Below, piece by piece: positions 1 to 64,000 of a stretch of 64,000 bases of DNA (the stretch's first letter is position 1; every line of letters starts with the position of its first letter). This DNA comes from an uncultured bacterium. Lineage in GTDB: Bacteria > Zhuqueibacterota > QNDG01 > DTFT01. Location: the NCBI GenBank assembly GCA_963736115.1, contig CAVTNR010000012.1, positions 224,001 to 288,000 of the forward strand, given 5' to 3'. A model generated the notes under the pieces. The model saw nothing but the letters and a program-made list of their open reading frames with translations, made no database searches and was not told the origin of the DNA. The position numbers and the translations under genes are program-made.

Positions 1-25
1 CGGAATCTCGATATATTTCGCTCTT

Positions 26-57
26 AACTATGAACAATAAACCATGAACTATGAACT
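26..57. repeat. Degenerate heptamer tandem repeat (AACYATG)n
   Basis: AACTATG AACAATA AACCATG AACTATG AACT just downstream of purE; the same unit occurs inverted at 9387-9417. Confidence 0.7.
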
Positions 58-62
58 GTTTT

Positions 63-518
63 TTATAGCTTCGCTCCTGCTTTTCGAAATTCGGATAGTT
101 TCTTTTTCAGCTCCGGGTACTTGAGGGCGAGGATCTCCGCCGCGAGCACGGCCGCGTTCTTCGCGCCGGCCTTGCCCACGGCCACGCAGGCCACGGGTAT
201 GCCGGGCGGCATCTGGACGATGGAATAGAGCGCGTCGACCCCGCCCAGCGCGGAGCCCTCGAGCGGCACGCCGATCACTGGCAGTGTCGTGTGCGAGGCG
301 ATCACGCCCGGAAGGGCGGCGGCCATTCCGGCGCCCGCGATGATCAGGTCGAACCCGGCCGCTTCGGCGCCTCGGGCGAAGGCGGCAACGGCCTCCGGAT
401 CCCGGTGGGCGGACATTACCGCCGTTTCGAAAGGAACGGCGAACGACGCCAGGCCGTCCGTGCAGGCCTTCATCACGGCTTCGTCGGACGCACTGCCCAT
501 CAGCACGGCGACTTTCAT
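63..518 (-). CDS. purE: 5-(carboxyamino)imidazole ribonucleotide mutase
   Basis: C-terminal part of the 63..1313 ORF: MKVAVLMGSASD, SAHR, AGAGMAAALPG, PVIGVP, DALYSIVQMPPGIPVA; ATG overlaps the upstream stop. Confidence 0.95.
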   Translation of the reverse strand: MKVAVLMGSASDEAVMKACTDGLASFAVPFETAVMSAHRDPEAVAAFARGAEAAGFDLIIAGAGMAAALPGVIASHTTLPVIGVPLEGSALGGVDALYSIVQMPPGIPVACVAVGKAGAKNAAVLAAEILALKYPELKKKLSEFRKAGAKL

Positions 519-1492
519 CGGATCGTCTCCTGGTTTGGGCCGACGCGGGGCGATCCCCGCTTCAGCATGAACGAAACACCGCCCGGCAGGCTCGTGCCGA
601 TGGCGACCAGATAGGCCATAAATTCCACGGCCACGGCCTGAACGGCGGTCACGCCCACGAGCCCCAGCAGAACCACGCCGGACTGCTCGCGCAGTCCGAT
701 TCCCCCGATGGTCAGGGGCAGGGTCGCCAGAATGGCGATGATCGGTATGAAGAGAAAGTAAAAGACCGGCGGCACCGTCACCCCGAGCGAACGGCCGACT
801 CCGTAATGCGTCAGGATGCGGGCGGACTGGACCAGAACTGAAACCGCGGCGACGGACAGCAGGAGCCGGCGGTTCCGGCCGAACGCGTGGATTTTGCGGT
901 AGACCTCCCGCATTTTCACCTGCAGTTTCGCGGGCAGGAAGGGCCGGATCAGCCGCGTAAGCGGTTTGGCGAACCTCTTGTTGAAGAAGAAGAAACAGAG
1001 GAAGCACCACCCCAGCAGCATGGCCGCGAAGGGCAGCCAGAACGCGCGGCCGAACGGATGACGGAGGCAGGCGAACGGAATCGCCGCCACTGAGAGTCCC
1101 GACATGACCAGAAACCCCACCATGCGGTCCAGCACCACGGCGGACACCGCGGACGTGCCCTTGCGCGGCTGCCGGCCCATGTCGAGCATGCGGTACACGT
1201 CCCCGCCCGCTCCGCCGATCAGAAAATTGTTGAAAAAAAGCCCGGTGAAATAGCAGTCCAGAACTCTGCGGCCCGGTGGATGGATGTCCTCGGCTTTCAG
1301 CAGCATCCGCCACTGCACGGCCCCCAGCAGATGGCTGACCAGAAACAGCAGGAACGAGCCGGCGAGCCAGAGCAGGTTCGCTTTGCTGATCAGTCCCGTG
1401 ATCCGGTCAAGACCGATGCGGCTGAGCAGCCACCAGACGAGGCCCGCGCTCCCCGCGATTTTCAGGAACCGGATGCTCAGGCGCCGGATCAT
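515..1492 (-). CDS. Lysylphosphatidylglycerol synthase TM-domain (flippase-like, UPF0104/YbhN) membrane protein
   Basis: Multi-TM protein with QWRMLL, FFNNFLIGGAGGDVYR, DRMVG, LPLTIGGIGLRE motifs; start MIRRLS overlaps the GT2 stop. Confidence 0.85.
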   Translation of the reverse strand: MIRRLSIRFLKIAGSAGLVWWLLSRIGLDRITGLISKANLLWLAGSFLLFLVSHLLGAVQWRMLLKAEDIHPPGRRVLDCYFTGLFFNNFLIGGAGGDVYRMLDMGRQPRKGTSAVSAVVLDRMVGFLVMSGLSVAAIPFACLRHPFGRAFWLPFAAMLLGWCFLCFFFFNKRFAKPLTRLIRPFLPAKLQVKMREVYRKIHAFGRNRRLLLSVAAVSVLVQSARILTHYGVGRSLGVTVPPVFYFLFIPIIAILATLPLTIGGIGLREQSGVVLLGLVGVTAVQAVAVEFMAYLVAIGTSLPGGVSFMLKRGSPRVGPNQETIR

Positions 1493-2520
1493 CAGGCCCT
1501 CCGCCGCAGGTCGCAGGCGCGCCTTGCGCCGCGGACGTAATAATCCCACACAATGCTGCCCCGGTACAGTGCCCGGGGCATGCCTGCGCCCGGAGCCCTG
1601 GCCTGCGTATCGCGGCGCGCCCGTACGACGGACGGCAGCCGGCCGATCACGGCCGCGGCCGCCGCGGGAACGGCCCAAAACCGTTTCGGCTGGCCGATGA
1701 CGAGGCTTCCGCAGGCCGCGGCCGATTCAAGGAACAGGCGGACCGGCAGGATCCAGGCCAGATGCGCGGCCGGCAGGTTTTTAATCAGCATCATCAGACT
1801 GTTGCGGTGGTTCAGAATCATTTTGCGCATCCGCTCGCTCCCGAGCGTCCCGCCGGACTGATGCCGGACGATGGCGGACGGAACGACGGCGATGCCGTAT
1901 CCCGCCGCCTGCAGTCGCCAGGCGAGATCGATTTCCTCCATGTGCGCGAAAAAGGATTCATCCAGCAGACCGGCGCGGTCCAGCGCCGACATCCGGAGCA
2001 GACAGGCCGCTCCCGTGGCCCAGAACACCGGCCCCCCGGAATCGTACTGGCCCCGGTCCTCCTCCACAGTGTCGAAAATCCGACCGCGGCAGAACGGAAA
2101 ACCGAACCAATCCATTTCCCCGCCCGCGGCGCCGCTGTAGTCGAACCGGCCCGGCCGGTCCAGGGACATCATTTTCGGCGCCGCCGCGGCCAGGTCCGCA
2201 TCCGCGTCCAAAGCCGCGACCAGTCTCCGGAGCCAGTCCGGTTCCGCTTCCGCGTCGTTGTTCAGCAGGGCGGCGTAGGGCGTGTCCGCGTGCCGGAGTC
2301 CGAGATTGCACCCGCCCGCGAAACCGAGATTCTTCGGGCTCTGAACCAGGCCGGCTTCCGGAAATTCGCGCCGCACCATGGCCGCGCTTCCGTCCCCGGA
2401 CCCGTTGTCCACGACGAGCGCCCGGAAACGCACCCCCCGGGTCCGCCGGAGCGACAGAAGGCAACGGCGAAGGATGCCTTCGCCGTTCCAATGGGGAATG
2501 ATAACCGTGACGCGGTTCAC
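1492..2520 (-). CDS. Glycosyltransferase family 2
   Basis: VIIPHWNG, VVDNGSGDGS, NLGFAGGCN, LLNNDAE, FWATGAACL, FFAHMEEIDLAWR. Confidence 0.93.
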   Translation of the reverse strand: MNRVTVIIPHWNGEGILRRCLLSLRRTRGVRFRALVVDNGSGDGSAAMVRREFPEAGLVQSPKNLGFAGGCNLGLRHADTPYAALLNNDAEAEPDWLRRLVAALDADADLAAAAPKMMSLDRPGRFDYSGAAGGEMDWFGFPFCRGRIFDTVEEDRGQYDSGGPVFWATGAACLLRMSALDRAGLLDESFFAHMEEIDLAWRLQAAGYGIAVVPSAIVRHQSGGTLGSERMRKMILNHRNSLMMLIKNLPAAHLAWILPVRLFLESAAACGSLVIGQPKRFWAVPAAAAAVIGRLPSVVRARRDTQARAPGAGMPRALYRGSIVWDYYVRGARRACDLRRRA

Positions 2521-2560
2521 TGAACGCCTCCCGGAAACTGGCCGGTTTGACCGGGCGCGC

Positions 2561-5260
2561 CTATCGGGCCTTTTCCGCCCCCCCGACGGGGGCCATGGAT
2601 GCCTTGATGCGATTCAGCTCGCCCGAGGCGGAGGTGTCTCCGGGATGGAACGTCAGATACTCTTCAAGCATCGAAACCGCTTTATCGTGCTGTCCGGACA
2701 GGCTGAACAGCCGGAGCATCTCGGAATAAGCCTGGAAATCGTTGCGGTCGGCCTGGATCAGGCGCCGGAGTATGCCCTCCGCCGCGTCCCAGTCCTGCAG
2801 GTTGAACATGAAGTAATTCGCCGTCATGAACAGATCCTGGCGGTTGAGCGGCTGGCCCGGAATCACGCGCCTGAGCTGTTCGTTCAGGTCGAGCTTGACG
2901 CCCGCGTCGCTCGAGAGCTTGTGGATGTACAGGGCCGCGCGCTCGTCGCTGTACGGAATCACGTTCTCGGGCATGATTTTCGACATCTGATCGAGAGTTC
3001 TCGCGGCGTCGGCCTTTCGCCCCCGGTCCAGGTACCACTGGGTGAGCTGGAGAAAGGCGGAGCGGTAGTTCTGCAGGAGCTTCAGGATGTTGATGTCGTT
3101 GGTCACGCCCGGGTTGTTCAGGTTGCGGTACTTGTATTTTTTCAGGATGTTCTCCTCCAGCACCCGTCCGTCCACGTCGCGCACCGGGTACGGAAGCACC
3201 TTGAAGGCGAGCCCGTCCATGCGGAAATACGGGGCCAGGCCGATGAAATTGTCCTGCGATACGGTGACCGCGAAGTACACGGGCTTTTGCCACTGGTTCG
3301 CGTGCAGGATCTGCAGGATCATCAGATCCTGCACCCGTATGCCCTGGGTGCCCGAGGCGTTGAACGTCGGCTTGACCGGAAACACGAGCTTGTCCCCGAT
3401 CTTCACCGTGCTGGTGTCCCCGAGTTCCGCCCTTGCCTTTTTAACGGCCTCAGGAGGAATCGGAATCTCGACCTGCTGGGTCTGCCAGATCATTGGCTGT
3501 AGGCTTTCGATGGCACGGTCGCTCAGGTTGATCGGCACCTTCGGATGCTCATCGCGCAGCTGGCGGATGTACCAGGACGTGTTCAGCAGGGACAGGTTGA
3601 CGATGCGGACGTCCTTGCGGATGCCCTCCACCTCCTGCAGGTACCACAGCGGGAACGTGTCGTTGTCTCCGTTGGTGAAGATGACCGCATCGGGCTCGCA
3701 GGTCTGCAGGATGTTGTACGAGTAATCCCAGGCCACGTAATTGCCGGCCCGGCTGTGGTCGCGGTAGTTGAAGGCGAACAGGTTCAAGGGCACGGCGATC
3801 GTCAGCAGGAGGCCGGCCGCCGCGAACGCGGCGGTCTTCATCCGCGGCCTGCGCTTCAGGGCGTCCGAAATCCACTCGAGGACCGCGGCCATGCCGATGC
3901 CGACCCAGAGGGCGAAGGCGAAGAAGGATCCGACATAGGAATAGTCGCGCTCGCGCGGCTGGGGATCGGGCTGGTTCACGTACAGCACGATGGCGTAGCC
4001 CGTGACGAAGAAGAGCACCAGTACCGCGAGGGCGCGCTTCCAGTCCTTGATGAAGTGGTAGACGGCGCCCCAGAGACCCACGAGGAACGGGATGCCGTAA
4101 AGGCCGCGGAAGGTGATGATCTCGGTGATCCGGTCCTGCGAATCGAGGGTGACGCCCTTGCCGATGAAGTTCCAGGCGAAATAACGGTTGTACATGAGCT
4201 GGATCTGGTAGCTCCAGAAATCGGCCTTGCGGTGGAGAAAGGTGAGGATCATGTCCTCGTTGCCGTACTGCTTGCGGGCGAGATAGTCCTTCATCCCCAC
4301 CCAGGTCGACGGGTCGTTTTCATTGATGGGCGGATTCATTCCGGACCGGATGTAAATGACCAGATACAGGGAATAGCTCAACAGGCCGATGACCGGCAAC
4401 ACCCACCAGGCCGCGAAAACATGACGGTCCTTGAAATACATGTACACCAGGGTCGCAATCAGCCAGAATCCGCCGAAGTATTTCAGGAAAGTGACCGCGT
4501 CCGCCTGGCGCTTCATCATCTCCTCGTACCCGATTGTGGCGGGGTTGTACTGAAACAGGAGGAAATAGAGCAGGGCCGGGACCGCGATCTGCGCGGCCAC
4601 GAGGTTCAGCAGGCGCCGGACCGTGACGTTCTCGTGAAACCAGACGATCAGAAAAACGAAGGGAAGGGTCAGGAGATTCTCGAGATGGACGCCGTTGGCC
4701 AGCCCGAACAGGTAGAAAATCAGGAAAATCAGCACGAGACTGCTGGCTTTGGCGGACTGCTCCTCCCACTTGAGCGCCAGGTAGATCACCGACGAGGTGA
4801 ACAGCATGGACAGGGCGTAAACCTCGGCCTCGACGGCATTGAACCAGAAGCTGTCGGTGAAGGCGAAAGCGAGCGCGCCGAAGGCGGCGCTGCCGAAAAC
4901 GACCAGCCGGTCCTCCCAGGTGCGCGGCTCCCCGCGCCAGCGCTCAATGAGCTTGGCAATGATGAGAAAAGTGAACAGGATGGTCAGGCTGGAGGTCACC
5001 ACCGACATCATGTTCATGCGCAGGCCCACGTCCTTGAACAGGGGAATCATGGTCGTGATCCGGCCGAGCAGAAGCACCAGGGGGTTGCCGGGCGGATGCA
5101 TGACACCGAGAATGTGTGAAGAGGCGATGAACTCGCCGCAGTCCCAGAAAGAAGTCGTCGGCTGGACTGTTATGAAATAGACGATGAAGGAGACCAGGGA
5201 AACGAAAACGCCGAGGACCCACTGGAGCCTCCGGTTCAGCGCCTGGATGGTTAAATCCAT
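2561..5260 (-). CDS. DUF2723 (TMEM260-like, GT-C fold) membrane glycosyltransferase with C-terminal TPRs
   Basis: PTTSFWDCGEFIA, HPPG, FWFNAVEAEVYA, QPRERDYSY, FTNGDNDTFPLWYLQEVEGIRKDVRIVNLSLLNT. Confidence 0.9.
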   Translation of the reverse strand: MDLTIQALNRRLQWVLGVFVSLVSFIVYFITVQPTTSFWDCGEFIASSHILGVMHPPGNPLVLLLGRITTMIPLFKDVGLRMNMMSVVTSSLTILFTFLIIAKLIERWRGEPRTWEDRLVVFGSAAFGALAFAFTDSFWFNAVEAEVYALSMLFTSSVIYLALKWEEQSAKASSLVLIFLIFYLFGLANGVHLENLLTLPFVFLIVWFHENVTVRRLLNLVAAQIAVPALLYFLLFQYNPATIGYEEMMKRQADAVTFLKYFGGFWLIATLVYMYFKDRHVFAAWWVLPVIGLLSYSLYLVIYIRSGMNPPINENDPSTWVGMKDYLARKQYGNEDMILTFLHRKADFWSYQIQLMYNRYFAWNFIGKGVTLDSQDRITEIITFRGLYGIPFLVGLWGAVYHFIKDWKRALAVLVLFFVTGYAIVLYVNQPDPQPRERDYSYVGSFFAFALWVGIGMAAVLEWISDALKRRPRMKTAAFAAAGLLLTIAVPLNLFAFNYRDHSRAGNYVAWDYSYNILQTCEPDAVIFTNGDNDTFPLWYLQEVEGIRKDVRIVNLSLLNTSWYIRQLRDEHPKVPINLSDRAIESLQPMIWQTQQVEIPIPPEAVKKARAELGDTSTVKIGDKLVFPVKPTFNASGTQGIRVQDLMILQILHANQWQKPVYFAVTVSQDNFIGLAPYFRMDGLAFKVLPYPVRDVDGRVLEENILKKYKYRNLNNPGVTNDINILKLLQNYRSAFLQLTQWYLDRGRKADAARTLDQMSKIMPENVIPYSDERAALYIHKLSSDAGVKLDLNEQLRRVIPGQPLNRQDLFMTANYFMFNLQDWDAAEGILRRLIQADRNDFQAYSEMLRLFSLSGQHDKAVSMLEEYLTFHPGDTSASGELNRIKASMAPVGGAEKAR

Positions 5261-5320
5261 TCAAATCCTCCGGTTAAAGGGAAAAGCAATCAACTAAGAT
5301 AGTCGTTTTTTACAATGAAA

Positions 5321-5680
5321 TCAAGGATTTTCCCCCTTCGCGGGACTCGTTTTCGCTTCTGTTTTCGCTTCGGACTTCGTTTCTCCGGCCGGTGCCCCGG
5401 CCTTGGCGGACTCGTCCTTTTTCAGCTCATCGACGAAATTGAGCTGGAGTTCGCTGATCACGTGGCCGAGAAACTTCGTCTCATCCTCCGACAGGTTCCC
5501 CGCGGTCTTGGCGCGCAGCATTTCGAGCATGTCGATGGAATACCGCGCCTGCTCCAGGTTCCGTTCGATTTTGTCCATGACGGGATTCTTGATCTTCCCC
5601 ATCTGCTGCCAGGCCGCCGCCTGAAAGGTGATGGCAAGCTGCATGAACAGTGCTGTTTCCTTCGCGTTGCTTTCGGCCAT
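5321..5680 (-). CDS. DUF1844 domain protein
   Basis: QQMGKIKNP...NLEQARYSIDMLEMLRAKTAGNLSEDE; AAGGAGG RBS before the ATG at 5680. Confidence 0.85.
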   Translation of the reverse strand: MAESNAKETALFMQLAITFQAAAWQQMGKIKNPVMDKIERNLEQARYSIDMLEMLRAKTAGNLSEDETKFLGHVISELQLNFVDELKKDESAKAGAPAGETKSEAKTEAKTSPAKGENP

Positions 5681-5821
5681 GTTCCCCTCCTTGCTGGGTG
5701 CCCTGCCGCCATTTCGATTGAAGACTCCCACGGACGGTCACTGCCGAACACGGGCGTCCTGAAAAACGATTCCCCCTTCCGTGTTCCTCCGTGCCTTTCC
5801 GTAGTGATCATTCCGTTTCGA

Positions 5822-7948
5822 TCACCCCACTTCGATCAATCCCAGATTTTTCCCGTATGCTTTTAAAACCATTTCGCGTATCGGCCGGTTCCGGATTTCG
5901 GACAGCCGGGGATCGGTTTCAACAACGGCCTGGGCCTCGTCCCGGGCGGACTCGAGGACGGCCTGATCCGTGACCAGGTCGGCGATTTTCAGGTTCAGCA
6001 TGCCGCTCTGCCGTGTGCCGAACAGTTCGCCCGGACCGCGCAGTTCGAGGTCGACCTCGGCGATCCGGAACCCGTCGTTCGTGGACACCATGGTCTTGAG
6101 ACGCTGAAGCGCCTCGTCCCCGAAGCCCGACTGGGCCAGCAGGACGCAGGTCGACCGGTTCCCTCCCCGGCCCACCCGTCCGCGCAGCTGGTGCAGCTGG
6201 GTGAGGCCGAACCGCTCCGCGTGCTCCACGAGCATCACCGTGGCATTGGGCACATCGACGCCCACCTCGATCACCGTGGTGGACACCAGCACGCGGATGT
6301 CCCCGGCCTTGAAAGCGGCCATGACCGACTCCTTCTCGTCCGCTTTCATGCGGCCGTGAAGAAGCGCGGTGCGGAATTCCGGGAACACCGTCCGGGACAG
6401 GGCATCGTGTCCCTCCGTGGCCGCGGCCAGGTCGACCTTCTCGGACTCCTCCACCAGCGGGTAGACGATGTAGACCTGCCGGCCGGACACCAGCTCGCTC
6501 CGGATGAATTCGTATATCGCCTGGCGTTTTTCCTCGCCCCGCCACACCGTCCGGACCGGCATCCGGCCCTTCGGCATGTCTTTCATCACGCTCACGTCCA
6601 GGTCGCCGTACAACGTGAGCGCCAGGGTGCGGGGAATCGGCGTCGCGGTCATGACCAGCACGTCCGGATGCGTACCCTTTCTACGGAGCACGGCGCGCTG
6701 GAGCACGCCGAAACGATGCTGTTCGTCGATGACCACAACCCCCAGTCTGTGAAAATCGACGCCCTCCTGCACGAGCGCGTGCGTGCCAACCGCGATGGAG
6801 ACGCTTCCGGACTTCAGACCTTCCAGGACCTCCCGCCTAGCGATCGAGCGCTGGCCGCCTTTCAGCAGGGCCACGGCGACACCCAGGGCCTCCATCCATC
6901 GGCGGATGTTGATGAAGTGCTGCTCCGCGAGGATTTCGGTCGGCGCCATGAGCGCGGCCTGACAGCCGTTCTCCACGGCGACGAGCAGAGCGACGGCCGC
7001 CACCACGGTTTTTCCGGACCCCACATCGCCCTGCAGAAGGCGGTTCATCGGATGGGGCGACCGCATGTCGGCCCGTATCTCCTCCAGCGCTCGCTTCTGT
7101 CCGCCGGTAAGCTCGAAGGGCAGGCTCTCCAGGAAACGCCGGACCAGGTCCCCGTCCCGGTCGAACGCGATGCCCTTCTTCTCGAGTTCGCGTCCCTTCC
7201 GCTGGAGCTGGAGAAACAGTTGGAGCGCGAAAAGCTCGTCGAACTTGAGCCGGTTTTTCGCGCGCTCCAGAGACTTCCAGTCGCGGGGATAATGGATGTT
7301 CTCGACAGCCTCGGCGACCGGAATCAGATCGAGTTTCAGCCGCATCGCCTCGGGCAGGGGCTCGCGGATCTGGCTTTTCAGCCCGTCGAGCAGGGGATGC
7401 AGGATGCGCCTGAACCCCCGGCTGTCCAGACCGGCGCGGCCGAGCGCGTCGGAGGACGGATACAGGGGCACGATGGCCCCGGTGTGAATGGGATTGAGCT
7501 CGCCTTCGTCGGAGATACGGTCGAATTCCGGGTGCACGAGCTGGAGGCCCCGGTACAGCGTCACCTTGCCGCTGAACGCCACGGTCTGACCCGCCTCGAA
7601 CGCCTTGGCGAGGTACGCGCCGGCCTTGAACCACACGCATTCGAGAAAACCGGTGTTGTCCCCGACCAGGAGCGTGAAACGCGCGGTGCGGCCCTGTTTC
7701 ACGCCGCCCGAGAACACCTTAGCCACCACGGTCGCCGTGTCGCCCGGCCTCAGGTCCTTGATCAAGCTCACGTTGCTCCGGTCGAGGTACCGGCGGGGAT
7801 AATGCGACAGCAGATCCTCGACCGTCCGGATATTGAAGGGATCCGCCGCGAGCACCTCGGCGCGCTTCGGCCCGATGCCCTTCACGTACTGCACGGGACT
7901 GTCGAGCGACAGGCGCTGAGCGGAAACGGGAACAGGAGCCGGCGTCAT
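5822..7948 (-). CDS. recG: ATP-dependent DNA helicase RecG
   Basis: VKGIGPKRA, RLLQGDVGSGKT, MAPTEILAEQH, DEQHRFGV, TATPIPRTL, QLHQLRGRVGRG, DLELRGPGE; alternative start at 8017. Confidence 0.96.
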   Translation of the reverse strand: MTPAPVPVSAQRLSLDSPVQYVKGIGPKRAEVLAADPFNIRTVEDLLSHYPRRYLDRSNVSLIKDLRPGDTATVVAKVFSGGVKQGRTARFTLLVGDNTGFLECVWFKAGAYLAKAFEAGQTVAFSGKVTLYRGLQLVHPEFDRISDEGELNPIHTGAIVPLYPSSDALGRAGLDSRGFRRILHPLLDGLKSQIREPLPEAMRLKLDLIPVAEAVENIHYPRDWKSLERAKNRLKFDELFALQLFLQLQRKGRELEKKGIAFDRDGDLVRRFLESLPFELTGGQKRALEEIRADMRSPHPMNRLLQGDVGSGKTVVAAVALLVAVENGCQAALMAPTEILAEQHFINIRRWMEALGVAVALLKGGQRSIARREVLEGLKSGSVSIAVGTHALVQEGVDFHRLGVVVIDEQHRFGVLQRAVLRRKGTHPDVLVMTATPIPRTLALTLYGDLDVSVMKDMPKGRMPVRTVWRGEEKRQAIYEFIRSELVSGRQVYIVYPLVEESEKVDLAAATEGHDALSRTVFPEFRTALLHGRMKADEKESVMAAFKAGDIRVLVSTTVIEVGVDVPNATVMLVEHAERFGLTQLHQLRGRVGRGGNRSTCVLLAQSGFGDEALQRLKTMVSTNDGFRIAEVDLELRGPGELFGTRQSGMLNLKIADLVTDQAVLESARDEAQAVVETDPRLSEIRNRPIREMVLKAYGKNLGLIEVG

Positions 7949-8010
7949 GCGGCGGCCGTCTTCCGGGCGTGCCGGAGACCCCGGGGTCTCCGGAATGTCC
8001 GGAAAACCCT

Positions 8011-9366
8011 TTACCACTTCATATTCACGGTGAATGTCAGGACGCTTTCGCCGTCCGCCGGAACCGGCACCTTGAATTCCGCCGTGGTCGCGTTTTTCTT
8101 CAAGTAAGGATGGGACGAGGGATCGATCTTCCAGTCTCCCCAGAACCGTTCGAGTACCGTGACCTGCACAGCCTCCTTCTTGTGGTTGCGCAGTTTGACC
8201 TCGATGACATCCTGCCTGGACCGGTTTCCGGTTTTCCGGCTGTCCTTGACCGTGCGCTCGGGCGCCACGTCGAATGCGTTTCCGAGGAGGAGGCGGACCT
8301 TTTCATCCGCGGGCGTATGATCGATCTCATCCTCTCCGATGAATTCCAGCGAGCCGTCCGTGTCCTTCTTGTACACGCGCACCTTGCCCTTGGGCAGGGG
8401 CAGGCCGAGCCCGTCGGTCTTTCCATTCTTGAATTCCATGCGTACGGCGATCTTATCCGCTTCCTGGCCCGGCTCGTAGACGTACAGTTTCTCCGTTTTT
8501 ACGGTCGCCTGGGGAAATAGCGCAATCTGTTTGACCTGGTTGTTCTGCAGGGTCGACGGCCGTGTGAGGGTGTACAGGTGGTATTCGAAAAAAGATTTCT
8601 CCTCGAACTGCGGGGCGGGGGCCTCCTCCGCCATGGCCACAACGCCGGCCTGGCGACGGATCAGGTCTTTGGTGCGGACGACGTTCACGTCGCCGGCCAC
8701 TAGCTTGAGCTTCGCGTTCGGGTAGGTGATTCCGGACTGGTTCTCGACGGAAACCCAGCCCGAGAGATCCAGAGCCTTGTCGTCCGCGGCGGTCACTGCG
8801 ACGTATTCCGCGTGCCAGTTCATGCCGTCGGTCATGTAACTCACTTCGACGTCCTGCTTTTCGGCCCCCCGGTTGTCCAGCATCCAGACGAGGGTCGGAC
8901 GCGTGATCAGCCCCTCCGGCAGTTTGGGGAACTCGAAATTCTGCACCGCGCCGCGCTGGATGATCTTCACCCCGCCCGTGGCCGCATCCTCGATGACGAT
9001 GTCGCCGGACGCATTGAGCAGGCGGCCGGAGTACACCTGCCCCTTGTCCATGAGCACTCGGATTTCCTGGTCCACGTACTTGTCGAGAATCGTCTGCGGG
9101 CTCGCGAGGTCGTACTCGAAATTCTGCTCGAGCACGCGGACCCGGTCGGGGTCGGCAACGGCCTTGAAACTGACGCTGGTCGGGTCGATCCGCGCGGCCA
9201 CGTCACGGAAGGAAACCAGGGACTGGCCGGTCTTGATGGTCATGCTCCGGACCTCCCGCACCACGGCCCGGTTCTGGTTGTACACCGTGACGGATACGGT
9301 CTGGCCGGACAGGGACGTCACCGCGCCGAGAACGGCGCAGGTGGACAAAATGGCGATCAGGTGCAT
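8011..9366 (-). CDS. DUF4139 (DUF4140) domain secreted protein
   Basis: Signal peptide, VTVYNQNRAVVRE, VLEQNFEYDL, YHLYTL, FIGEDEIDHTP, LGNAFDV; AAGGAG RBS. Confidence 0.85.
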   Translation of the reverse strand: MHLIAILSTCAVLGAVTSLSGQTVSVTVYNQNRAVVREVRSMTIKTGQSLVSFRDVAARIDPTSVSFKAVADPDRVRVLEQNFEYDLASPQTILDKYVDQEIRVLMDKGQVYSGRLLNASGDIVIEDAATGGVKIIQRGAVQNFEFPKLPEGLITRPTLVWMLDNRGAEKQDVEVSYMTDGMNWHAEYVAVTAADDKALDLSGWVSVENQSGITYPNAKLKLVAGDVNVVRTKDLIRRQAGVVAMAEEAPAPQFEEKSFFEYHLYTLTRPSTLQNNQVKQIALFPQATVKTEKLYVYEPGQEADKIAVRMEFKNGKTDGLGLPLPKGKVRVYKKDTDGSLEFIGEDEIDHTPADEKVRLLLGNAFDVAPERTVKDSRKTGNRSRQDVIEVKLRNHKKEAVQVTVLERFWGDWKIDPSSHPYLKKNATTAEFKVPVPADGESVLTFTVNMKW

Positions 9367-9386
9367 GGATGGCTCCTTGAAAAAAG

Positions 9387-9757
9387 GTTCATAGTTCATA
9401 GTTCATGGTTCATAGTTAAAAAAAATGTTCCGGGTTCCGGGTTCCGAGTTGTAGGTCCGATATGCCGAGTTTCTTTTCAGCGTGGCTATCGGACATTTCG
9501 AAGAAATCGTCCGAAATGGTCCGCGAAAACATGCGAACCTTCAATATTAAAAATTTTCCAATAACTTGGTCCCGCAATACGGGACCATTTCGGACCGACG
9601 GATTTTCCGGATCCGGCCTTATAGGCTCTTCTCCGCTCCTGGATCCCCGTCCGCTGACGCGGATGATAAAGACACGTGCGCGGGGATGACACAACTCCAC
9701 ATATTTGGAAAACCATTCGAAGGGCCCACTAATAGCTACAGGCCATTTCGGACCTAT
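9387..9757. repeat. Cluster of heptamer repeats and nested REP-like palindromes
   Basis: (GTTCATA)n 9387-9417; (GTTCCGG)n 9427-9450; GTAGGTCCGA...TCGGAC 9451-9494; 14-bp IR 9509-9522/9582-9595; TGGATCCCCG...CGGGGATGACA 9640-9691. Confidence 0.8.
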
Positions 9758-9779
9758 CGGCTATGGACAAGGGACTTTT

Positions 9780-12518
9780 TCACCCCAGCGTCTCCCGCTG
9801 TTTTCTCAGCGTCGCGAGTTTCTCCTCGAAGTCCGCCTGCTTCCGCCGCTCCTTTTCCACGACCTCCTGCGGCGCGCGACCGATGAAATCCGCGTTGGAA
9901 AGCTTCCCCTCCAGCCCCTTGAGAAGGCTTTCCATGCGGCCGATCTCCTTCGAGATCCGCTCCTTCTCCACCGCGAGGTCGATGAGTCCGCCGAGCGGGA
10001 GAAAAAGCTCGACGTCCCCGATCAGGCCGGCCGCGGCGCCGGCCGGCTTCTGCCCGCCGGACTGTCGAATCACGGATTCAACATTCGCGAGCTTGTCGAA
10101 ATACGCCGCATTTTCCATGAGGAGGCGGCATTTCGACTCATTGCCCCTCAGGATGAGGCCGGCTTTCTTTTCGGGCGGCACGTTCATGCCGCTCCGGATG
10201 TTCCGCACCGCGCCGATGGCCTCCTGAATCAGGCCGACCGCGGTCTCGGCCTCCTCGTCCATCAGGGACGGATCGGTTTTCGGATAAGGCCGGTTCAGGA
10301 TGGTGTGGACTGCTGAAGCCGGATCGGCCGGAACCGGCAGGGACTGCCAGATCGCCTCGGTGATGAAGGGCATGAAAGGATGCCCCAGCCGGAGTATGGA
10401 TTCCAGAACATGGAGCGCCGTGGTCCTGGCCGAGGCCTGCGCCTCTGGATTCCCCGCGTCGTAGAGCCTGGGTTTCGCGAGCTCGAGGTACCAGTCGCAG
10501 TACTCCGACCAGACAAAACGGTATAGCGCCTGAGCGGCCTCATTGAACCGGAACTGCTCGAGGCTGGACCGGATTTCCCCGGTCGCGGCATTGAGCCGGC
10601 TCAGGATCCAGCGGTCCGCGAGGTCGGACCGGCCGGAGCCGCCGGGTTTGATCGGATCCTCCAGAACCTGGTTCTCACCGAGGTTCATCATCACGAAGCG
10701 CGAAGCGTTCCACAGCTTGTTCGCGAACTTCTGCCCCATTTCCACCAGCGGGTGGTCGAAGTGCACGTCTCCGCCCAGGGGCGTCTGAAACACCATGGTC
10801 AGGCGGATGGCGTCCGCGCCGTACGCGGGCACGCCGGCTTTATAGGATGGATTGTGCTTCGCGAATTCGCCCACGGTTTTCGCGTCCGCGCCGTCAATGA
10901 GCCAGATGGGATCCGGGGAGTTGCCGAGGGATTTGGACATCTTGCGGCCGGACAGGTCGCGGATCATGCCGTTGAAATACACGTCGCGGAACGGCGCCTC
11001 GCCGGTGAACTCAAGCGAGGCCATGATCATCCGCGCCACCCAGAAGAAAATGATGTCCGGACCGGTCACGAGCGAGTCCGTGGGAAAGAACGCCTTCAGT
11101 TCGTCGGTCTTCTCCGGCCAGCCCAGCGTGGAGAACGGCCAGAGCCAGGAGGAAAACCATGTGTCGAGCACATCCGGATCCTGCTCGAGCTTCCGGCTCC
11201 CGCACTCGGGGCAGGCCGCGGGCCTGTCTTCGCGGTGCACGGACATGTGTCCGTTTTCACAGGTCCATACGGGAATCCGGTGTCCCCACCAGACCTGGCG
11301 GCTGATGCACCAGTCGCGGATGTTCCGCATCCAGTGAAAATACGTCTCCTCCCACTGCTTCGGATGGAAGCGGATGCGGCCCTGCTCCACAGCGGCGAGG
11401 GCCGGCTCGGCCAGCGGCTGCATCTTCACGAACCACTGATCGGAAAGAAACGGTTCGACGATGGTATTGCACCGATAGCAGTGCGGAATGGGCGTGACCC
11501 GCGGCTCGTCGGACAACACGCGGCCCTGTTCCCCGAGGTCCCGCAGAATCCGCTTTCGGGCCTCGAACCGGTCGAGTCCATTGTACGGGCCCGCGTTCGC
11601 ATTCATTACGCCCCGGTCGTCGATGACCGATATCGCCTCGAGCCCGTGTCTCCGGCCGACTTCAAAATCGTTGAAATCGTGGGCCGGCGTGATTTTCACC
11701 GCGCCGCTCCCCTTCTCGGGGTCGGCATATTCGTCCGCAACGATCGGGATGCGGCGGTTCATGAGCGGCAGGATCACCGTTTTTCCGACCAGTGCCTTGT
11801 ACCGGTCATCGTCCGGATGCACCGCGACCGCGGTGTCGCCGAGCAGGGTCTCCGGCCGCGTGGTCGAGACGCGGATGACCTGGTCCGATCCTTCCAGGGG
11901 ATAGGCAATGGTCCAGAATTTTCCATTGACGTCCGTGGCGGGCGCTTCCTCATCGGCCAGCGCGGTCTGACAGCGCGGGCACCAGTTGATCAGGCGGCGG
12001 CCGCGATAGATCAGTTTCTTTTCATAAAGACGGACGAACACCTCGCGCACGGCTCTGGAAAGCCCCTCGTCCATGGTGAAGCGCTCCCGCTCCCAGTCGC
12101 ATGAGGCGCCCAGTTTGCGCAGCTGCTGGAGTATGATGCCGCCGTATTTCTCCTTCCATTCCCAGACGCGGGCGATCAGTTTCTCGCGGCCCAGGTCGTG
12201 GCGCGTCAGACCCTCGGCCTTGAGCGCGGCCTCGACCCTGTTCTGCGTGGCGATGCCCGCGTGGTCCGTGCCCGGCATCCACAGGGATTCAAACCCGTCC
12301 ATGCGCTTCCAGCGGACCAGCAGGTCCTGGAGAGTGTTATTGAGGATATGTCCCATGGTCAGCATGCCCGTCACATTGGGCGGCGGGATCATCACCGTGT
12401 ACTTGGGTTTCGGGCTTTTCGGGTCCGCATGGAAAAGCCGGTTGTCCATCCAATACTGATACCATCGGGATTCCACTTCAAGGGGATTGTACACTTTATC
12501 GAGAACAGGACGCGACAT
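9780..12518 (-). CDS. valS: Valine--tRNA ligase
   Basis: PPPNVTG-LTMGH (HIGH-type), DHAGIATQ, TTRPETLLGD, DWCISRQ, DVLDTWFSS, KMSKS, C-terminal coiled coil. Confidence 0.97.
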   Translation of the reverse strand: MSRPVLDKVYNPLEVESRWYQYWMDNRLFHADPKSPKPKYTVMIPPPNVTGMLTMGHILNNTLQDLLVRWKRMDGFESLWMPGTDHAGIATQNRVEAALKAEGLTRHDLGREKLIARVWEWKEKYGGIILQQLRKLGASCDWERERFTMDEGLSRAVREVFVRLYEKKLIYRGRRLINWCPRCQTALADEEAPATDVNGKFWTIAYPLEGSDQVIRVSTTRPETLLGDTAVAVHPDDDRYKALVGKTVILPLMNRRIPIVADEYADPEKGSGAVKITPAHDFNDFEVGRRHGLEAISVIDDRGVMNANAGPYNGLDRFEARKRILRDLGEQGRVLSDEPRVTPIPHCYRCNTIVEPFLSDQWFVKMQPLAEPALAAVEQGRIRFHPKQWEETYFHWMRNIRDWCISRQVWWGHRIPVWTCENGHMSVHREDRPAACPECGSRKLEQDPDVLDTWFSSWLWPFSTLGWPEKTDELKAFFPTDSLVTGPDIIFFWVARMIMASLEFTGEAPFRDVYFNGMIRDLSGRKMSKSLGNSPDPIWLIDGADAKTVGEFAKHNPSYKAGVPAYGADAIRLTMVFQTPLGGDVHFDHPLVEMGQKFANKLWNASRFVMMNLGENQVLEDPIKPGGSGRSDLADRWILSRLNAATGEIRSSLEQFRFNEAAQALYRFVWSEYCDWYLELAKPRLYDAGNPEAQASARTTALHVLESILRLGHPFMPFITEAIWQSLPVPADPASAVHTILNRPYPKTDPSLMDEEAETAVGLIQEAIGAVRNIRSGMNVPPEKKAGLILRGNESKCRLLMENAAYFDKLANVESVIRQSGGQKPAGAAAGLIGDVELFLPLGGLIDLAVEKERISKEIGRMESLLKGLEGKLSNADFIGRAPQEVVEKERRKQADFEEKLATLRKQRETLG

Positions 12519-12570
12519 GGACTCCTCGTCATTAGGAATGCGAAGGGGGGAGTTACAAGTAAATCATTGA

Positions 12571-12599
12571 AAGTTAGGGAATTCTGTATTTATTGTCAA
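12571..12599 (-). promoter_or_regulatory. sigma70-type promoter of valS
   Basis: Minus strand TTGACA-17 nt-TAACTT, 52 nt before the ATG. Confidence 0.7.
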
Positions 12600-12658
12600 G
12601 TCGGTAGAAAGTAAATGGAACACGGATGGACACGGGTAAAGAAAAGACTCTAAGCAGA

Positions 12659-12815
12659 CCTTCAATACTTAACAAATCTAATTGCTTGGTCCCGCGTCGT
12701 GGGAGGCGCCTGCATCAACGCTGCATGACGCGCTCAGTACCACAGGAGCAAGAGGCTCCTGCCTCTGCGAGTCCGCGGGCTCTGATCGCTCGGGAGATAT
12801 CTCCCGGGCGATCCA
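12659..12815. repeat. Stack of palindromic elements including one copy of the CCTTCAATA...CTTGGTCCCGC motif
   Basis: Motif copy at 12659-12704; hairpins CAGGAGC/GCTCCTG and GATCGCTCGGGAGA/TCTCCCGGGCGATC. Confidence 0.55.
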
Positions 12816-13032
12816 AAAGCCTTCAGAAGGGAAATATGCGCAAAAAAGCGATTTCATATAGCAATTCATCAATTTCAATTTTATATATAGTATGTCGTTT
12901 CTGTCATAATTATTTCAAAACGGAATATCAATTTCATTTTGTTAATAAATATGTCAATTTGAAATCAGCCGTGACAAAACACGCACGTTCGTAAAGCTAT
13001 AAATTATAATTACATAGAAAAAGCATTCGTAC

Positions 13033-13048
13033 TGGCACCCCGTTTGCT
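13033..13048 (+). promoter_or_regulatory. sigma54 (-24/-12) promoter
   Basis: TGGCAC-CCCGT-TTGCT, an exact match to TGGCAC-N5-TTGCW with GG-N10-GC spacing, in an AT-rich intergenic region. Confidence 0.8.
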
Positions 13049-13058
13049 TATCCTATAA

Positions 13059-13132
13059 ACAGTATCAAAAAACCTCCTTTCCTCACAACCCCTGAAGTCC
13101 GCATTGCCCGCAACGATGCGGACTTCTTTTTT
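13059..13132 (+). ncRNA. Candidate sigma54-dependent small RNA with anti-Shine-Dalgarno seed
   Basis: Lies between the sigma54 promoter and an intrinsic terminator; no ORF; unpaired AACCUCCUUUCCUC at 13071-13084. Confidence 0.6.
13094..13132 (+). terminator. Rho-independent terminator
   Basis: GAAGTCCGCATTG-7 nt-CGATGCGGACTTC stem followed by T6. Confidence 0.85.
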
Positions 13133-13137
13133 CTTCC

Positions 13138-13166
13138 TTGACTTCCTTTGAATTATTCAGTAGCAT
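13138..13166 (+). promoter_or_regulatory. sigma70-type promoter of menA
   Basis: TTGACT-17 nt-TAGCAT immediately after the terminator. Confidence 0.65.
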
Positions 13167-13253
13167 AATTTGTTGTGACAGTGCTGCTTCAGCGGTCCTT
13201 TCCGCGTCTGGTACGGGGAGCCAAGAACCACAGTTGAAACAGGAGGTAACGGG

Positions 13254-14234
13254 ATGCTAATGAATGCCAGCCACCCCGAAGACCGTCCCGGAGCGGCGAT
13301 GCCCGCCGGAAAGCCCTCGTTGATCCGAATGGTGCGCGCTCCGTTTCTTTCATCGATCCTGGCGCCGATCGTTGCGGGAACCCTGGTCGCGGTCTCCGTC
13401 ACAGGCGAATTCCGGCTTGCCGGATTTCTCCTGGCGCTGGCCCTGGGCGTCGGATTGCACGTGGCCACCAACGTGTACAACGACATCTACGACACGATCC
13501 AGGGATCCGACCGCATCAATATGCTCCGCAACGAATTCAGCGGCGGCTCCGGCATTCTGGTGGAACACCCGGAATTCATGAGCCGGATGCGCTGGACGGC
13601 CAGGGGCGGCCTGGCCCTGGCGACGATCGCGACGATCGGATTGATGTTCGTGATCCGGCGATCCCTGTGGCCTCAGTGCCTGGCGCTGTTCACTGTTTCC
13701 GTTTTTCTGAGTAAATACTACACCGCCCATCCGATCAAGCTTGCCTACCGGGGTCTGGGGGAATTTTTCGTGTGGTTCGCCTTCGGCCCAATGGCGGTCT
13801 GGATCGCATCCGTCAGCCAGAACCTGGGATGGCACGCCCTCATTGTCACGGCCATGCCTGCAACCGGCATCAGCACACTCTCCATTCTGCTCATCGGCCA
13901 GATCATCGACCTTCCAGCGGACGAGGCGACCGGCAAGCACGGAATCGCCGTTCGAATGGGAGTGCCTGCCACGGTCCGGGGTTTCGGCGCGGTTCAACTG
14001 GTTCTGGTGCTCAACCTGGCCCTTCTCGCGTGGCGCATGGGGCGGCACGGTTGGCCCGTACTGCTCGGCGCCGTGCCGGTCGCGTTTCTTTTGCCCGGGA
14101 TCTGGAAGCTTCTCGACGGCGGCAGAGCCGACACCGCGGCCCTCAAGGCGGCGGCGAAATCCAACGTCCAATTGCACCTTCTGTTCTCACTGCTGTTCAT
14201 CATCGGCCTGCTGATTTCACTGTCGCTGAAATAG
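13254..14234 (+). CDS. menA: UbiA-family prenyltransferase, 1,4-dihydroxy-2-naphthoate polyprenyltransferase-like
   Basis: RAPFL, NVYNDIYDTIQGSD, FSGGSG, YTAHPIKLAYRGLGE, DLPADEATGK; AGGAGG RBS. Confidence 0.82.
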   Translation: MLMNASHPEDRPGAAMPAGKPSLIRMVRAPFLSSILAPIVAGTLVAVSVTGEFRLAGFLLALALGVGLHVATNVYNDIYDTIQGSDRINMLRNEFSGGSGILVEHPEFMSRMRWTARGGLALATIATIGLMFVIRRSLWPQCLALFTVSVFLSKYYTAHPIKLAYRGLGEFFVWFAFGPMAVWIASVSQNLGWHALIVTAMPATGISTLSILLIGQIIDLPADEATGKHGIAVRMGVPATVRGFGAVQLVLVLNLALLAWRMGRHGWPVLLGAVPVAFLLPGIWKLLDGGRADTAALKAAAKSNVQLHLLFSLLFIIGLLISLSLK

Positions 14235-14279
14235 CCAAGGGATCCGGATGACGGATCCGGCCGGCACCGAGGAGGATGA

Positions 14280-14882
14280 ATGCCCATATGGCCGAAGCGG
14301 CTTCTGGAAAGATACACCCGCCTGGAGGACGGCCGTGTCTCGATTGACGTATCCGTGGAGCGGGTGGAGGATCTGTACAACGATTTCGAACGCTCCGTGC
14401 CCTTCATGAAAAAGGATTTAAACGATGAATTCGCGGATTACCTCGCCGATTCGGGCCGCGAGATCGGGAAAACTTCCTTCGTGGTGCGCCTCAATCTGGA
14501 CCGATTCCCTGACGAAACGCTCATGGAGAGGGTCCGGCGGAGCATCCGGAGTTACTTTCAATACCGCGCGGAGATGGAAACACGGGAATTGAGAAAAATC
14601 GTCGAGACTTCAATCTGGCTGGGAACGGGCGGGTTCTTTCTCCTCGCCGTGGACATCACCCTGAACCGGCTGTATGCGGACACGGCGGGCGTGGTCGGCG
14701 GCATTCTGCTCGAAGGCCTCACCATCTCGGCCTGGGTCGCCTTGTGGGAATTTTTGGCCAACATCCTAGTCAACTGGGGGCCCCACCGCCGCGACATCCG
14801 GCTCTACCGCAGGCTGTCCGAAGCCGAGATCCTGTTCCGCGAGACGTTTTCGAAAACCCGGCCGGTTGAAGAACGTCCCTGA
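14280..14882 (+). CDS. Hypothetical protein with two C-terminal TM helices
   Basis: GAGGAGG RBS; VEDLYNDF...KDLNDEFADYL; EGLTISAWVALWE. Confidence 0.75.
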   Translation: MPIWPKRLLERYTRLEDGRVSIDVSVERVEDLYNDFERSVPFMKKDLNDEFADYLADSGREIGKTSFVVRLNLDRFPDETLMERVRRSIRSYFQYRAEMETRELRKIVETSIWLGTGGFFLLAVDITLNRLYADTAGVVGGILLEGLTISAWVALWEFLANILVNWGPHRRDIRLYRRLSEAEILFRETFSKTRPVEERP

Positions 14883-14992
14883 TCCGTTGCCGCATCATGA
14901 CCGGCAGAGATCTGTAAAACGCTCCGGGCCTTCAATATCTCGAAAATAAAATAGCTTGGTCCCGCGCAGCGGGACCTGATTTCCAGCATGCA

Positions 14993-15029
14993 AAACGCTC
15001 CGGGAGGTTTGGAACCTCCCGGAGCGTTT
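14993..15029. terminator. Bidirectional hairpin between convergent genes (ACCTCCCGG family)
   Basis: AAACGCTCCGGGAGGTT-TGG-AACCTCCCGGAGCGTTT perfect 17-bp stem. Confidence 0.75.
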
Positions 15030-15059
15030 CTTCTTTCGATAACCCGGAACGTTTTTAAC

Positions 15060-18017
15060 TCATTTTTGGATTTTTGGGCTTTCCGGCGGTCCGAGATAGC
15101 TCGGCTTCAGCCCGCCCGCGTCCACGACCAGCTTCTGCAGGACCAGGCCCGGATCGACCATCCAGAACTTCAGTACATGTTCACCCGGTTTTAAGCCCCC
15201 GTGTTTCGTCCGGAATATCCGGATGTTCTCACCCACCGCCTGATTCCACCACTGCGGGTATTTCCAGTCCGGAATGGTGTCATTTTCATGGACATTCACG
15301 ATCCGGATAGGCCCGTCGTCAAAGGAAATGCCGTACCGGAATCCCGGACCGGCCGTGAAATTCTGGGTCGGCGCAAAATACGCGTGTACCGTCACGTCGC
15401 CTTCATGGAACAGGTTCGTCTTGTATTCGATACGCGGCGAATCCCCTCCCGGAACGCGCGGTTCCGCTGTAACCGGCAGAGGCGTGACTCCGGACAAGGT
15501 TCTGCCGAATCCCGGAATCCGGTTCCACCGGATGGAATCCGGCTCGGTCACGGCGGACCAGTTCTCCGCCTCGATCGAGACGAAGCCTTCGCTCTCGACG
15601 AATGCGTCGCCGCTGCACTCCCGGAGCGCGGGGGGATTGAACACTTCCGCGTACACGATGACCCGCGTGTTCTCCGGACCCTCCAGGGTAAGGGGCACGC
15701 GATGCCTGCCCTCCGGCACACTGCGCCAGTTCACGCTCACGGTCAGTCTCTGCTCTTTCGCGATCGTTCCGCGTTCAGGTTGAACCGACAGCCAGGGCGC
15801 GCCGGACCGGATCTTGAATTTGACGCTTTTCTGCCCGCTGTTGAACACATCGATGAAGCGCGTCTGTTTTGCGAAAACGTTCATTTCCGGAAGAACCGCA
15901 TCACCCTTCTCTTCCGGCCACCACAGTTCGGACCCCTCGACAGCCACGCCCATCCCCCCCTTTTTCAGAATCCGGATTTCATCCACCTTCGGCATCACGT
16001 CCTTTTCCGGCTGCTGCCAATAGGTGTACCCGATGTGGGTCTGGTCCATCATGTGGTTCCACTTGCCGCCGGCCAGCACCTGGCTGTAAAAGCGTGTGAT
16101 TTCCGCGTCCCGGGCGAACAGATCCCGCGCTTTCTGCGCCAGGTCATTGGTCGAAACCCTTCCCTGCTTCGCGTACAACCGGTTTCTCGCAACCGTGACG
16201 TACAGGTCGTTGAGGTTCGCGCAGGCCTCGATGGGGTGCAAAACGAGCTGGTAGAACGCATCGTGATATTCCGGGGACAAAATCTTCTGAATGTCCCTGG
16301 CTCTCGCTTCCAGGGAGCGCCAATCCTCGACGATGCGATCGGCCTCCCGGTAATTCGTCAGTGAAAAAGTCTCCGGCCCCAGCATCTCGGGTTTACGCCT
16401 GGAGTTGTACCGTAAGTAATCGGTCAACAGATTGGCGATTTCGGTGTCGTGTTCATATCCGAACTGCTGTCCGGACCAATCCTCTGCATAGTCCATCAGG
16501 CGATCAGCCGACCATGGAGCCGGATCCCAAGCGTAATCCAGGAAGAACGAGATCGGGTATTCCATGGGCTTGATGTCGCCCACGTTCACGATCCAGATCC
16601 GGTCCACGCCGTATTCCAGGCAGAGGTGCATCTGCTCCCAGATCCTGGCGATGGGGTTTGTATTGAGCCACTTGTAATTCCGCGGCCCGCCCACAAAGTC
16701 GAAGTGGTAGTACATGCCATACCCGCCGGACCGTGGCGGATCCTTCGGATCGGGCAGGCGGCGCACGTTCCCCCAGTTGTCGTCGCAGAGAAGCAATGTC
16801 ACGTCGTCCGGCACGCGCATGCCCTTGTCATAGTATTCCTGTACTTCCTTGTACAGGGCCCAGTCCTGCGGCGTCTCGGACGGATCCTTCCCCGTCACCG
16901 CCCGGATTATTTGCCTCTGGTCCCGGACGATGCGCTCCAGAAGGGCGATGTTCGCGCCCTCGGTCATGGGCATGTCCCCATCGCCCCGCATGCCCACGGT
17001 CACGATGCTCTCATGACCGTCCATGTTGCGTATCCCCTGTTTCCAGAATTCCTTCAGTCCCTCCTCATTGTGGTCGTAATTCCACTGGCCCTTTCCAAAC
17101 TGCTTCCACTCCTGCTGGGCCCTCTGCATGGGCTCGTGGTGCGACGTGCCCATCACGATTCCGTATTCGTCCGCGAGAATGGGATTCAGCGGATCGTCGG
17201 TATTGAACGCATTCCCCCACATGGCAGGCCACAGGTAATTGCCCTTCAGTCTGAGGATGAGCTCGAACACCTTCTCGTAGAACAGGTGATTGAAGCCCCC
17301 GAATTTCTCGCGTGTCCAGCCGGATAGGCAGGGCGCCTCGTCATTGATAAAAATGCCGCGATATTTCACCGCCGGTCCGTCATCAACCCGCCAGCCGGGC
17401 GTGACAGCCAGCGATTTGCACTTGACGACCGGAACATCAGCCCACCAGGTCCAGGGAGACACGCCGATGTCTCCGGACAATTCATACAAACCGTAAATGG
17501 TTCCCCGCTTGTCGCTTCCCGCGATCACCAGCGCCCGGCGCACACTCGGAAAAGGCTTTTCAACGACCTGGAACAGTGTGGCTTCCCATCGACCGGAAAT
17601 CCGTGACGCCTCGATTCTGCCTTCCCGCGCAAGCCTATCGATTAAAACGCTTTTCCCGAGTGTGCCGGCGATGACCACTTCCCCGGAATCGGGAAGCCTG
17701 CTGAACAGGATTTCAGGTTCCGTGCCCGTCACGCGCCCGACGTCCGTTCCGAAGTTTTTCAACGCGCGGATCACGCCCGGAAAATCCGCGGAGTCCGCGG
17801 CCAGCGGAGTCGACCGGCCCCGGTCGTGCAGGAGGACAGATCCTTCCTGCAAGTCCTGCCAACTGGAGATTACGACGGCATGATCGCTGGGCGGCGTAGC
17901 GAACGCCGGTACCATGCTGAACAGGATCGGAAGGATCAGGACGGATTTCATGAACACGAATCGGCGGCTGCGCGATCCGCTCAGGCGGGCGAAAAGCTGA
18001 TGTTTTGCGGTATTCAT
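15060..18017 (-). CDS. Glycoside hydrolase family 115 (xylan alpha-1,2-glucuronidase-like)
   Basis: IAGSDKRGTIYG, GVSPWTWWAD, KYRGIFINDE, NYLWPAMW, GTSHHEPM, GMRGDGD, YKEVQEYY, DDNWGN, PSYLGPPES. Confidence 0.93.
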   Translation of the reverse strand: MNTAKHQLFARLSGSRSRRFVFMKSVLILPILFSMVPAFATPPSDHAVVISSWQDLQEGSVLLHDRGRSTPLAADSADFPGVIRALKNFGTDVGRVTGTEPEILFSRLPDSGEVVIAGTLGKSVLIDRLAREGRIEASRISGRWEATLFQVVEKPFPSVRRALVIAGSDKRGTIYGLYELSGDIGVSPWTWWADVPVVKCKSLAVTPGWRVDDGPAVKYRGIFINDEAPCLSGWTREKFGGFNHLFYEKVFELILRLKGNYLWPAMWGNAFNTDDPLNPILADEYGIVMGTSHHEPMQRAQQEWKQFGKGQWNYDHNEEGLKEFWKQGIRNMDGHESIVTVGMRGDGDMPMTEGANIALLERIVRDQRQIIRAVTGKDPSETPQDWALYKEVQEYYDKGMRVPDDVTLLLCDDNWGNVRRLPDPKDPPRSGGYGMYYHFDFVGGPRNYKWLNTNPIARIWEQMHLCLEYGVDRIWIVNVGDIKPMEYPISFFLDYAWDPAPWSADRLMDYAEDWSGQQFGYEHDTEIANLLTDYLRYNSRRKPEMLGPETFSLTNYREADRIVEDWRSLEARARDIQKILSPEYHDAFYQLVLHPIEACANLNDLYVTVARNRLYAKQGRVSTNDLAQKARDLFARDAEITRFYSQVLAGGKWNHMMDQTHIGYTYWQQPEKDVMPKVDEIRILKKGGMGVAVEGSELWWPEEKGDAVLPEMNVFAKQTRFIDVFNSGQKSVKFKIRSGAPWLSVQPERGTIAKEQRLTVSVNWRSVPEGRHRVPLTLEGPENTRVIVYAEVFNPPALRECSGDAFVESEGFVSIEAENWSAVTEPDSIRWNRIPGFGRTLSGVTPLPVTAEPRVPGGDSPRIEYKTNLFHEGDVTVHAYFAPTQNFTAGPGFRYGISFDDGPIRIVNVHENDTIPDWKYPQWWNQAVGENIRIFRTKHGGLKPGEHVLKFWMVDPGLVLQKLVVDAGGLKPSYLGPPESPKIQK

Positions 18018-18064
18018 GTGAATCCCTTTCTTCTGGATGGCATCGCCGGACCGCCCGGCCCGTC

Positions 18065-19423
18065 TTATTGACCCGTAGCCGCCGAACCCTCGGGCAAGTA
18101 AATCCTGAAATTCCCGCTCACGTGCAGAAAGGCCATCAAGTGCAGAAGCCCGTCGTAATAACGGTACTTCCCGTCAGGGACTTTCTGATCCCACAGGGCC
18201 TTCACGAAATCGGCGCGTCCGGGATCGGTCGCGGCCAGGCTCGCGACCGCGTTCGCCGCGACCAGGGCGCCGCTGTTCTCCGCGGAAAGCGGTTTCCCGT
18301 CCAGCGTGTACTGGTTGACATAGCGGTCCATTCCCTTCAACCGGAAAAAGCCCTGGAGCCGGTTGCAGGCCTCGACCTGCCAGGGGTCCTTTGAAAACCA
18401 GGCGTGATCCATGGCGATGTTCATGATCGTGCGAAACGCGTCGAACCGGAAATCCCGGTGCCCTCCGTTCCACAGGTCCGCGGGCGTTCCGTCGAAATGC
18501 GCGTAATCGGGGCTCAGGCCCGTGACCGGGTGGAGCGTTTTCCGGAAAAAGGAACGGCTGGTATCGGCGGCCGCTTTCCAGAATTCATTTTCCTTGTCGG
18601 CCCGGAGCGCCCAGATCTCGTAGAAGGACGGGAGGTGATAGGAGGGATCTGTGATGTCGTCCGCGAATCCCGTGGGCACGAACACCACCTGCTTGTGTTC
18701 GCGGTTGAACATGTTGGTGATGACCGAGTCCTCGTCCGCGGAATCGGCCTTGGACAGCATGGCGTCCAGAATGGCCTGTGCCTCGGCCCTGTAATTGAAG
18801 ATGCCCGCACCGTCGCCCCAGCGGGCGGACGCGAAAAACAGGGCGGTGACGATGTATTCCTCGCCGTCGGACGCGGAATTGGGATCCATCATGGCGCCGT
18901 CCGTCCTGAGCTGCCAGGAGAAGAATCCCTGCCGCGGCCCGGACCGGTGCTGCATATACATACTGGCCCATTTCCAGAGCCTGTCGAATTCCTCTTTTTT
19001 GTCCATCTGCACCGCGATCATCATGCCGTACGACTGACCCTCGCTCCTCACATCCCCGTGAAGGACGTCCAGGATGTAGGCCATGTCCGGACCGACCGGA
19101 TAATAGACAGATTGGCTATCCGCGTCCCCGTGGAAAAGCTGATTCCAGACCGAATCCAATTTCACCTGAACAGCGCCCTGTGGAATCCCGAGCAATTCGG
19201 TGAAGAGATTGGAGTACCGGCCGGTGCGGAAGGCGCCTGCGTCCGTCCTGTCCGAAACGCATGCCAGGAACCCGGCAAGCAGAACAGCCGGTAAAATGAG
19301 AATGAAATGTTTGCAGAATCCGGGATGCAAGGGAGGACTCCTGTCAGGGATGGTTTCACGGATGGTCAGGCCTGCGGATTTCTTCTTGAAATATATGGAT
19401 TTTAACAGGCCTGAAGCAATCAA
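18065..19423 (-). CDS. Glycoside hydrolase family 8 (reducing-end xylose-releasing exo-oligoxylanase-like)
   Basis: DVRSEGQSYGMMIAVQMD, ASDGEEY, TDPSYHLP, FRFDAFR, RYYDGLL; start position uncertain. Confidence 0.88.
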   Translation of the reverse strand: MIASGLLKSIYFKKKSAGLTIRETIPDRSPPLHPGFCKHFILILPAVLLAGFLACVSDRTDAGAFRTGRYSNLFTELLGIPQGAVQVKLDSVWNQLFHGDADSQSVYYPVGPDMAYILDVLHGDVRSEGQSYGMMIAVQMDKKEEFDRLWKWASMYMQHRSGPRQGFFSWQLRTDGAMMDPNSASDGEEYIVTALFFASARWGDGAGIFNYRAEAQAILDAMLSKADSADEDSVITNMFNREHKQVVFVPTGFADDITDPSYHLPSFYEIWALRADKENEFWKAAADTSRSFFRKTLHPVTGLSPDYAHFDGTPADLWNGGHRDFRFDAFRTIMNIAMDHAWFSKDPWQVEACNRLQGFFRLKGMDRYVNQYTLDGKPLSAENSGALVAANAVASLAATDPGRADFVKALWDQKVPDGKYRYYDGLLHLMAFLHVSGNFRIYLPEGSAATGQ

Positions 19424-19522
19424 AAGCGGACCTCCGGAGGGGGGCCTTCGGCCTTCGGGAGGTCCGCACTGTTTCCATCGTCCGCTGTTCGGCGCAACGG
19501 CTCCGAGCGGCCGGCGTCCGCC

Positions 19523-21765
19523 TCACAGCTGAGCGGCGTACCCGATCTTCGCGAATACGGTGCGGTCGGTCTGCAGCAGGGGAATCTCGCTGTCGCCGTA
19601 GGAATTGTCCGAATACCCGAGAAAGAAAACGGTCTGCGGATTGATTTTATAGGACAGCAGAACCTGGGTGAAGAGACCTTCGGTTTTCGATACCGTTTCC
19701 GGGTCGGTATAGAGCAGGGCGTTTTTCTGATATTGCCGGTACTGGACACGGACCTGAGGAACAGGCGTTTGCTGAACTGGTACATGATCCGGAGTCTCTC
19801 GATGTGGGCCGTGTAGAGCCGCCCCCCGTCCACGTCGAGCCGATCCCGATTGTGTTCGATTTCGGTCTGCAGGTGGCGGCCGAGCCGCAATTCCATCCAC
19901 AACCCCAGATTCCCGTTCCGGCCGGGCCGGCAGTTCTCGTAATCGATGAGGTCTCCGAACCTGCCGGAGACCTGAAATGCCGCGAATCCGGAAGGCCGCA
20001 GGAACGCCCACCCATTCACCCAGTTGGCGCGGAAAGACCGGCCCAGGTACCTGTTGCGGCCGATCTCGCCGTACACGCCGGCGCTCGATTGCAGGGGCCC
20101 CTGATAATTGACCCGGCTGGTCACGGCCCGGTGCAGAGCGGTTCCGTTCCAATCGTATTTCTGGTCAACACTGCCGTACAGACTCAGCCAGTTGTACCAG
20201 CTCCCCGGATCGCGTCTCGAGATGAGGGAGCCGCCCGTTTCCGAATACGTGAAACCGGCCTGGGTGATAAAACCAAGATCGGCCCGGAAACCCGGTTCCA
20301 CGCGCCTGAAAAACTGGTACGCCTCCCATGTCCGCGTGCTGTGGCCGTAGTACAGGTGAACGGCGGACGCCCGGAAAGCGTCCCTGCGCTGGCCGTACTC
20401 CGAGGCAATCGTATCCGGATAATCTGTGGACGACCCCGTCACCTGGAACGTCAACTGATCCTTTTGAGTGAACTTCACGTTGCCGTCCACACCCGCGACG
20501 CTGTTTCCGTATCCTCCGCTCCGTCTTTCGGTCATCACCAGGCCGATGTTCGAATTTTTCCCGACATCGGTCCGGTACCGAAGCACCGTTCCCTGGCTCC
20601 CCTCCTTCCGGGTCCCGGAATCGGAACCTTCCGCGCCGGGAAACAGGAAGTTGGTCAGATTGTCCCGGACCGTATAGAAACCGACGGCGTGGCGGCCTTC
20701 CTTTCCCGTGACCTTGACACCCCAATCCGGATCGGCGAGCGTCCGCGTGTATACCAGGCTGAAAGGCGTCTGAAAGAAGTCCGCCCCCTCGAGGAAAAAG
20801 GGTCTTTTTTCGGAATAGTACAGGGCGAACTGCGTGTTGATGTCGAGTTGGAGCGCGTCCGCCTCCACGTTGGAAAAATCCGGATTCGCTGTGACGCCGG
20901 CCGTCAGATTCGGAGTGAACCCCCACTTTGCGGTGAACCCGGGATCCATGCGCTTTTCTTTCTCAATGAACGGACCCGACGTTCCATCCTTCCTTTCCTG
21001 CGTCAGAACGGCCGAGACCGTGGGCGCGAGTTCGATGTTCCGGCCCGGCGTGGCGCCCGCGAATCCGATCAGCTTGAGAGACTGGCACATGTAGCAGTTG
21101 TTGTTCCGGTCGCGTGGGAAGGCGCCGATGTGGTGCCGGACGCTGCGCGGCAGGCTCCGGACCACGTCGAATCCCCAGATCTGATCCTCGTCGGCGCGCT
21201 GGAATCCCAGGGCCCGGAAGGGGATGGCCATTTCCACCACGTATCCGTCCTGCGTCACGCGCCCCGACGATTCCCAGATGGCGTCCCAGTCGTCGCCGCC
21301 GCCCGTCGTGCTTTCGATCATGTCGCCCTGGATCCCCAGGGGATTGCAGGTGAAATCGTACGTCCGGCGCTGGTCATTGAAGGTGTCGAAAAGAATCAGG
21401 ATCCAGTCGTCGTTCCAGATGGCGTCGCGGTCGCACAGGCGGGCACGGATCGCCGAGGGATCGGGATCGAAGCATTTGAATCCGGCGTAAATGGCCGTTT
21501 CGTCATAAACCAGATAAGCTTCGGTTTTGACCGGGGCCGGTATGTTCTCACCGGGTCGGACCTCGATGTCGGCCGGCACCACCAGGGCTTCCGCCCAGAA
21601 AGGCTCGTCCATCACGCCGTCGGCCTTCAGGGCAGCCTCATGAACGCGGGGAATACGCAACGGAGTCTTGGCTTGAACGCTGTCCGAAACGGACTGCGTA
21701 CCCGCAGCGGCCGGAACGAACCGGGCAAGAAACAGGACCACAAAGAATCGTGTCGATCGGGACAT
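19523..21765 (-). pseudogene. CBM9-like/DUF5916 outer-membrane protein, frameshifted near 19747
   Basis: FDTFNDQR, NPLGIQGD, NPDFSNVEAD, EKRPFFLEG, YTRTLADP; the natural C-terminus (LLSYKINPQTVFFLGYSD...FAKIGYA) continues in the 19523..20152 frame; real lesion or sequence error. Confidence 0.8.
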
Positions 21766-21849
21766 GGGATCCTTTCATGGATGGCGTCAGTGGCGGGGGT
21801 TTCTATTGTAAACGGATACGAAAACGGAAGGTTACGTATTTTATAATGT

Positions 21850-21922
21850 CGGACCTCCCGAAGGTCCCGTTTTCGGGAGGTCCGCTTCAAGGCTCCGGGA
21901 GGTTCGGAACCTCCCGGAGCCT
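21850..21922. repeat. Tandem ACCTCCCG...CGGGAGGT palindromes (possible terminator)
   Basis: Two adjacent hairpins, 21850-21884 and 21890-21922; the second closely matches 14993-15029. Confidence 0.7.
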
Positions 21923-21932
21923 GATACGGACA

Positions 21933-22736
21933 TTATTCCGGCATCGCCGCGAGCTTTCCGTTCAGGTAAACCGCGCGGCAAAGATCTTTCGGCAGCATGC
22001 CCGACAGCTTTACGAGCGCCTCTTTGGACCCGTCGTGATGCACCGGCACGATCAGTATCGCTTTGGAAAGCGCGGCCAGCTTGACCGCTCCTTCCGAGTT
22101 TCCGCCGCATCCCCAAAGCAGAGGGAATATCACGTCCGCTTTCAGTTTCGCCGCATCTTCGGTCGGCCCCGTGTCACCGGTGACGTAATACCGGCCGCCG
22201 TTGATCCGCAGGACGTATCCGGCCCAGCCGGACGCTTTCGGGTGATGATCCCCATCCGTGAAATAGGCGGGAACCGTTTCGAATTCGACACCCGCCAGTT
22301 TTGCGGTCTTGTTCAACGCCACTTCCCGCATGGAATCGAAACCCTTCTCCTTCGCGGCCCGGACCGCGTCCGCGGGTCCCGCGACGATCACTTTGGGATT
22401 CAGCTTCACGTACGCTCGGAGAACGTCCGGGTTCAGGTGGTCGCCGTGCGGGTGGGTGATCAGAATGAGATCCGGCTTCATGGCGCCGAGAGAGGCGACG
22501 AGCGAATCCTCGGGACCGGACATCGGGTCCACGAATATCGTCTTCTTGTCCTTTGTCTGAAACCGGATGTCATTGTCCGTGAGATGAACGATTCCCTTGA
22601 GCAGTTTCCCGGCCTTCGGGCATGCCTTTGCTTTCTCACAGGCCTTGTCGCCGCCGCAGGATTCGCCCGCGGCCGCCCACCCGGTCCATACGAGAATCAG
22701 ACCGGTCAACAGCATGGAAATGAGTCGAGTGCGCAT
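21933..22736 (-). CDS. Secreted MBL-fold metallo-hydrolase
   Basis: Signal peptide; ILITHPHGDH, YYVTGDT, VPVHH; AAAAGGAG RBS. Confidence 0.85.
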   Translation of the reverse strand: MRTRLISMLLTGLILVWTGWAAAGESCGGDKACEKAKACPKAGKLLKGIVHLTDNDIRFQTKDKKTIFVDPMSGPEDSLVASLGAMKPDLILITHPHGDHLNPDVLRAYVKLNPKVIVAGPADAVRAAKEKGFDSMREVALNKTAKLAGVEFETVPAYFTDGDHHPKASGWAGYVLRINGGRYYVTGDTGPTEDAAKLKADVIFPLLWGCGGNSEGAVKLAALSKAILIVPVHHDGSKEALVKLSGMLPKDLCRAVYLNGKLAAMPE

Positions 22737-22952
22737 GTTTTTTCTCCTTTTCTTTTCGCTGAAATGGACCAATTGAACGCACAACCGGTTCCGGTTTACG
22801 AAAGCCGCGGCCGCAGACCTTCGATCCGGATACCCGGACCTGATAAATTTTCAATCATGGCCGTCGGGCGATGGGTTCGATACCACCGCGGTCAGTCTGA
22901 AAACCGCCCTGTTCGGCCGCCCGTCCGCGGGAGGTCGGCCGGGACCTCGGAG

Positions 22953-24491
22953 TTATTGGTTGCCCTTCTCCGGACAGCTGACAGCCGACTCGGGGACCGC
23001 CTGTCTCGGCAGTCCGTCCGCCTCATATTCCACTTTCAGGCCGAATCCGCCGTCCTTCTGAAAATAGGAAATCGTGAACCGGTGCAATCCCTTCTCCAGA
23101 TACGCTTTGCCGGATTGACCGACCATGTCATGCAGGCCGTCGTTCGATACGACGGTCTGACCGCCGATGTCGAGCCGGCTGCCGTCGTCCGACGTCAGAT
23201 GGAAGCGGTATACGCCTGTTTTGGGAACTTCCAGATATCCGGTGTACGTCATGGCGAAATGGATATCCCTCCTCCGCTCCTTCATTTCAGCGTCGCGGGT
23301 GATTCCGGTTTTAACCGGAATCCAGGCGGACGCGTCCGGCAGCAGGTCCCAGTTTCCCTCGCCGTAAGCGTACCGCAGGCCGGGCGTCAATTTGGGCGTT
23401 TTCGTTTCAGCCTTCAGCCTGGGAAGGACGCGGAGGGTCAGGGAATCCGCGGTTCCCGGAATTCCATAGCCGAACACCGGCACGGCCTTGATCTTCAACG
23501 GCTGTGTCACGATCAGGGGTTTCTCATAGAGAGCCGATTTTTCGGAAGGATCCGATCCGTCCAGCGTATACCGGATGTCGCGTCCCTCGCCCGACAATTT
23601 CACGGTCACCGTGTCCCCGTCCTTCAGGAGATCGCCTTCGGTCTCGAATCGCGCCGGTGCGGAACGCCAGTCCGAAAAGGTGAATTTAAGCCCGTCGTAT
23701 GTGCTTTTATAGGAGATGGTGCCGTGAATCTCGTTCAGGTACTCGTCGAACCGCCAGGCCAGACCCTTCGGCGCGTGCTGTTTCAGAATCTCCGCGAGCG
23801 CGTTCACGCCCATACCCGGTCCCTCGTTTGCCACGGTCACGTACAGAACCTTGCGGAGCTCGGCCTTCGCTTTCAGAAAGGCTTCCGTTCTTTTCAGCAT
23901 GAGCCCGTTGTGCCACCACATGCTGGGGCTCAGCGTCAGGAAGGCGTCGAAGAGCTCCGGTTCGCTCAGAAACGCGTGCATGACGAAAACGCCCCCGTAC
24001 GAAGTCCCGGCCAGCACGCGCCGGGGAAGTGTTCTGTACCGGCCATCCACGAAGGGGATGAGTTCGTCCCGGATGAATGCCAGAAGCGAATCCGCGCCCC
24101 CTCCGGTCCTGGTGTTCGGATCCCTTTCGGGCAGAAGGTAAAAGTCACGGCGCTCGCCCGTGTGAACGGCCACGACGATCATCGGAGGAATCACGCCGTT
24201 GCCCGAAAGCGCCCCCGCGGCCAATCCACTCTGGTTGAAATTCCACTGGCCGTCGACAGCGACGAAAACCGGGTACCGCCGGTTGGATTCCGTCTCGTAA
24301 CCGGCGGGCAGGGAGATATAGACCGTACGGTCATTGCCGCAGGCCTTCGAGCGGAGGGTGTACTGCTGACCGATGATCACGGGACTGGACTTCAGCGTGT
24401 CCGCGGGCGCCTGGCCGGCACGGGCCGATGTGCCGGCTGAAAGACAGGCAGCCATGACCCAGACGGGGATGGTTCGAATCCGGTTTTTCAT
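22953..24491 (-). CDS. Secreted alpha/beta-hydrolase (IroE-like esterase) with FN3-associated and PA14 domains
   Basis: YISLPAGY, LAGTSYGG nucleophile, LSPSMWW; IRYTLDGSDP; SDDGSRL...NDGLH (PA14). Confidence 0.85.
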   Translation of the reverse strand: MKNRIRTIPVWVMAACLSAGTSARAGQAPADTLKSSPVIIGQQYTLRSKACGNDRTVYISLPAGYETESNRRYPVFVAVDGQWNFNQSGLAAGALSGNGVIPPMIVVAVHTGERRDFYLLPERDPNTRTGGGADSLLAFIRDELIPFVDGRYRTLPRRVLAGTSYGGVFVMHAFLSEPELFDAFLTLSPSMWWHNGLMLKRTEAFLKAKAELRKVLYVTVANEGPGMGVNALAEILKQHAPKGLAWRFDEYLNEIHGTISYKSTYDGLKFTFSDWRSAPARFETEGDLLKDGDTVTVKLSGEGRDIRYTLDGSDPSEKSALYEKPLIVTQPLKIKAVPVFGYGIPGTADSLTLRVLPRLKAETKTPKLTPGLRYAYGEGNWDLLPDASAWIPVKTGITRDAEMKERRRDIHFAMTYTGYLEVPKTGVYRFHLTSDDGSRLDIGGQTVVSNDGLHDMVGQSGKAYLEKGLHRFTISYFQKDGGFGLKVEYEADGLPRQAVPESAVSCPEKGNQ

Positions 24492-24811
24492 CTTTTCTCC
24501 TTTTATCCGCGTTCAGATGGAGGGACCCGGGTCTGGAACAGCCTCGGTCTCGTAGAGTCCGGTCATTGTCCAGAGCGTCCCACATAGTGGATTACGAGCC
24601 CGCAGGTTGGAAGGTTTCGACATGAATTCGGACTCGCCATCCAGAGACGGAACAGGAGGATCCGCCTGGAAACCTCATATTTCATCCATGGGACTATCCG
24701 TTCACGGGTTGAGTCGGCTGAAATGCCTTCTTCCTGATCTTCCTGATAATTCCAGCGTTCACCAGGCAAACGTCTTTATCAAAGCCACGAAGAAATGATC
24801 CCATTACGAAG

Positions 24812-24824
24812 ACTACAATGTAGT
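24812..24824. promoter_or_regulatory. Putative second BlaI-type operator
   Basis: ACTACAATGTAGT palindrome, 12/13 identical to the site at the blaI promoter. Confidence 0.55.
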
Positions 24825-24884
24825 TTCCCTCGATAAAAAAATCCCCTCGCAGGATGCGGAAGCCGCCTGATCCGGCGCCTGGGA

Positions 24885-26369
24885 TCAGGGTTTGACGACT
24901 TTTCGCGTCAGCTGCCTGGGGAGAGTGAGAAACGATTCCGGATCCTGAACGATTCCGTGCTTCAAAACCTCGAAGTGCAGGCAGGACCTCGTCCGTCCGA
25001 TGACCTGCCCCATTTCGACCGTTGAGCCGGGCCGGACAGCCAGGCATTGGATATGAAGGTAACGCGTGCGCCATCCCTGGCCGTGATCAACCGTGACCTC
25101 GCTGAATTGCGGAAAAATCTCGTCCGTTCCGCATGAGATCACCCGTCCCGCGGCCGCGGCCAGAACCGTGCAGGGTTTCCCGCCTCTTCCGATGTCCACG
25201 CCGTTGTGATCATACCAGCCGTTCCCGTCCCAATCCCGTCCGCATTGCAGACTGAGAACGCCCCCCGGCACAGGCGGATCAAGCTGGATTTCAGCAACAA
25301 CGGCCGCTTCCGCGAGCCTCGCCATGGGAAGCGCGAACATCGCGAAAACCGCTAAAATCGCCAGGGAGAACGCGGTCCGCCCCCTGCCTGAAAACGCAGG
25401 ACGCTGGATATTTCTCAGCCGCTGGATCATCCGGGTCTTCTCGTCCGCGAAGCGCGGCAGGAGGACCAGGTCGTCGGACGGTTCCAGCCGCATCCGGACG
25501 GTCTCGAGCAAGGCGGTTCCGTACCGCTTGCCGGACATCAACCGCTTCGCCAGCACGGACGCGTCGCGGGACTCTTCGCGAAGCTGGTGCACCTGACGCC
25601 CGGCCAGCCAGACGACGGGATTGAAAAAATAAACGATCTGGACGAGGTTCTGGAGCCGGATCCAGAGATCGTCCCAGTGGCGGACATGGGCCATCTCATG
25701 GGCGATTACGGGTTCGATCGTCCGCTCCGGATCGCTTTTCCGCATGCAGGAGGGCAGGACGATCACGGGACGCAGAATGCCCACGGTAAAAGGCGAAATC
25801 CGGCACGGCCCGAAGGCGAGACGCACCTGCCGCCGGACGCGGAACAGGGTTTGCCATTTCGCCAGAATTTCCAGAAGCCGGACGTCGCGGCAGGATTCCG
25901 CCTCCCAGGCCATTCGCTCGTATTTTTTCAGACGCGTGGCGTATGTCGCGGCCGCGGCGAGCAGGCCCGACAGCCAGGCGAAAAACAGGACGGCGTGCAA
26001 AGTCTGGAACCCGTTTTTCCTCGGGGTCACGCCGGCTTCGACGTGAACAACGGCCGGCGGGGGGGCCGGTTTCAGGGTTTCTGGAACAGTCGCTGAAACG
26101 GCCACAGTCGCCGCGGCCGGGCGTCTCAGTACGGATTCGATCAGCATGCGTCCTGAAAAAGGCGCGGCCAGGTCCGCGGGAAGCAGAAGGCGGACGAACA
26201 CCAGGGACCACAAACCCGCTGCCAGCAGGCGGCACCTGCGGCCGCAGATCAGGGTCAGCGGGAGCACGACCGCGAACAGTACCGCAGAGAATACGGCCTG
26301 CGAGCCCAGGAATCCGACGACCGCGGAAGGCCATCGGACGGCCGCCACGGCCCATGATCCAAAGATCAT
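24885..26369 (-). CDS. BlaR1-like M56 peptidase fused to an M23 domain
   Basis: RLLLP, SPFTVGILRPVIVLP, AHEMAH, YFFNPVVW; C-terminal HNGVD, YLH, LHFEV. Confidence 0.88.
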   Translation of the reverse strand: MIFGSWAVAAVRWPSAVVGFLGSQAVFSAVLFAVVLPLTLICGRRCRLLAAGLWSLVFVRLLLPADLAAPFSGRMLIESVLRRPAAATVAVSATVPETLKPAPPPAVVHVEAGVTPRKNGFQTLHAVLFFAWLSGLLAAAATYATRLKKYERMAWEAESCRDVRLLEILAKWQTLFRVRRQVRLAFGPCRISPFTVGILRPVIVLPSCMRKSDPERTIEPVIAHEMAHVRHWDDLWIRLQNLVQIVYFFNPVVWLAGRQVHQLREESRDASVLAKRLMSGKRYGTALLETVRMRLEPSDDLVLLPRFADEKTRMIQRLRNIQRPAFSGRGRTAFSLAILAVFAMFALPMARLAEAAVVAEIQLDPPVPGGVLSLQCGRDWDGNGWYDHNGVDIGRGGKPCTVLAAAAGRVISCGTDEIFPQFSEVTVDHGQGWRTRYLHIQCLAVRPGSTVEMGQVIGRTRSCLHFEVLKHGIVQDPESFLTLPRQLTRKVVKP

Positions 26370-26743
26370 TCCGATTCCTCCCGGTCCAAAAGCTTTTTCA
26401 ACTCCTCGATCTCATCCTCCGTGAGCCCCTTGGTCCCGGAGAACATGGCGACCACGGTGTCGGTATCCGTCTCAAGCACCCGGTCCGCGAAGAACCGCAC
26501 CATTTTCGTAAGACCCTCCGGCCTGGAAATCAGCGGCCTGTAGACGTACACGCCCCCGGATTCTTTTCTGGACAGCAGTTTTTTGCGTTCCATCCGGTCC
26601 ATCATGGTGCGGACCGTGGTGAGGGCCCAGCCCTGGCTGTGGCGGAGGCTGTCATGCACTTCGCGCACGGATCTCTCCCCGTGCTTCCACAGCACCCGGA
26701 GAATGTCATATTCGGCTTTGGTGAGATCCGGAATCTTTTTCAT
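26366..26743 (-). CDS. BlaI/MecI/CopY-family repressor
   Basis: LTKAEYDILRVLW, WALTTVRTMMDRMERK, YVYRPLISR; overlaps the M56 gene start. Confidence 0.92.
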   Translation of the reverse strand: MKKIPDLTKAEYDILRVLWKHGERSVREVHDSLRHSQGWALTTVRTMMDRMERKKLLSRKESGGVYVYRPLISRPEGLTKMVRFFADRVLETDTDTVVAMFSGTKGLTEDEIEELKKLLDREESE

Positions 26744-26773
26744 TCGGCACAACGCTCCGCATGGGCAGGTATC

Positions 26774-26819
26774 TAACTACAACGTAGTTAATATACGTTC
26801 TGAAAGTCGGATGGTCAAG
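26774..26819 (-). promoter_or_regulatory. blaI promoter with adjoining operator
   Basis: Minus strand TTGACC-17 nt-TATATT followed directly by the palindrome TAACTAC-N3-GTAGTTA (26774-26790), resembling MecI/BlaI ACTACA...TGTAGT boxes. Confidence 0.8.
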
Positions 26820-26959
26820 TCACAAGATGTAAAAAAAATGTATCCGGGAACGGGTTTTAAAAAAACAGAAACCTCCCGCCGGCTTCACCTGCCTGCAGGA
26901 GGTTCATGATACAACCCCGGGGTCGACCCCGGGATTCGTCCGGTTTTCTAAAAACCCGT

Positions 26960-27325
26960 CTATTCCAGCCCGGCCAGAAAGTCCAGGGCTTCCTCGCGCG
27001 AGGAGCAGACCTTGAAATCCCGTCCGCCGACACGCTGAACGGCCTGAAGGGCAATGGTCAGAAGTCCCGAGATGCCGACGACTGTAGCATATTTGACGTG
27101 GGGCGTGTTTTTTTTCACGAAATCACCCAGCGCGGTGAGCGCCTCCATGTCGAAATTCGCGTCTGTTGCGTCAAAAAGCGCCAGAACGGATTTCAGGGGT
27201 TGGGACCGGATGGCCAGTGCGGCCTTCTCCAATGTCTGTTGGAATTCCTCCCCCGGCTTGACTTCCGAGAAGTCTTCAAGCAGAATGTTCTTCCCCTTAT
27301 GCTCGATGAACCGGATTCTTTCCAT
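26960..27325 (-). CDS. Hypothetical SpoIIAA/STAS-like small protein
   Basis: MERIRFIEHKGKNILLEDFS...ATVVGISGL...SREEALDFL; GGAGG RBS. Confidence 0.75.
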   Translation of the reverse strand: MERIRFIEHKGKNILLEDFSEVKPGEEFQQTLEKAALAIRSQPLKSVLALFDATDANFDMEALTALGDFVKKNTPHVKYATVVGISGLLTIALQAVQRVGGRDFKVCSSREEALDFLAGLE

Positions 27326-27508
27326 ATCAAGACCTCCCGACTTCGGATGAGCGTTGCTCCGTATCTCGTCCCGCTCCGTATAAGATAATCATTTCGCACA
27401 CTCCGTACAAGTACGAAACCTGAGGAACAGTCGATGTGCCCGGTCCTCATCCCCGGACCGCCCGGCCGCGAATTGCCGTCGCGGCCGGGATTCGGGGAAC
27501 CACCGTTT

Positions 27509-28039
27509 TCAGTTCCGGCTCTTGATGCCGGTGAGTTCCTTGACGGCCTCAACGTCCGTCCTGGTTCTCACCTCCACGCCCAAGCCCCGGCCCTCGGCGT
27601 ATTTTCTGGATTCGCGCAATTCCTGCTTCAGGCGTTCCGGAAGCCGGCTCCGCATGATTTCCTCAGTCGCCTTTTCTCCGAACGTGAATCCCGCCATGAA
27701 TCCGCCTTCGCGGGGAACGAAGAAGAACAGGTTCCGCTTCCCGCAAAGAACCTTCATGCTCCATCCGTTTTTGACGCCATAAAACTTCCATTCCTCGACA
27801 ATGGGCGGATCGGTCGCGGCCAGATGGGACCGGAGTTCCTCCCACAACCCCATGGTTTTCCCCAGCATTTTCCGGAGCAGAACGTCGTCCGGCTTCCTGG
27901 ATCCGTCGTGCATGGGGTCCGGAGGCACCTCGGGTTTCGATGCGGGCTTCGCACGGACGGGTTTGCGCGCTTTTGCGGTTGTCGCGGATCGGGTCTTCGT
28001 CCGGCTCCTGTTTTTCACGCCGCTTCGTTTTTCAGGCAC
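27509..28039 (-). CDS. DUF3788 family protein
   Basis: EEWKFYGVKNGWSMK, KRNLFF, RKYAEGRG; start uncertain (GTG at 28039 after AAGGGG). Confidence 0.75.
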   Translation of the reverse strand: MPEKRSGVKNRSRTKTRSATTAKARKPVRAKPASKPEVPPDPMHDGSRKPDDVLLRKMLGKTMGLWEELRSHLAATDPPIVEEWKFYGVKNGWSMKVLCGKRNLFFFVPREGGFMAGFTFGEKATEEIMRSRLPERLKQELRESRKYAEGRGLGVEVRTRTDVEAVKELTGIKSRN

Positions 28040-28056
28040 TGGAGGATCCCCTTTCT

Positions 28057-28198
28057 CGCTTTGCGCTTTGCGCTTTGCGCTTTGCGCTTTGCGCATCGAA
28101 CCAGAAACCTTCTCTCAAGCGCAGCCTGAAGGCTGCGGCTACCAAAAACTTACGTTCTTTGCTTTCAACCCGGAACCCGGAACTCGAAACACGGAACC
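28057..28198. repeat. Heptamer repeats flanking a GTAG-type REP
   Basis: (CGCTTTG)5 at 28057-28094; GCGCAGCCTGAAGGCTGCGGCTAC at 28119-28142; (AACCCGG)-like x4 at 28167-28198. Confidence 0.8.
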
Positions 28199-28202
28199 TT
28201 TT

Positions 28203-29654
28203 TTAAACCGTTCCCCTACGCTTCTCGAGCTCGCATCGGATTTCCGCGCATTTCTCCCTGGTCAGGATCAGGCGCGAAACCAGCAATATCACGGCCAGCA
28301 GGCCGGCGATCGGAATACCGGCGAGCATGGCGCGTATCCAGAATATCGTCTTCGGTGTCTGCACAGCGGCCGCGGAATTGAAACCCGCCCATCCGAGTAT
28401 GAGCCCGGACACCAGGTACCCTCCCGAATTGCCGAGCTTCAGGATGTAGGAGGAACAGGCGGTGAAGGATCCCTCGCGCCGCTTGCCCGTGTGCAGTTCG
28501 TCGTAGTCGATCACATCGGCGCCGATCGAGCTGTGTACCATCCACAATCCGGCCGAAGCCATGCCCATCAGCCCGGAAGCCACGGTCTGGAGCCACGGGA
28601 TCGCTGGATTGTACAGGAACCAGGACCCGCCGTACCCGATAATCCCGATGGAAGCAGCCGCGATCATCGCATTTTTCTTGCCGATGTGACGAGCCACCTG
28701 TGCGAGAATCGGCGCGCCGATCAGCCCGCCGACCATGAACGCGATACCCATAAAGAAATTCCAGTTATCGCCCCGTATCGTACTGCCCCCGCACACGTAA
28801 TAGACGGTCGCGTAATAGCCCAGCGCCCCGACCATGCTGGTGCCGAGCGTGAACGCGCCGCCCGCGCCGAGCATCAGCCGGAATGGCTGGCATTTCAGGG
28901 TTTCGTAGAACGCGCTCTTGATGGAAATCTTGTCCTTCATCTTGAGCACGACCTTGTCGTAATACCGCTCCTTCACCCGCATAAAGATGATCACAGCGAA
29001 CACCGCCATGAGCACGCCCAGGATGGACGTGTACACCTGCATGCCGCGCAGGGTATTCTTCCCGCTCCCGTCCGGCAGGAGGAACCAGGAGAGGTTCGTG
29101 AAGCGAAGCGCGTAAAAATTGCCCACTTCGAAGATTTTCTGCATCACGCTCCGGTAGGTCATGATGGACGTGCGCTCGTCATAATCGGGGCTCATCTCCG
29201 CGCCGAGGCTGTTGAAGGGAACCGAGAACGCGCTGACAATCGGGAAATAGATCAGGGTGGACAGCGTCATGTACCAGAACACGACCGAGGCGCCGAGAAA
29301 CGTGCGGTCGGCCCACGCGGGCGACACCGCGAACAGCAGGGGAAGGCCGAGCCCGCTGGCGATGCCGGCGAACAGGATGAAGGGCCTGCGGCGGCCGTGC
29401 CGCGACCGTAGATTGTCGGACAGCCAGCCGATGATGGGATCCATCACCGCGTCCCAGATCCGGACAATGGTCAGCGCCAGGCCGACCAGCCACGGGCTGA
29501 CCCCGAGGTAAATGTTGAACACGGCGAATGCGACCCCGGGATACAGCCACAGTCCCCACATATCCACGGCCGTTCCCAGGCCGTATGTCATTTTTGTGAC
29601 TGGGGGGATTCGGTCCGCGGCCGGGCCCTGTTTCTTCTGATCTGCCTGCTTCAT
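28203..29654 (-). CDS. GPH-family (glycoside-pentoside-hexuronide) MFS symporter
   Basis: RIWDAVMDPIIGWLSDN-RSRHGRRRPF, VPFNSLGAEMSPDYDERT, ADVIDYDELHTGKRREG. Confidence 0.9.
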   Translation of the reverse strand: MKQADQKKQGPAADRIPPVTKMTYGLGTAVDMWGLWLYPGVAFAVFNIYLGVSPWLVGLALTIVRIWDAVMDPIIGWLSDNLRSRHGRRRPFILFAGIASGLGLPLLFAVSPAWADRTFLGASVVFWYMTLSTLIYFPIVSAFSVPFNSLGAEMSPDYDERTSIMTYRSVMQKIFEVGNFYALRFTNLSWFLLPDGSGKNTLRGMQVYTSILGVLMAVFAVIIFMRVKERYYDKVVLKMKDKISIKSAFYETLKCQPFRLMLGAGGAFTLGTSMVGALGYYATVYYVCGGSTIRGDNWNFFMGIAFMVGGLIGAPILAQVARHIGKKNAMIAAASIGIIGYGGSWFLYNPAIPWLQTVASGLMGMASAGLWMVHSSIGADVIDYDELHTGKRREGSFTACSSYILKLGNSGGYLVSGLILGWAGFNSAAAVQTPKTIFWIRAMLAGIPIAGLLAVILLVSRLILTREKCAEIRCELEKRRGTV

Positions 29655-29772
29655 GGAGTCTCCCGGTTGATGGGGATGGGATGCGGATCATAACCGCATC
29701 GGCGGCATTGGGATAAAGCGGTACGGTCCTCCAGTTTTCACGGGCGGACGGGCACGCACCTGCCTCAGCGGT

Positions 29773-30390
29773 TCATTCGTTTTTCCGACTGAAAAACATC
29801 CGGAACTGAACGGTGTTTGAATACACGGCCGGCGCCCGGTCGAAAGGCTGAACCCATGCCCGGGCGGCCATGTCCATAGGCGGGTACCGGACACGGCCGT
29901 TATCGATGACGGGTTCGCCCACCAGCGTCCAGACCGGCCGGTCCCGGTCGTCCAGCCAGGTCCGGCACACTTCGGCCAGACGCAGGGAATCGCCCGGACT
30001 GAAAATCAGCAATCCGTCCCACTGTATCGCATGCGTCAGTATCTCGTCCGACCGGTTCAGCCCGATCGTGATGAAGACCGTGGCATCGTCCCGCCCCCAG
30101 ATCTGCAGTTCTCCGAGCGGCTCTCGCGTTGTGTCAGCCAGGGTCTCGTCGAACACGTTCCTGAGGTCCATGCTGAAACCGAGCCCGCCTTTTCCAGCGG
30201 AGATGTCGTCCAGGTCGCGGTGCACGGCGTCGAGGTCCGGCTGATCGGCCCTCAGAGTCAGGGTGAACACTTCGGACGGCGTCCTGTATGGCGGCAAAGA
30301 TTCCTGGCAGGCCGCAGCCGTCAGCAGAAGGGCCGCAAAGACCGGGAACGCGGCGCATGCGCGGGCAGATCCGTTCGAAGGGCCCTTCAT
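29773..30390 (-). CDS. Hypothetical lipoprotein
   Basis: Hydrophobic stretch plus lipobox-like TAAAC; ATG overlaps the TBDR stop. Confidence 0.65.
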   Translation of the reverse strand: MKGPSNGSARACAAFPVFAALLLTAAACQESLPPYRTPSEVFTLTLRADQPDLDAVHRDLDDISAGKGGLGFSMDLRNVFDETLADTTREPLGELQIWGRDDATVFITIGLNRSDEILTHAIQWDGLLIFSPGDSLRLAEVCRTWLDDRDRPVWTLVGEPVIDNGRVRYPPMDMAARAWVQPFDRAPAVYSNTVQFRMFFSRKNE

Positions 30391-32991
30391 TTGAACTCCA
30401 CCCTCAGGCCGGCCCGCACGCGCCGCGGCGCGCAGAATCCGGACGGGTCGTCCAGTTCTCCGCCCACGCGGCCGGATGCGTCCATCCACACGATGTTTCT
30501 CTCGTTGAACACATTCCTCCCGTCCGCGTAGAAGACGACTGCGGACGGCAGCCGGACGCCGGTCCGTACCGTCCACGAGGCCTTGACGTTCACCATGCGC
30601 CACGATCGCATCCGCCTGTTGTTCGGCACGAAAGGCCGGTCCGGATCATCCGGCGTGAAACCGTCGGCCGACGGATACCGGGTGTACGGCAGGGGCGAGT
30701 GGAACTCCGCGAACACGCCCGCCTCCAGGCCGTGTCCGGGCGTCAGGTCGAGACCGGCCTTGAAGGTATGGCGCTGGTCCCAGGACAGCGGATAGAGCCG
30801 GGTCGCTGGCGGAAACCCCCATTCAAAGTATTGGATTCCGTTGTTCTCCGAGCCGCCGATGCCCTCGGCCGTCATATATGTGTAGGATAAGTTTCCATTG
30901 AGGCGCCGGCCGCGTTCGCGGCTGAGGCTGATTTCAACTCCGGACGCCTCGGTTCTGTCGTTGTTCACATATTCCGCGAAACCGTAATCGCCGAGCATAC
31001 GGCTGTTGGTCGGGATGAATGTTCGGGTGTCCACCTGGTTGCGTGACTGCTTGGAATAAACCGTCAGGGACAGCACTCCGGCCGGCGGCACCGACCATTT
31101 CAGCCCGGCCTCCCAGACCTGGTTCGTTTCGGGTTTCAGATCCGGATTGCCTTTGATGACGCTCATGCCGTTCCGCAGGGTGCGGTTGTCAAGACCGGCG
31201 TAGAGATAGTGGAAGGCGGGGAATTGGGCGTACCAGCCGAGATTGCTGAACAGCTGAAGCCTCGGCGACAGCGGCGCCGTGAATCCGGCCCTGGGGCTCA
31301 CCACGGACTTGAATGAAGCGGGCACGCGGCGGCTGACCCGGCCCTCATACTCGTCCGGCTTCACCGGAATCCATTCCACCATGGGCCGGTCAGCTCTGGG
31401 ATCGAGAAAATCCCAGCGCACGCCCGCGCTGATCAACCCGCCCTCGCGCGTCAGCTCGTACCGGTTCTGCAGGAACAGGCTCCCGGACACGGGCGCTGTG
31501 GAGTAGCGCGTGCTGAAATCGAGCGGCGGCCGGTCCGGCAGGGGCCGTCCGTAAAAGGTCGTCTGCGGTTCGGTCTTGGACCAGTCTCCGCGGATGCCGT
31601 GGAAACGGATTTCGAACCCGGTCTTGACCAGCGAATGGTCGTTGATCTGGCTGGTCGCGGTTCCGCGCACGATGCCGATTTCCTGGCGGTCGTCCGCGCG
31701 CCAGGCACGTCCGCCGGAGATCACATACTGGAGAAAAAAGTCGTAGCCATAGGGCACCGCGTCCGCAATCCACGCGTCGCTTCCGATGCGGCTTCTCATC
31801 CGGCAGTAGTTGAAATCGAGATTCAGCACCGTGTTTTTCGAAAGGACGAGAGAGAAGAGCAAGGCCGCCCAGGCCGCGTCCCGGTTCCGCGGGGGCAGGC
31901 CGTCGAGGTTGTACCGCCAGCTGAACTCGTAATCGCGCCACTCCCGGGTCGACGCCAGCGCCTGGCCGGAGACGCGCAGGGCCGGGCCGAACCGTCCGTC
32001 CAGCCGGATGAAGCCGGAGGCGTCCTTCGAAACCAGGGCCGCTGAAAAAATTGCGGAAATCCTGCCACCAGCGGGTGCCGCTCCGGTTCAACTCCGCGGC
32101 CGCGAAATAATGGAAACGGTCGCGGACCGCGGGACCGCCCGCGGACGCCTCGAGGCGCGAGGCCCTGTCCTTCTGCGTGATCCCCCGGAAATCATCGGTC
32201 TCGCCCGATGCGGCCGCGTCGAACCGGTTCGCCCCGCTCCGCGTGATGACGTTCACCACGCCGGACAGGGCGTTGCCGTATTCCGATTCGAACCCGCCGG
32301 TCTGTATCTCCATCTGCCCGACCGCTGCGCGGGGGATGCGTATTCCCGTCTCGCCGGACATCATGTCGCGCATGGGAAGCCCGTTCATCAGGACGAGCAC
32401 CTCGTTCTCCCGGCCTCCCCGGACGTGGCCCGAACCGGTGACTCCGGGCAGAGTGGGCAGAACGTCCAGAAAAGCGCTCACGGGCATCCGGTCGAAGCGG
32501 TCCCCCGCCACGCGCACCGCGCTTCCGGTGATGTCCTTCTGAATGGCCGGGGGCTCGGCCTTCACCTCGACCGGATCGAGGAGTATGGCCGCGGGCTCGA
32601 GGGCCGTTCCGTCGAGCCTTGTCCTCAGGTCGGGCCGCACCGTCACACCGGTGACACGCAGGATGCGGTACCCCACGATCCGGAACCGGACCGTCACATC
32701 GCCCGGGGGCACGTCCAGGATACGGAAACGGCCGGTTGCGTCCGTGACCGCGCCGAGCGGTGTTCCTTCCACCAGAACGTTGACACCGGGCAGGGGACCG
32801 CCGTTTTCCGCGTCTCGCACCGAACCCTCGAGTATGCCGGAGGTACCCGCGGACAACCGGGACGGGATGAACAGGAGAAGGCATAGGACGAGGGCTGCTC
32901 CCGGAATACAGGAATACCGGGAAGCGGGTTTTTGGATGGAATCAGCAGGGAGTGTCCGACAGGACATTGGCATATTTAATATACGCTTCAT
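30387..32991 (-). pseudogene. TonB-dependent receptor, frameshifted near 32035
   Basis: Carboxypeptidase-reg domain (PLPGVNV), plug (HVRGGRENEV, GGFESEYGNALSGVVN), barrel (SPRAG, GNPDLKPE, WDQRHT, PRRVRAGLRVEF); split across two frames. Confidence 0.82.
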
Positions 32992-33066
32992 GTCCGAAAA
33001 TCCAAAAGGGAATTATAAAAAAGAACCTCCCGAAGGAGGTTCTAAGGCCGAGGTGCATTGCATCTT

Positions 33067-33105
33067 TAAATGTACCGGGCGCCTGTGAGGTGCCCGGTAC
33101 ATTTA
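33067..33105. terminator. Long hairpin downstream of the beta-helix gene
   Basis: TAAATGTACCGGGCGCCT-GTG-AGGTGCCCGGTACATTTA. Confidence 0.65.
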
Positions 33106-33112
33106 GCCCCGC

Positions 33113-34933
33113 TTATTTCCCCGGCTGATACGCGCCCGGGACAGGAGTCTTACCTCTTTTCGTGCCTGTCAATTTCAGGATGTTTTCCGGGATACGGACG
33201 CCGGTCGGAAAAAGTGCTTTCGGGACAGGACGGAAATTCCCCAGGTCCGGACTCATGAAAACCGATCCGAGGTCCGAAACCATCAGCCGGCCGTGCGCCT
33301 CCATCCCGGAAACCGCTCGGGCCGCCTCGGCGGGCGTCACGAATCCCGTGCTGCAGTCCTTTTCGGCCGCGGGCGCCCAGAGGATCAGCGTATCGCGCTC
33401 CGCGCCCGGCGCGCGCACATAGACATTTCCGTCCACGGACGATGCCTGCGGCTTGTCGAGCTTGCCGCACAGGACCGCGGCCTGTTCGAACCGGAGCAGG
33501 GGATCGCGGTATCCGGGACCCGCGGCCAGCACATTATTCTCGAAGATGTGGCCGTCGCGCTTGTCCACGTCCGGGCCGGTGGCCGGGTGCCACCCGAAAT
33601 GGTCTCCGACCGCGCTTCGCTCGGTGCGCTGAAACTTCGCGGGCGCGTTGATGAAGGTGTTGCCGGTCACTGTGACGTTCGAGCTGTTGAGCACGAATAC
33701 ACCGTTGGCGCAGTCCTTGAACACGTTGCCTGCGCACACGGCATTCTTGGAGATTTCGAAAAAGAAGCCGTTGACCGCGCCCTGCACCCAGTTGTTCACG
33801 AACACGCCGTCCACGTTGCCGACGTCGTACCAGATCCCCTCCGAATTGGGCTGTTCCAGGACGAGATTGTCGCGGCACACGGTGCGGTAACATTGGTTGA
33901 ATATTTTCACGGCCGCGGGATAGTAACCCGTGATCCGCTCGATGTTGTTGCGCATGATGATGTTCCGCTCGAGCAGGCAGTCCGCCGACCCGATGAGATA
34001 GAGGCCCTCGGTGCTGGTGTCGCTGATCCGGCAGTTGCGGAACGTCGTTCGGTCGCCGTGGAAGTACCCGGCCACGCGGGAGCAGAAGGTGATGGTCACA
34101 TCCTCCAGCGTGGTGCCGATCACGTCCTTGCCGAACGTGGACGGATCAGCCGGGCCCACGGCTTCCTTGCCCTGCACCTCGAGCGCGAGCCTGGCGTACC
34201 GGGTGAAGGTGATGCCGCGGATAAGCGGGCCCTTCCCGTCCGACTTCTTTCCGTGGCAATCGCCGGGAACCCGGATGAGCGCGTCGTCGAAGGCCGTGAT
34301 TTCCACCGTTTTGCCTGAGGGGTCGACGCCGATATACACGTTCCCCTTCTCGTAGTCGATGGAGAACGAGTGCTCATCCAGTTCGCCCTCCCATCCCTTC
34401 TGCTGGAGCATGACGCCGTCGACAAACACCATGTCGTTGTTGAACCGGTACAGCGGGGTGCGCATGCCCTCGCGGTGCCGCCGCCACCAGTCGTCCGGTT
34501 TGGCGGGAAACAGCGTGGGCCACGAGGTCCGCCACGTCTTGTCCCGCTGGGCTTCCCACTGGTCCGCCACATGCGTGCCCTTGAGCACCGGGACTTCGTC
34601 CCGGTACGGCTGCATCGTAATGCCCTGGTTCAGTCGCAGTCCGCCTGTGCGGTACGTGCCGCCCCGCAGGATGACCGCGTCGCCTGTGACGACCTTCTCG
34701 AACGCCGCATGGAGAGTCGTGGGTTTGTCCGGCGTCAGGCCGGGGTCTTCCGCTTTGCCGTCCGTCGCGACATAGTAGACATGGGCCGCGTTCTTCGGGA
34801 CCTCGTAGAATTTCCGGACCGGTCCGTACGGTCCGCCCGAGGGCTGGGCCTGGGCGAGGAGGGGAAAGAACGCCAGGGAAACGAGGAGGCAGCGTGCCGG
34901 GCGCTTCCGCGCAGAAACCAAGTGAGAATACAT
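33113..34933 (-). CDS. Secreted right-handed parallel beta-helix protein (pectate lyase-like fold)
   Basis: Signal peptide, YYVATDG, GDAVILRGGTYR, GIWYDVGN, GFFFEIS Asn-ladder repeats; AAAGGAG RBS; TTGACT-16-TACATT upstream. Confidence 0.8.
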   Translation of the reverse strand: MYSHLVSARKRPARCLLVSLAFFPLLAQAQPSGGPYGPVRKFYEVPKNAAHVYYVATDGKAEDPGLTPDKPTTLHAAFEKVVTGDAVILRGGTYRTGGLRLNQGITMQPYRDEVPVLKGTHVADQWEAQRDKTWRTSWPTLFPAKPDDWWRRHREGMRTPLYRFNNDMVFVDGVMLQQKGWEGELDEHSFSIDYEKGNVYIGVDPSGKTVEITAFDDALIRVPGDCHGKKSDGKGPLIRGITFTRYARLALEVQGKEAVGPADPSTFGKDVIGTTLEDVTITFCSRVAGYFHGDRTTFRNCRISDTSTEGLYLIGSADCLLERNIIMRNNIERITGYYPAAVKIFNQCYRTVCRDNLVLEQPNSEGIWYDVGNVDGVFVNNWVQGAVNGFFFEISKNAVCAGNVFKDCANGVFVLNSSNVTVTGNTFINAPAKFQRTERSAVGDHFGWHPATGPDVDKRDGHIFENNVLAAGPGYRDPLLRFEQAAVLCGKLDKPQASSVDGNVYVRAPGAERDTLILWAPAAEKDCSTGFVTPAEAARAVSGMEAHGRLMVSDLGSVFMSPDLGNFRPVPKALFPTGVRIPENILKLTGTKRGKTPVPGAYQPGK

Positions 34934-35081
34934 AGCATCTCCTTTCATATTACCTCTGCGCTGAGGGGGAATAACCAACTAATGTAATAGAATCACAAGA
35001 GGAGTCAAGTAAAAAACGGTCATAATTCGCCACGTGGGAATTCCTGCTCCGGTGTCTGATGAAATCGAACTATAGTCAGTT

Positions 35082-35148
35082 GTAGGTCCGATATGCCGAG
35101 CATCCCCGGATCAAGTCCGGGGCAAGCTTTTCAGCGAGGCTATCGGAC
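35082..35148. repeat. GTAG-GTCCGA REP-like element with an inserted palindrome
   Basis: Matches 9451-9494 but carries CCCCGGATCAAGTCCGGGG in its loop. Confidence 0.75.
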
Positions 35149-35189
35149 ACCTCCTTTACCCGGCGCCTCCGGAATAACCGAACACATCA

Positions 35190-37304
35190 TTACCTCGCCA
35201 GCACCACCTTCCGCGTGACAGCGAAAGACCCCGCCTCCAGCCGGATCAGGTAAACTCCGGAAGGCAACCCCTCGGCGTTCCAGACCACGGTCGCCTTCGG
35301 CCGTTCCGGTTCCCCCGCTTCGAGTTCGCAAACCCGGTGGCCTTTCATGTCATAAACGGAAAGCCGGACATTCCCCTCCAAGACCGGCAGTTCATATCCC
35401 AGCCGCACCGTTGAATTGAACGGATTCGGATAGGCGTACAGCCGGAGCATCCCGGCTATGGATCCGGACGCCTCGAACTCCGGATGAATCGCGGTGATCC
35501 CATGCGCTGTATCGAAACGTTCACGGGCCGGAAGGCGGTGCAGTTTGACTTCGTCCGAGGGATCGACCCAGGGCCAGGCTCCGGTCCTCGAAGAATCCGG
35601 GTCTGCCGGAGAGGTACAGCGAATTCGGGAGGTCATGGTCCGGTATGGAATCATCCCATTTCACTTCTCGCGTGACATAATCGAAATTCCCGTGCCGGAT
35701 GACCGTGGACAGAACCTTGGGATCCGCAGGCCCCCACTCCTGCCCCACGCCCAGTTTCCACAATCCGACCGGGTCGCTGTCCCACGGGAAGAAAGTCTCG
35801 TAGGCGTACGAGGAATACGGGGCAGGATCCATTGTCTCCGTTCCGAGGACGTTCCCTTCGAAGGTATACCACCAGTGCCCGGCTGCCAGGCTTGCGGCGC
35901 GCGGGAATCCCTCGTCCGTCAATCGGAGAGGAGGAATGGATCGGCGCTTCCCGGTCAGGTGGTTGCGGAACACGGTGATGAAGATGGAATTGCCCCACGT
36001 GCTTTCGCCGTCGAAATTGAAGGCCTGGTTCCCTTCGAACAGCTCATAGTGGGGCGTTGTCATGTGGCTCGCGTTGGCTCCGGACTCCACCCAGCTCGGC
36101 TGGTATTCGATCCACCCGTCCTCGAAGTAATTGTAGCCGATGACGTTCCCTCCGCCCGTGGAACGCATGACCATGACCTTGTTCGCGTTCCAGAACGCGT
36201 TGTTCTCGACGAGGTTGTCCGCGGAGCCGCGGGACAGGCTGAGCAGATACCCGCCGCCGCCGGGGTTCGGATTGTCGCTGGTGTGGATGTAGGAGTCCCG
36301 GATCTCGCACCGGAAACAGCTCGTGAGGTCTATGCTCGATCCGTCCGTGTGGCTGCTTTCGACGTTTTTCACCCAGCAAAAGACGCACACTTCGAGTTGG
36401 ATGTTTCCCGCGCTTCCCTTTTCCAGATACAGGTCCTCGACACCGGACCATTTCGTGGCTGGCCTGGGATCCGGGCCCCTCCAGTCCTCGCCGAAACGGG
36501 AAAGCTGGGCGTGGAAGGCGGTCCGGAACGCGATATGGAGCGGGGTCGTGAAGGAGACGGACGTCCCGCTCACGGACTCCACCTCCATCACCTGGGAGAT
36601 GGGCCGGTTCATTCGGCAGAACCAGGCGCGGGAATCGTCCCCTGCCGGGGAATCCTGGCTCCATTCGGTGAGTTCCGGATCGGTTTCCTCGTCAAGCAGA
36701 ACGAGCTCCCCCGCGGTCAGGGGCGGATCCGGCGGGGTTGCGAGCTGTATGGATCGGCTTCCCTTCGCGCCGGTCTCGGCCAATGGATAGGAGACGTCCA
36801 TCAGCTTGTCGCCTGACCAGCGGTTGCCGATGACGATCACGGGAACCCAGTTGATTTCAGGATTTTTGAGAAGCCGCGTCCGGTCCGGGCCTGAACCCCG
36901 CAGTGTAATTCCGGACCGGTCCATCAGAAGTCCTTCTGAGGAAATATGGAAGTCCCCGGGTCCAAGAAGGACGACCTGGTTTTCCGGACACTATCCAGTG
37001 CGTCCTGTATGGCGGGCGTGTCGTCTCCGCCTCCCGGGGTGAGCATGCGGAAAACCGTGGTCCGATGCGGAATCCCGCCAACCGCGGTCAGGCCGGGGTT
37101 CCATTCAGCGAGACGATCCGGAGGGATTGTCCCGGAATAGCCGTTCGGGCGGCAAATCAGGACAGAAAGCCAAAGGATGATCGATTTCCAGGGAAAAATA
37201 GAAGAGGACACGAACTGCTCCCGTTTACAGTCGGGATGAATTAATCTTTTCGCGTCAGTGGGTAAAACGGCCGATGAGGAGATGGATGGAGAGTGGTTAT
37301 TCAA
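35190..37304 (-). pseudogene. Secreted beta-helix (pectin lyase-like) protein with T9SS-type C-terminal domain; two frameshifts (~36991, ~35579)
   Basis: WNPGLTAVGGIP...DDTPAIQDALD, then CPENQVVLLGPG/SGITLRGSG...LPNSLYL, then WPWVDP...YPNPFN...LPSGVYLIRL in three successive frames. Confidence 0.75.
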
Positions 37305-37335
37305 ATTATTGACTTCACCCTAAAATCGGTCATCC

Positions 37336-38001
37336 TTAATGACTGCCTGCCCACCGCACCACCCGCCACCGCTTCCTCCCCGCCTCCCGTTTCAGTCCGG
37401 CCCTGGGGTTCACGGCCACGGCCGTGCCGAAGAGACGCATGTGATCCGCGTCCGTGGCGTCGTTCGCGAACACGACGGACTTCATGAAATCCAGTTCCAG
37501 TTCCGCAGCCTTCTCTTTAAGAATCGCGGTTTTCGCGGGTCCGTACAGATGTTCGCCCACGACTTTACCGGAAAACCGTCCGTTTTCGGTTTCGAGCACG
37601 GTGCCGATGGCCGCGTCCGCGCCGATGGCCAGGGCCAGGGGATGGAGCATGAAATCGGGGGCGCCGCTGAATAGCAGGATCCGGAACCCCTTGCGTCGCA
37701 GTCCCTCCATCTCCTCGCGGGCCGCGGAAGGGATCCGTGGAACCACGACCCGCCGGACCATTTCCTCCGAGAACGCGGACAGATCCCGCTCCCGGAGACC
37801 CCTGAAATAGTCCTTGTTCCGGAGCAATCCGGGAATCCCCGCCCGCGCCAAGTCCCGCAATCCGGACAGTAGGAAGCGGGTCAGCATGGATGCTGTGACG
37901 ACTCCGGATTCCACGAGCCGCCGCACCGCCATCCTTTCCATGGACGTTCCAGGCAGAAGCGTGCCGTCCACGTCGAACACGGCCCAGCGCACGGCCGTCA
38001 A
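37336..38001 (-). CDS. HAD-IB family phosphatase
   Basis: FDVDGTL motif I, FSGA motif II, K, ANDATD motif IV, AVNP. Confidence 0.85.
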   Translation of the reverse strand: MTAVRWAVFDVDGTLLPGTSMERMAVRRLVESGVVTASMLTRFLLSGLRDLARAGIPGLLRNKDYFRGLRERDLSAFSEEMVRRVVVPRIPSAAREEMEGLRRKGFRILLFSGAPDFMLHPLALAIGADAAIGTVLETENGRFSGKVVGEHLYGPAKTAILKEKAAELELDFMKSVVFANDATDADHMRLFGTAVAVNPRAGLKREAGRKRWRVVRWAGSH

Positions 38002-38654
38002 CCCTCCTTTTTCATGTCACGGGGAAGGTACTTGTCGAACAGGTAATACCGGCCGTCCCAGAGAACCGGGAGTCCGCGGATCAGGTTCAACGCCACCATG
38101 ATCCAGACGAGGATCTGCGTGAATGCGGAAAGGTGCTGCACCTGTTCGGCTGACAGCCATCGGATTCCCTGCTCGAATCCGGCCCGGAACGCATAGATGA
38201 GACCGAGCAGGACGAAAGCCAGAATTTTCGATACTCCGTACACGGCCCTGCTGAAACGCGATGCCGTGAGAAAACGCGTGACCGGCGACTTCATCATGGT
38301 GTTCCGTCCGAATGGCGTCTTGCCCTCGCGGGAAAAGGCCACAGTCCGAAGCGTGTCCACGAGAAAGCTCCGCGTCACGAAAACGATGGGCACCCAGACC
38401 GAGACGAGTCCCACGACGGAGTAATAGATCAGGTAGATGTGTTCGACGATGCGGTCACCGGTGATGTCGAACAGCGCGCCCACGTCGCTGGCCTGCTTGA
38501 GCTTGCGCGCCACGTATCCGTCGAGCGAATCCAGATAAATGACCAGTATCGTCAGGGCCACGGCTGCGATGCGCCACCAGAAACCCAGATTGAAGATGAC
38601 GACCACGCCGAGGGCCAGAAAGATACGGCCGATGGTGATCAGGTTGGGATACAT
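37998..38654 (-). CDS. CDP-alcohol phosphatidyltransferase (PgsA-like)
   Basis: PNLITIGR, DSLDGYVARKLKQASDVGALFDITGDR signature. Confidence 0.88.
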   Translation of the reverse strand: MYPNLITIGRIFLALGVVVIFNLGFWWRIAAVALTILVIYLDSLDGYVARKLKQASDVGALFDITGDRIVEHIYLIYYSVVGLVSVWVPIVFVTRSFLVDTLRTVAFSREGKTPFGRNTMMKSPVTRFLTASRFSRAVYGVSKILAFVLLGLIYAFRAGFEQGIRWLSAEQVQHLSAFTQILVWIMVALNLIRGLPVLWDGRYYLFDKYLPRDMKKEG

Positions 38655-38717
38655 TTTTTTACCCTTTTATTTTCTTGGGATCGATCTCAGTCTGTTCGGT
38701 GATTTGAATCCATCTTG

Positions 38718-38856
38718 AGTCCCGGGTTCCGAGTTCCGGGTTCCGGATTGTAGGTCCGAAATGCCGAGGCCCGCGTGAGCGGGACGAGGCTTTCGGACCT
38801 ACATCTGGATCCCCGTCCGCTGACGCGGATGAAAAAACACTTCCGCGGGGATGACA
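38718..38856. repeat. Heptamer repeat plus two nested REP-like elements
   Basis: (CCGGGTT)-like run; GTAGGTCCGAAA...TTTCGGACCTAC 38750-38802; TGGATCCCCG...CGGGGATGACA 38806-38856, near-identical to 9640-9691. Confidence 0.8.
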
Positions 38857-38895
38857 TTGATTTTGATAATATCCAAACCGTCTATTTCCCACACA

Positions 38896-41328
38896 TCACA
38901 GCCCTTTGCAGTACTTCCTGATCTCCCCCTCCGCCGCCGCCAACCCCAGGCTCCGTGCCTTCGCGAAATCCTCGCACGCGCCGGCCCGGTCGCCGAGCCT
39001 GATTTTCACGAGTCCCCGAAGCCTCCATTCAGCCGCTGAGGAGGGATTGATCCGGATCGCCTCGTCGTAGTCCTCGAGGGCTTCGGACGGACGGCCGAGC
39101 TTGGACCGGCACGCGGCGCGGAACACGACCGCGTCCCTGTTCCCGGGCTCGGATTTCAATGCGGCCGTGTAAGCGACTTCCGCTTCCGCATAGCGTTTCA
39201 GGCGGAAAAGCGCATTGCCCGCCTTGATCCTGGCGTCCGCGTCGTTCGGGTCGATGGCCGCGGCCCGGTTGAAATCCGCGAGCGCGGCTTCGAGGCTCCC
39301 GGTAACGGCCCTGCACATCCCCCGCTCCAGATAAAGGGCCTTGGACCTCTGACCCAGGCCTTCGGCCGCGTCGAAATCCTTCAACGCGCCGGCCAGGTCG
39401 TCGGTCTTGGCCCTGGCGCTTCCGCGGGCGTAACGGGCGTACGCGTTTTTCGGATCCAGTCGCAGGGCCTCGTCGTACGAGGCGATGGCTCTTTCGTAGT
39501 ATTTCAGATGGTACAAGGCGGACCCGCGGTTCGTCCACGCGTCCGCGTCCGCCGGCCGCGACGCCACCGCACTGTCGTACGCGGCCAGCGCCTGGGCATA
39601 ATCGCCCTTGATCGTGTACACATGACCCTTGAACACATGGGCATCAGCGGTAGTCGAGTCGAGCTTCAGAGCCCGGTCGAATAGCACGACCGCTTCATTG
39701 TATTTCTTCTCGCCCATTTTGCTCCTGCCGATGGTGAGCCAGTAATGACTCTGGTCCGTGAACCGGTCCGTCAGCTTCCGGAATTCGGAAGACTTCAGGT
39801 TGACGAACTCGGGGATGTTGACAGCCCGGTCCGGAAAGGCGAGGCGCTCGAGAATCACGGGCGGGGACGCGTTTCCCGCGGAATCGATATGCGACAGGCA
39901 GACGTCGGTGTACGGGCCGCGTATCTTGGTCGCGAAGGCGAGCCATTTCCCGTCCGGGGACCAGGAATGCCAGGAATTCATCGAATCCGTGTTGCATGCG
40001 AGCAGCCGCGGGGTTCCGCCGCCGGTCGGCACGATCCAGAGCCGGCTGTCCGGCTGGAGCAGCATGAAATTCTTCGCCTGCGCGGTTACGATCCACTTGC
40101 CGTCCGGCGAAGGTCTGGGAAAGTAATTGCTCATCCCGTTTCCGGACGCGCCGGTTAACGGCTCGGGCCTTCCGCCTTTTCCGCCGTTGAACGGCACCCG
40201 GAACACGTCGTACTTGAATCCCACCCGCCCGCTGATGAATTCCTCCGCGTACGCCGTGGGGAGCACGGCCTCGGGAGAGGCGTCCGCCTGCTCGGACCGG
40301 TACACCTTGGTCCTGCAGAAATACACCCATTTCCCGTTTGGGCTCCACACGGGATTGCTCTGGCACAGTTCCGGATCGTCGGCGCCGGGAAGACTTCCGA
40401 ACCGTTTTGTCTCGCGGTCATACCATGCGAGAATGCCGCGGACAGGGAAAAAAAGCTGGGAATAATGCGCGTCGTCTATGGGAACGAATATGGACCGGTC
40501 CTTCACGGTGGACAGCGCGAAACGGCCGTCGGGCGAAATCTGCGAAAGCAGGCCGAAGGTCCGCCTCCCGTCGACTCGCCTGTAGTCGGACCATGTGATC
40601 ACCTTTTCGGGTGTCAGATCCGTCTCGGGCCGGACTTCCGAAATGACATAAGACCCCTTGTCGTTCGCATAGTCCACGTCCATGGCCATAGTCTTCCCGT
40701 CCTTCGAGAAAGAGTGGCAGTTGCCGCACAGGGCCATGTTCTTCAGGAGCGCGGGCGCTGGTTCGGCGGAAGCGACATCTCCGAGATGCCAGCGTATGCT
40801 GTCGAGATGCTGGAGAGCATAGGAAAAAGGCACGGGAACGGCCCGGTAGAAAATGCTTCCGGCAACCGAGTCCGGGGACGTGCGGAACGCCATCCGGGAT
40901 CCGGAAAGAATGGACACCCCGCGGATGCCGTAAACCGAAACGCGGATTTCCCCGGACAGACCCGCGTTCCGGAGTTTTCCCCAGACTTTTTCGGACGGCC
41001 GCCAGGCGGTTTTAGAGGTCAGGGACGAGGACAGTTTCCGTCCGTTTTCCGATTCCGCGACCACCAGCCATTTTCCGGCCCTGCCTGTCGAATCATGCCA
41101 GACGAAAGTCGGGGCCGGAAACGCGGGCGGGAACAGGGTCCCATTCCAGGGATAACGGATGGTCAGCCCGGGAGGCGGATTCAAAAAAAGTTCAGGCCGA
41201 GGTCCCATGCCCTGCTTGAGAAAGAATTCCCCGAGCGGTCCGGTCCAGAGCACGATGCCGGCTCCGAAAACCACAGCAATGATCGCCAGCCCGATCAGGT
41301 TCTTGATTCTTCTATCTTTCAATAACAT
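38896..41328 (-). CDS. Membrane-anchored TolB-like (PD40) beta-propeller with CxxCH motif and TPR repeats
   Basis: N-terminal TM; CGNCH; PVWSPNGKW, PSPDGKW, SWSPDGKW; about 8 TPRs; alternative start at 41367; TTGACT-16-TAGTAT promoter upstream. Confidence 0.82.
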   Translation of the reverse strand: MLLKDRRIKNLIGLAIIAVVFGAGIVLWTGPLGEFFLKQGMGPRPELFLNPPPGLTIRYPWNGTLFPPAFPAPTFVWHDSTGRAGKWLVVAESENGRKLSSSLTSKTAWRPSEKVWGKLRNAGLSGEIRVSVYGIRGVSILSGSRMAFRTSPDSVAGSIFYRAVPVPFSYALQHLDSIRWHLGDVASAEPAPALLKNMALCGNCHSFSKDGKTMAMDVDYANDKGSYVISEVRPETDLTPEKVITWSDYRRVDGRRTFGLLSQISPDGRFALSTVKDRSIFVPIDDAHYSQLFFPVRGILAWYDRETKRFGSLPGADDPELCQSNPVWSPNGKWVYFCRTKVYRSEQADASPEAVLPTAYAEEFISGRVGFKYDVFRVPFNGGKGGRPEPLTGASGNGMSNYFPRPSPDGKWIVTAQAKNFMLLQPDSRLWIVPTGGGTPRLLACNTDSMNSWHSWSPDGKWLAFATKIRGPYTDVCLSHIDSAGNASPPVILERLAFPDRAVNIPEFVNLKSSEFRKLTDRFTDQSHYWLTIGRSKMGEKKYNEAVVLFDRALKLDSTTADAHVFKGHVYTIKGDYAQALAAYDSAVASRPADADAWTNRGSALYHLKYYERAIASYDEALRLDPKNAYARYARGSARAKTDDLAGALKDFDAAEGLGQRSKALYLERGMCRAVTGSLEAALADFNRAAAIDPNDADARIKAGNALFRLKRYAEAEVAYTAALKSEPGNRDAVVFRAACRSKLGRPSEALEDYDEAIRINPSSAAEWRLRGLVKIRLGDRAGACEDFAKARSLGLAAAEGEIRKYCKGL

Positions 41329-41927
41329 TCTGTCATCCTTCCATAGGGTCAGGCATGCGGCCGTCATGGCCGGCTTTCGTTTATACTATCATTTTTAGAG
41401 GAAAAGTCAAGGGATTTTTGAGTGCCTACAGGATAACCGGAAAATCCTCCAGCGGGTCTGTTCAAATCCGCGGGAAGTGTGGCGTGGGCCTGATAGGATC
41501 TATCATGACCCGACCCGGCCCGGACCGTACACTCCCTGCCCCTTGTGACCGGGATGTGACAGGGAAGAAATCGTTTGCTTTTTGCTCAAATTGAATTAAT
41601 TTAACTGCATGACTCGACGGGATGGAACGGATCCGTCACCCGATTCGACATCACTCTCCGCCTGCGCATTGAAGCTCCCCGCCGTCCCGCTGCGCGGGAT
41701 CATACGATTATATTTTCGAAAGGTCAGGCGCACGCAACCCGCAGGAACGTTTCGAAGGGATCGTGGACAGCCTTAATTTTTGGAATTACAAGGGATTTCG
41801 ACCGCCGGGACGAGGATGAACGAATATCCGGGTTTCCTGAAAAGTGCCCGGTTCTTACCGGAATGCCCAGCCTTCCAGATTGTGAGTCCTGCACGGATCC
41901 CGGCATGATCATGGCGGTTGCTGAATT

Positions 41928-43643
41928 TTGAACCGGCGTTCTTCCTCGACACTCAGGAAGGTCCTGATGGCTTTCGGCATTCGAACCGGTCCCGGGAGCG
42001 GCCCCCAGCTCCTCCGGAGATTTCCAAAGTGGCTGGCGGCCGCCGTGCTGTATGGAATCGCATGGCACCCGTTTCATGGAATCCCTCTCGCGTTCCTGGC
42101 CTGGTTCGCGTTCGTACCCCTCTTCGCCGATCTCGAAAGCCGGAAGTCGTTTCCGGCCTTTTATTCACGGTCCCTTCTCTTCTCCGTTGTCGCCTACGTC
42201 ATCGGTTGTCACGGCTTTTTGATCACCGCGCGCAGGCTCCCGACCATTTTTGCCGGCGCCGCCTCCGAGCTGTTTCTGACGTCGATTCCCTTCGCCCTGA
42301 TCTATCCGCTCAAAAAGCGATACGGTTTCAAGGCGGCGCTGACGGCCCTCCCATTTGTCATCGCGTCGTGGGAATGGGCGTACCAGCGCCTGGAGCATAC
42401 CACCGGATACCTGATGCTCTCCAACTCCCAGTCCGGCTTCACATGGCTGATACAGTACATCGACATTCTGGGCGTCTGGTCCATCGCCTGCTGGGTGACG
42501 GCGTTCAATGTTCTGATTTATTTCCGGTATCAAAAACCCACGGCACGCTCCGGACCGCGGCCGGTCCGGAAAGATTTCATCTTCATCGTTCTCGCCATGA
42601 CCATCCCCCCGTTGTGTTACGCCGCGCTCAGTCGCTTCAGGGCCTCTGGAAAACCGGCACAGGAAATCAGCGTCACCCAGATCCACACGCGGTTCGGCGT
42701 TCCGGAGGGTGCTCCGGACGAGTGGGCGGATCAGATCGAAAGGCTGACGTTTCTGACCGATTCGGCGGATTACGAGCTCAAGCGTAACCGGCTGGGAAGC
42801 GATTTGATCGTGTGGCCCGAAGGAGCGATCGACCGGGGCAATGATAAAAATGTCGTCGCGTTCCTGGATTCCGCGGTGAACGACTGGAACACCCCGCTTC
42901 TGGCCGGGATGAGGTGCGTCCCGGCCGGTGCCGGCCCGTCCGACCTCCGGAAAGTGAACCGCGCCGCGCTTTTTACGCCAGGCCTTCACGGTCGGAATCC
43001 GGTCCGGTTTTACGACAAAGTCAGGCTGTTCCCGGTTCACGAACGGATCCCATACCACGAGATTCTGGCCAAAATCCCGCGCTTCCCGATTCTCTTGAAC
43101 GACCCATCCTATACCAGGAAAGGGGATGGAATCAGGCTGATCGAATTCGGAACGGCTCGCTGCGGAACGGTCCGGATCGGGACGCCCATCTGCCAGGAGC
43201 AGAATGATCCGAAAATCTGGAGCGAAATGGCACTTGCCGGAGCCCGATGTTTCATTCAGTTGTCGTCTGAATCCTGGTGGACCCTCGAATCCTTCAAGAG
43301 ACAGATGGCCGGCATCACGGCGTTGCGATGCATCGAAACGCGCAGAAGCGCGGCGCGCTGTTCGAATCACGGCGTCACGGCATTCATCGATGCGTGGGGC
43401 CGGGTCTACGCGCGGGCCGGAGACGGGGAAGGCGCGGCCCGGGCGGCTCTCCGGCTGGGGGACGACGGCCTTACCTTTTTTACCCGGCACCCGAACGCGT
43501 TCCCCCTGTTTTGCCTGTTGATGACCGCCGCGATCACGGCCTGTTTCGAAGTCCGAAAAATTTCCGCCGCGCGGCGCATCCCGCTTCGGGACGCTCCAAA
43601 ACCGTTCGAAAAAAAGTATAAGAAAAGGAGAGGACAATGCTGA
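41928..43643 (+). CDS. lnt: Apolipoprotein N-acyltransferase
   Basis: LAWFAFVPL, LIQYIDILGVW, catalytic triad WPE / YDK / ICQE, RCIETRR-AARCSNHGVT; start uncertain. Confidence 0.85.
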   Translation: MNRRSSSTLRKVLMAFGIRTGPGSGPQLLRRFPKWLAAAVLYGIAWHPFHGIPLAFLAWFAFVPLFADLESRKSFPAFYSRSLLFSVVAYVIGCHGFLITARRLPTIFAGAASELFLTSIPFALIYPLKKRYGFKAALTALPFVIASWEWAYQRLEHTTGYLMLSNSQSGFTWLIQYIDILGVWSIACWVTAFNVLIYFRYQKPTARSGPRPVRKDFIFIVLAMTIPPLCYAALSRFRASGKPAQEISVTQIHTRFGVPEGAPDEWADQIERLTFLTDSADYELKRNRLGSDLIVWPEGAIDRGNDKNVVAFLDSAVNDWNTPLLAGMRCVPAGAGPSDLRKVNRAALFTPGLHGRNPVRFYDKVRLFPVHERIPYHEILAKIPRFPILLNDPSYTRKGDGIRLIEFGTARCGTVRIGTPICQEQNDPKIWSEMALAGARCFIQLSSESWWTLESFKRQMAGITALRCIETRRSAARCSNHGVTAFIDAWGRVYARAGDGEGAARAALRLGDDGLTFFTRHPNAFPLFCLLMTAAITACFEVRKISAARRIPLRDAPKPFEKKYKKRRGQC

Positions 43644-44935
43644 CCAAGGACCCGGCATTCCGCATGCGAAGAAGCGGCCGACCAGCGAGGCGCTCCGTTC
43701 TGCCTTCCCTCCTGCTATTCCTCCTGATGCGGTCCGCGTCCTGGGGAATGACAACGGGAGCAGTGGGCAATATCAACGCCGCCAGCAACAACCAGGTGAA
43801 AGTCGGATTCGCAGATCCGTCCCGGTTGAACTCCGATCCTTCGGGGAGACATCTGCGCCGGACATTCAAACCCGTGACCGGTCCGGGCCGGATGGCCGGT
43901 CCGAACGTCCTGCCGAAACCGGGCGCGGACACGCCCATCGAGATCACGTATCAGGACCTGACAGCGGCATATGCCCTCGGCAACGACCTGGAATACAATT
44001 ATTCGGAGAACGAAGAGGGTTACGGAATGAATATCGGGTCGCCCGATACGCTCCACGCGCAGCACTGGGTGATGCCGGATTGTGAGCTGGAAGACTGGGA
44101 ATACGGAGAAGGCGTCGCGCCTTCCGGAACGCCGTACCGTGACCGGTTCCCCTCTGCGACCCACTGCAAGGTCTACGAATACGAGGATGAGAAGTATTAC
44201 GAGTACTACGAGTTCACGGAGCGGAGCGTCCGGCTCATCGGATTCGCGGATGTGGTCACCGAGGAGGACGAGGAGGAAGTCGATTTCGAGACGGTCGATT
44301 TACTGATCGCTCCGCTGACCCTGACGATCCATACGGCTTTCAACGCCTCCGATTCGGTGGTGTTCGATGACCGCCTGCACGTGTACGACGTCAAGATCAC
44401 TCCGTACGGATTCGGCACGCTCACGACCCCGGAGGGGGATCTGGAAGTGCTGGCCATGCTGAACGATTTCAATGAGCGGGTCTTCGAGGGTTCCGAGCTC
44501 GTCGAAGAGAACAAACAGCCCATCATTGTCTTTATCAGCAAGGAGGGCCATGAAGTTGACGTATGGCTCGAGGAAGATACGGAACCCGAGGGCGTTGTGG
44601 CGATCGACTGGCTCGAATACACGTGGATCGTGGACAATCAGAACAACGTCGAGACCGGAGACAGACTGCCTTCGGAGATGACCCTGTTCCAGAACTATCC
44701 GAACCCGTTCAATCCCGGCACGTTCATTCCGTTTGAACTGAAGAAAGCGGACCGGGTGTCCTTGAAAGTATATGATACGCTCGGGAAGGAAGTCGTCGAG
44801 GTATTCAACGGCGATAAACCCGCCGGAGTGCACGCAGTCCGATTCGATGGAGGCCGGCTACCCGCTGGAGTCTATTTTTATGAGCTGCGGACGAATCGGT
44901 CGAGATTGGCGAGAAAACTCACACTGATGAAATGA
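43637..44935 (+). CDS. Acidic secreted protein with T9SS-type C-terminal sorting domain
   Basis: Signal peptide; LFQNYPNPFNPGT...LKVYDTLG...LPAGVYFYEL...KLTLMK. Confidence 0.85.
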   Translation: MLTKDPAFRMRRSGRPARRSVLPSLLLFLLMRSASWGMTTGAVGNINAASNNQVKVGFADPSRLNSDPSGRHLRRTFKPVTGPGRMAGPNVLPKPGADTPIEITYQDLTAAYALGNDLEYNYSENEEGYGMNIGSPDTLHAQHWVMPDCELEDWEYGEGVAPSGTPYRDRFPSATHCKVYEYEDEKYYEYYEFTERSVRLIGFADVVTEEDEEEVDFETVDLLIAPLTLTIHTAFNASDSVVFDDRLHVYDVKITPYGFGTLTTPEGDLEVLAMLNDFNERVFEGSELVEENKQPIIVFISKEGHEVDVWLEEDTEPEGVVAIDWLEYTWIVDNQNNVETGDRLPSEMTLFQNYPNPFNPGTFIPFELKKADRVSLKVYDTLGKEVVEVFNGDKPAGVHAVRFDGGRLPAGVYFYELRTNRSRLARKLTLMK

Positions 44936-45018
44936 GCGCCGGACAGGCAACTCCCTGTCCATCCGGATGGCTTGATGGGGTCCGCTTCATTGCGGTCCCG
45001 GACCTGAAAGAGAATGAT

Positions 45019-45052
45019 GGCCCGTGGCTTCCCAGCCACGGGCCTTTTGTTT
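45019..45052 (+). terminator. Rho-independent terminator
   Basis: GGCCCGTGGCT-TCCC-AGCCACGGGCC followed by TTTTGTTT. Confidence 0.8.
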
Positions 45053-45216
45053 CATAAAAGCGGGGTTGCAACCCCGCCCGTTTTGCCGGGCTGCGAATGA
45101 GGCATCAAAGCACACCCGGGGTGCGGAAACCCTGGTCGATCAGAGTATCAAATGGTTCAACATGTTCAGTATGTTATTGATTTTTTAATGTTTAAAATGA
45201 TTGATCAGGCTATGGC

Positions 45217-45265
45217 TTGACTTTTTCGATGATGTTAATTATATTACGACTATTCAGATCATAAT
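45217..45265 (+). promoter_or_regulatory. Promoter and putative Rrf2 operator of the met/cys operon
   Basis: TTGACT-17-TATATT, overlapped by the imperfect IR ATTACGAC-N7-ATCATAAT (45243-45265). Confidence 0.65.
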
Positions 45266-45281
45266 TATCACGGTTTGAACT

Positions 45282-45737
45282 ATGAAAATTTCCTATAAAA
45301 CAGATTATGCCCTCAAAGCCATTCTGGACCTGGCTGTCCAGTCCGATTCGGGCAGGGCCATATCGATACCGGACATCGCGGGTCGCCAGGACATTCCCGT
45401 GCCTTTTCTCGAGCAGATCATGCTGCTCCTGAAAAAAGCGGGTGTCGTGCAGAGCAAGACGGGCAAGGGCGGCGGATTCTTTCTGCTGAAAAAGCCGGAG
45501 GAAATCACAGTCGGGGAAATCGTCCGGCTGATCGAAGGCCCCATCGAACCCATTGCCTGCGGCGTGCGGGGAGTCCCCTCCGGGTGCGCCGAGGAGGGAC
45601 GCTGCGCGTTCCGGGAGGTCTGGCTCAAGGTGGCGGACGCCGTGTCGGATGTCGTCGACGGCACCACCTTCGCCGACATCATGCGACGCGGCCGCGAATT
45701 GACGGATCAACGGGCCGAAGATCACTACGTCATCTGA
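45282..45737 (+). CDS. Rrf2-family transcriptional regulator (IscR/CymR-like)
   Basis: KTDYALKA, FLEQIMLLLK, GKGGGF, IEGPIEPIAC...C...C. Confidence 0.92.
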   Translation: MKISYKTDYALKAILDLAVQSDSGRAISIPDIAGRQDIPVPFLEQIMLLLKKAGVVQSKTGKGGGFFLLKKPEEITVGEIVRLIEGPIEPIACGVRGVPSGCAEEGRCAFREVWLKVADAVSDVVDGTTFADIMRRGRELTDQRAEDHYVI

Positions 45738-45768
45738 ACGGCGCGGACGCCGGACAAAGGAGACCCCC

Positions 45769-47058
45769 ATGTCGGACCATTACGCATTTGAAACCCTCGC
45801 CCTGCACGGCGGGCAGACCGTGGACCCCTCGACCCTGTCCCGGGGAGTACCGATTTACCGGACAAGCTCATACCTATTCAAAAACACGGAACACGCGGCA
45901 AACCTGTTCGCGCTCAAGGAGCTTGGGAACATCTACTCCCGCCTCATGAATCCCACCCACGACGTTCTGGAACAGCGGGTGAGCCTTCTGGAAGGCGGCG
46001 CGGCCTCGGTGGCCCTGGCCTCCGGTACAACGGCCATTTTCTATTCGATCATCAATCTGGCGGCTGCCGGGGACGAGATCGTTTCGTCCAACAACCTGTA
46101 CGGCGGTTCGTACACCATGTTCGACGCCATCTTGCCCCAGCTCGGCATCACCGTGAAGTTCGTCAAACCCGACCGGGTCGAAAACTTCGAGAAGGCGATC
46201 ACCGCGAAAACGAAGGCGGTGTTCATCGAGACGATCGGCAACCCGGTGCTCGATTTCACCGATGTGGCGGCCGTGGCCAAAATCGCCCACGACCGCGGCC
46301 TGCCTCTCATCGTGGACGGCACGTTCACAACCCCTTACCTGCTCCGGACCATCGATCACGGCGCCGACATTGTCGTCAATTCCCTGACGAAGTGGATGGG
46401 CGGCCACGGCACGGCCATCGGCGGCATCGTCACCGACGCGGGCCGGTTCGACTGGAAGAATCCGAAGTTCAGGCTGTACAACGAACCTGATCCGAATTAC
46501 CACGGGCTGAAGTGGGCGCACGATCTGCCCCCGGCCCTGGCGCCGATCGCCTTTGCCCTGCGGCTGAGAACCGTGCCGCTCCGGAACCTCGGCGCCTGCA
46601 CGTCTCCGGACAATGCCTGGATATTCCTGCAGGGGCTCGAAACGCTTCCGCTCCGGATGGAGCGGCATTGCGCCAATGCGCTGGCCGTGGCGGAGCACCT
46701 GAAAAATCATCCCAAGGCCGCCTGGGTCCGTTACCCGGGTCTGGATTCCGATCCCTCCCATCAAACGGCGAGCCGGTATCTGAAGAAGGGATTCGGCGGC
46801 ATGATCGTGTTCGGCGTGAAGGGGGGCCGCAGCGCGGGGGAAAAGTTCATCGAGAACCTGAAGTTGTTCTCGCACCTGGCCAATGTCGGTGACGCGAAGA
46901 GCCTCGCGCTTCATCCGGCGAGCACGTCCCACTCCCAGCTTTCTGAGGAGCAGCAGGCCGAGAGCGGTCTGACGCCGGAGCTGGTGCGATTGTCCATCGG
47001 CCTGGAGCATATCGATGATATCCTGGCGGACATCGACCAGGCCCTCTCAAAGACGTGA
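45769..47058 (+). CDS. metY: O-acetylhomoserine aminocarboxypropyltransferase/sulfhydrylase
   Basis: [28 protein letters not shown] (PLP Lys), [17 protein letters not shown]. Confidence 0.93.
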
Positions 47059-47072
47059 AGGAGGACGGACGC

Positions 47073-48029
47073 ATGCCGAATTATTTCGAGGACAACTCGC
47101 TGTCAATCGGCCGCACCCCCCTGGTGCGGCTGAACCGCATCACCGGAGGAAGCCGCGCCTTGATTCTCGCCAAAATCGAAGGCCGGAACCCTTCCTATTC
47201 CGTCAAATGCCGGGCCGGCGCGTCCATGATCTGGGACGCTGAGAAACGGGGCATACTCCGTCCGGGCATGGACCTCGTGGAGCCCACCAGCGGCAATACG
47301 GGCATCGCGCTCGCCTCAACGGCCGCCGCCCGCGGATACCGTCTCACGCTCACCATGCCCGAGACGATGAGCCTGGAACGCCGCAAAATACTAAAGGCGT
47401 TCGGCGCGAACCTGGTGCTCACCGAAGGCGCGAAGGGCATGTCAGGCGCGGTGGCCAAGGCGGAGGAAATCCAGGCAGCCGCGCCCGAGAGGACCGTTCT
47501 GCTCCAGCAGTTCCGGAATCCGGCCAATCCCGCGATCCACGAAAGCACCACCGGTCCGGAAATCTGGGAGGACACGGCAGGCGCCGTGGACGTTCTGGTG
47601 TGCGGCGTGGGCACAGGCGGCACCATCACGGGCACGTCCCGGTACATCAAAAAAAAACGGGGCAAGCCGATTCTATCCGTGGCCGTTGAGCCGGAGGCCA
47701 GCCCCGTTCTGTCTCAGACGCTCGCCGGGAGGCCCTTAAAACCCGGCCCGCACCGGATTCAGGGTCTCGGGGCCGGTTTCGTGCCGGAAGTGCTCGATCT
47801 ATCCCTGGTGGACCGGGTGGAAACCGTTTCGAACGAAGAGGCCATGGAATTCACGCGCCGTTTGGCGACCGAAGAAGGCATACTGGCCGGCATTTCCTCC
47901 GGAGCGGCGGTCGCCGCCGCGATCCGATTCGGCCGGGACCCGGCGGTTGCCGGAAAAACCGTGGTGGTGATACTCCCCGACTCGGGAGAACGCTACCTGT
48001 CCGCGGACCTGTTCGGGAACGGCGAATGA
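47073..48029 (+). CDS. cysK: Cysteine synthase A
   Basis: [45 protein letters not shown]; AAGGAGG RBS. Confidence 0.95.
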
Positions 48030-49174
48030 AAGCGGAATCGAAATCCTCCCCTTCCGGGCGTACGCGGCTTTTCACCTTCGGAGACAAGGCGTCCGGACTG
48101 CCGCTCGAATGCGGACGGGAAATCGGGCCCGTCACACTCGCCTACGAAACGTGGGGTGAATTGAACGGGAAGCGCGACAACGCGGTGCTTGTGTGTCACG
48201 CGTTTTCCGGAAACAGCCACGTGTCGTCCTGCGAAGATCCGGACGGATCGAGCCCCGGCTGGTGGGACGGCCTCGTCGGCCCGGGAAAGGCCGTGGACAC
48301 GGACCGCTATTTCGTGATCTGCTCGAACGTACTCGGCGGATGCGGCGGAAGTACGGGCCCCTCGTCCGTGAATCGGGCCACCGGCAAACCCTACGGCCTG
48401 GACTTCCCCGTCGTCACGATCAAGGACATGGTCGACGCGCAGCGACGCCTGATGGACCACCTCGGCATTGACCGGCTGCTGGCCGTCGCGGGCGGCTCCA
48501 TGGGCGGCATGCAGGCCCTTCAATGGGTGGCGTCCTACCCGGACCGCGTGCGGTCGGTCATTCCCATCGCCACCACGCTCAAGCATTCACCCCAGCAGAT
48601 CGCGCTCGACGAGGTCGGCCGCCAGGCGGTCATGGCAGATCCTGACTGGAACCGGGGTAATTATTACGGCAGCAAGCCCCCGGAAAAGGGCCTTGCCCTG
48701 GCGCGCATGATCGGTCACATCACCTACATGAGCGACCGCTCCATGGAGGACAAGTTCTCCCGCAAGCTGAAAGACGAAAAATACAGCTTCTCGTTTGCGA
48801 CGGACTTCGAGGTCGAAGGGTATCTGCGGTACCGCGGGGACAATTTCGTCAGGCGGTTCGACGCCAACTCGTACCTCTACATCACCAAGGCAATGGACTA
48901 TTTTGACCTCTCCGGCGACCGTCTGTTCGGCGGCGGCAGGTCCATCCGAACGCGATTTCTCGTCATCGCCTTCCATTCCGACTGGCTGTATCCGCTGTAT
49001 CAGTCGCGCGAGATCGTTCGCCTGCTGAAGATGCGCGGCGTGGATGCGACCTACTGCGAGATCAAATCCACGTACGGCCACGATGCATTCCTGCTGGAAA
49101 TCGAAGAGGAGGCCCGTCTGATCCGGCATTTCCTGGACAAGACGCACGATCTCGCAGCCCTGGAGGATGAATGA
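48026..49174 (+). CDS. metX: Homoserine O-acetyltransferase
   Basis: [45 protein letters not shown]. Confidence 0.93.
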
Positions 49175-49755
49175 GGCTCGACCACCGGACCATCGCCGGG
49201 CTCATCGAACCGGGCACCCGCGTGCTCGACCTCGGGTGCGGGGACGGTGAACTGCTGGCGCGCCTGGCCGTGGACAAGAACGTCCGGGGCCAGGGAGTCG
49301 AAATCAGCGAGGAGGCCGTGTACCGGTGCGTGGAAAAGGGCGTCAGCGTTTACCACAGCGACATCGCGAGCGGACTGGAGGGATTCCCGGACCGCTCTTT
49401 CGACTATGCGATCCTCAACCAGAGCCTCCAGGAGGTGCGGAACATCGGTTTCGTCCTCGACGAGGCGCTGCGCGTCGCGGACCGAGCCGTGGTCGGTCTG
49501 CCGAATTTCGCCCATTTCCGGGCCCGCTTCACCCTGTTCCTCCGAGGCCGGGCGCCGGTCACGCCGTCCCTCCCCTACGACTGGTCCGACTCCCCGAACG
49601 TGCGGTTCATGAGCATGGCGGATTTCCGCGCGTTCTGCCGCAGGCGGGGATTCCGGATCCTGAAATCGGAATACCTGGGCGTCGGGCGACGCGTCCGGCT
49701 GTGGCCGAATCTCTTCGCGTCGAACGGGATTTTTCTGATAGAGAAAAGTTCATAG
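49171..49755 (+). CDS. metW: Methionine biosynthesis protein MetW
   Basis: [36 protein letters not shown]; follows metX. Confidence 0.9.
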
Positions 49756-49856
49756 ATCAATGAAAGAAGCGCCGGGTTTCGAGTCCCGGGTTCCGGGCTG
49801 TAATAATCAGCGAATCACGAAACTCACATTCCACTCTTCGGAAGCCTTTTTGATTC

Positions 49857-49912
49857 TTGACTTTTATCCCCCGATCGCCTACCTTAACATAAGAAAATTC
49901 GGGACGCCCAAA
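49857..49912 (+). promoter_or_regulatory. mntH promoter with possible DtxR/MntR-like box
   Basis: TTGACT-17-TACCTT; imperfect IR TTCGGG-ACG-CCCAAA at 49898-49912. Confidence 0.5.
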
Positions 49913-49925
49913 CCTCCGGACACCC

Positions 49926-51173
49926 ATGAAATGGCTCAGTAAAACCGGCCACCGCCCGTCCCTGGGCGGCCTGGAAATACTGAAATACATCGGCCCCGGC
50001 CTGCTCGTAACCGTGGGATTCATCGATCCCGGCAACTGGGCCTCCAATCTGGCCGCGGGCGCCTCGCACGGATACGCGCTCCTGTGGATGGTGACCCTGT
50101 CCACTCTGATGCTGATCGTCCTCCAGCACAACGTCGCCCATCTCGGCATCGCGAGCGGACTGTGCCTCTCCGAGGCGGCCACCCTCCACCTGCCGGCGGC
50201 CGTGTCCCGTCCCGTCCTCGTCTCGGCCGGCTTCGCCGCCGTTTCCACGGCTTTAGCCGAACTCCTGGGCGGCGCCATCGCCCTGAACATGCTGTTTCGC
50301 ATCCCCCTGCGGATCGGCGCCGCCGCGGTTTTCGCCCTGGTCCTCGTGATGCTGCTGACCAATTCCTACAAAAGGCTCGAGCGTTGGATCATCGGTTTCG
50401 TTTCCCTCATCGGCCTCGCGTTCGTTTACGAGCTCACGCTTGTGCGAATCCCCTGGGGCGAGGCAGCTTCCGGGTGGGTCACCCCCAGTCTGCCGGCCGG
50501 CTCCATCCCCATCGTGATGGCCGTACTCGGCGCGGTCGTCATGCCGCACAACCTCTTCCTGCATTCCGAGATCATCCAGAGCCGCCAATGGAACCTGGAG
50601 GATGACCGCGTCATTCATCGACAGCTGAAATACGAATTCGCCGACACCCTTCTTTCCATGATCGTCGGCTGGGCGATCAACAGCGCGATGATCCTGCTCG
50701 CCGCGGCGACGTTTTTCGGACGGGGTATTCCCGTCGACGAGCTTCAGCAGGCGGGCCGCATGCTCGAACCGCTCCTCGGTTCCGCCGCGTCGGCCGTGTT
50801 CGCCGTGGCCCTTCTGTTCGCCGGACTTTCATCCAGCATGACCGCCGCGCTGGCGGGCGGCTCCATCTTCGCCGGCGCCTTCGGCGAGCCCTACGACATT
50901 CGGGACACGCACACCCGCACCGGCGTGGTTCTCACGATGGCCGGCGCCCTGGCGGTCATTTTCTTCATCCGGGACCCCTTCAAGGGATTGATTTATTCGC
51001 AGATGGCGCTGAGCGTCCAGCTTCCGATCACGATTTTCACCCAGATCCGGCTGACCTCGTCTTCCGCCGTCATGGGCGGACACGTCAACACGAAGGCGAC
51101 CATCGGCCTGCTCCTGGCCATCGGTCTGCTCGTCACCGGCCTGAATGTCATGCTGCTGATCCATTATTTATAG
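49926..51173 (+). CDS. mntH: Nramp-family divalent metal (Mn2+) transporter
   Basis: GPGLLVTVGFIDPGNW, GAVVMPHNLFLHS, SQMALSVQLP. Confidence 0.92.
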   Translation: MKWLSKTGHRPSLGGLEILKYIGPGLLVTVGFIDPGNWASNLAAGASHGYALLWMVTLSTLMLIVLQHNVAHLGIASGLCLSEAATLHLPAAVSRPVLVSAGFAAVSTALAELLGGAIALNMLFRIPLRIGAAAVFALVLVMLLTNSYKRLERWIIGFVSLIGLAFVYELTLVRIPWGEAASGWVTPSLPAGSIPIVMAVLGAVVMPHNLFLHSEIIQSRQWNLEDDRVIHRQLKYEFADTLLSMIVGWAINSAMILLAAATFFGRGIPVDELQQAGRMLEPLLGSAASAVFAVALLFAGLSSSMTAALAGGSIFAGAFGEPYDIRDTHTRTGVVLTMAGALAVIFFIRDPFKGLIYSQMALSVQLPITIFTQIRLTSSSAVMGGHVNTKATIGLLLAIGLLVTGLNVMLLIHYL

Positions 51174-51258
51174 GAAACCGGACGGAGGACGGCGCGTCCC
51201 TTGAACGGCGGGACGGAAATGCGAACGTCCTCCGGCGACTGGAAAAATCGGCGGAGTC

Positions 51259-52893
51259 ATGAATTCCCCCCACGACGAAAAGCAACCGCGGGCTTCATCG
51301 GAGCGGCTGACCCGCGTTCTGGGCGCCCTGAACGAGTTGTCCAAGGCCCCGTCTTTGGACGTGTTGTGCCGCCGGGCCATGGAACTGGCCATCGACCGGC
51401 TGGGCTTCGACCGCATCGGCATATGCTTTCTGTCGGAAGACCATCAGACTGTGCTGGGCGTCTACGGGACGAATGAAGCCGGCCGCCTTCGGGATGAACG
51501 GCATCTGCGGCGGCCCCTCCGGACAACGCCCACCGTCAGGAAACTTCTTGACAACCCCGCGTCCGTTCTCTTCTTCGAAAACGAGGTCCTTTACAACGAC
51601 AAGGTGGAGAAGGTCGGAATCGGCGACCATGCGGTGGCCAGCCTCTGGAACGGCGAGGAAATCATCGGCATTCTCGCCGTGGATAACCTGATCCGCCGAA
51701 AACCCATCGACGGGCAGGATCTGGAAATCCTCGAATTGTACGCGACTGCGCTGGGGCATCTCTGCACGCTGAAAAGGACGGAAGAGGCGCTCCGGGACAG
51801 TGAGAGCCGCTTCCGCGCGCTTTTCGAGCAGGCGGCCGTGGGCGTGGCTCAAACCGAGGCGAATAGCGGTAAAATACTGAAGGTCAACCGCCGGTTCGGT
51901 TCCATCGTCGGATACTCGGCGGAGGAACTCCAGGGACGCGCCCTTGAGGAACTCGCCTTTCCCCCGAACCCGGAGGTTCGCGGGGCGGACCGGCGGTTTG
52001 TCATCAACGGCAAGTCGGGCGAACAATCCGAGGACGTGCAGATGCTCCACCGGGACGGAACGCCCGTCTGGGTTCATCTGACCTTGTCTGCGATGGAATC
52101 CGGCGATGCGGGTTCCCAATACAGCATTGCGGTGGCTCAGGACATCACCTCTCGCAAGCGGATGGAGGACCGGATCCGGACCGACATCCGGGAAAAAAAC
52201 ACGCTTCTTCAGGAAGTGCACCACCGGGTCAAAAACAACATGCAGATCATCGTAAGCCTGCTCAACCTCCAGGCGTCCCCGATGCACAATCATGGCCTCA
52301 GGGAAAGCTTCAAGGCCGTCACAAGCCGCATCCATTCCATGGCCCTGGTTCACGAGATGCTGTACCAGTCGAAGGATCTGTCCGTCGTTCTGTTTGACCA
52401 GTACATTGAACGTCTGGTGAAGGGCCTTTTCCATTCCTTCGGAGCCGATTCCGGTCGGATCGGACTGGAAATGAACCTGGAGCCGATTCCATTGAAGGTC
52501 GACCACGCCATCCCCTGCGGCCTGATCGTGCAGGAACTCGTCACCAACGCGTTGAAATACGCGTTCCCGGCCGGCTGGACCGGAAAACCGGTCATCCGGA
52601 TCGGTTTCGGTAGGGTGGATCAGGAAATCGAATTGAGCGTGGCCGATAACGGCATCGGAATGCCGGTCGTCACGGACATTGACGGCCTGAAATCGCTGGG
52701 CTTCAGGCTGATCCACATGCTGGGCCGGGTTCAACTGCACGGGACAATCCGGGTCGAAGGAACAGAAGGAACGCGGATCCGTCTGCGGTTCAAAGAGACG
52801 AAGAAGCGGGATGCCGCGTCCGGCCCCCGGTCTTCGCTCCCGGCTCCGGGACGTCCCGATCCTGCCGCCGGTAAAAGCCCGAAAGAATCCTGA
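51259..52893 (+). CDS. Soluble GAF-PAS sensor histidine kinase (HisKA_2 type)
   Basis: FRALFEQAAVG (PAS), LLQEVHHRVKNNMQI, ELVTNALKYAF, DNGIG, SLG. Confidence 0.9.
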   Translation: MNSPHDEKQPRASSERLTRVLGALNELSKAPSLDVLCRRAMELAIDRLGFDRIGICFLSEDHQTVLGVYGTNEAGRLRDERHLRRPLRTTPTVRKLLDNPASVLFFENEVLYNDKVEKVGIGDHAVASLWNGEEIIGILAVDNLIRRKPIDGQDLEILELYATALGHLCTLKRTEEALRDSESRFRALFEQAAVGVAQTEANSGKILKVNRRFGSIVGYSAEELQGRALEELAFPPNPEVRGADRRFVINGKSGEQSEDVQMLHRDGTPVWVHLTLSAMESGDAGSQYSIAVAQDITSRKRMEDRIRTDIREKNTLLQEVHHRVKNNMQIIVSLLNLQASPMHNHGLRESFKAVTSRIHSMALVHEMLYQSKDLSVVLFDQYIERLVKGLFHSFGADSGRIGLEMNLEPIPLKVDHAIPCGLIVQELVTNALKYAFPAGWTGKPVIRIGFGRVDQEIELSVADNGIGMPVVTDIDGLKSLGFRLIHMLGRVQLHGTIRVEGTEGTRIRLRFKETKKRDAASGPRSSLPAPGRPDPAAGKSPKES

Positions 52894-53387
52894 TGACGCA
52901 AGACGAGAAGAAGAACCGGATCAACGCCTTCGAAGAGGCGGCGGACGCTTTCGACGACATTCTCGGTCTTCCGCCGGAGATCCTGACCTTCCGGCCGTTC
53001 GAGGACGCCTGGACGATACACGAGCAGATCGTGCACTGCCTCGAGGTGGACGCGGCATTCTTTCACCGCTATCGCAGGGCCGTGGCACAGCCTGAAACCG
53101 AGGTTCTCGGCTTCGACCAGTCATGGACCGCGGCCCTGGATTATCACAGCCATGATCTCCGCGCCTCCCTCCAGCTCATCCAGGCGCTCCGCCGCTACAT
53201 GGCCGCTCACCTGAGAACTCTGGTTCAACGGGACTGGACCCAACTGGCCTATGTACACTCACAATCGGGCCGCATGGATCTGGAAAAGGGCCTCGCGGCC
53301 GTCATCGAGCACGTCCGTTTCCACCGCGAGTTGATCGACCGCAACCTGGGTTTATGGGATCAAACGACCGGAGTAAAACATGGCTGA
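52893..53387 (+). CDS. DinB-family protein
   Basis: AWTIHEQIVH, FDQSW, HVRFH. Confidence 0.8.
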   Translation: MTQDEKKNRINAFEEAADAFDDILGLPPEILTFRPFEDAWTIHEQIVHCLEVDAAFFHRYRRAVAQPETEVLGFDQSWTAALDYHSHDLRASLQLIQALRRYMAAHLRTLVQRDWTQLAYVHSQSGRMDLEKGLAAVIEHVRFHRELIDRNLGLWDQTTGVKHG

Positions 53388-55527
53388 AAAGAAAAAAACC
53401 GCCGAACCCGCCTTCAGGCCCTTCATTCCCGCCGACCGGACGCCGCCCGAATTCACGCTGAAGGCCGTGGTGCTGGGCGTGCTGCTCGGCCTTCTGTTCA
53501 GCGCCGTGACGGTTTACCTCGGCCTGCGCGCGGGTCTGACCATTGCGGTGAACATCCCCATCTCGATCACGGCCATTGCGGTGTTCAGCGCCCTGTCCCG
53601 CGCGGGTCTCTCAAAAAAAGCGTCCGTGCTCGAGATCAACACGGTGCAGACCGTGGGCGCGGCCGGAGAATCCATCGCGGCGGGCGTGATTTTCACTTTG
53701 CCCGCCCTCTTCTTCCTGGGATTCGTGCTCGACGCGAGCCGCATCTTCATCGTCGCACTCGCCGGCGGACTGCTCGGCGTCTGCTATCTCGTGCCCCTGA
53801 GACGCTACCTGATCGAGAAGGAGCACGGCATTCTGCCCTATCCGGAGGGCGTGGCTTGCGCGGAGGTGATCAAGTCGGGCGCAGCGGGCGGGTCCCGCGC
53901 GGCCAAGGTACTCTGGGGTTCCACTGCCGGATTCGTCTACAAGCTCGCCATGGGCGGCGGCCGTTTCTGGAAGGAAATTCCGGAATGGAAGCCGAAATGG
54001 TTCCCCGGCTCGACCTTCAATGCCGAGATCTCGCCCGAGCTTCTCGGTGTCGGGTACATCATCGGCCCGAAAACCGCCTCCATCATGGTCGCGGGCGGCT
54101 TTCTCTCCTGGGTTCTGCTCATTCCCATGATCAAGTTCTTCGGCGCGGCCATTCCGATGACGCTGGATCAAGGCGGCGAACTCGTCCAGACCACGGTCGG
54201 CGCTCTGACCGACGACCGCATCCTCTGGCGGCAGTACATCCGGTATATCGGCGCGGGCGCCGTGGTGGCCGGCGGATTCATCAATCTCTTCCGCGCGTTC
54301 CCGACCATCGTGGGGTCTTTCCGCGGTTCGGTGAAGGACATGCGCAGGTCCGGCGGCAAAAAAACCGCCGTGGAACGCACCAGCCTGGATCTGCCCCTCG
54401 GAACCGTGTTCACGGGCGTGGCCGTCGCGGTCGCGGGCATCTGGTTCCTGCTCATGGCCGTGATCAATCCCGGCCACGCGCTCGGCAACGCGGTTTCGGC
54501 CCTGCTCATCGCGGTGTTCGGATTCTTCTTCGCCACGGTCTCGTCCCGCCTCGTGGGCGAAATCGGGGTTTCGTCGAATCCGACTTCGGGCATGACCATC
54601 GCCACGCTCATGGCCACCTGCCTGGTCTTCCTCGCGGTCGGTTGGACGGGCGGCGCGTACGCCGCGGTCGCGCTCTCGGTCGGCGCGGTGGTCTGCATCT
54701 GCGCCTCGAACGCGGGCAACGTGGCCCAGAGCCTGAAAACCGGGTTCCTGCTCGGGTGTACGCCGAAGAAGCAGGAAATCGGGTACGCCCTCGGCGCCCT
54801 TTCCTCGATCGCGGTGGTCGGGTTCACGGTCCTGGCCGTGAACAAGGCCTACACGACATTCGAACCCGTCGCGTCGCTTCCGCCAACGGCCGTCGTCGAG
54901 AGGACCGCGGTCCGCGGGGAACAGACCTTCGACGTGTACGCGGATCCCGCCTCAGGCGAAAAGTTCTGGATAAACCGGACGGACGGCTCCGTCCGCCGCG
55001 AACAACCCGGCATCGGTTCGGACAAACTGCCCGCGCCCCAGGCCCGTCTCATGGCCACCGTGATCGACGGCGTCCTGGCCAAAAAACTGCCGTGGGCGCT
55101 CATTCTCATGGGCATCGCGCTGACCCTCACCGTGGAGCTGTGCGGGGTGCGCGGACTGCCGTTTGCCGTAGGCGTGTACCTGCCGCTTTCCACATCCGCC
55201 CCGATCTTTTTCGGCGGCCTGATCCGATGGCTGGTGGACCGCCGCTCCGGACGGGGGAAAACGCAGGACGAGAGCGGTCCCGGCATGCTCTACGCATCCG
55301 GTCTGATCGCGGGCGGCGCGGTAGCGGGCCTTCTGCTGGCCGCGGCCGCTGGAATCGGAGCAGGAGCGGATTCCGCGACCGGAGCCGAACTCACATTCGC
55401 GGACAGGATGGCGGTCGGGGAAAAATGGCTGAATGGACTTTTGTCGAACGGGGACGGGCTGTCCATGCTCATTTTCATCGGGCTCTGCGTTTCGCTCGGC
55501 TTCATCGGATGGCCGAGGAAGAAATAG
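53380..55527 (+). CDS. OPT-family oligopeptide transporter
   Basis: EFTLKAV, YLGLRAG, YPEGVACAEV, SSNPTSGMTIATL, LKTGFLLG-TPKKQ, PAPQARLMA, FAVGVYLP. Confidence 0.92.
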   Translation: MAEKKKTAEPAFRPFIPADRTPPEFTLKAVVLGVLLGLLFSAVTVYLGLRAGLTIAVNIPISITAIAVFSALSRAGLSKKASVLEINTVQTVGAAGESIAAGVIFTLPALFFLGFVLDASRIFIVALAGGLLGVCYLVPLRRYLIEKEHGILPYPEGVACAEVIKSGAAGGSRAAKVLWGSTAGFVYKLAMGGGRFWKEIPEWKPKWFPGSTFNAEISPELLGVGYIIGPKTASIMVAGGFLSWVLLIPMIKFFGAAIPMTLDQGGELVQTTVGALTDDRILWRQYIRYIGAGAVVAGGFINLFRAFPTIVGSFRGSVKDMRRSGGKKTAVERTSLDLPLGTVFTGVAVAVAGIWFLLMAVINPGHALGNAVSALLIAVFGFFFATVSSRLVGEIGVSSNPTSGMTIATLMATCLVFLAVGWTGGAYAAVALSVGAVVCICASNAGNVAQSLKTGFLLGCTPKKQEIGYALGALSSIAVVGFTVLAVNKAYTTFEPVASLPPTAVVERTAVRGEQTFDVYADPASGEKFWINRTDGSVRREQPGIGSDKLPAPQARLMATVIDGVLAKKLPWALILMGIALTLTVELCGVRGLPFAVGVYLPLSTSAPIFFGGLIRWLVDRRSGRGKTQDESGPGMLYASGLIAGGAVAGLLLAAAAGIGAGADSATGAELTFADRMAVGEKWLNGLLSNGDGLSMLIFIGLCVSLGFIGWPRKK

Positions 55528-55542
55528 CGTGATTTTTCTGAG

Positions 55543-55598
55543 GTAGCCGCAACCTTTAGGTTGCGTCTTAACATGCGCAGCCTGAAGGCTGCGGCTAC
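55543..55598. repeat. REPIN-like inverted doublet of GTAG-type REPs
   Basis: GTAGCCGCAACCTTTAGGTTGCG ... GCGCAGCCTGAAGGCTGCGGCTAC; right arm identical to 28119-28142. Confidence 0.8.
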
Positions 55599-55637
55599 CG
55601 GACATTCTCAGGCCGTAATCTCTCCCCGGGAACAACC

Positions 55638-56375
55638 ATGACCCATCCCCTTATCCTCAAAATCCGCGCAGACCTGAAGAAAAACGCGGATCCCGGGGTC
55701 GAACAAAGCACCCGGCGGTTTTTCAAGGAAGGCATCTCCTGCTACGGCGTGAAGACGGCCGTCGTGTACCGCATCGCCGGCGTTCATTGGAAGCAGGCGA
55801 AGGACCTGTCCCGTAAGGATATCTACAGCCTGTGCGAGGATCTGCTCAAGTCCGGAAATCAGGAGGAGACGTTCATCGTCTGCGACTGGGTTCCCAGGCT
55901 CGCGGCAACCTTCGAGAGAAACGATCTTCGCCTTTTCAAGAAATGGATAAGCCGGTACGTCGACAACTGGGCGAAATGCGACTGTTTCTGCAACCATACC
56001 ATGGGCGATTTCGTGGTCCGGTTCCCGGACAGCGCTCCTGAAATCAAGTCCTGGACACGCTCGCCGAACCGCTGGATGAAACGCGCCGCGGCCGTGACCT
56101 TCATCCTGCCCTGCCGGCGGGGCGGGTTCCTGTCCGACGCGTTCGAAATCGCGGACGCGCTCATCGAGGACCCGGACGACCTGGTGCAGAAGGGATACGG
56201 CTGGCTCCTGAAGGAAGCCAGCCGGCTGCATCGGGCGGAGGTTTTTGCTTTTGTCCTGAAACGCCGGGACCGTATGCCCCGCACCGCGCTCCGGTATGCC
56301 ATCGAACTCATGCCCCCGGCCATGAAAAAAGAGGCGATGCAAAAATCACCGTCCCGCCGGGCACCGCAGGTTTAA
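55638..56375 (+). CDS. DNA alkylation repair protein (AlkD-like)
   Basis: YVDNWAKCD, NRWMKRAAAV, DLVQKGYGWLLKE, MPRTALRYAIE. Confidence 0.88.
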   Translation: MTHPLILKIRADLKKNADPGVEQSTRRFFKEGISCYGVKTAVVYRIAGVHWKQAKDLSRKDIYSLCEDLLKSGNQEETFIVCDWVPRLAATFERNDLRLFKKWISRYVDNWAKCDCFCNHTMGDFVVRFPDSAPEIKSWTRSPNRWMKRAAAVTFILPCRRGGFLSDAFEIADALIEDPDDLVQKGYGWLLKEASRLHRAEVFAFVLKRRDRMPRTALRYAIELMPPAMKKEAMQKSPSRRAPQV

Positions 56376-56499
56376 TAAACCCCGGGCCCTTTGCGATTCT
56401 TCTTAAAAAACCGTTTCCCTTTTCCCCCTTCCTTTGGTAAATTATCCGCATACCGGACAGGCCGGACAACGGCCGCATCATCCTCATGAGGAAACCGCC

Positions 56500-57597
56500 A
56501 TGCCCATTGAAATCAGACCCGCATCCGAATGCCGCTGGGACGTCCTGTCTCTCGGAGAAGTCATGCTCCGCCTGGATCCCGGGGAAGGCCGCATCCACAC
56601 CGCGCGCGCATTCCGGGTGTGGGAAGGCGGCGGCGAGTACAATGTGGCCAGGGGCCTCCGGCGATGTTTCGGCCTCCGGGCGGCCGTGGCGACCGCTTTC
56701 GCGGACAATCCCGTCGGCCGCCTGCTGGAGGATTTCATCCTGCAGGGCGGAGTGGACGCCTCTCTGATCCGCTGGATGCCGTTCGACAGCGTGGGCCGCA
56801 AGAACCGGAACGGTCTGAATTTCACGGAAAAGGGTTTCGGCGTACGCGGGGCCCTGGGCTGTTCGGACCGGGGCCACACCGCCGCGTCCCAGCTCAAAAA
56901 GGGGGATTTCGACTGGGACCGGATTTTCGGGGAATGGGGCGTGCGCTGGTTCCACACCGGCGGCATATTCGCGGGGCTCTCGGAAACCACGGCCGGACTG
57001 GTCGAGGAGGCCATGGAATCGGCCCGCAGGCACGGCACGATCGTCTCGTACGATCTGAATTACCGGGCTTCTCTGTGGAAGGACGTGGGCGGCCCGGCCA
57101 AGGCGCAGGAAGTCAACCGACGCCTGGCTTCTTTAGTGGACGTGATGATCGGCAATGAGGAGGATTTCACTGCCTGTCTGGGACTCGCGGTGGAAGGAGT
57201 GGACGAAAACCTGACGGCTTTGGACCCGGCCAATTTCAAGAAGATGATCGGCCGGGCGCTGAAGGACCACCCGCATTTCAAGGCCGTGGCCACCACTTTG
57301 CGCGCGGTCAAGACCGCGACGGTCAATGACTGGGGCGCCGTGGCCTGGGTGGACGGCGCATTCCACGAATCGGCCCGGCGGACGGACATGGAAATCTTCG
57401 ACCGGGTCGGAGGCGGGGACAGCTTTGCATCCGGATTCATTTACGGTCTGATGGAATTGAAGGACGGGAAGAAGGCGGTGGAATACGGGGCCGCGCACGG
57501 CGCCCTGGCCATGACCACGCCGGGCGACACGTCCATGGCGACGCTGAAGGAAGTGGAAAAGGTTGCGGCAGGCGGGAGCGTGCGGGTGGTGAGGTGA
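56500..57597 (+). CDS. kdgK: PfkB-family sugar kinase, 2-dehydro-3-deoxygluconokinase-like
   Basis: LGEVMLRLDP, GGGEYNVA, SYDLNYR-SLW, GNEEDF, DRVGGGDSFASG, TTPGD. Confidence 0.85.
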   Translation: MPIEIRPASECRWDVLSLGEVMLRLDPGEGRIHTARAFRVWEGGGEYNVARGLRRCFGLRAAVATAFADNPVGRLLEDFILQGGVDASLIRWMPFDSVGRKNRNGLNFTEKGFGVRGALGCSDRGHTAASQLKKGDFDWDRIFGEWGVRWFHTGGIFAGLSETTAGLVEEAMESARRHGTIVSYDLNYRASLWKDVGGPAKAQEVNRRLASLVDVMIGNEEDFTACLGLAVEGVDENLTALDPANFKKMIGRALKDHPHFKAVATTLRAVKTATVNDWGAVAWVDGAFHESARRTDMEIFDRVGGGDSFASGFIYGLMELKDGKKAVEYGAAHGALAMTTPGDTSMATLKEVEKVAAGGSVRVVR

Positions 57598-57650
57598 TCG
57601 CCCTCTTTAGAGAGCATCTTTAAAAATAACAATCGAAAAGTCCCTGGTTC

Positions 57651-57845
57651 ATGTCATCCCCGCGGAAGCGGGGATCCAGTCTTGTTTCTCATTTTTCAAT
57701 CAAACAGAAAGTCCCTCTTTTTGTTCAATTAATAAATCCCGACGGATTCTACGTTCAGGAAGACGTTTAATTATTTTTTAAAAAATTATGTTTTAATGTT
57801 TAACTTTATACAGGGAATGGATCCCCGCTTCCGCGGGGATGACAT
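57651..57845. mobile_element. MITE/REP-doublet-like element with perfect 28-bp terminal inverted repeats and AT-rich core
   Basis: ATGTCATCCCCGCGGAAGCGGGGATCCA (57651-57678) and its exact reverse complement (57818-57845). Confidence 0.7.
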
Positions 57846-57876
57846 ACGTCTTTTCACGCTAGCCAGTCATCCATCG

Positions 57877-58224
57877 TCAATGCTTTTCTCTGAGCGCCCT
57901 CACCACCCCCACCAGCCCCAGAATCCACCCCGCCGGGTACGGCAGAATCGTCAACGCCCACCACATGGAATGCCCGGTGCTTCCTCCAAACCCTCCAATC
58001 GCGCTGACCCCGAACATGACTGCGACTCCGAAAACGACAAGTCCCAGCGCCCAGGCAAGGATTTTCCGGTGACGACTTTTCCCGAGCACAGACCCGGTCA
58101 GCGCCAGCGCAGCGCCGATCACGATGACAACGGAACCCTCCAGCGGATCCACGGCTCCGATCAGCATGAGAATCAGGCCTGTCCACAGCAGGACGCGATA
58201 GATGACCGGCTTGTTTTTCATCAT
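57877..58224 (-). CDS. Small membrane protein (about 4 TM)
   Basis: MMKNK...GAVDPLEGS...LPYPAGW; AAGGGAG RBS. Confidence 0.7.
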   Translation of the reverse strand: MMKNKPVIYRVLLWTGLILMLIGAVDPLEGSVVIVIGAALALTGSVLGKSRHRKILAWALGLVVFGVAVMFGVSAIGGFGGSTGHSMWWALTILPYPAGWILGLVGVVRALREKH

Positions 58225-58243
58225 CACTCCCTTCGGTGAACGA

Positions 58244-59488
58244 TCACTTGACCCAGGAGGCGCTGGGATTCGGTCCCGACTCCCCGAACACAAACCGCAG
58301 GGCCCCGCCGACATGGGCCCGCCAGGAACCCCAGGAGTGGCCTTCGTGAAATTCAGCGGTCCGAACCCGTGCCCCGCGTTCGGATAGAAGCAGGGCGACC
58401 GTCCTGTTGAGTTCCGGTATCTCGGGTTCGTATGTCCCCCAGTCCAGGGAAACCCTGCCCGAAACGGAGCCAACCTTCCGGACCCTGTCCACCATCGCCG
58501 CCTGATCCACCCAGAACGCGCCGGACTGGGACACGCACAAACCGAATACGTCCGGATGGGACAGATACGTATCCAGGGCGGTCAGGCCTCCCAGCGAGGC
58601 CCCGAGTATGGCGCGTCCGGAGGGCGACCGGACGATGGGATACCGGTCCTCGATCCACGGCACCAGTTCAAGCGCGAGCATCCGTTCGTATTCCGGATTC
58701 GCCCAATACTCACGGTTGCGGTCCAGGGGATTGACAAAAACCGCGATCATCGGCGGAATGGCATGCGCACGGATGAGTTTGTCCAAAATGTTCCGCATGG
58801 AGCCGAGCGTGATGTACTCCCCGCCGTCTGTCACGAGCAGAAGCGGGAAGGCGCCGCAGGCCTGATTCCGGTCGTCCGGCGGGAGATAAACAAACACCGC
58901 CCTTTCGTTCCCGAGGGAGGGGCTCCTGAAAACGAGCGAATCCAGAGACCCGTGCGGGATCGAAAGATCGTACGCGATCTCCGGCTGGGAAGAGTACCCT
59001 GGCATGGCGATCTCGGAATTCGGCCCGAATCCGCCCGTACACGTCCTGGGATTCAGGGGATCGAGGATCCAATCCTTCCCGTCCACGCAGTATTTGTAAT
59101 CAAGACGGGCGTCCGGTTCGAACCGCTCGGGCCGGACGAACAGCCCGGTGCCCGGAATGGGGCGCAGGGTGTCCCGCACCGGATGCCACCGGTTGAAATC
59201 CCCGGACAGTACAACGGATTTCGCCGAATCGCTCCGAAAGACGAACCAGGCCGTGTCGCCCCGTACGATCGGGAAGGAAACGCCGGATCCGGGCCGGAGC
59301 AGGCTGTCCGCCGCGGCCTTGCGGTCTTTCTCCGGAAGCCGCTCCAGGCGACGGATCGGATTTTCCGTGCATTGCCCCTGAAGCGGGGATGCCGTAAACA
59401 GAAAACCGGATAGCGCTGCATAGGCCGCAAGGCACGCGAACGGAAAGGATTTTTTATCCCAGCGGCAGGACCGGGATATTCTATTCAT
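58244..59488 (-). CDS. Secreted enterochelin-esterase-like alpha/beta hydrolase with CBM48-like N-terminal domain
   Basis: VLSGDFNRW, DYKY...DPLNP, VYLPP, GASLGG, SQSGAF, EGHSWGSW. Confidence 0.85.
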   Translation of the reverse strand: MNRISRSCRWDKKSFPFACLAAYAALSGFLFTASPLQGQCTENPIRRLERLPEKDRKAAADSLLRPGSGVSFPIVRGDTAWFVFRSDSAKSVVLSGDFNRWHPVRDTLRPIPGTGLFVRPERFEPDARLDYKYCVDGKDWILDPLNPRTCTGGFGPNSEIAMPGYSSQPEIAYDLSIPHGSLDSLVFRSPSLGNERAVFVYLPPDDRNQACGAFPLLLVTDGGEYITLGSMRNILDKLIRAHAIPPMIAVFVNPLDRNREYWANPEYERMLALELVPWIEDRYPIVRSPSGRAILGASLGGLTALDTYLSHPDVFGLCVSQSGAFWVDQAAMVDRVRKVGSVSGRVSLDWGTYEPEIPELNRTVALLLSERGARVRTAEFHEGHSWGSWRAHVGGALRFVFGESGPNPSASWVK

Positions 59489-59626
59489 TAATCCTCCTGC
59501 TCCACCGGACCCCTGCGAAGCCGCGTGGTTCGAACCGTGATCGGTCGTTCAAGTGGTCTGCTGGCCTAAAGGATCTCCCTCCCCCTGGATGCCCGATAGA
59601 AAATTTCGGGCATGACACCTCCCCCA

Positions 59627-60064
59627 TCATATCATTTCCTCGATGATTTTCACCACGTCCAGCACAACCGGTTCGCATTTCTCCTTGAACAGCATTTTCT
59701 CCCGCGCGGCCTTGAGCCCAGCCTCATTCGTGATGTCCGCGCCGAGCAGGCGGTAACATTCCACGCTCCCGTATTTTTCCTCGATCCGGTCGACCAGACG
59801 CCGCACCTTGGAATAGACGAGCAACTGTCCGCCGCGGATGTCGTCCGGCGTGAAAAACCTCGCGCCCAGTACCATCATGCCGCCGGTCACTGCGCCGCAG
59901 GTTTTTTGGAGCGCCCCCATGCCGGCGCCGAATCCCGACGCGACAGCCCACGCCGTTTTCTCGTCCAGGCTGAGCGTCGGCGCGAAAACCGAAAACACCG
60001 ATTGACTGCAGTTATAACCGCCGCGGAAAAGACGGATCACTTTTTCTTCCCTGGTTTCGGACAT
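59627..60064 (-). CDS. C-GCAxxG-C-C family putative redox protein
   Basis: YNCSQSV, GFGAGMG, TCGAVTGG, SVEC, KC. Confidence 0.88.
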   Translation of the reverse strand: MSETREEKVIRLFRGGYNCSQSVFSVFAPTLSLDEKTAWAVASGFGAGMGALQKTCGAVTGGMMVLGARFFTPDDIRGGQLLVYSKVRRLVDRIEEKYGSVECYRLLGADITNEAGLKAAREKMLFKEKCEPVVLDVVKIIEEMI

Positions 60065-60091
60065 GGAATCCTCTCCCGGCTTCCGCCGTCC

Positions 60092-62386
60092 CTAATACCG
60101 GACCTCTATCGTTTTCACCTCGCCCGGCTTGAGCGTCAGTTTCCCCGAATAAGCCGGTTTTCCGGAAGCGTCCGGCTGGTAGCGGATCCCGGTCTCCGCA
60201 GCGGACAAAGATGGATTGAAAACGAAAATCATGCCGTGTTTCCCGGATCGGAGCGCCGTGGCCCAGAGTCCGGAGCCGGACAGGTTCAGAACGCGCCTGC
60301 CGCCCAGCGACTCGAGCAATGATTCGGTCATTCGTCTTCTGGCCTGTTCCGCGTCACCGTCCGCATCTTCCCATGAAACCCCGAGAAACACGGCTTCCCC
60401 GTTCCCCGCCGTTTTCTTCCGCCAGCCGACCGCCTTGCCTGAAGGTGTCTCGAACGCCAGCGTTTCAGCCCCCCGCGGCGTCGATCTCGTGTTGAACAAG
60501 GCTCCGGCCGGAATTCCCGAATCCTCCCCGAACCGGAAAACAGCGTCCTTCGTTTTCAACGTCTGAACCGCCGACGCGCCGAGGAAACCCGCCAGTTCCG
60601 TGCAGGGATTGAACCGCTCGTCCATGGACGGCAGAACAGGCGTGATGAGAATCCGCCCCCCTTTTTTCAGGAAATCCACGAGCCGGAACTGATTCGCGAG
60701 GGACATGCAGGACGAAGAAATCACGAGAAGCGGCCTGGAAACATCCGCCGTGAAACCATCGTCATTCAGCTCGATGAAAGCCGGAGACCAGCCCGCCCGC
60801 CACAAGGTCGGTAGCAGTCCGCGCTTCAGAAACGCTCCCGCCTCAGCGGCCGTGAAAACCGTCCTTCCTTTTAAGCCATAGGACAGGGCGTTCACGGGCT
60901 CGTTGAAATCGAATGCGATCAGGCAGTCCGCTTCGCGCTCCGCCTCCGCAAGCCAGGCATTTTTACGCAGGAAAGCGTGGAGTTCCTTGAGAGCCGGAAC
61001 AGCCGGGCCCGATTTTCCTTTGATGTCCAGAACCGCAGGTCCGGATCCGGAGTTTGTCTTTTCCGGCGCCAATTCTGCAGACAGAACAGCCTCCGTGAAA
61101 CGGTTATAGGCCAGACCTTTCAAGCCGGCCGCAACGTGCATCAGACTCATACTCCTCAATCCGTCCGGATGATCATACAGGGCCGGCATCCCGAACGCAA
61201 CCGCTGGCGCTCCCATGAGACGCAGGTTTTCCAGGGACAGAAAAGCTTCAGCGAAGTACTGCAAAACCGGACCATTACCGGATTCCGTTTCCTCGCCGGA
61301 CGTGGAACCCAGGCCGGAATGATCAACTCCGGGAAGCAGGGACTTGAGCCCCATGCGGTCCGCGGCAATGGACAGAAGCCCGGCCGTTCCGGGGCCGCCT
61401 GAAATGCATGTCAGGGGCACTTCGATGCCGGCCTGCCGGAGCGCCTTGGCCAGGGTCTGGAGGTATTCGGCGGCATTCTCGAGCGTGAATTCGACGTAAT
61501 CCCTGCGCCTGCGGCGCTCGAATTCATCCGATCCACCGTCCGGATCCGGCGGCCGGGTCTGCTGGAAGGATGTGTACTGGGTGCCGTATTCATAATTAAT
61601 TTTCTCGATCGTCTGATACCGGGACCACAGATAATGCGAATACCGGCCGTCCCTTTTTCCGAACCCCATCGTGGCGGCGCTGAAATCCGCGTCTTCGAAC
61701 GTGTCGGGAATGCCGGGCGCGGGCCCGTCGAGCTGAACAAAGGCGACCGGACCGCCGCGCGCCAGCGTGTGTTTCGCGATCACGCGGCCAGCCTGCTCCA
61801 TCCAGGATGCCGCGGCTTCGAGATAGTCCGGATGGAGTATGGACGCGCTTCCCGGCCCGCGGTCCGCTCCGCCTCTGGCTCTGGACCTGAGATCCGTTTT
61901 CTTTTCCGCCAGCCAGTCGGGCAGACCGTTGTATTTCAGTTCCGGTCCCAGCATCGGTCCCGGCCGGAGGATGACGTACAGGTCCTTCTCCTTCGCCGCT
62001 TTCAGGAAACCCTCGACGTCGCGGACCTCGTCCTTTTTGGATCCGAAATCGAACCGGCCCTGTTCCGGTTCGTGCAGGCGCCACGGCATCCGCACCCAGA
62101 GGCAGTTGATTCCCGCGGATTTCATGGCGGACATGCGTGATTTCCACTGCTTTCGCGGGACAGCGAAATAATCCAGCTCTCCGGCGACGGGGACAAACGG
62201 GTTTCCGCCGACCCGCAGGCAGGTCTTGTCGATCTGGATCGGATTCGGCGGAACCGGCTCGGTCGCCGGAACGGGACGGCTTTGGGCCCGTATTCCTCCG
62301 GGGGAAAAGAACAGGAATCCGAAGAGTGGGATCATTAAAGCAAATCGAAATCGCATGCGGGAATTCTCCTGATGACGGCACTTCAT
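60092..62386 (-). CDS. GH35/GH42-like beta-galactosidase homolog, apparently lacking catalytic residues
   Basis: MKSAGIN, PWRLHEPEQGRFDF, YVILRPGP, GLPDWL, GGPVAFVQLD; signal peptide. Confidence 0.78.
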   Translation of the reverse strand: MKCRHQENSRMRFRFALMIPLFGFLFFSPGGIRAQSRPVPATEPVPPNPIQIDKTCLRVGGNPFVPVAGELDYFAVPRKQWKSRMSAMKSAGINCLWVRMPWRLHEPEQGRFDFGSKKDEVRDVEGFLKAAKEKDLYVILRPGPMLGPELKYNGLPDWLAEKKTDLRSRARGGADRGPGSASILHPDYLEAAASWMEQAGRVIAKHTLARGGPVAFVQLDGPAPGIPDTFEDADFSAATMGFGKRDGRYSHYLWSRYQTIEKINYEYGTQYTSFQQTRPPDPDGGSDEFERRRRRDYVEFTLENAAEYLQTLAKALRQAGIEVPLTCISGGPGTAGLLSIAADRMGLKSLLPGVDHSGLGSTSGEETESGNGPVLQYFAEAFLSLENLRLMGAPAVAFGMPALYDHPDGLRSMSLMHVAAGLKGLAYNRFTEAVLSAELAPEKTNSGSGPAVLDIKGKSGPAVPALKELHAFLRKNAWLAEAEREADCLIAFDFNEPVNALSYGLKGRTVFTAAEAGAFLKRGLLPTLWRAGWSPAFIELNDDGFTADVSRPLLVISSSCMSLANQFRLVDFLKKGGRILITPVLPSMDERFNPCTELAGFLGASAVQTLKTKDAVFRFGEDSGIPAGALFNTRSTPRGAETLAFETPSGKAVGWRKKTAGNGEAVFLGVSWEDADGDAEQARRRMTESLLESLGGRRVLNLSGSGLWATALRSGKHGMIFVFNPSLSAAETGIRYQPDASGKPAYSGKLTLKPGEVKTIEVRY

Positions 62387-62450
62387 CTCTCCGCGGAACG
62401 GAGGAGCACAGGAATAAAATACAGGATAAACCTGTCCGAATCAACCTAAA

Positions 62451-62489
62451 AAAAACCTCCCGGAGGCTCCGAGCCTCCGGGAGGTTTTT
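62451..62489 (-). terminator. Bidirectional-type terminator after the OMP gene (ACCTCCCGG family)
   Basis: AAAAACCTCCCGGAGGCT-CCG-AGCCTCCGGGAGGTTTTT with a longer A/T run on the left. Confidence 0.8.
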
Positions 62490-62512
62490 ATAAAATCGTT
62501 TCCGGATTCCGG

Positions 62513-63157
62513 TTACTGCAGGTAAATCGCGATCGTGAACAGACCCGAGGACCCGATGCCGATGTTCGTCGAGCTCGCGGACATCTTGTCCCACTCGTCT
62601 GCTCCGCCGCCCTTGGCTTTGTTCTCCTGCGAACCCTTGGTGAAGGACAGGCGGTACTCGCCGGCCAGGGAGATGTTCTTCTTGACGAACCATTCCACGC
62701 CGAGAATGCCCCTGAGCGTGAGACCAGAGATGGACGACTTGGTTTCGTTCGGATCGTCGTCTTCCATGTGGCCGGACTCGGTGCTCTCGCTCTGCTTCAA
62801 GAATCCCGCGCCTCCGCCGACATAAGGAGTGATGTTGTTCTTGTTCAGATGCTTGATCACATCGAACATGACGCCGAAGGATGAAGCGCTTTCCTTTTCG
62901 CCGACGTAATCGTCGATGTCCGGGTCCTGCTCGGAGCTGGACATGCCGAACAGCAGGCAGGGGCGGTAAGCCATGGTGCCGGCCGCGTTGAATATCTTGG
63001 CGCCGATGCCGGTCGCGGGGCCCGCGTTGTAATTATACAAACCCAGGTCGGCCAGGCCGCCGAATGTGAACAGAATGGCCCGGTTGTTCGTGCGCAGATC
63101 CTGCGCGCCCACCGCGACGGCCAGAACCAGCATCGCGACCACCAGAATTTTCTTCAT
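62513..63157 (-). CDS. Outer-membrane beta-barrel protein
   Basis: Signal peptide, PYVGGGAG, GVEWF...ISLAGEY, aromatic C-terminal strand; GAGGAGG RBS. Confidence 0.82.
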   Translation of the reverse strand: MKKILVVAMLVLAVAVGAQDLRTNNRAILFTFGGLADLGLYNYNAGPATGIGAKIFNAAGTMAYRPCLLFGMSSSEQDPDIDDYVGEKESASSFGVMFDVIKHLNKNNITPYVGGGAGFLKQSESTESGHMEDDDPNETKSSISGLTLRGILGVEWFVKKNISLAGEYRLSFTKGSQENKAKGGGADEWDKMSASSTNIGIGSSGLFTIAIYLQ

Positions 63158-63219
63158 GCGTCCGCCTCCTCGTTTGGTCTCTTCCCGATTCGGATTCCGG
63201 ATCCGGAATCCATTTTCAA

Positions 63220-63248
63220 AATATATCCTTTTTATGGGAATATGTCAA
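63220..63248 (-). promoter_or_regulatory. sigma70-type promoter of the OMP gene
   Basis: TTGACA-17 nt-TATATT. Confidence 0.75.
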
Positions 63249-63319
63249 CCCCGAATCTGTCAGCGAACGTATTTCCCGCTGCTCGGAACGTCGGGGAGCT
63301 TCAATTCCGTTTTTGTCCG

Positions 63320-64000
63320 TCACACCGCGGCCGTATCTCCGCCCGCCGACCGTACCGCCGCCTCCAGCTCCGCCTGGGCCGTCTCCCAGGCCGCGAACAG
63401 ATCCTGCAATTCTCTTTCAACCACGGCATGGTCCACCTGGAGCTGTCCGATCAGCGCCTTCCCCGCGTAGGTTTCCGGATCCGCCATGCGGGCCTCGAGG
63501 CCGGCCTTGCGTTTCTCCGCTTCCGCGATCTTTTCTTCCAGCCTGCGCACGGCCGTTTCAAAGGGTTTCTTCAACCGGTTCAGCGCGTCCCGAGCCTCGG
63601 CCTCCGCGCGCCGCTGTTCCTTCGTCCGTTTGCCGCCGGTCGAGGAACCGGCTCCCGCGGTTTCCTGCCGCTCAGCCGTTCCCTTCTTCGTGACGGCCGG
63701 CGCCGGGTTCCCCTCCGTTTCCCCGGCCGCTGCATCCTCCAGCCTCCGGTCCAGGTAATCGCCGTAATTTCCCTCGTACTCCTTCAGCCCGCGGTTCCGG
63801 ACCTCGATGACGCGGCCCACCAGTTTGGTCAGGAAATACCGGTCATGCGAGATCAGGAGCAGGGTGCCGTCGTATTCCCGGAGGGCCTGTTCCAGCGCCT
63901 CCTTGGAGACCATGTCCAGGTGGTTGGTCGGCTCGTCCATGATCAGAAAATTCGACTCGGACAGCAGAATTTTCGCCAGGGACACCCGGGCCTTTTCCCC
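63320..64000 (-). CDS. ABC-F family ATP-binding protein (3' part; runs off the window)
   Basis: LIMDEPTNHLD, LLISHDRYFL, YEGNY, C-terminal coiled coil. Confidence 0.9.
   Translation of the reverse strand, partial: GEKARVSLAKILLSESNFLIMDEPTNHLDMVSKEALEQALREYDGTLLLISHDRYFLTKLVGRVIEVRNRGLKEYEGNYGDYLDRRLEDAAAGETEGNPAPAVTKKGTAERQETAGAGSSTGGKRTKEQRRAEAEARDALNRLKKPFETAVRRLEEKIAEAEKRKAGLEARMADPETYAGKALIGQLQVDHAVVERELQDLFAAWETAQAELEAAVRSAGGDTAAV

Follow-up and report, generated by a model that had tools for sequence, protein, structure and literature searches.

A predicted sigma-54-dependent small RNA family with a conserved pyrimidine-rich tract in uncultured sediment bacteria

Results

Genetic context of the small RNA gene

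The stretch of DNA analyzed here, 64,000 nucleotides long and referred to as the window, includes an AT-rich spacer of 735 bp located between valS and a gene coding for a UbiA-family prenyltransferase. valS (9780..12518, minus strand; NF004349, 1216 bits) is the divergent upstream neighbor and the genomic anchor of the loci named type A below, while the prenyltransferase gene (13254..14234, plus strand) is the downstream neighbor, a position that is not conserved. An earlier note on this DNA had called the latter gene menA and had assigned it a sigma-70 promoter of its own. The promoter part of this claim stood, as a sigma-70-like site, TTGACT-17-TAGCAT (13138..13166, plus strand, 9 of 12 matches), follows the terminator described in the next paragraph; it would serve the downstream gene and lies outside the small RNA (sRNA) unit. 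The name menA was rejected because all NCBIfam MenA models scored under their cut-off (the best reached 99 bits vs. 264), and the gene can be described only as a member of the UbiA family.

A perfect match to the sigma-54 promoter, TGGCAC-CCCGT-TTGCT, is located in the spacer at 13033..13048 of the plus strand, with the GG of the -24 element at 13034-13035 and the GC of the -12 element at 13046-13047. The predicted type A sRNA, of about 74 nt, occupies positions 13059..13132 of the same strand; its 5′-end was placed by the geometry of the promoter and its 3′-end by the terminator. Starting at about 13059, the plus strand reads ACAGUAUCAAAAAACCUCCUUUCCUCACAACCCCU and continues with a 13-bp hairpin and six U residues. 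This region includes a pyrimidine-rich single-stranded seed, AAACCUCCUUUCCUCACAACCCCU (13070..13093, plus strand), which is unpaired in the fold and conserved. A CU-rich tract, CCTCCTTTCCTC, can be read directly from the sequence at 13073..13084 (plus strand), and the nucleotides ACCUCCUUUC at 13072-13081 (plus strand) are identical to the 3′ tail of the genome's own 16S rRNA. The Rho-independent terminator (13094..13132, plus strand) consists of the hairpin at 13094-13126, which has 13 pairs, seven of them G-C, and a 7-nt loop, followed by TTTTTT at 13127-13132. The promoter, the CU tract, and the hairpin with its T-run were all found where the earlier note had placed them.

Folding of the 74-nt RNA (13059-13132) produced the terminator hairpin as the sole structure (-21.3 kcal/mol, z = -5.7), and none of 200 shuffled sequences folded as well. 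The first 35 nt of the window's RNA are unpaired, and the probability that the seed is unpaired is 0.99. The plus strand of the unit has no ORF of 20 codons or more, and no conserved ORF was found on either strand of the unit. A search for RNA datasets containing positions 12500-13700 found none, and two metatranscriptome and two DNA contig sets compared with positions 12900-13300 gave no coverage, which speaks neither for nor against expression.

Conservation and distribution of the family

When 40 relatives were searched at the DNA level, the spacer was recovered from the three congeners, and short matches limited to the CU tract appeared in five genomes of other genera. The five distant homologs recovered by blastn through these tract-only matches all have TGGCAY-N5-TTGC at the same distance upstream, and, downstream, a T-run preceded by a hairpin whose upper stem differs. 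The order shared by these five homologs and the four genomes of the window's genus is TGGCAY-N5-TTGC, about 20 variable bases, AAACCUCCUUUCCUC(A/U)C(A/U)ACCCCU, a hairpin, and a T-run; the nine aligned sequences show no variation in TGGCA and TTGC.

A covariance model of the whole unit, promoter included (R1), had matches at E ≤0.01 in 23 of the 31 genomes of the order, which belong to six of its seven families. When the window's genome was left out, the distribution by family was f1 4/4, f6 11/12, f3 2/2, f5 2/2, f7 2/3, f2 1/3, and f4 0/4. Conservation of the promoter and the seed in relatives, which had been named as a test in the earlier note, was therefore found. A second model, R2, was built without the promoter and recovered the same type A loci, with 22 matches of at least 52 bits in 21 genomes. 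Since the model without the promoter finds the same loci, the matches are not carried by the promoter. Outside the order, R1 produced only weak matches, in 3 of the 120 genomes sampled from the phylum; one of these three, G141, has three tandem units, each composed of a sigma-54 promoter, a CU-rich tract, and a terminator. The weak matches of R2 outside the order were CU-rich tracts with terminators, and the sigma-54 motif was present in none of the seven that were inspected. A pattern scan of the wider genome contigs returned 57 loci, 13 of which were true according to R1.

The terminator helix showed extensive covariation. In a 32-row alignment, which was fitted to the model and is for that reason biased toward structure, 98.5% of the cells of the helix are paired, 10 of its 11 pairs vary on both sides, and none of 500 shuffles equaled the observed covariation score. 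RNAalifold run on an independent MAFFT alignment identified the same helix, with 8 of the 11 pairs compensated.

The members of the family fall into two paralogous types, and the earlier note had said that paralogs would indicate a family. Type A comprises 22 loci in 21 genomes, including that of the window, and carries the tract AACCUCCUUUCCUCUCUACCCCUUGU together with a GUCCGUG-type hairpin. The unit is divergent from valS, recognized by its tRNA-synt_1 ORF, in 18 of the 22 loci, and the gene found across from valS varies (UbiA, DUF6599, radical SAM, S41 or S9 peptidase, DUF438-hemerythrin, GT2, FGGY kinase, UvrC, or histidine kinase). Type B comprises eight loci, one of them in the window's own genome (G000:C14:77612-77699, where G000 designates that genome), and carries AAAAUUCCUUUCCUCUUCCCCUAAAG and a GCCGUUG-type hairpin. 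Five of the eight type B units immediately precede mutY, with which they share the strand, and in the window's genome a promoter-like site, TTGACT-17-TATATT, is found after the type B terminator, ahead of mutY. No activator gene lies adjacent to the sRNA loci. A loose scan of the window's genome for a sigma-54-like site plus a terminator gave 141 matches, mostly spurious; a strict sigma-54 site was found together with a strong terminator and a CU run of at least 12 nt in two units alone, those of type A and type B.

The genes that surround the units bear on a role of the CU tract in cis, either as a leader or attenuator that acts on the gene downstream or as the CT-rich "insulator" of a sigma-54 promoter. 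Insulators were described as CT-rich motifs inside sigma-54 promoters that pair with the Shine-Dalgarno (SD) sequence of the next gene on read-through transcripts, and such motifs are over-represented in E. coli sigma-54 promoters (10.1101/086108). The next gene has the same direction as the unit in the window and in type B, as would be expected of a cis element. However, the downstream gene of type A varies from genome to genome and has a convergent orientation at 10 or more of the 22 loci, which indicates that the unit is not a leader. Besides, a strong, covarying terminator stands between the tract and the next gene, the latter has its own sigma-70-like promoter, and the distance in the window is about 165 nt, while insulators were described as located no more than 25 bp from the SD sequence that they silence (10.1101/086108). 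A cis role is very improbable, and for type A it is largely refuted.

An explanation based on the opposite strand, raised in the earlier note as the one that would defeat its own proposal, is that the tract is simply the ribosome binding site (GAAAGGAGG) of a translated minus-strand mini-ORF. The frames available in the window's genus fit this explanation in part, since a TTG-started 6-codon frame follows GGAGG in three of the four genomes and a 25-codon frame does so in the fourth, but the TTG is only 3-4 nt away from GGAGG. A start codon 2-15 nt beyond the GGAGG-equivalent is missing from 13 of the 22 type A loci, the frames of the other nine differ in position and length, and the conserved promoter, the terminator, and the covariation all belong to the plus strand. 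As the frame is not conserved in the type A loci, the mini-ORF was ruled out, and we assign it hardly any probability. The anatomy of the locus together with its conservation bore out the description of a self-contained, ORF-free sRNA gene with a sigma-54 promoter at one end and a terminator at the other, and it is very probable that the segment 13033-13132 is a real sigma-54-dependent sRNA gene.

Sigma-54 promoter and upstream activator site

The exact sequence TGGCAC-N5-TTGCW occurs four times in the 3.34-Mb genome, compared to five times for the reversed control, and therefore the promoter match by itself is not beyond chance. It is the conservation in relatives of the promoter, the spacing, the seed, and the terminator, all at once, that takes the unit beyond chance. 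Among the 22 type A loci, the -24 element is TGGCA in all cases and the -12 element is TTGC in 18, TTGA in two, and CTGC or ATGC in the other two. The earlier note depended on the presence of rpoN, and this gene is indeed encoded in the genome (Sigma54_DBD, 198 bits, in a 527-aa frame), which also has 19 Sigma54_activat matches that represent about 15 full-length activators. Many relaxed sigma-54 sites were found in this genome 40-90 nt before SD-led start codons. The combination of these sites with rpoN and about 15 activator genes makes it plausible that standard sigma-54 promoters are used in this organism.

A putative activator (enhancer) region is located at 12913..12964 (plus strand) and consists of three degenerate copies of TTTCA-N3-TGAAA (12913-12925, 12932-12944, and 12952-12964), which start at -120, -101, and -81 from TGGCA. 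Allowing up to two mismatches, the palindrome TTTCA-N3-TGAAA starts 120-125 bp upstream of TGGCA in 17 of the 22 type A loci, six of which have a perfect copy; no other 6-nt bin includes the palindrome in more than five type A loci. In several families the palindrome is followed by another conserved block, of the AAATGTTACA type. The position of the palindrome corresponds to the usual geometry of a site for an enhancer-binding protein, and a role in activator binding is thus a putative one that we infer from this placement. None of the eight type B loci has the palindrome at -120 to -125, which implies that types A and B may answer to different activators. A search of the window's genome for a wider regulon, in which the palindrome was sought up to 230 bp upstream of relaxed sigma-54 sites, gave eight matches, none at -120 and none convincing.

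The pyrimidine-rich tract and its likeness to the 16S rRNA tail

The 16S rRNA encoded in the same genome ends in ...GGAUCACCUCCUUUCUAAGG, so the ten bases ACCUCCUUUC are common to the ribosomal tail and the sRNA. When all 30 members of the family were compared, these ten bases were present in 15, all of them type A, and CCUCC was missing from 15. The family-wide core is instead CCUUUCCU followed by CCCC, and the most frequent motifs are CUUUC (28/30), UUUC[CU]U (28/30), CCUUUC (25/30), and the downstream CCCC (24/30). Since CUUUC is nearly universal while ACCUCCUUUC is limited to half of the members, the defining feature of the family is the pyrimidine tract rather than the copy of 16S rRNA. 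Judging from the sequences, what the members have in common is a pyrimidine tract complementary to purine runs like GGGG..AGGAAAGG, rather than an exact replica of the ribosomal tail. The proposal that the RNA exposes a 16S anti-SD mimic is then correct for the window, where the match is exact and unpaired, and does not extend to the family as a whole.

The seed has invariant columns (alignment A2) and is unpaired in the RNAalifold consensus of the 22 type A RNAs. Nine or ten of these 22 RNAs have a 5′ purine run (GGAAAG, AGAAGG) that can pair with part of the tract, forming a weak 5′ hairpin that covers it (-4.4 to -6.8 kcal/mol, with z values down to -6.7). This hairpin is real in some members, and RNAalifold found no consensus helix at that location.

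The 10 nt shared with the 16S tail are a genuine match, and the tract is conserved over 24 nt, more than most seeds. Both facts would also be compatible with a decoy, that is, an RNA whose tract titrates a protein that binds pyrimidine strands or the 16S tail (e.g., S1, bS21, an RNase, or an unknown chaperone) and that does not pair with mRNA. Nonetheless, the 16S-like part is absent in 15 of the 30 members, synteny links no candidate protein to the loci, and each RNA has one copy of the motif, when known sponge RNAs carry motif repeats. The decoy gains something from the target searches described below, in which RNAduplex and the searches for the 12-nt complement did not reveal a specific set of mRNA targets, and from the search for known sRNA chaperones, since no gene for Hfq, CsrA, or RRM_1 was found in this 87%-complete genome. 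Taken together, we consider the decoy rather unlikely.

Potential targets

The reading that we favor, pairing of the tract with SD regions, requires attention to how the organism initiates translation. An SD 4-mer was found within 20 nt upstream of 1125 of 2591 gene starts (43%), compared to 493 of 2594 internal control windows (19%), the gene calls being rough ones made from codon-usage log-odds whose roughness is inherited by all the statistics of translation-initiation regions (TIRs) given here. The motif GGAGG peaks 4-10 nt before the start. The organism therefore uses SD sites, and an RNA with this tract should be able to base-pair with a large number of initiation regions. When pairing was scored without gaps, a value of at least 24 was reached by 43 TIRs with the true seed and by 7-26 with six shuffled seeds. 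Such an excess is what any anti-SD-like sequence gives, and for this reason it does not identify specific targets. RNAduplex applied to 2,586 TIRs resulted in a mean of -12.6 kcal/mol, compared to -11.6 to -13.2 kcal/mol for shuffled seeds, with no separation between them. The top RNAduplex matches were mostly long looped duplexes.

The earlier note had proposed as ideal target the perfect 12-nt sequence GAGGAAAGGAGG, of which the window's genome has no copy besides the sRNA gene itself. In the 31 genomes there are 39 copies, 11 of which are the sRNA genes; this leaves 28 non-self copies, when the reversed control has 38, and the genes located behind the 28 belong to no common family. The proposal did not hold, as this sequence is absent from the window's genome outside the sRNA gene and is not enriched in the order. 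valS, the conserved neighbor, was also considered as a target and discarded, since all 13 TIRs examined scored 11-18 when the 95th percentile of the genome is 20.

An exploratory lead came from the genes of type IX secretion cargo proteins, identified by the Por_Secre_tail domain (79 matches in the genome, 78 of them mapped). Scores of at least 24 were found for 5 of these 78 genes and for 38 of the 2509 others. Seed complementarity was somewhat better for the cargo genes, with Mann-Whitney p values of 0.005 for type A, 0.012 for type B, and 0.17-0.47 for five shuffled seeds, in a test that was post hoc, having been chosen because two such genes were among the best sites, and that is confounded by SD strength. 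A candidate target in this group, likewise exploratory, is the gene of a GH11-like secreted enzyme at G000:C31:13361-14935, which has GAGGAAAGGAG six bases before the ATG. The orthologs of this gene in the three congeners have an 11-nt purine run that pairs with the seed variant of their own genome if G-U pairs are allowed.

The tract could alternatively pair at places other than SD regions, such as coding or 3′ regions, could activate translation by opening structures, or could sequester a purine-rich RNA in the manner of a sponge. Among the perfect complements in the genome, the longest is the 16-nt AGGGGTTGTGAGGAAA, which overlaps the stop codon of a desulfoferrodoxin-like ORF, a match for which a rough estimate of the probability by chance is ~0.03. 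This complement is, however, a single site, and the complementarity of the tract is most commonly of the SD type. The conserved ACCCCU found 3′ of the SD-like part is a feature that SD pairing does not explain. Overall, pairing outside SD regions appears unlikely.

Discussion

The results described here define a new sRNA family, a known kind of regulator, in uncultured sediment bacteria. We infer its transcription, its pairing with mRNAs, and the activator and signal that would control it from nucleotide sequences. In the model that we favor, an enhancer-binding protein would attach to the TTTCA-N3-TGAAA palindrome, ~95-120 bp upstream, and activate the sigma-54 RNA polymerase at TGGCAC-N5-TTGCT. 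Transcription of the sRNA would stop at the 13-bp hairpin and U-run, and the 5′ half of the RNA, unstructured or weakly structured, would expose the pyrimidine tract CCUCCUUUCCUC...CCCC. The tract could then pair in trans, as an antisense RNA, with purine-rich, GGGG..GAGGAAAGGAGG-type SD regions of certain mRNAs, and this pairing would block the entry of the ribosome for as long as the signal of the activator is present. We estimate a probability of about 0.58 for this SD-masking repressor.

A bolder version of the model, to which we give little credence, is that the sRNA is a signal-controlled global modulator of translation initiation and not a gene-specific repressor. The RNA would be, in that case, a free copy of the tail that the ribosome uses to dock the mRNA, made on command by a sigma-54 activator. 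It might compete with 30S subunits for all strongly SD-led mRNAs or titrate a factor whose role is to handle the 16S tail, and types A and B, having different upstream sites, could feed two signals into one switch. Bacteroidia do not rely on SD sites as the Bacteroidota-related lineage of this host does, a placement with which the 79 type IX secretion sorting domains of the genome agree.

To our knowledge, regulation by RNA is almost unexplored in uncultured lineages related to Bacteroidota. The family represents a clean test case, as its promoter class is defined, its enhancer site and seed are conserved, and its two paralogs occupy conserved loci. If the seed does mask SD sites as in the favored repressor model, one more lineage would be added to those with "anti-SD" riboregulators, in this instance tied to the enhancer-dependent sigma-54 system. 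The practical value of these findings will be modest until experiments become feasible in a member of the group or in a surrogate host.

The sRNA had been presented in the earlier note as apparently undescribed, an assessment with which our searches agree. The window had no matches to Rfam 15 at the gathering threshold, and when E values up to 10 were admitted, the best match was CyaR with 17.5 bits, compared to a threshold of 47 (E = 2.9). The sRNA was below the gathering threshold for the Rfam families, including Qrr, GlmY/GlmZ, RsaE, ar14, and CyaR. Full-text searches, which covered the main text of openly available papers, found no description of the family. NcS25 of Burkholderia was considered as a parallel among sigma-54 sRNAs and set aside, since ncS25 has no upstream sigma-54 motif.

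The Qrr (quorum regulatory) sRNAs of Vibrio are similar in genetic organization. Qrr RNAs are Hfq-dependent, and Hfq was not found in the window's genome; Qrr genes often adjoin luxO, and the family described here has no adjacent activator gene. The two groups have no sequence or Rfam relationship, and only the seed of the present family is anti-SD-like. They resemble each other in that qrr genes, which depend on sigma-54 plus LuxO (PMC10162802), are likewise stand-alone sRNA genes with an upstream enhancer site, a Rho-independent terminator, paralogous copies in each genome, and a common single-stranded pairing region.

GlmY and GlmZ of Enterobacteriaceae were likewise reported as products of sigma-54-driven sRNA genes that exist as homologous pairs, in which GlmY serves as decoy for a protein and GlmZ activates glmS (PMC3045617). 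They are larger and structured RNAs, and the window's family does not match their Rfam models. CJnc230 (FlmE) of Campylobacter jejuni shares with the window's RNA the dependence on RpoN, a predicted one in the latter, and a putative single-stranded anti-SD motif, and it was reported to repress translation of its targets (PMC11187230). The RNAs differ in sequence and also in origin, as CJnc230 was described as mainly processed by RNase III from the 3′-end of the flgE mRNA (PMC11187230), while the window's RNA is a predicted primary transcript.

By its tract, the family also resembles the α-r14/NfeR1 "cuckoo" sRNAs of Alphaproteobacteria, which have an ultraconserved unpaired anti-SD motif, CCUCCUCCC, predicted to pair with the SD regions of many mRNAs (PMC10746234). 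The architecture is different, since the α-r14 RNAs were described as having three hairpins with the motif in each loop, and the family described here has a single linear tract on the 5′ side and one hairpin, that of the terminator. The promoter of NfeR1, as presented in the same report (PMC10746234), does not have a sigma-54 signature, in contrast to the sigma-54-type promoter that precedes the members of the present family.

Potential Pairing Sites of the Seed

The longest perfect complement of the window's seed, the unpaired CU-rich tract of the sRNA (window 13070-13093), found in its own genome, G000, is 16 nt long (AGGGGTTGTGAGGAAA, G000:C17:89961, minus strand); it lies across the stop codon at the end of an ORF resembling desulfoferrodoxin. 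The chance of finding a perfect seed complement of this length in G000 was roughly estimated at about 0.03. A candidate target of the sRNA is a gene (G000:C31:13361-14935, minus strand) whose product is GH11-like and carries a type IX secretion tail; here the long purine tract AGGGAGAGGAAAGGAG, located immediately before the ATG, is retained in three congeners (loci L189-L191). In another genome (locus L152, G024:C25), a perfect GAGGAAAGGAGG at about positions 1501-1525 precedes a ribosomal protein bS21-like gene (rpsU). This placement is of interest because ribosomal proteins including bS21 reportedly sequester the 16S anti-SD in Bacteroidia (PMC7797042).

Paralogous and Variant Forms of the sRNA

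G000 carries a second sigma-54-driven CU-rich sRNA gene, paralogous to the window's copy. This gene belongs to type B (G000:C14:77612-77699, plus strand, equivalent to L053:1501-1588), and its seed is AAAAUUCCUUUCCUCUUCCCC. It is directly followed by mutY, a placement shared by five of the eight type B loci, and in G000 mutY has a promoter-like site of its own (TTGACT-17-TATATT).

Type A RNAs, the kind found in the window, may include a small 5′ hairpin when they come from other families (L038, L039, L042, L044, L045, L046, L049 and others, all of them outside the window's family). In these RNAs a 5′ purine run (GGAAAG, AGAAGG or AGAAAG) is able to pair with CUUUCC, CCUUCU or CUUUCU in the seed, leaving AAACCUCC in the loop, and the run is AGAAGG wherever the seed is CCUUCU. 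The window's copy lacks this hairpin.

Neighboring Elements and Sigma-54 Loci

The 5′ leader of the divergent valS gene (window 12519-12635) shares 90-91% identity with two congeners, compared to 66-79% for the remaining spacer, and had no match in Rfam. Because of this greater conservation and the lack of an Rfam match, the segment is a possible regulatory leader for valS. The spacer also includes a repeat of ~38 nt (window about 12659-12696) present in more than 10 copies across G000 and its congeners. As a separate observation, many G000 terminators have the common form CCCGCGG-loop-CCGCGGGAGGTTTTTT.

About 35 kb away from the sRNA gene, the sigma-54 promoter TGGCATGGATTTTGTC comes after a gene for a sigma-54 activator (G000:C12:201270 and C12:201924-202427, both minus strand), with a palindrome-like site 98 bp upstream of the promoter and a response-regulator-like gene downstream. 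Together they could form an auto-regulated signaling module.

Elsewhere in the phylum, three loci from other families (L178, L179 and L180) have CU-rich tracts, e.g., CCUCCUAUUUCUUUCCUUCCUCCUC, followed by strong terminators with no sigma-54 promoter; they could represent either the ends of 3′ UTRs or CU-rich sRNAs of an unrelated kind. The genome G141, from another family, has three tandem units (L057, positions 1037-1132, 1501-1597 and 1865-1959), each consisting of a sigma-54 promoter, the CU-rich tract AAAACCCCCUCUACUCUCU and a terminator. They score weakly against the model (28-33 bits), and their arrangement recalls the multi-copy arrays of Qrr type.
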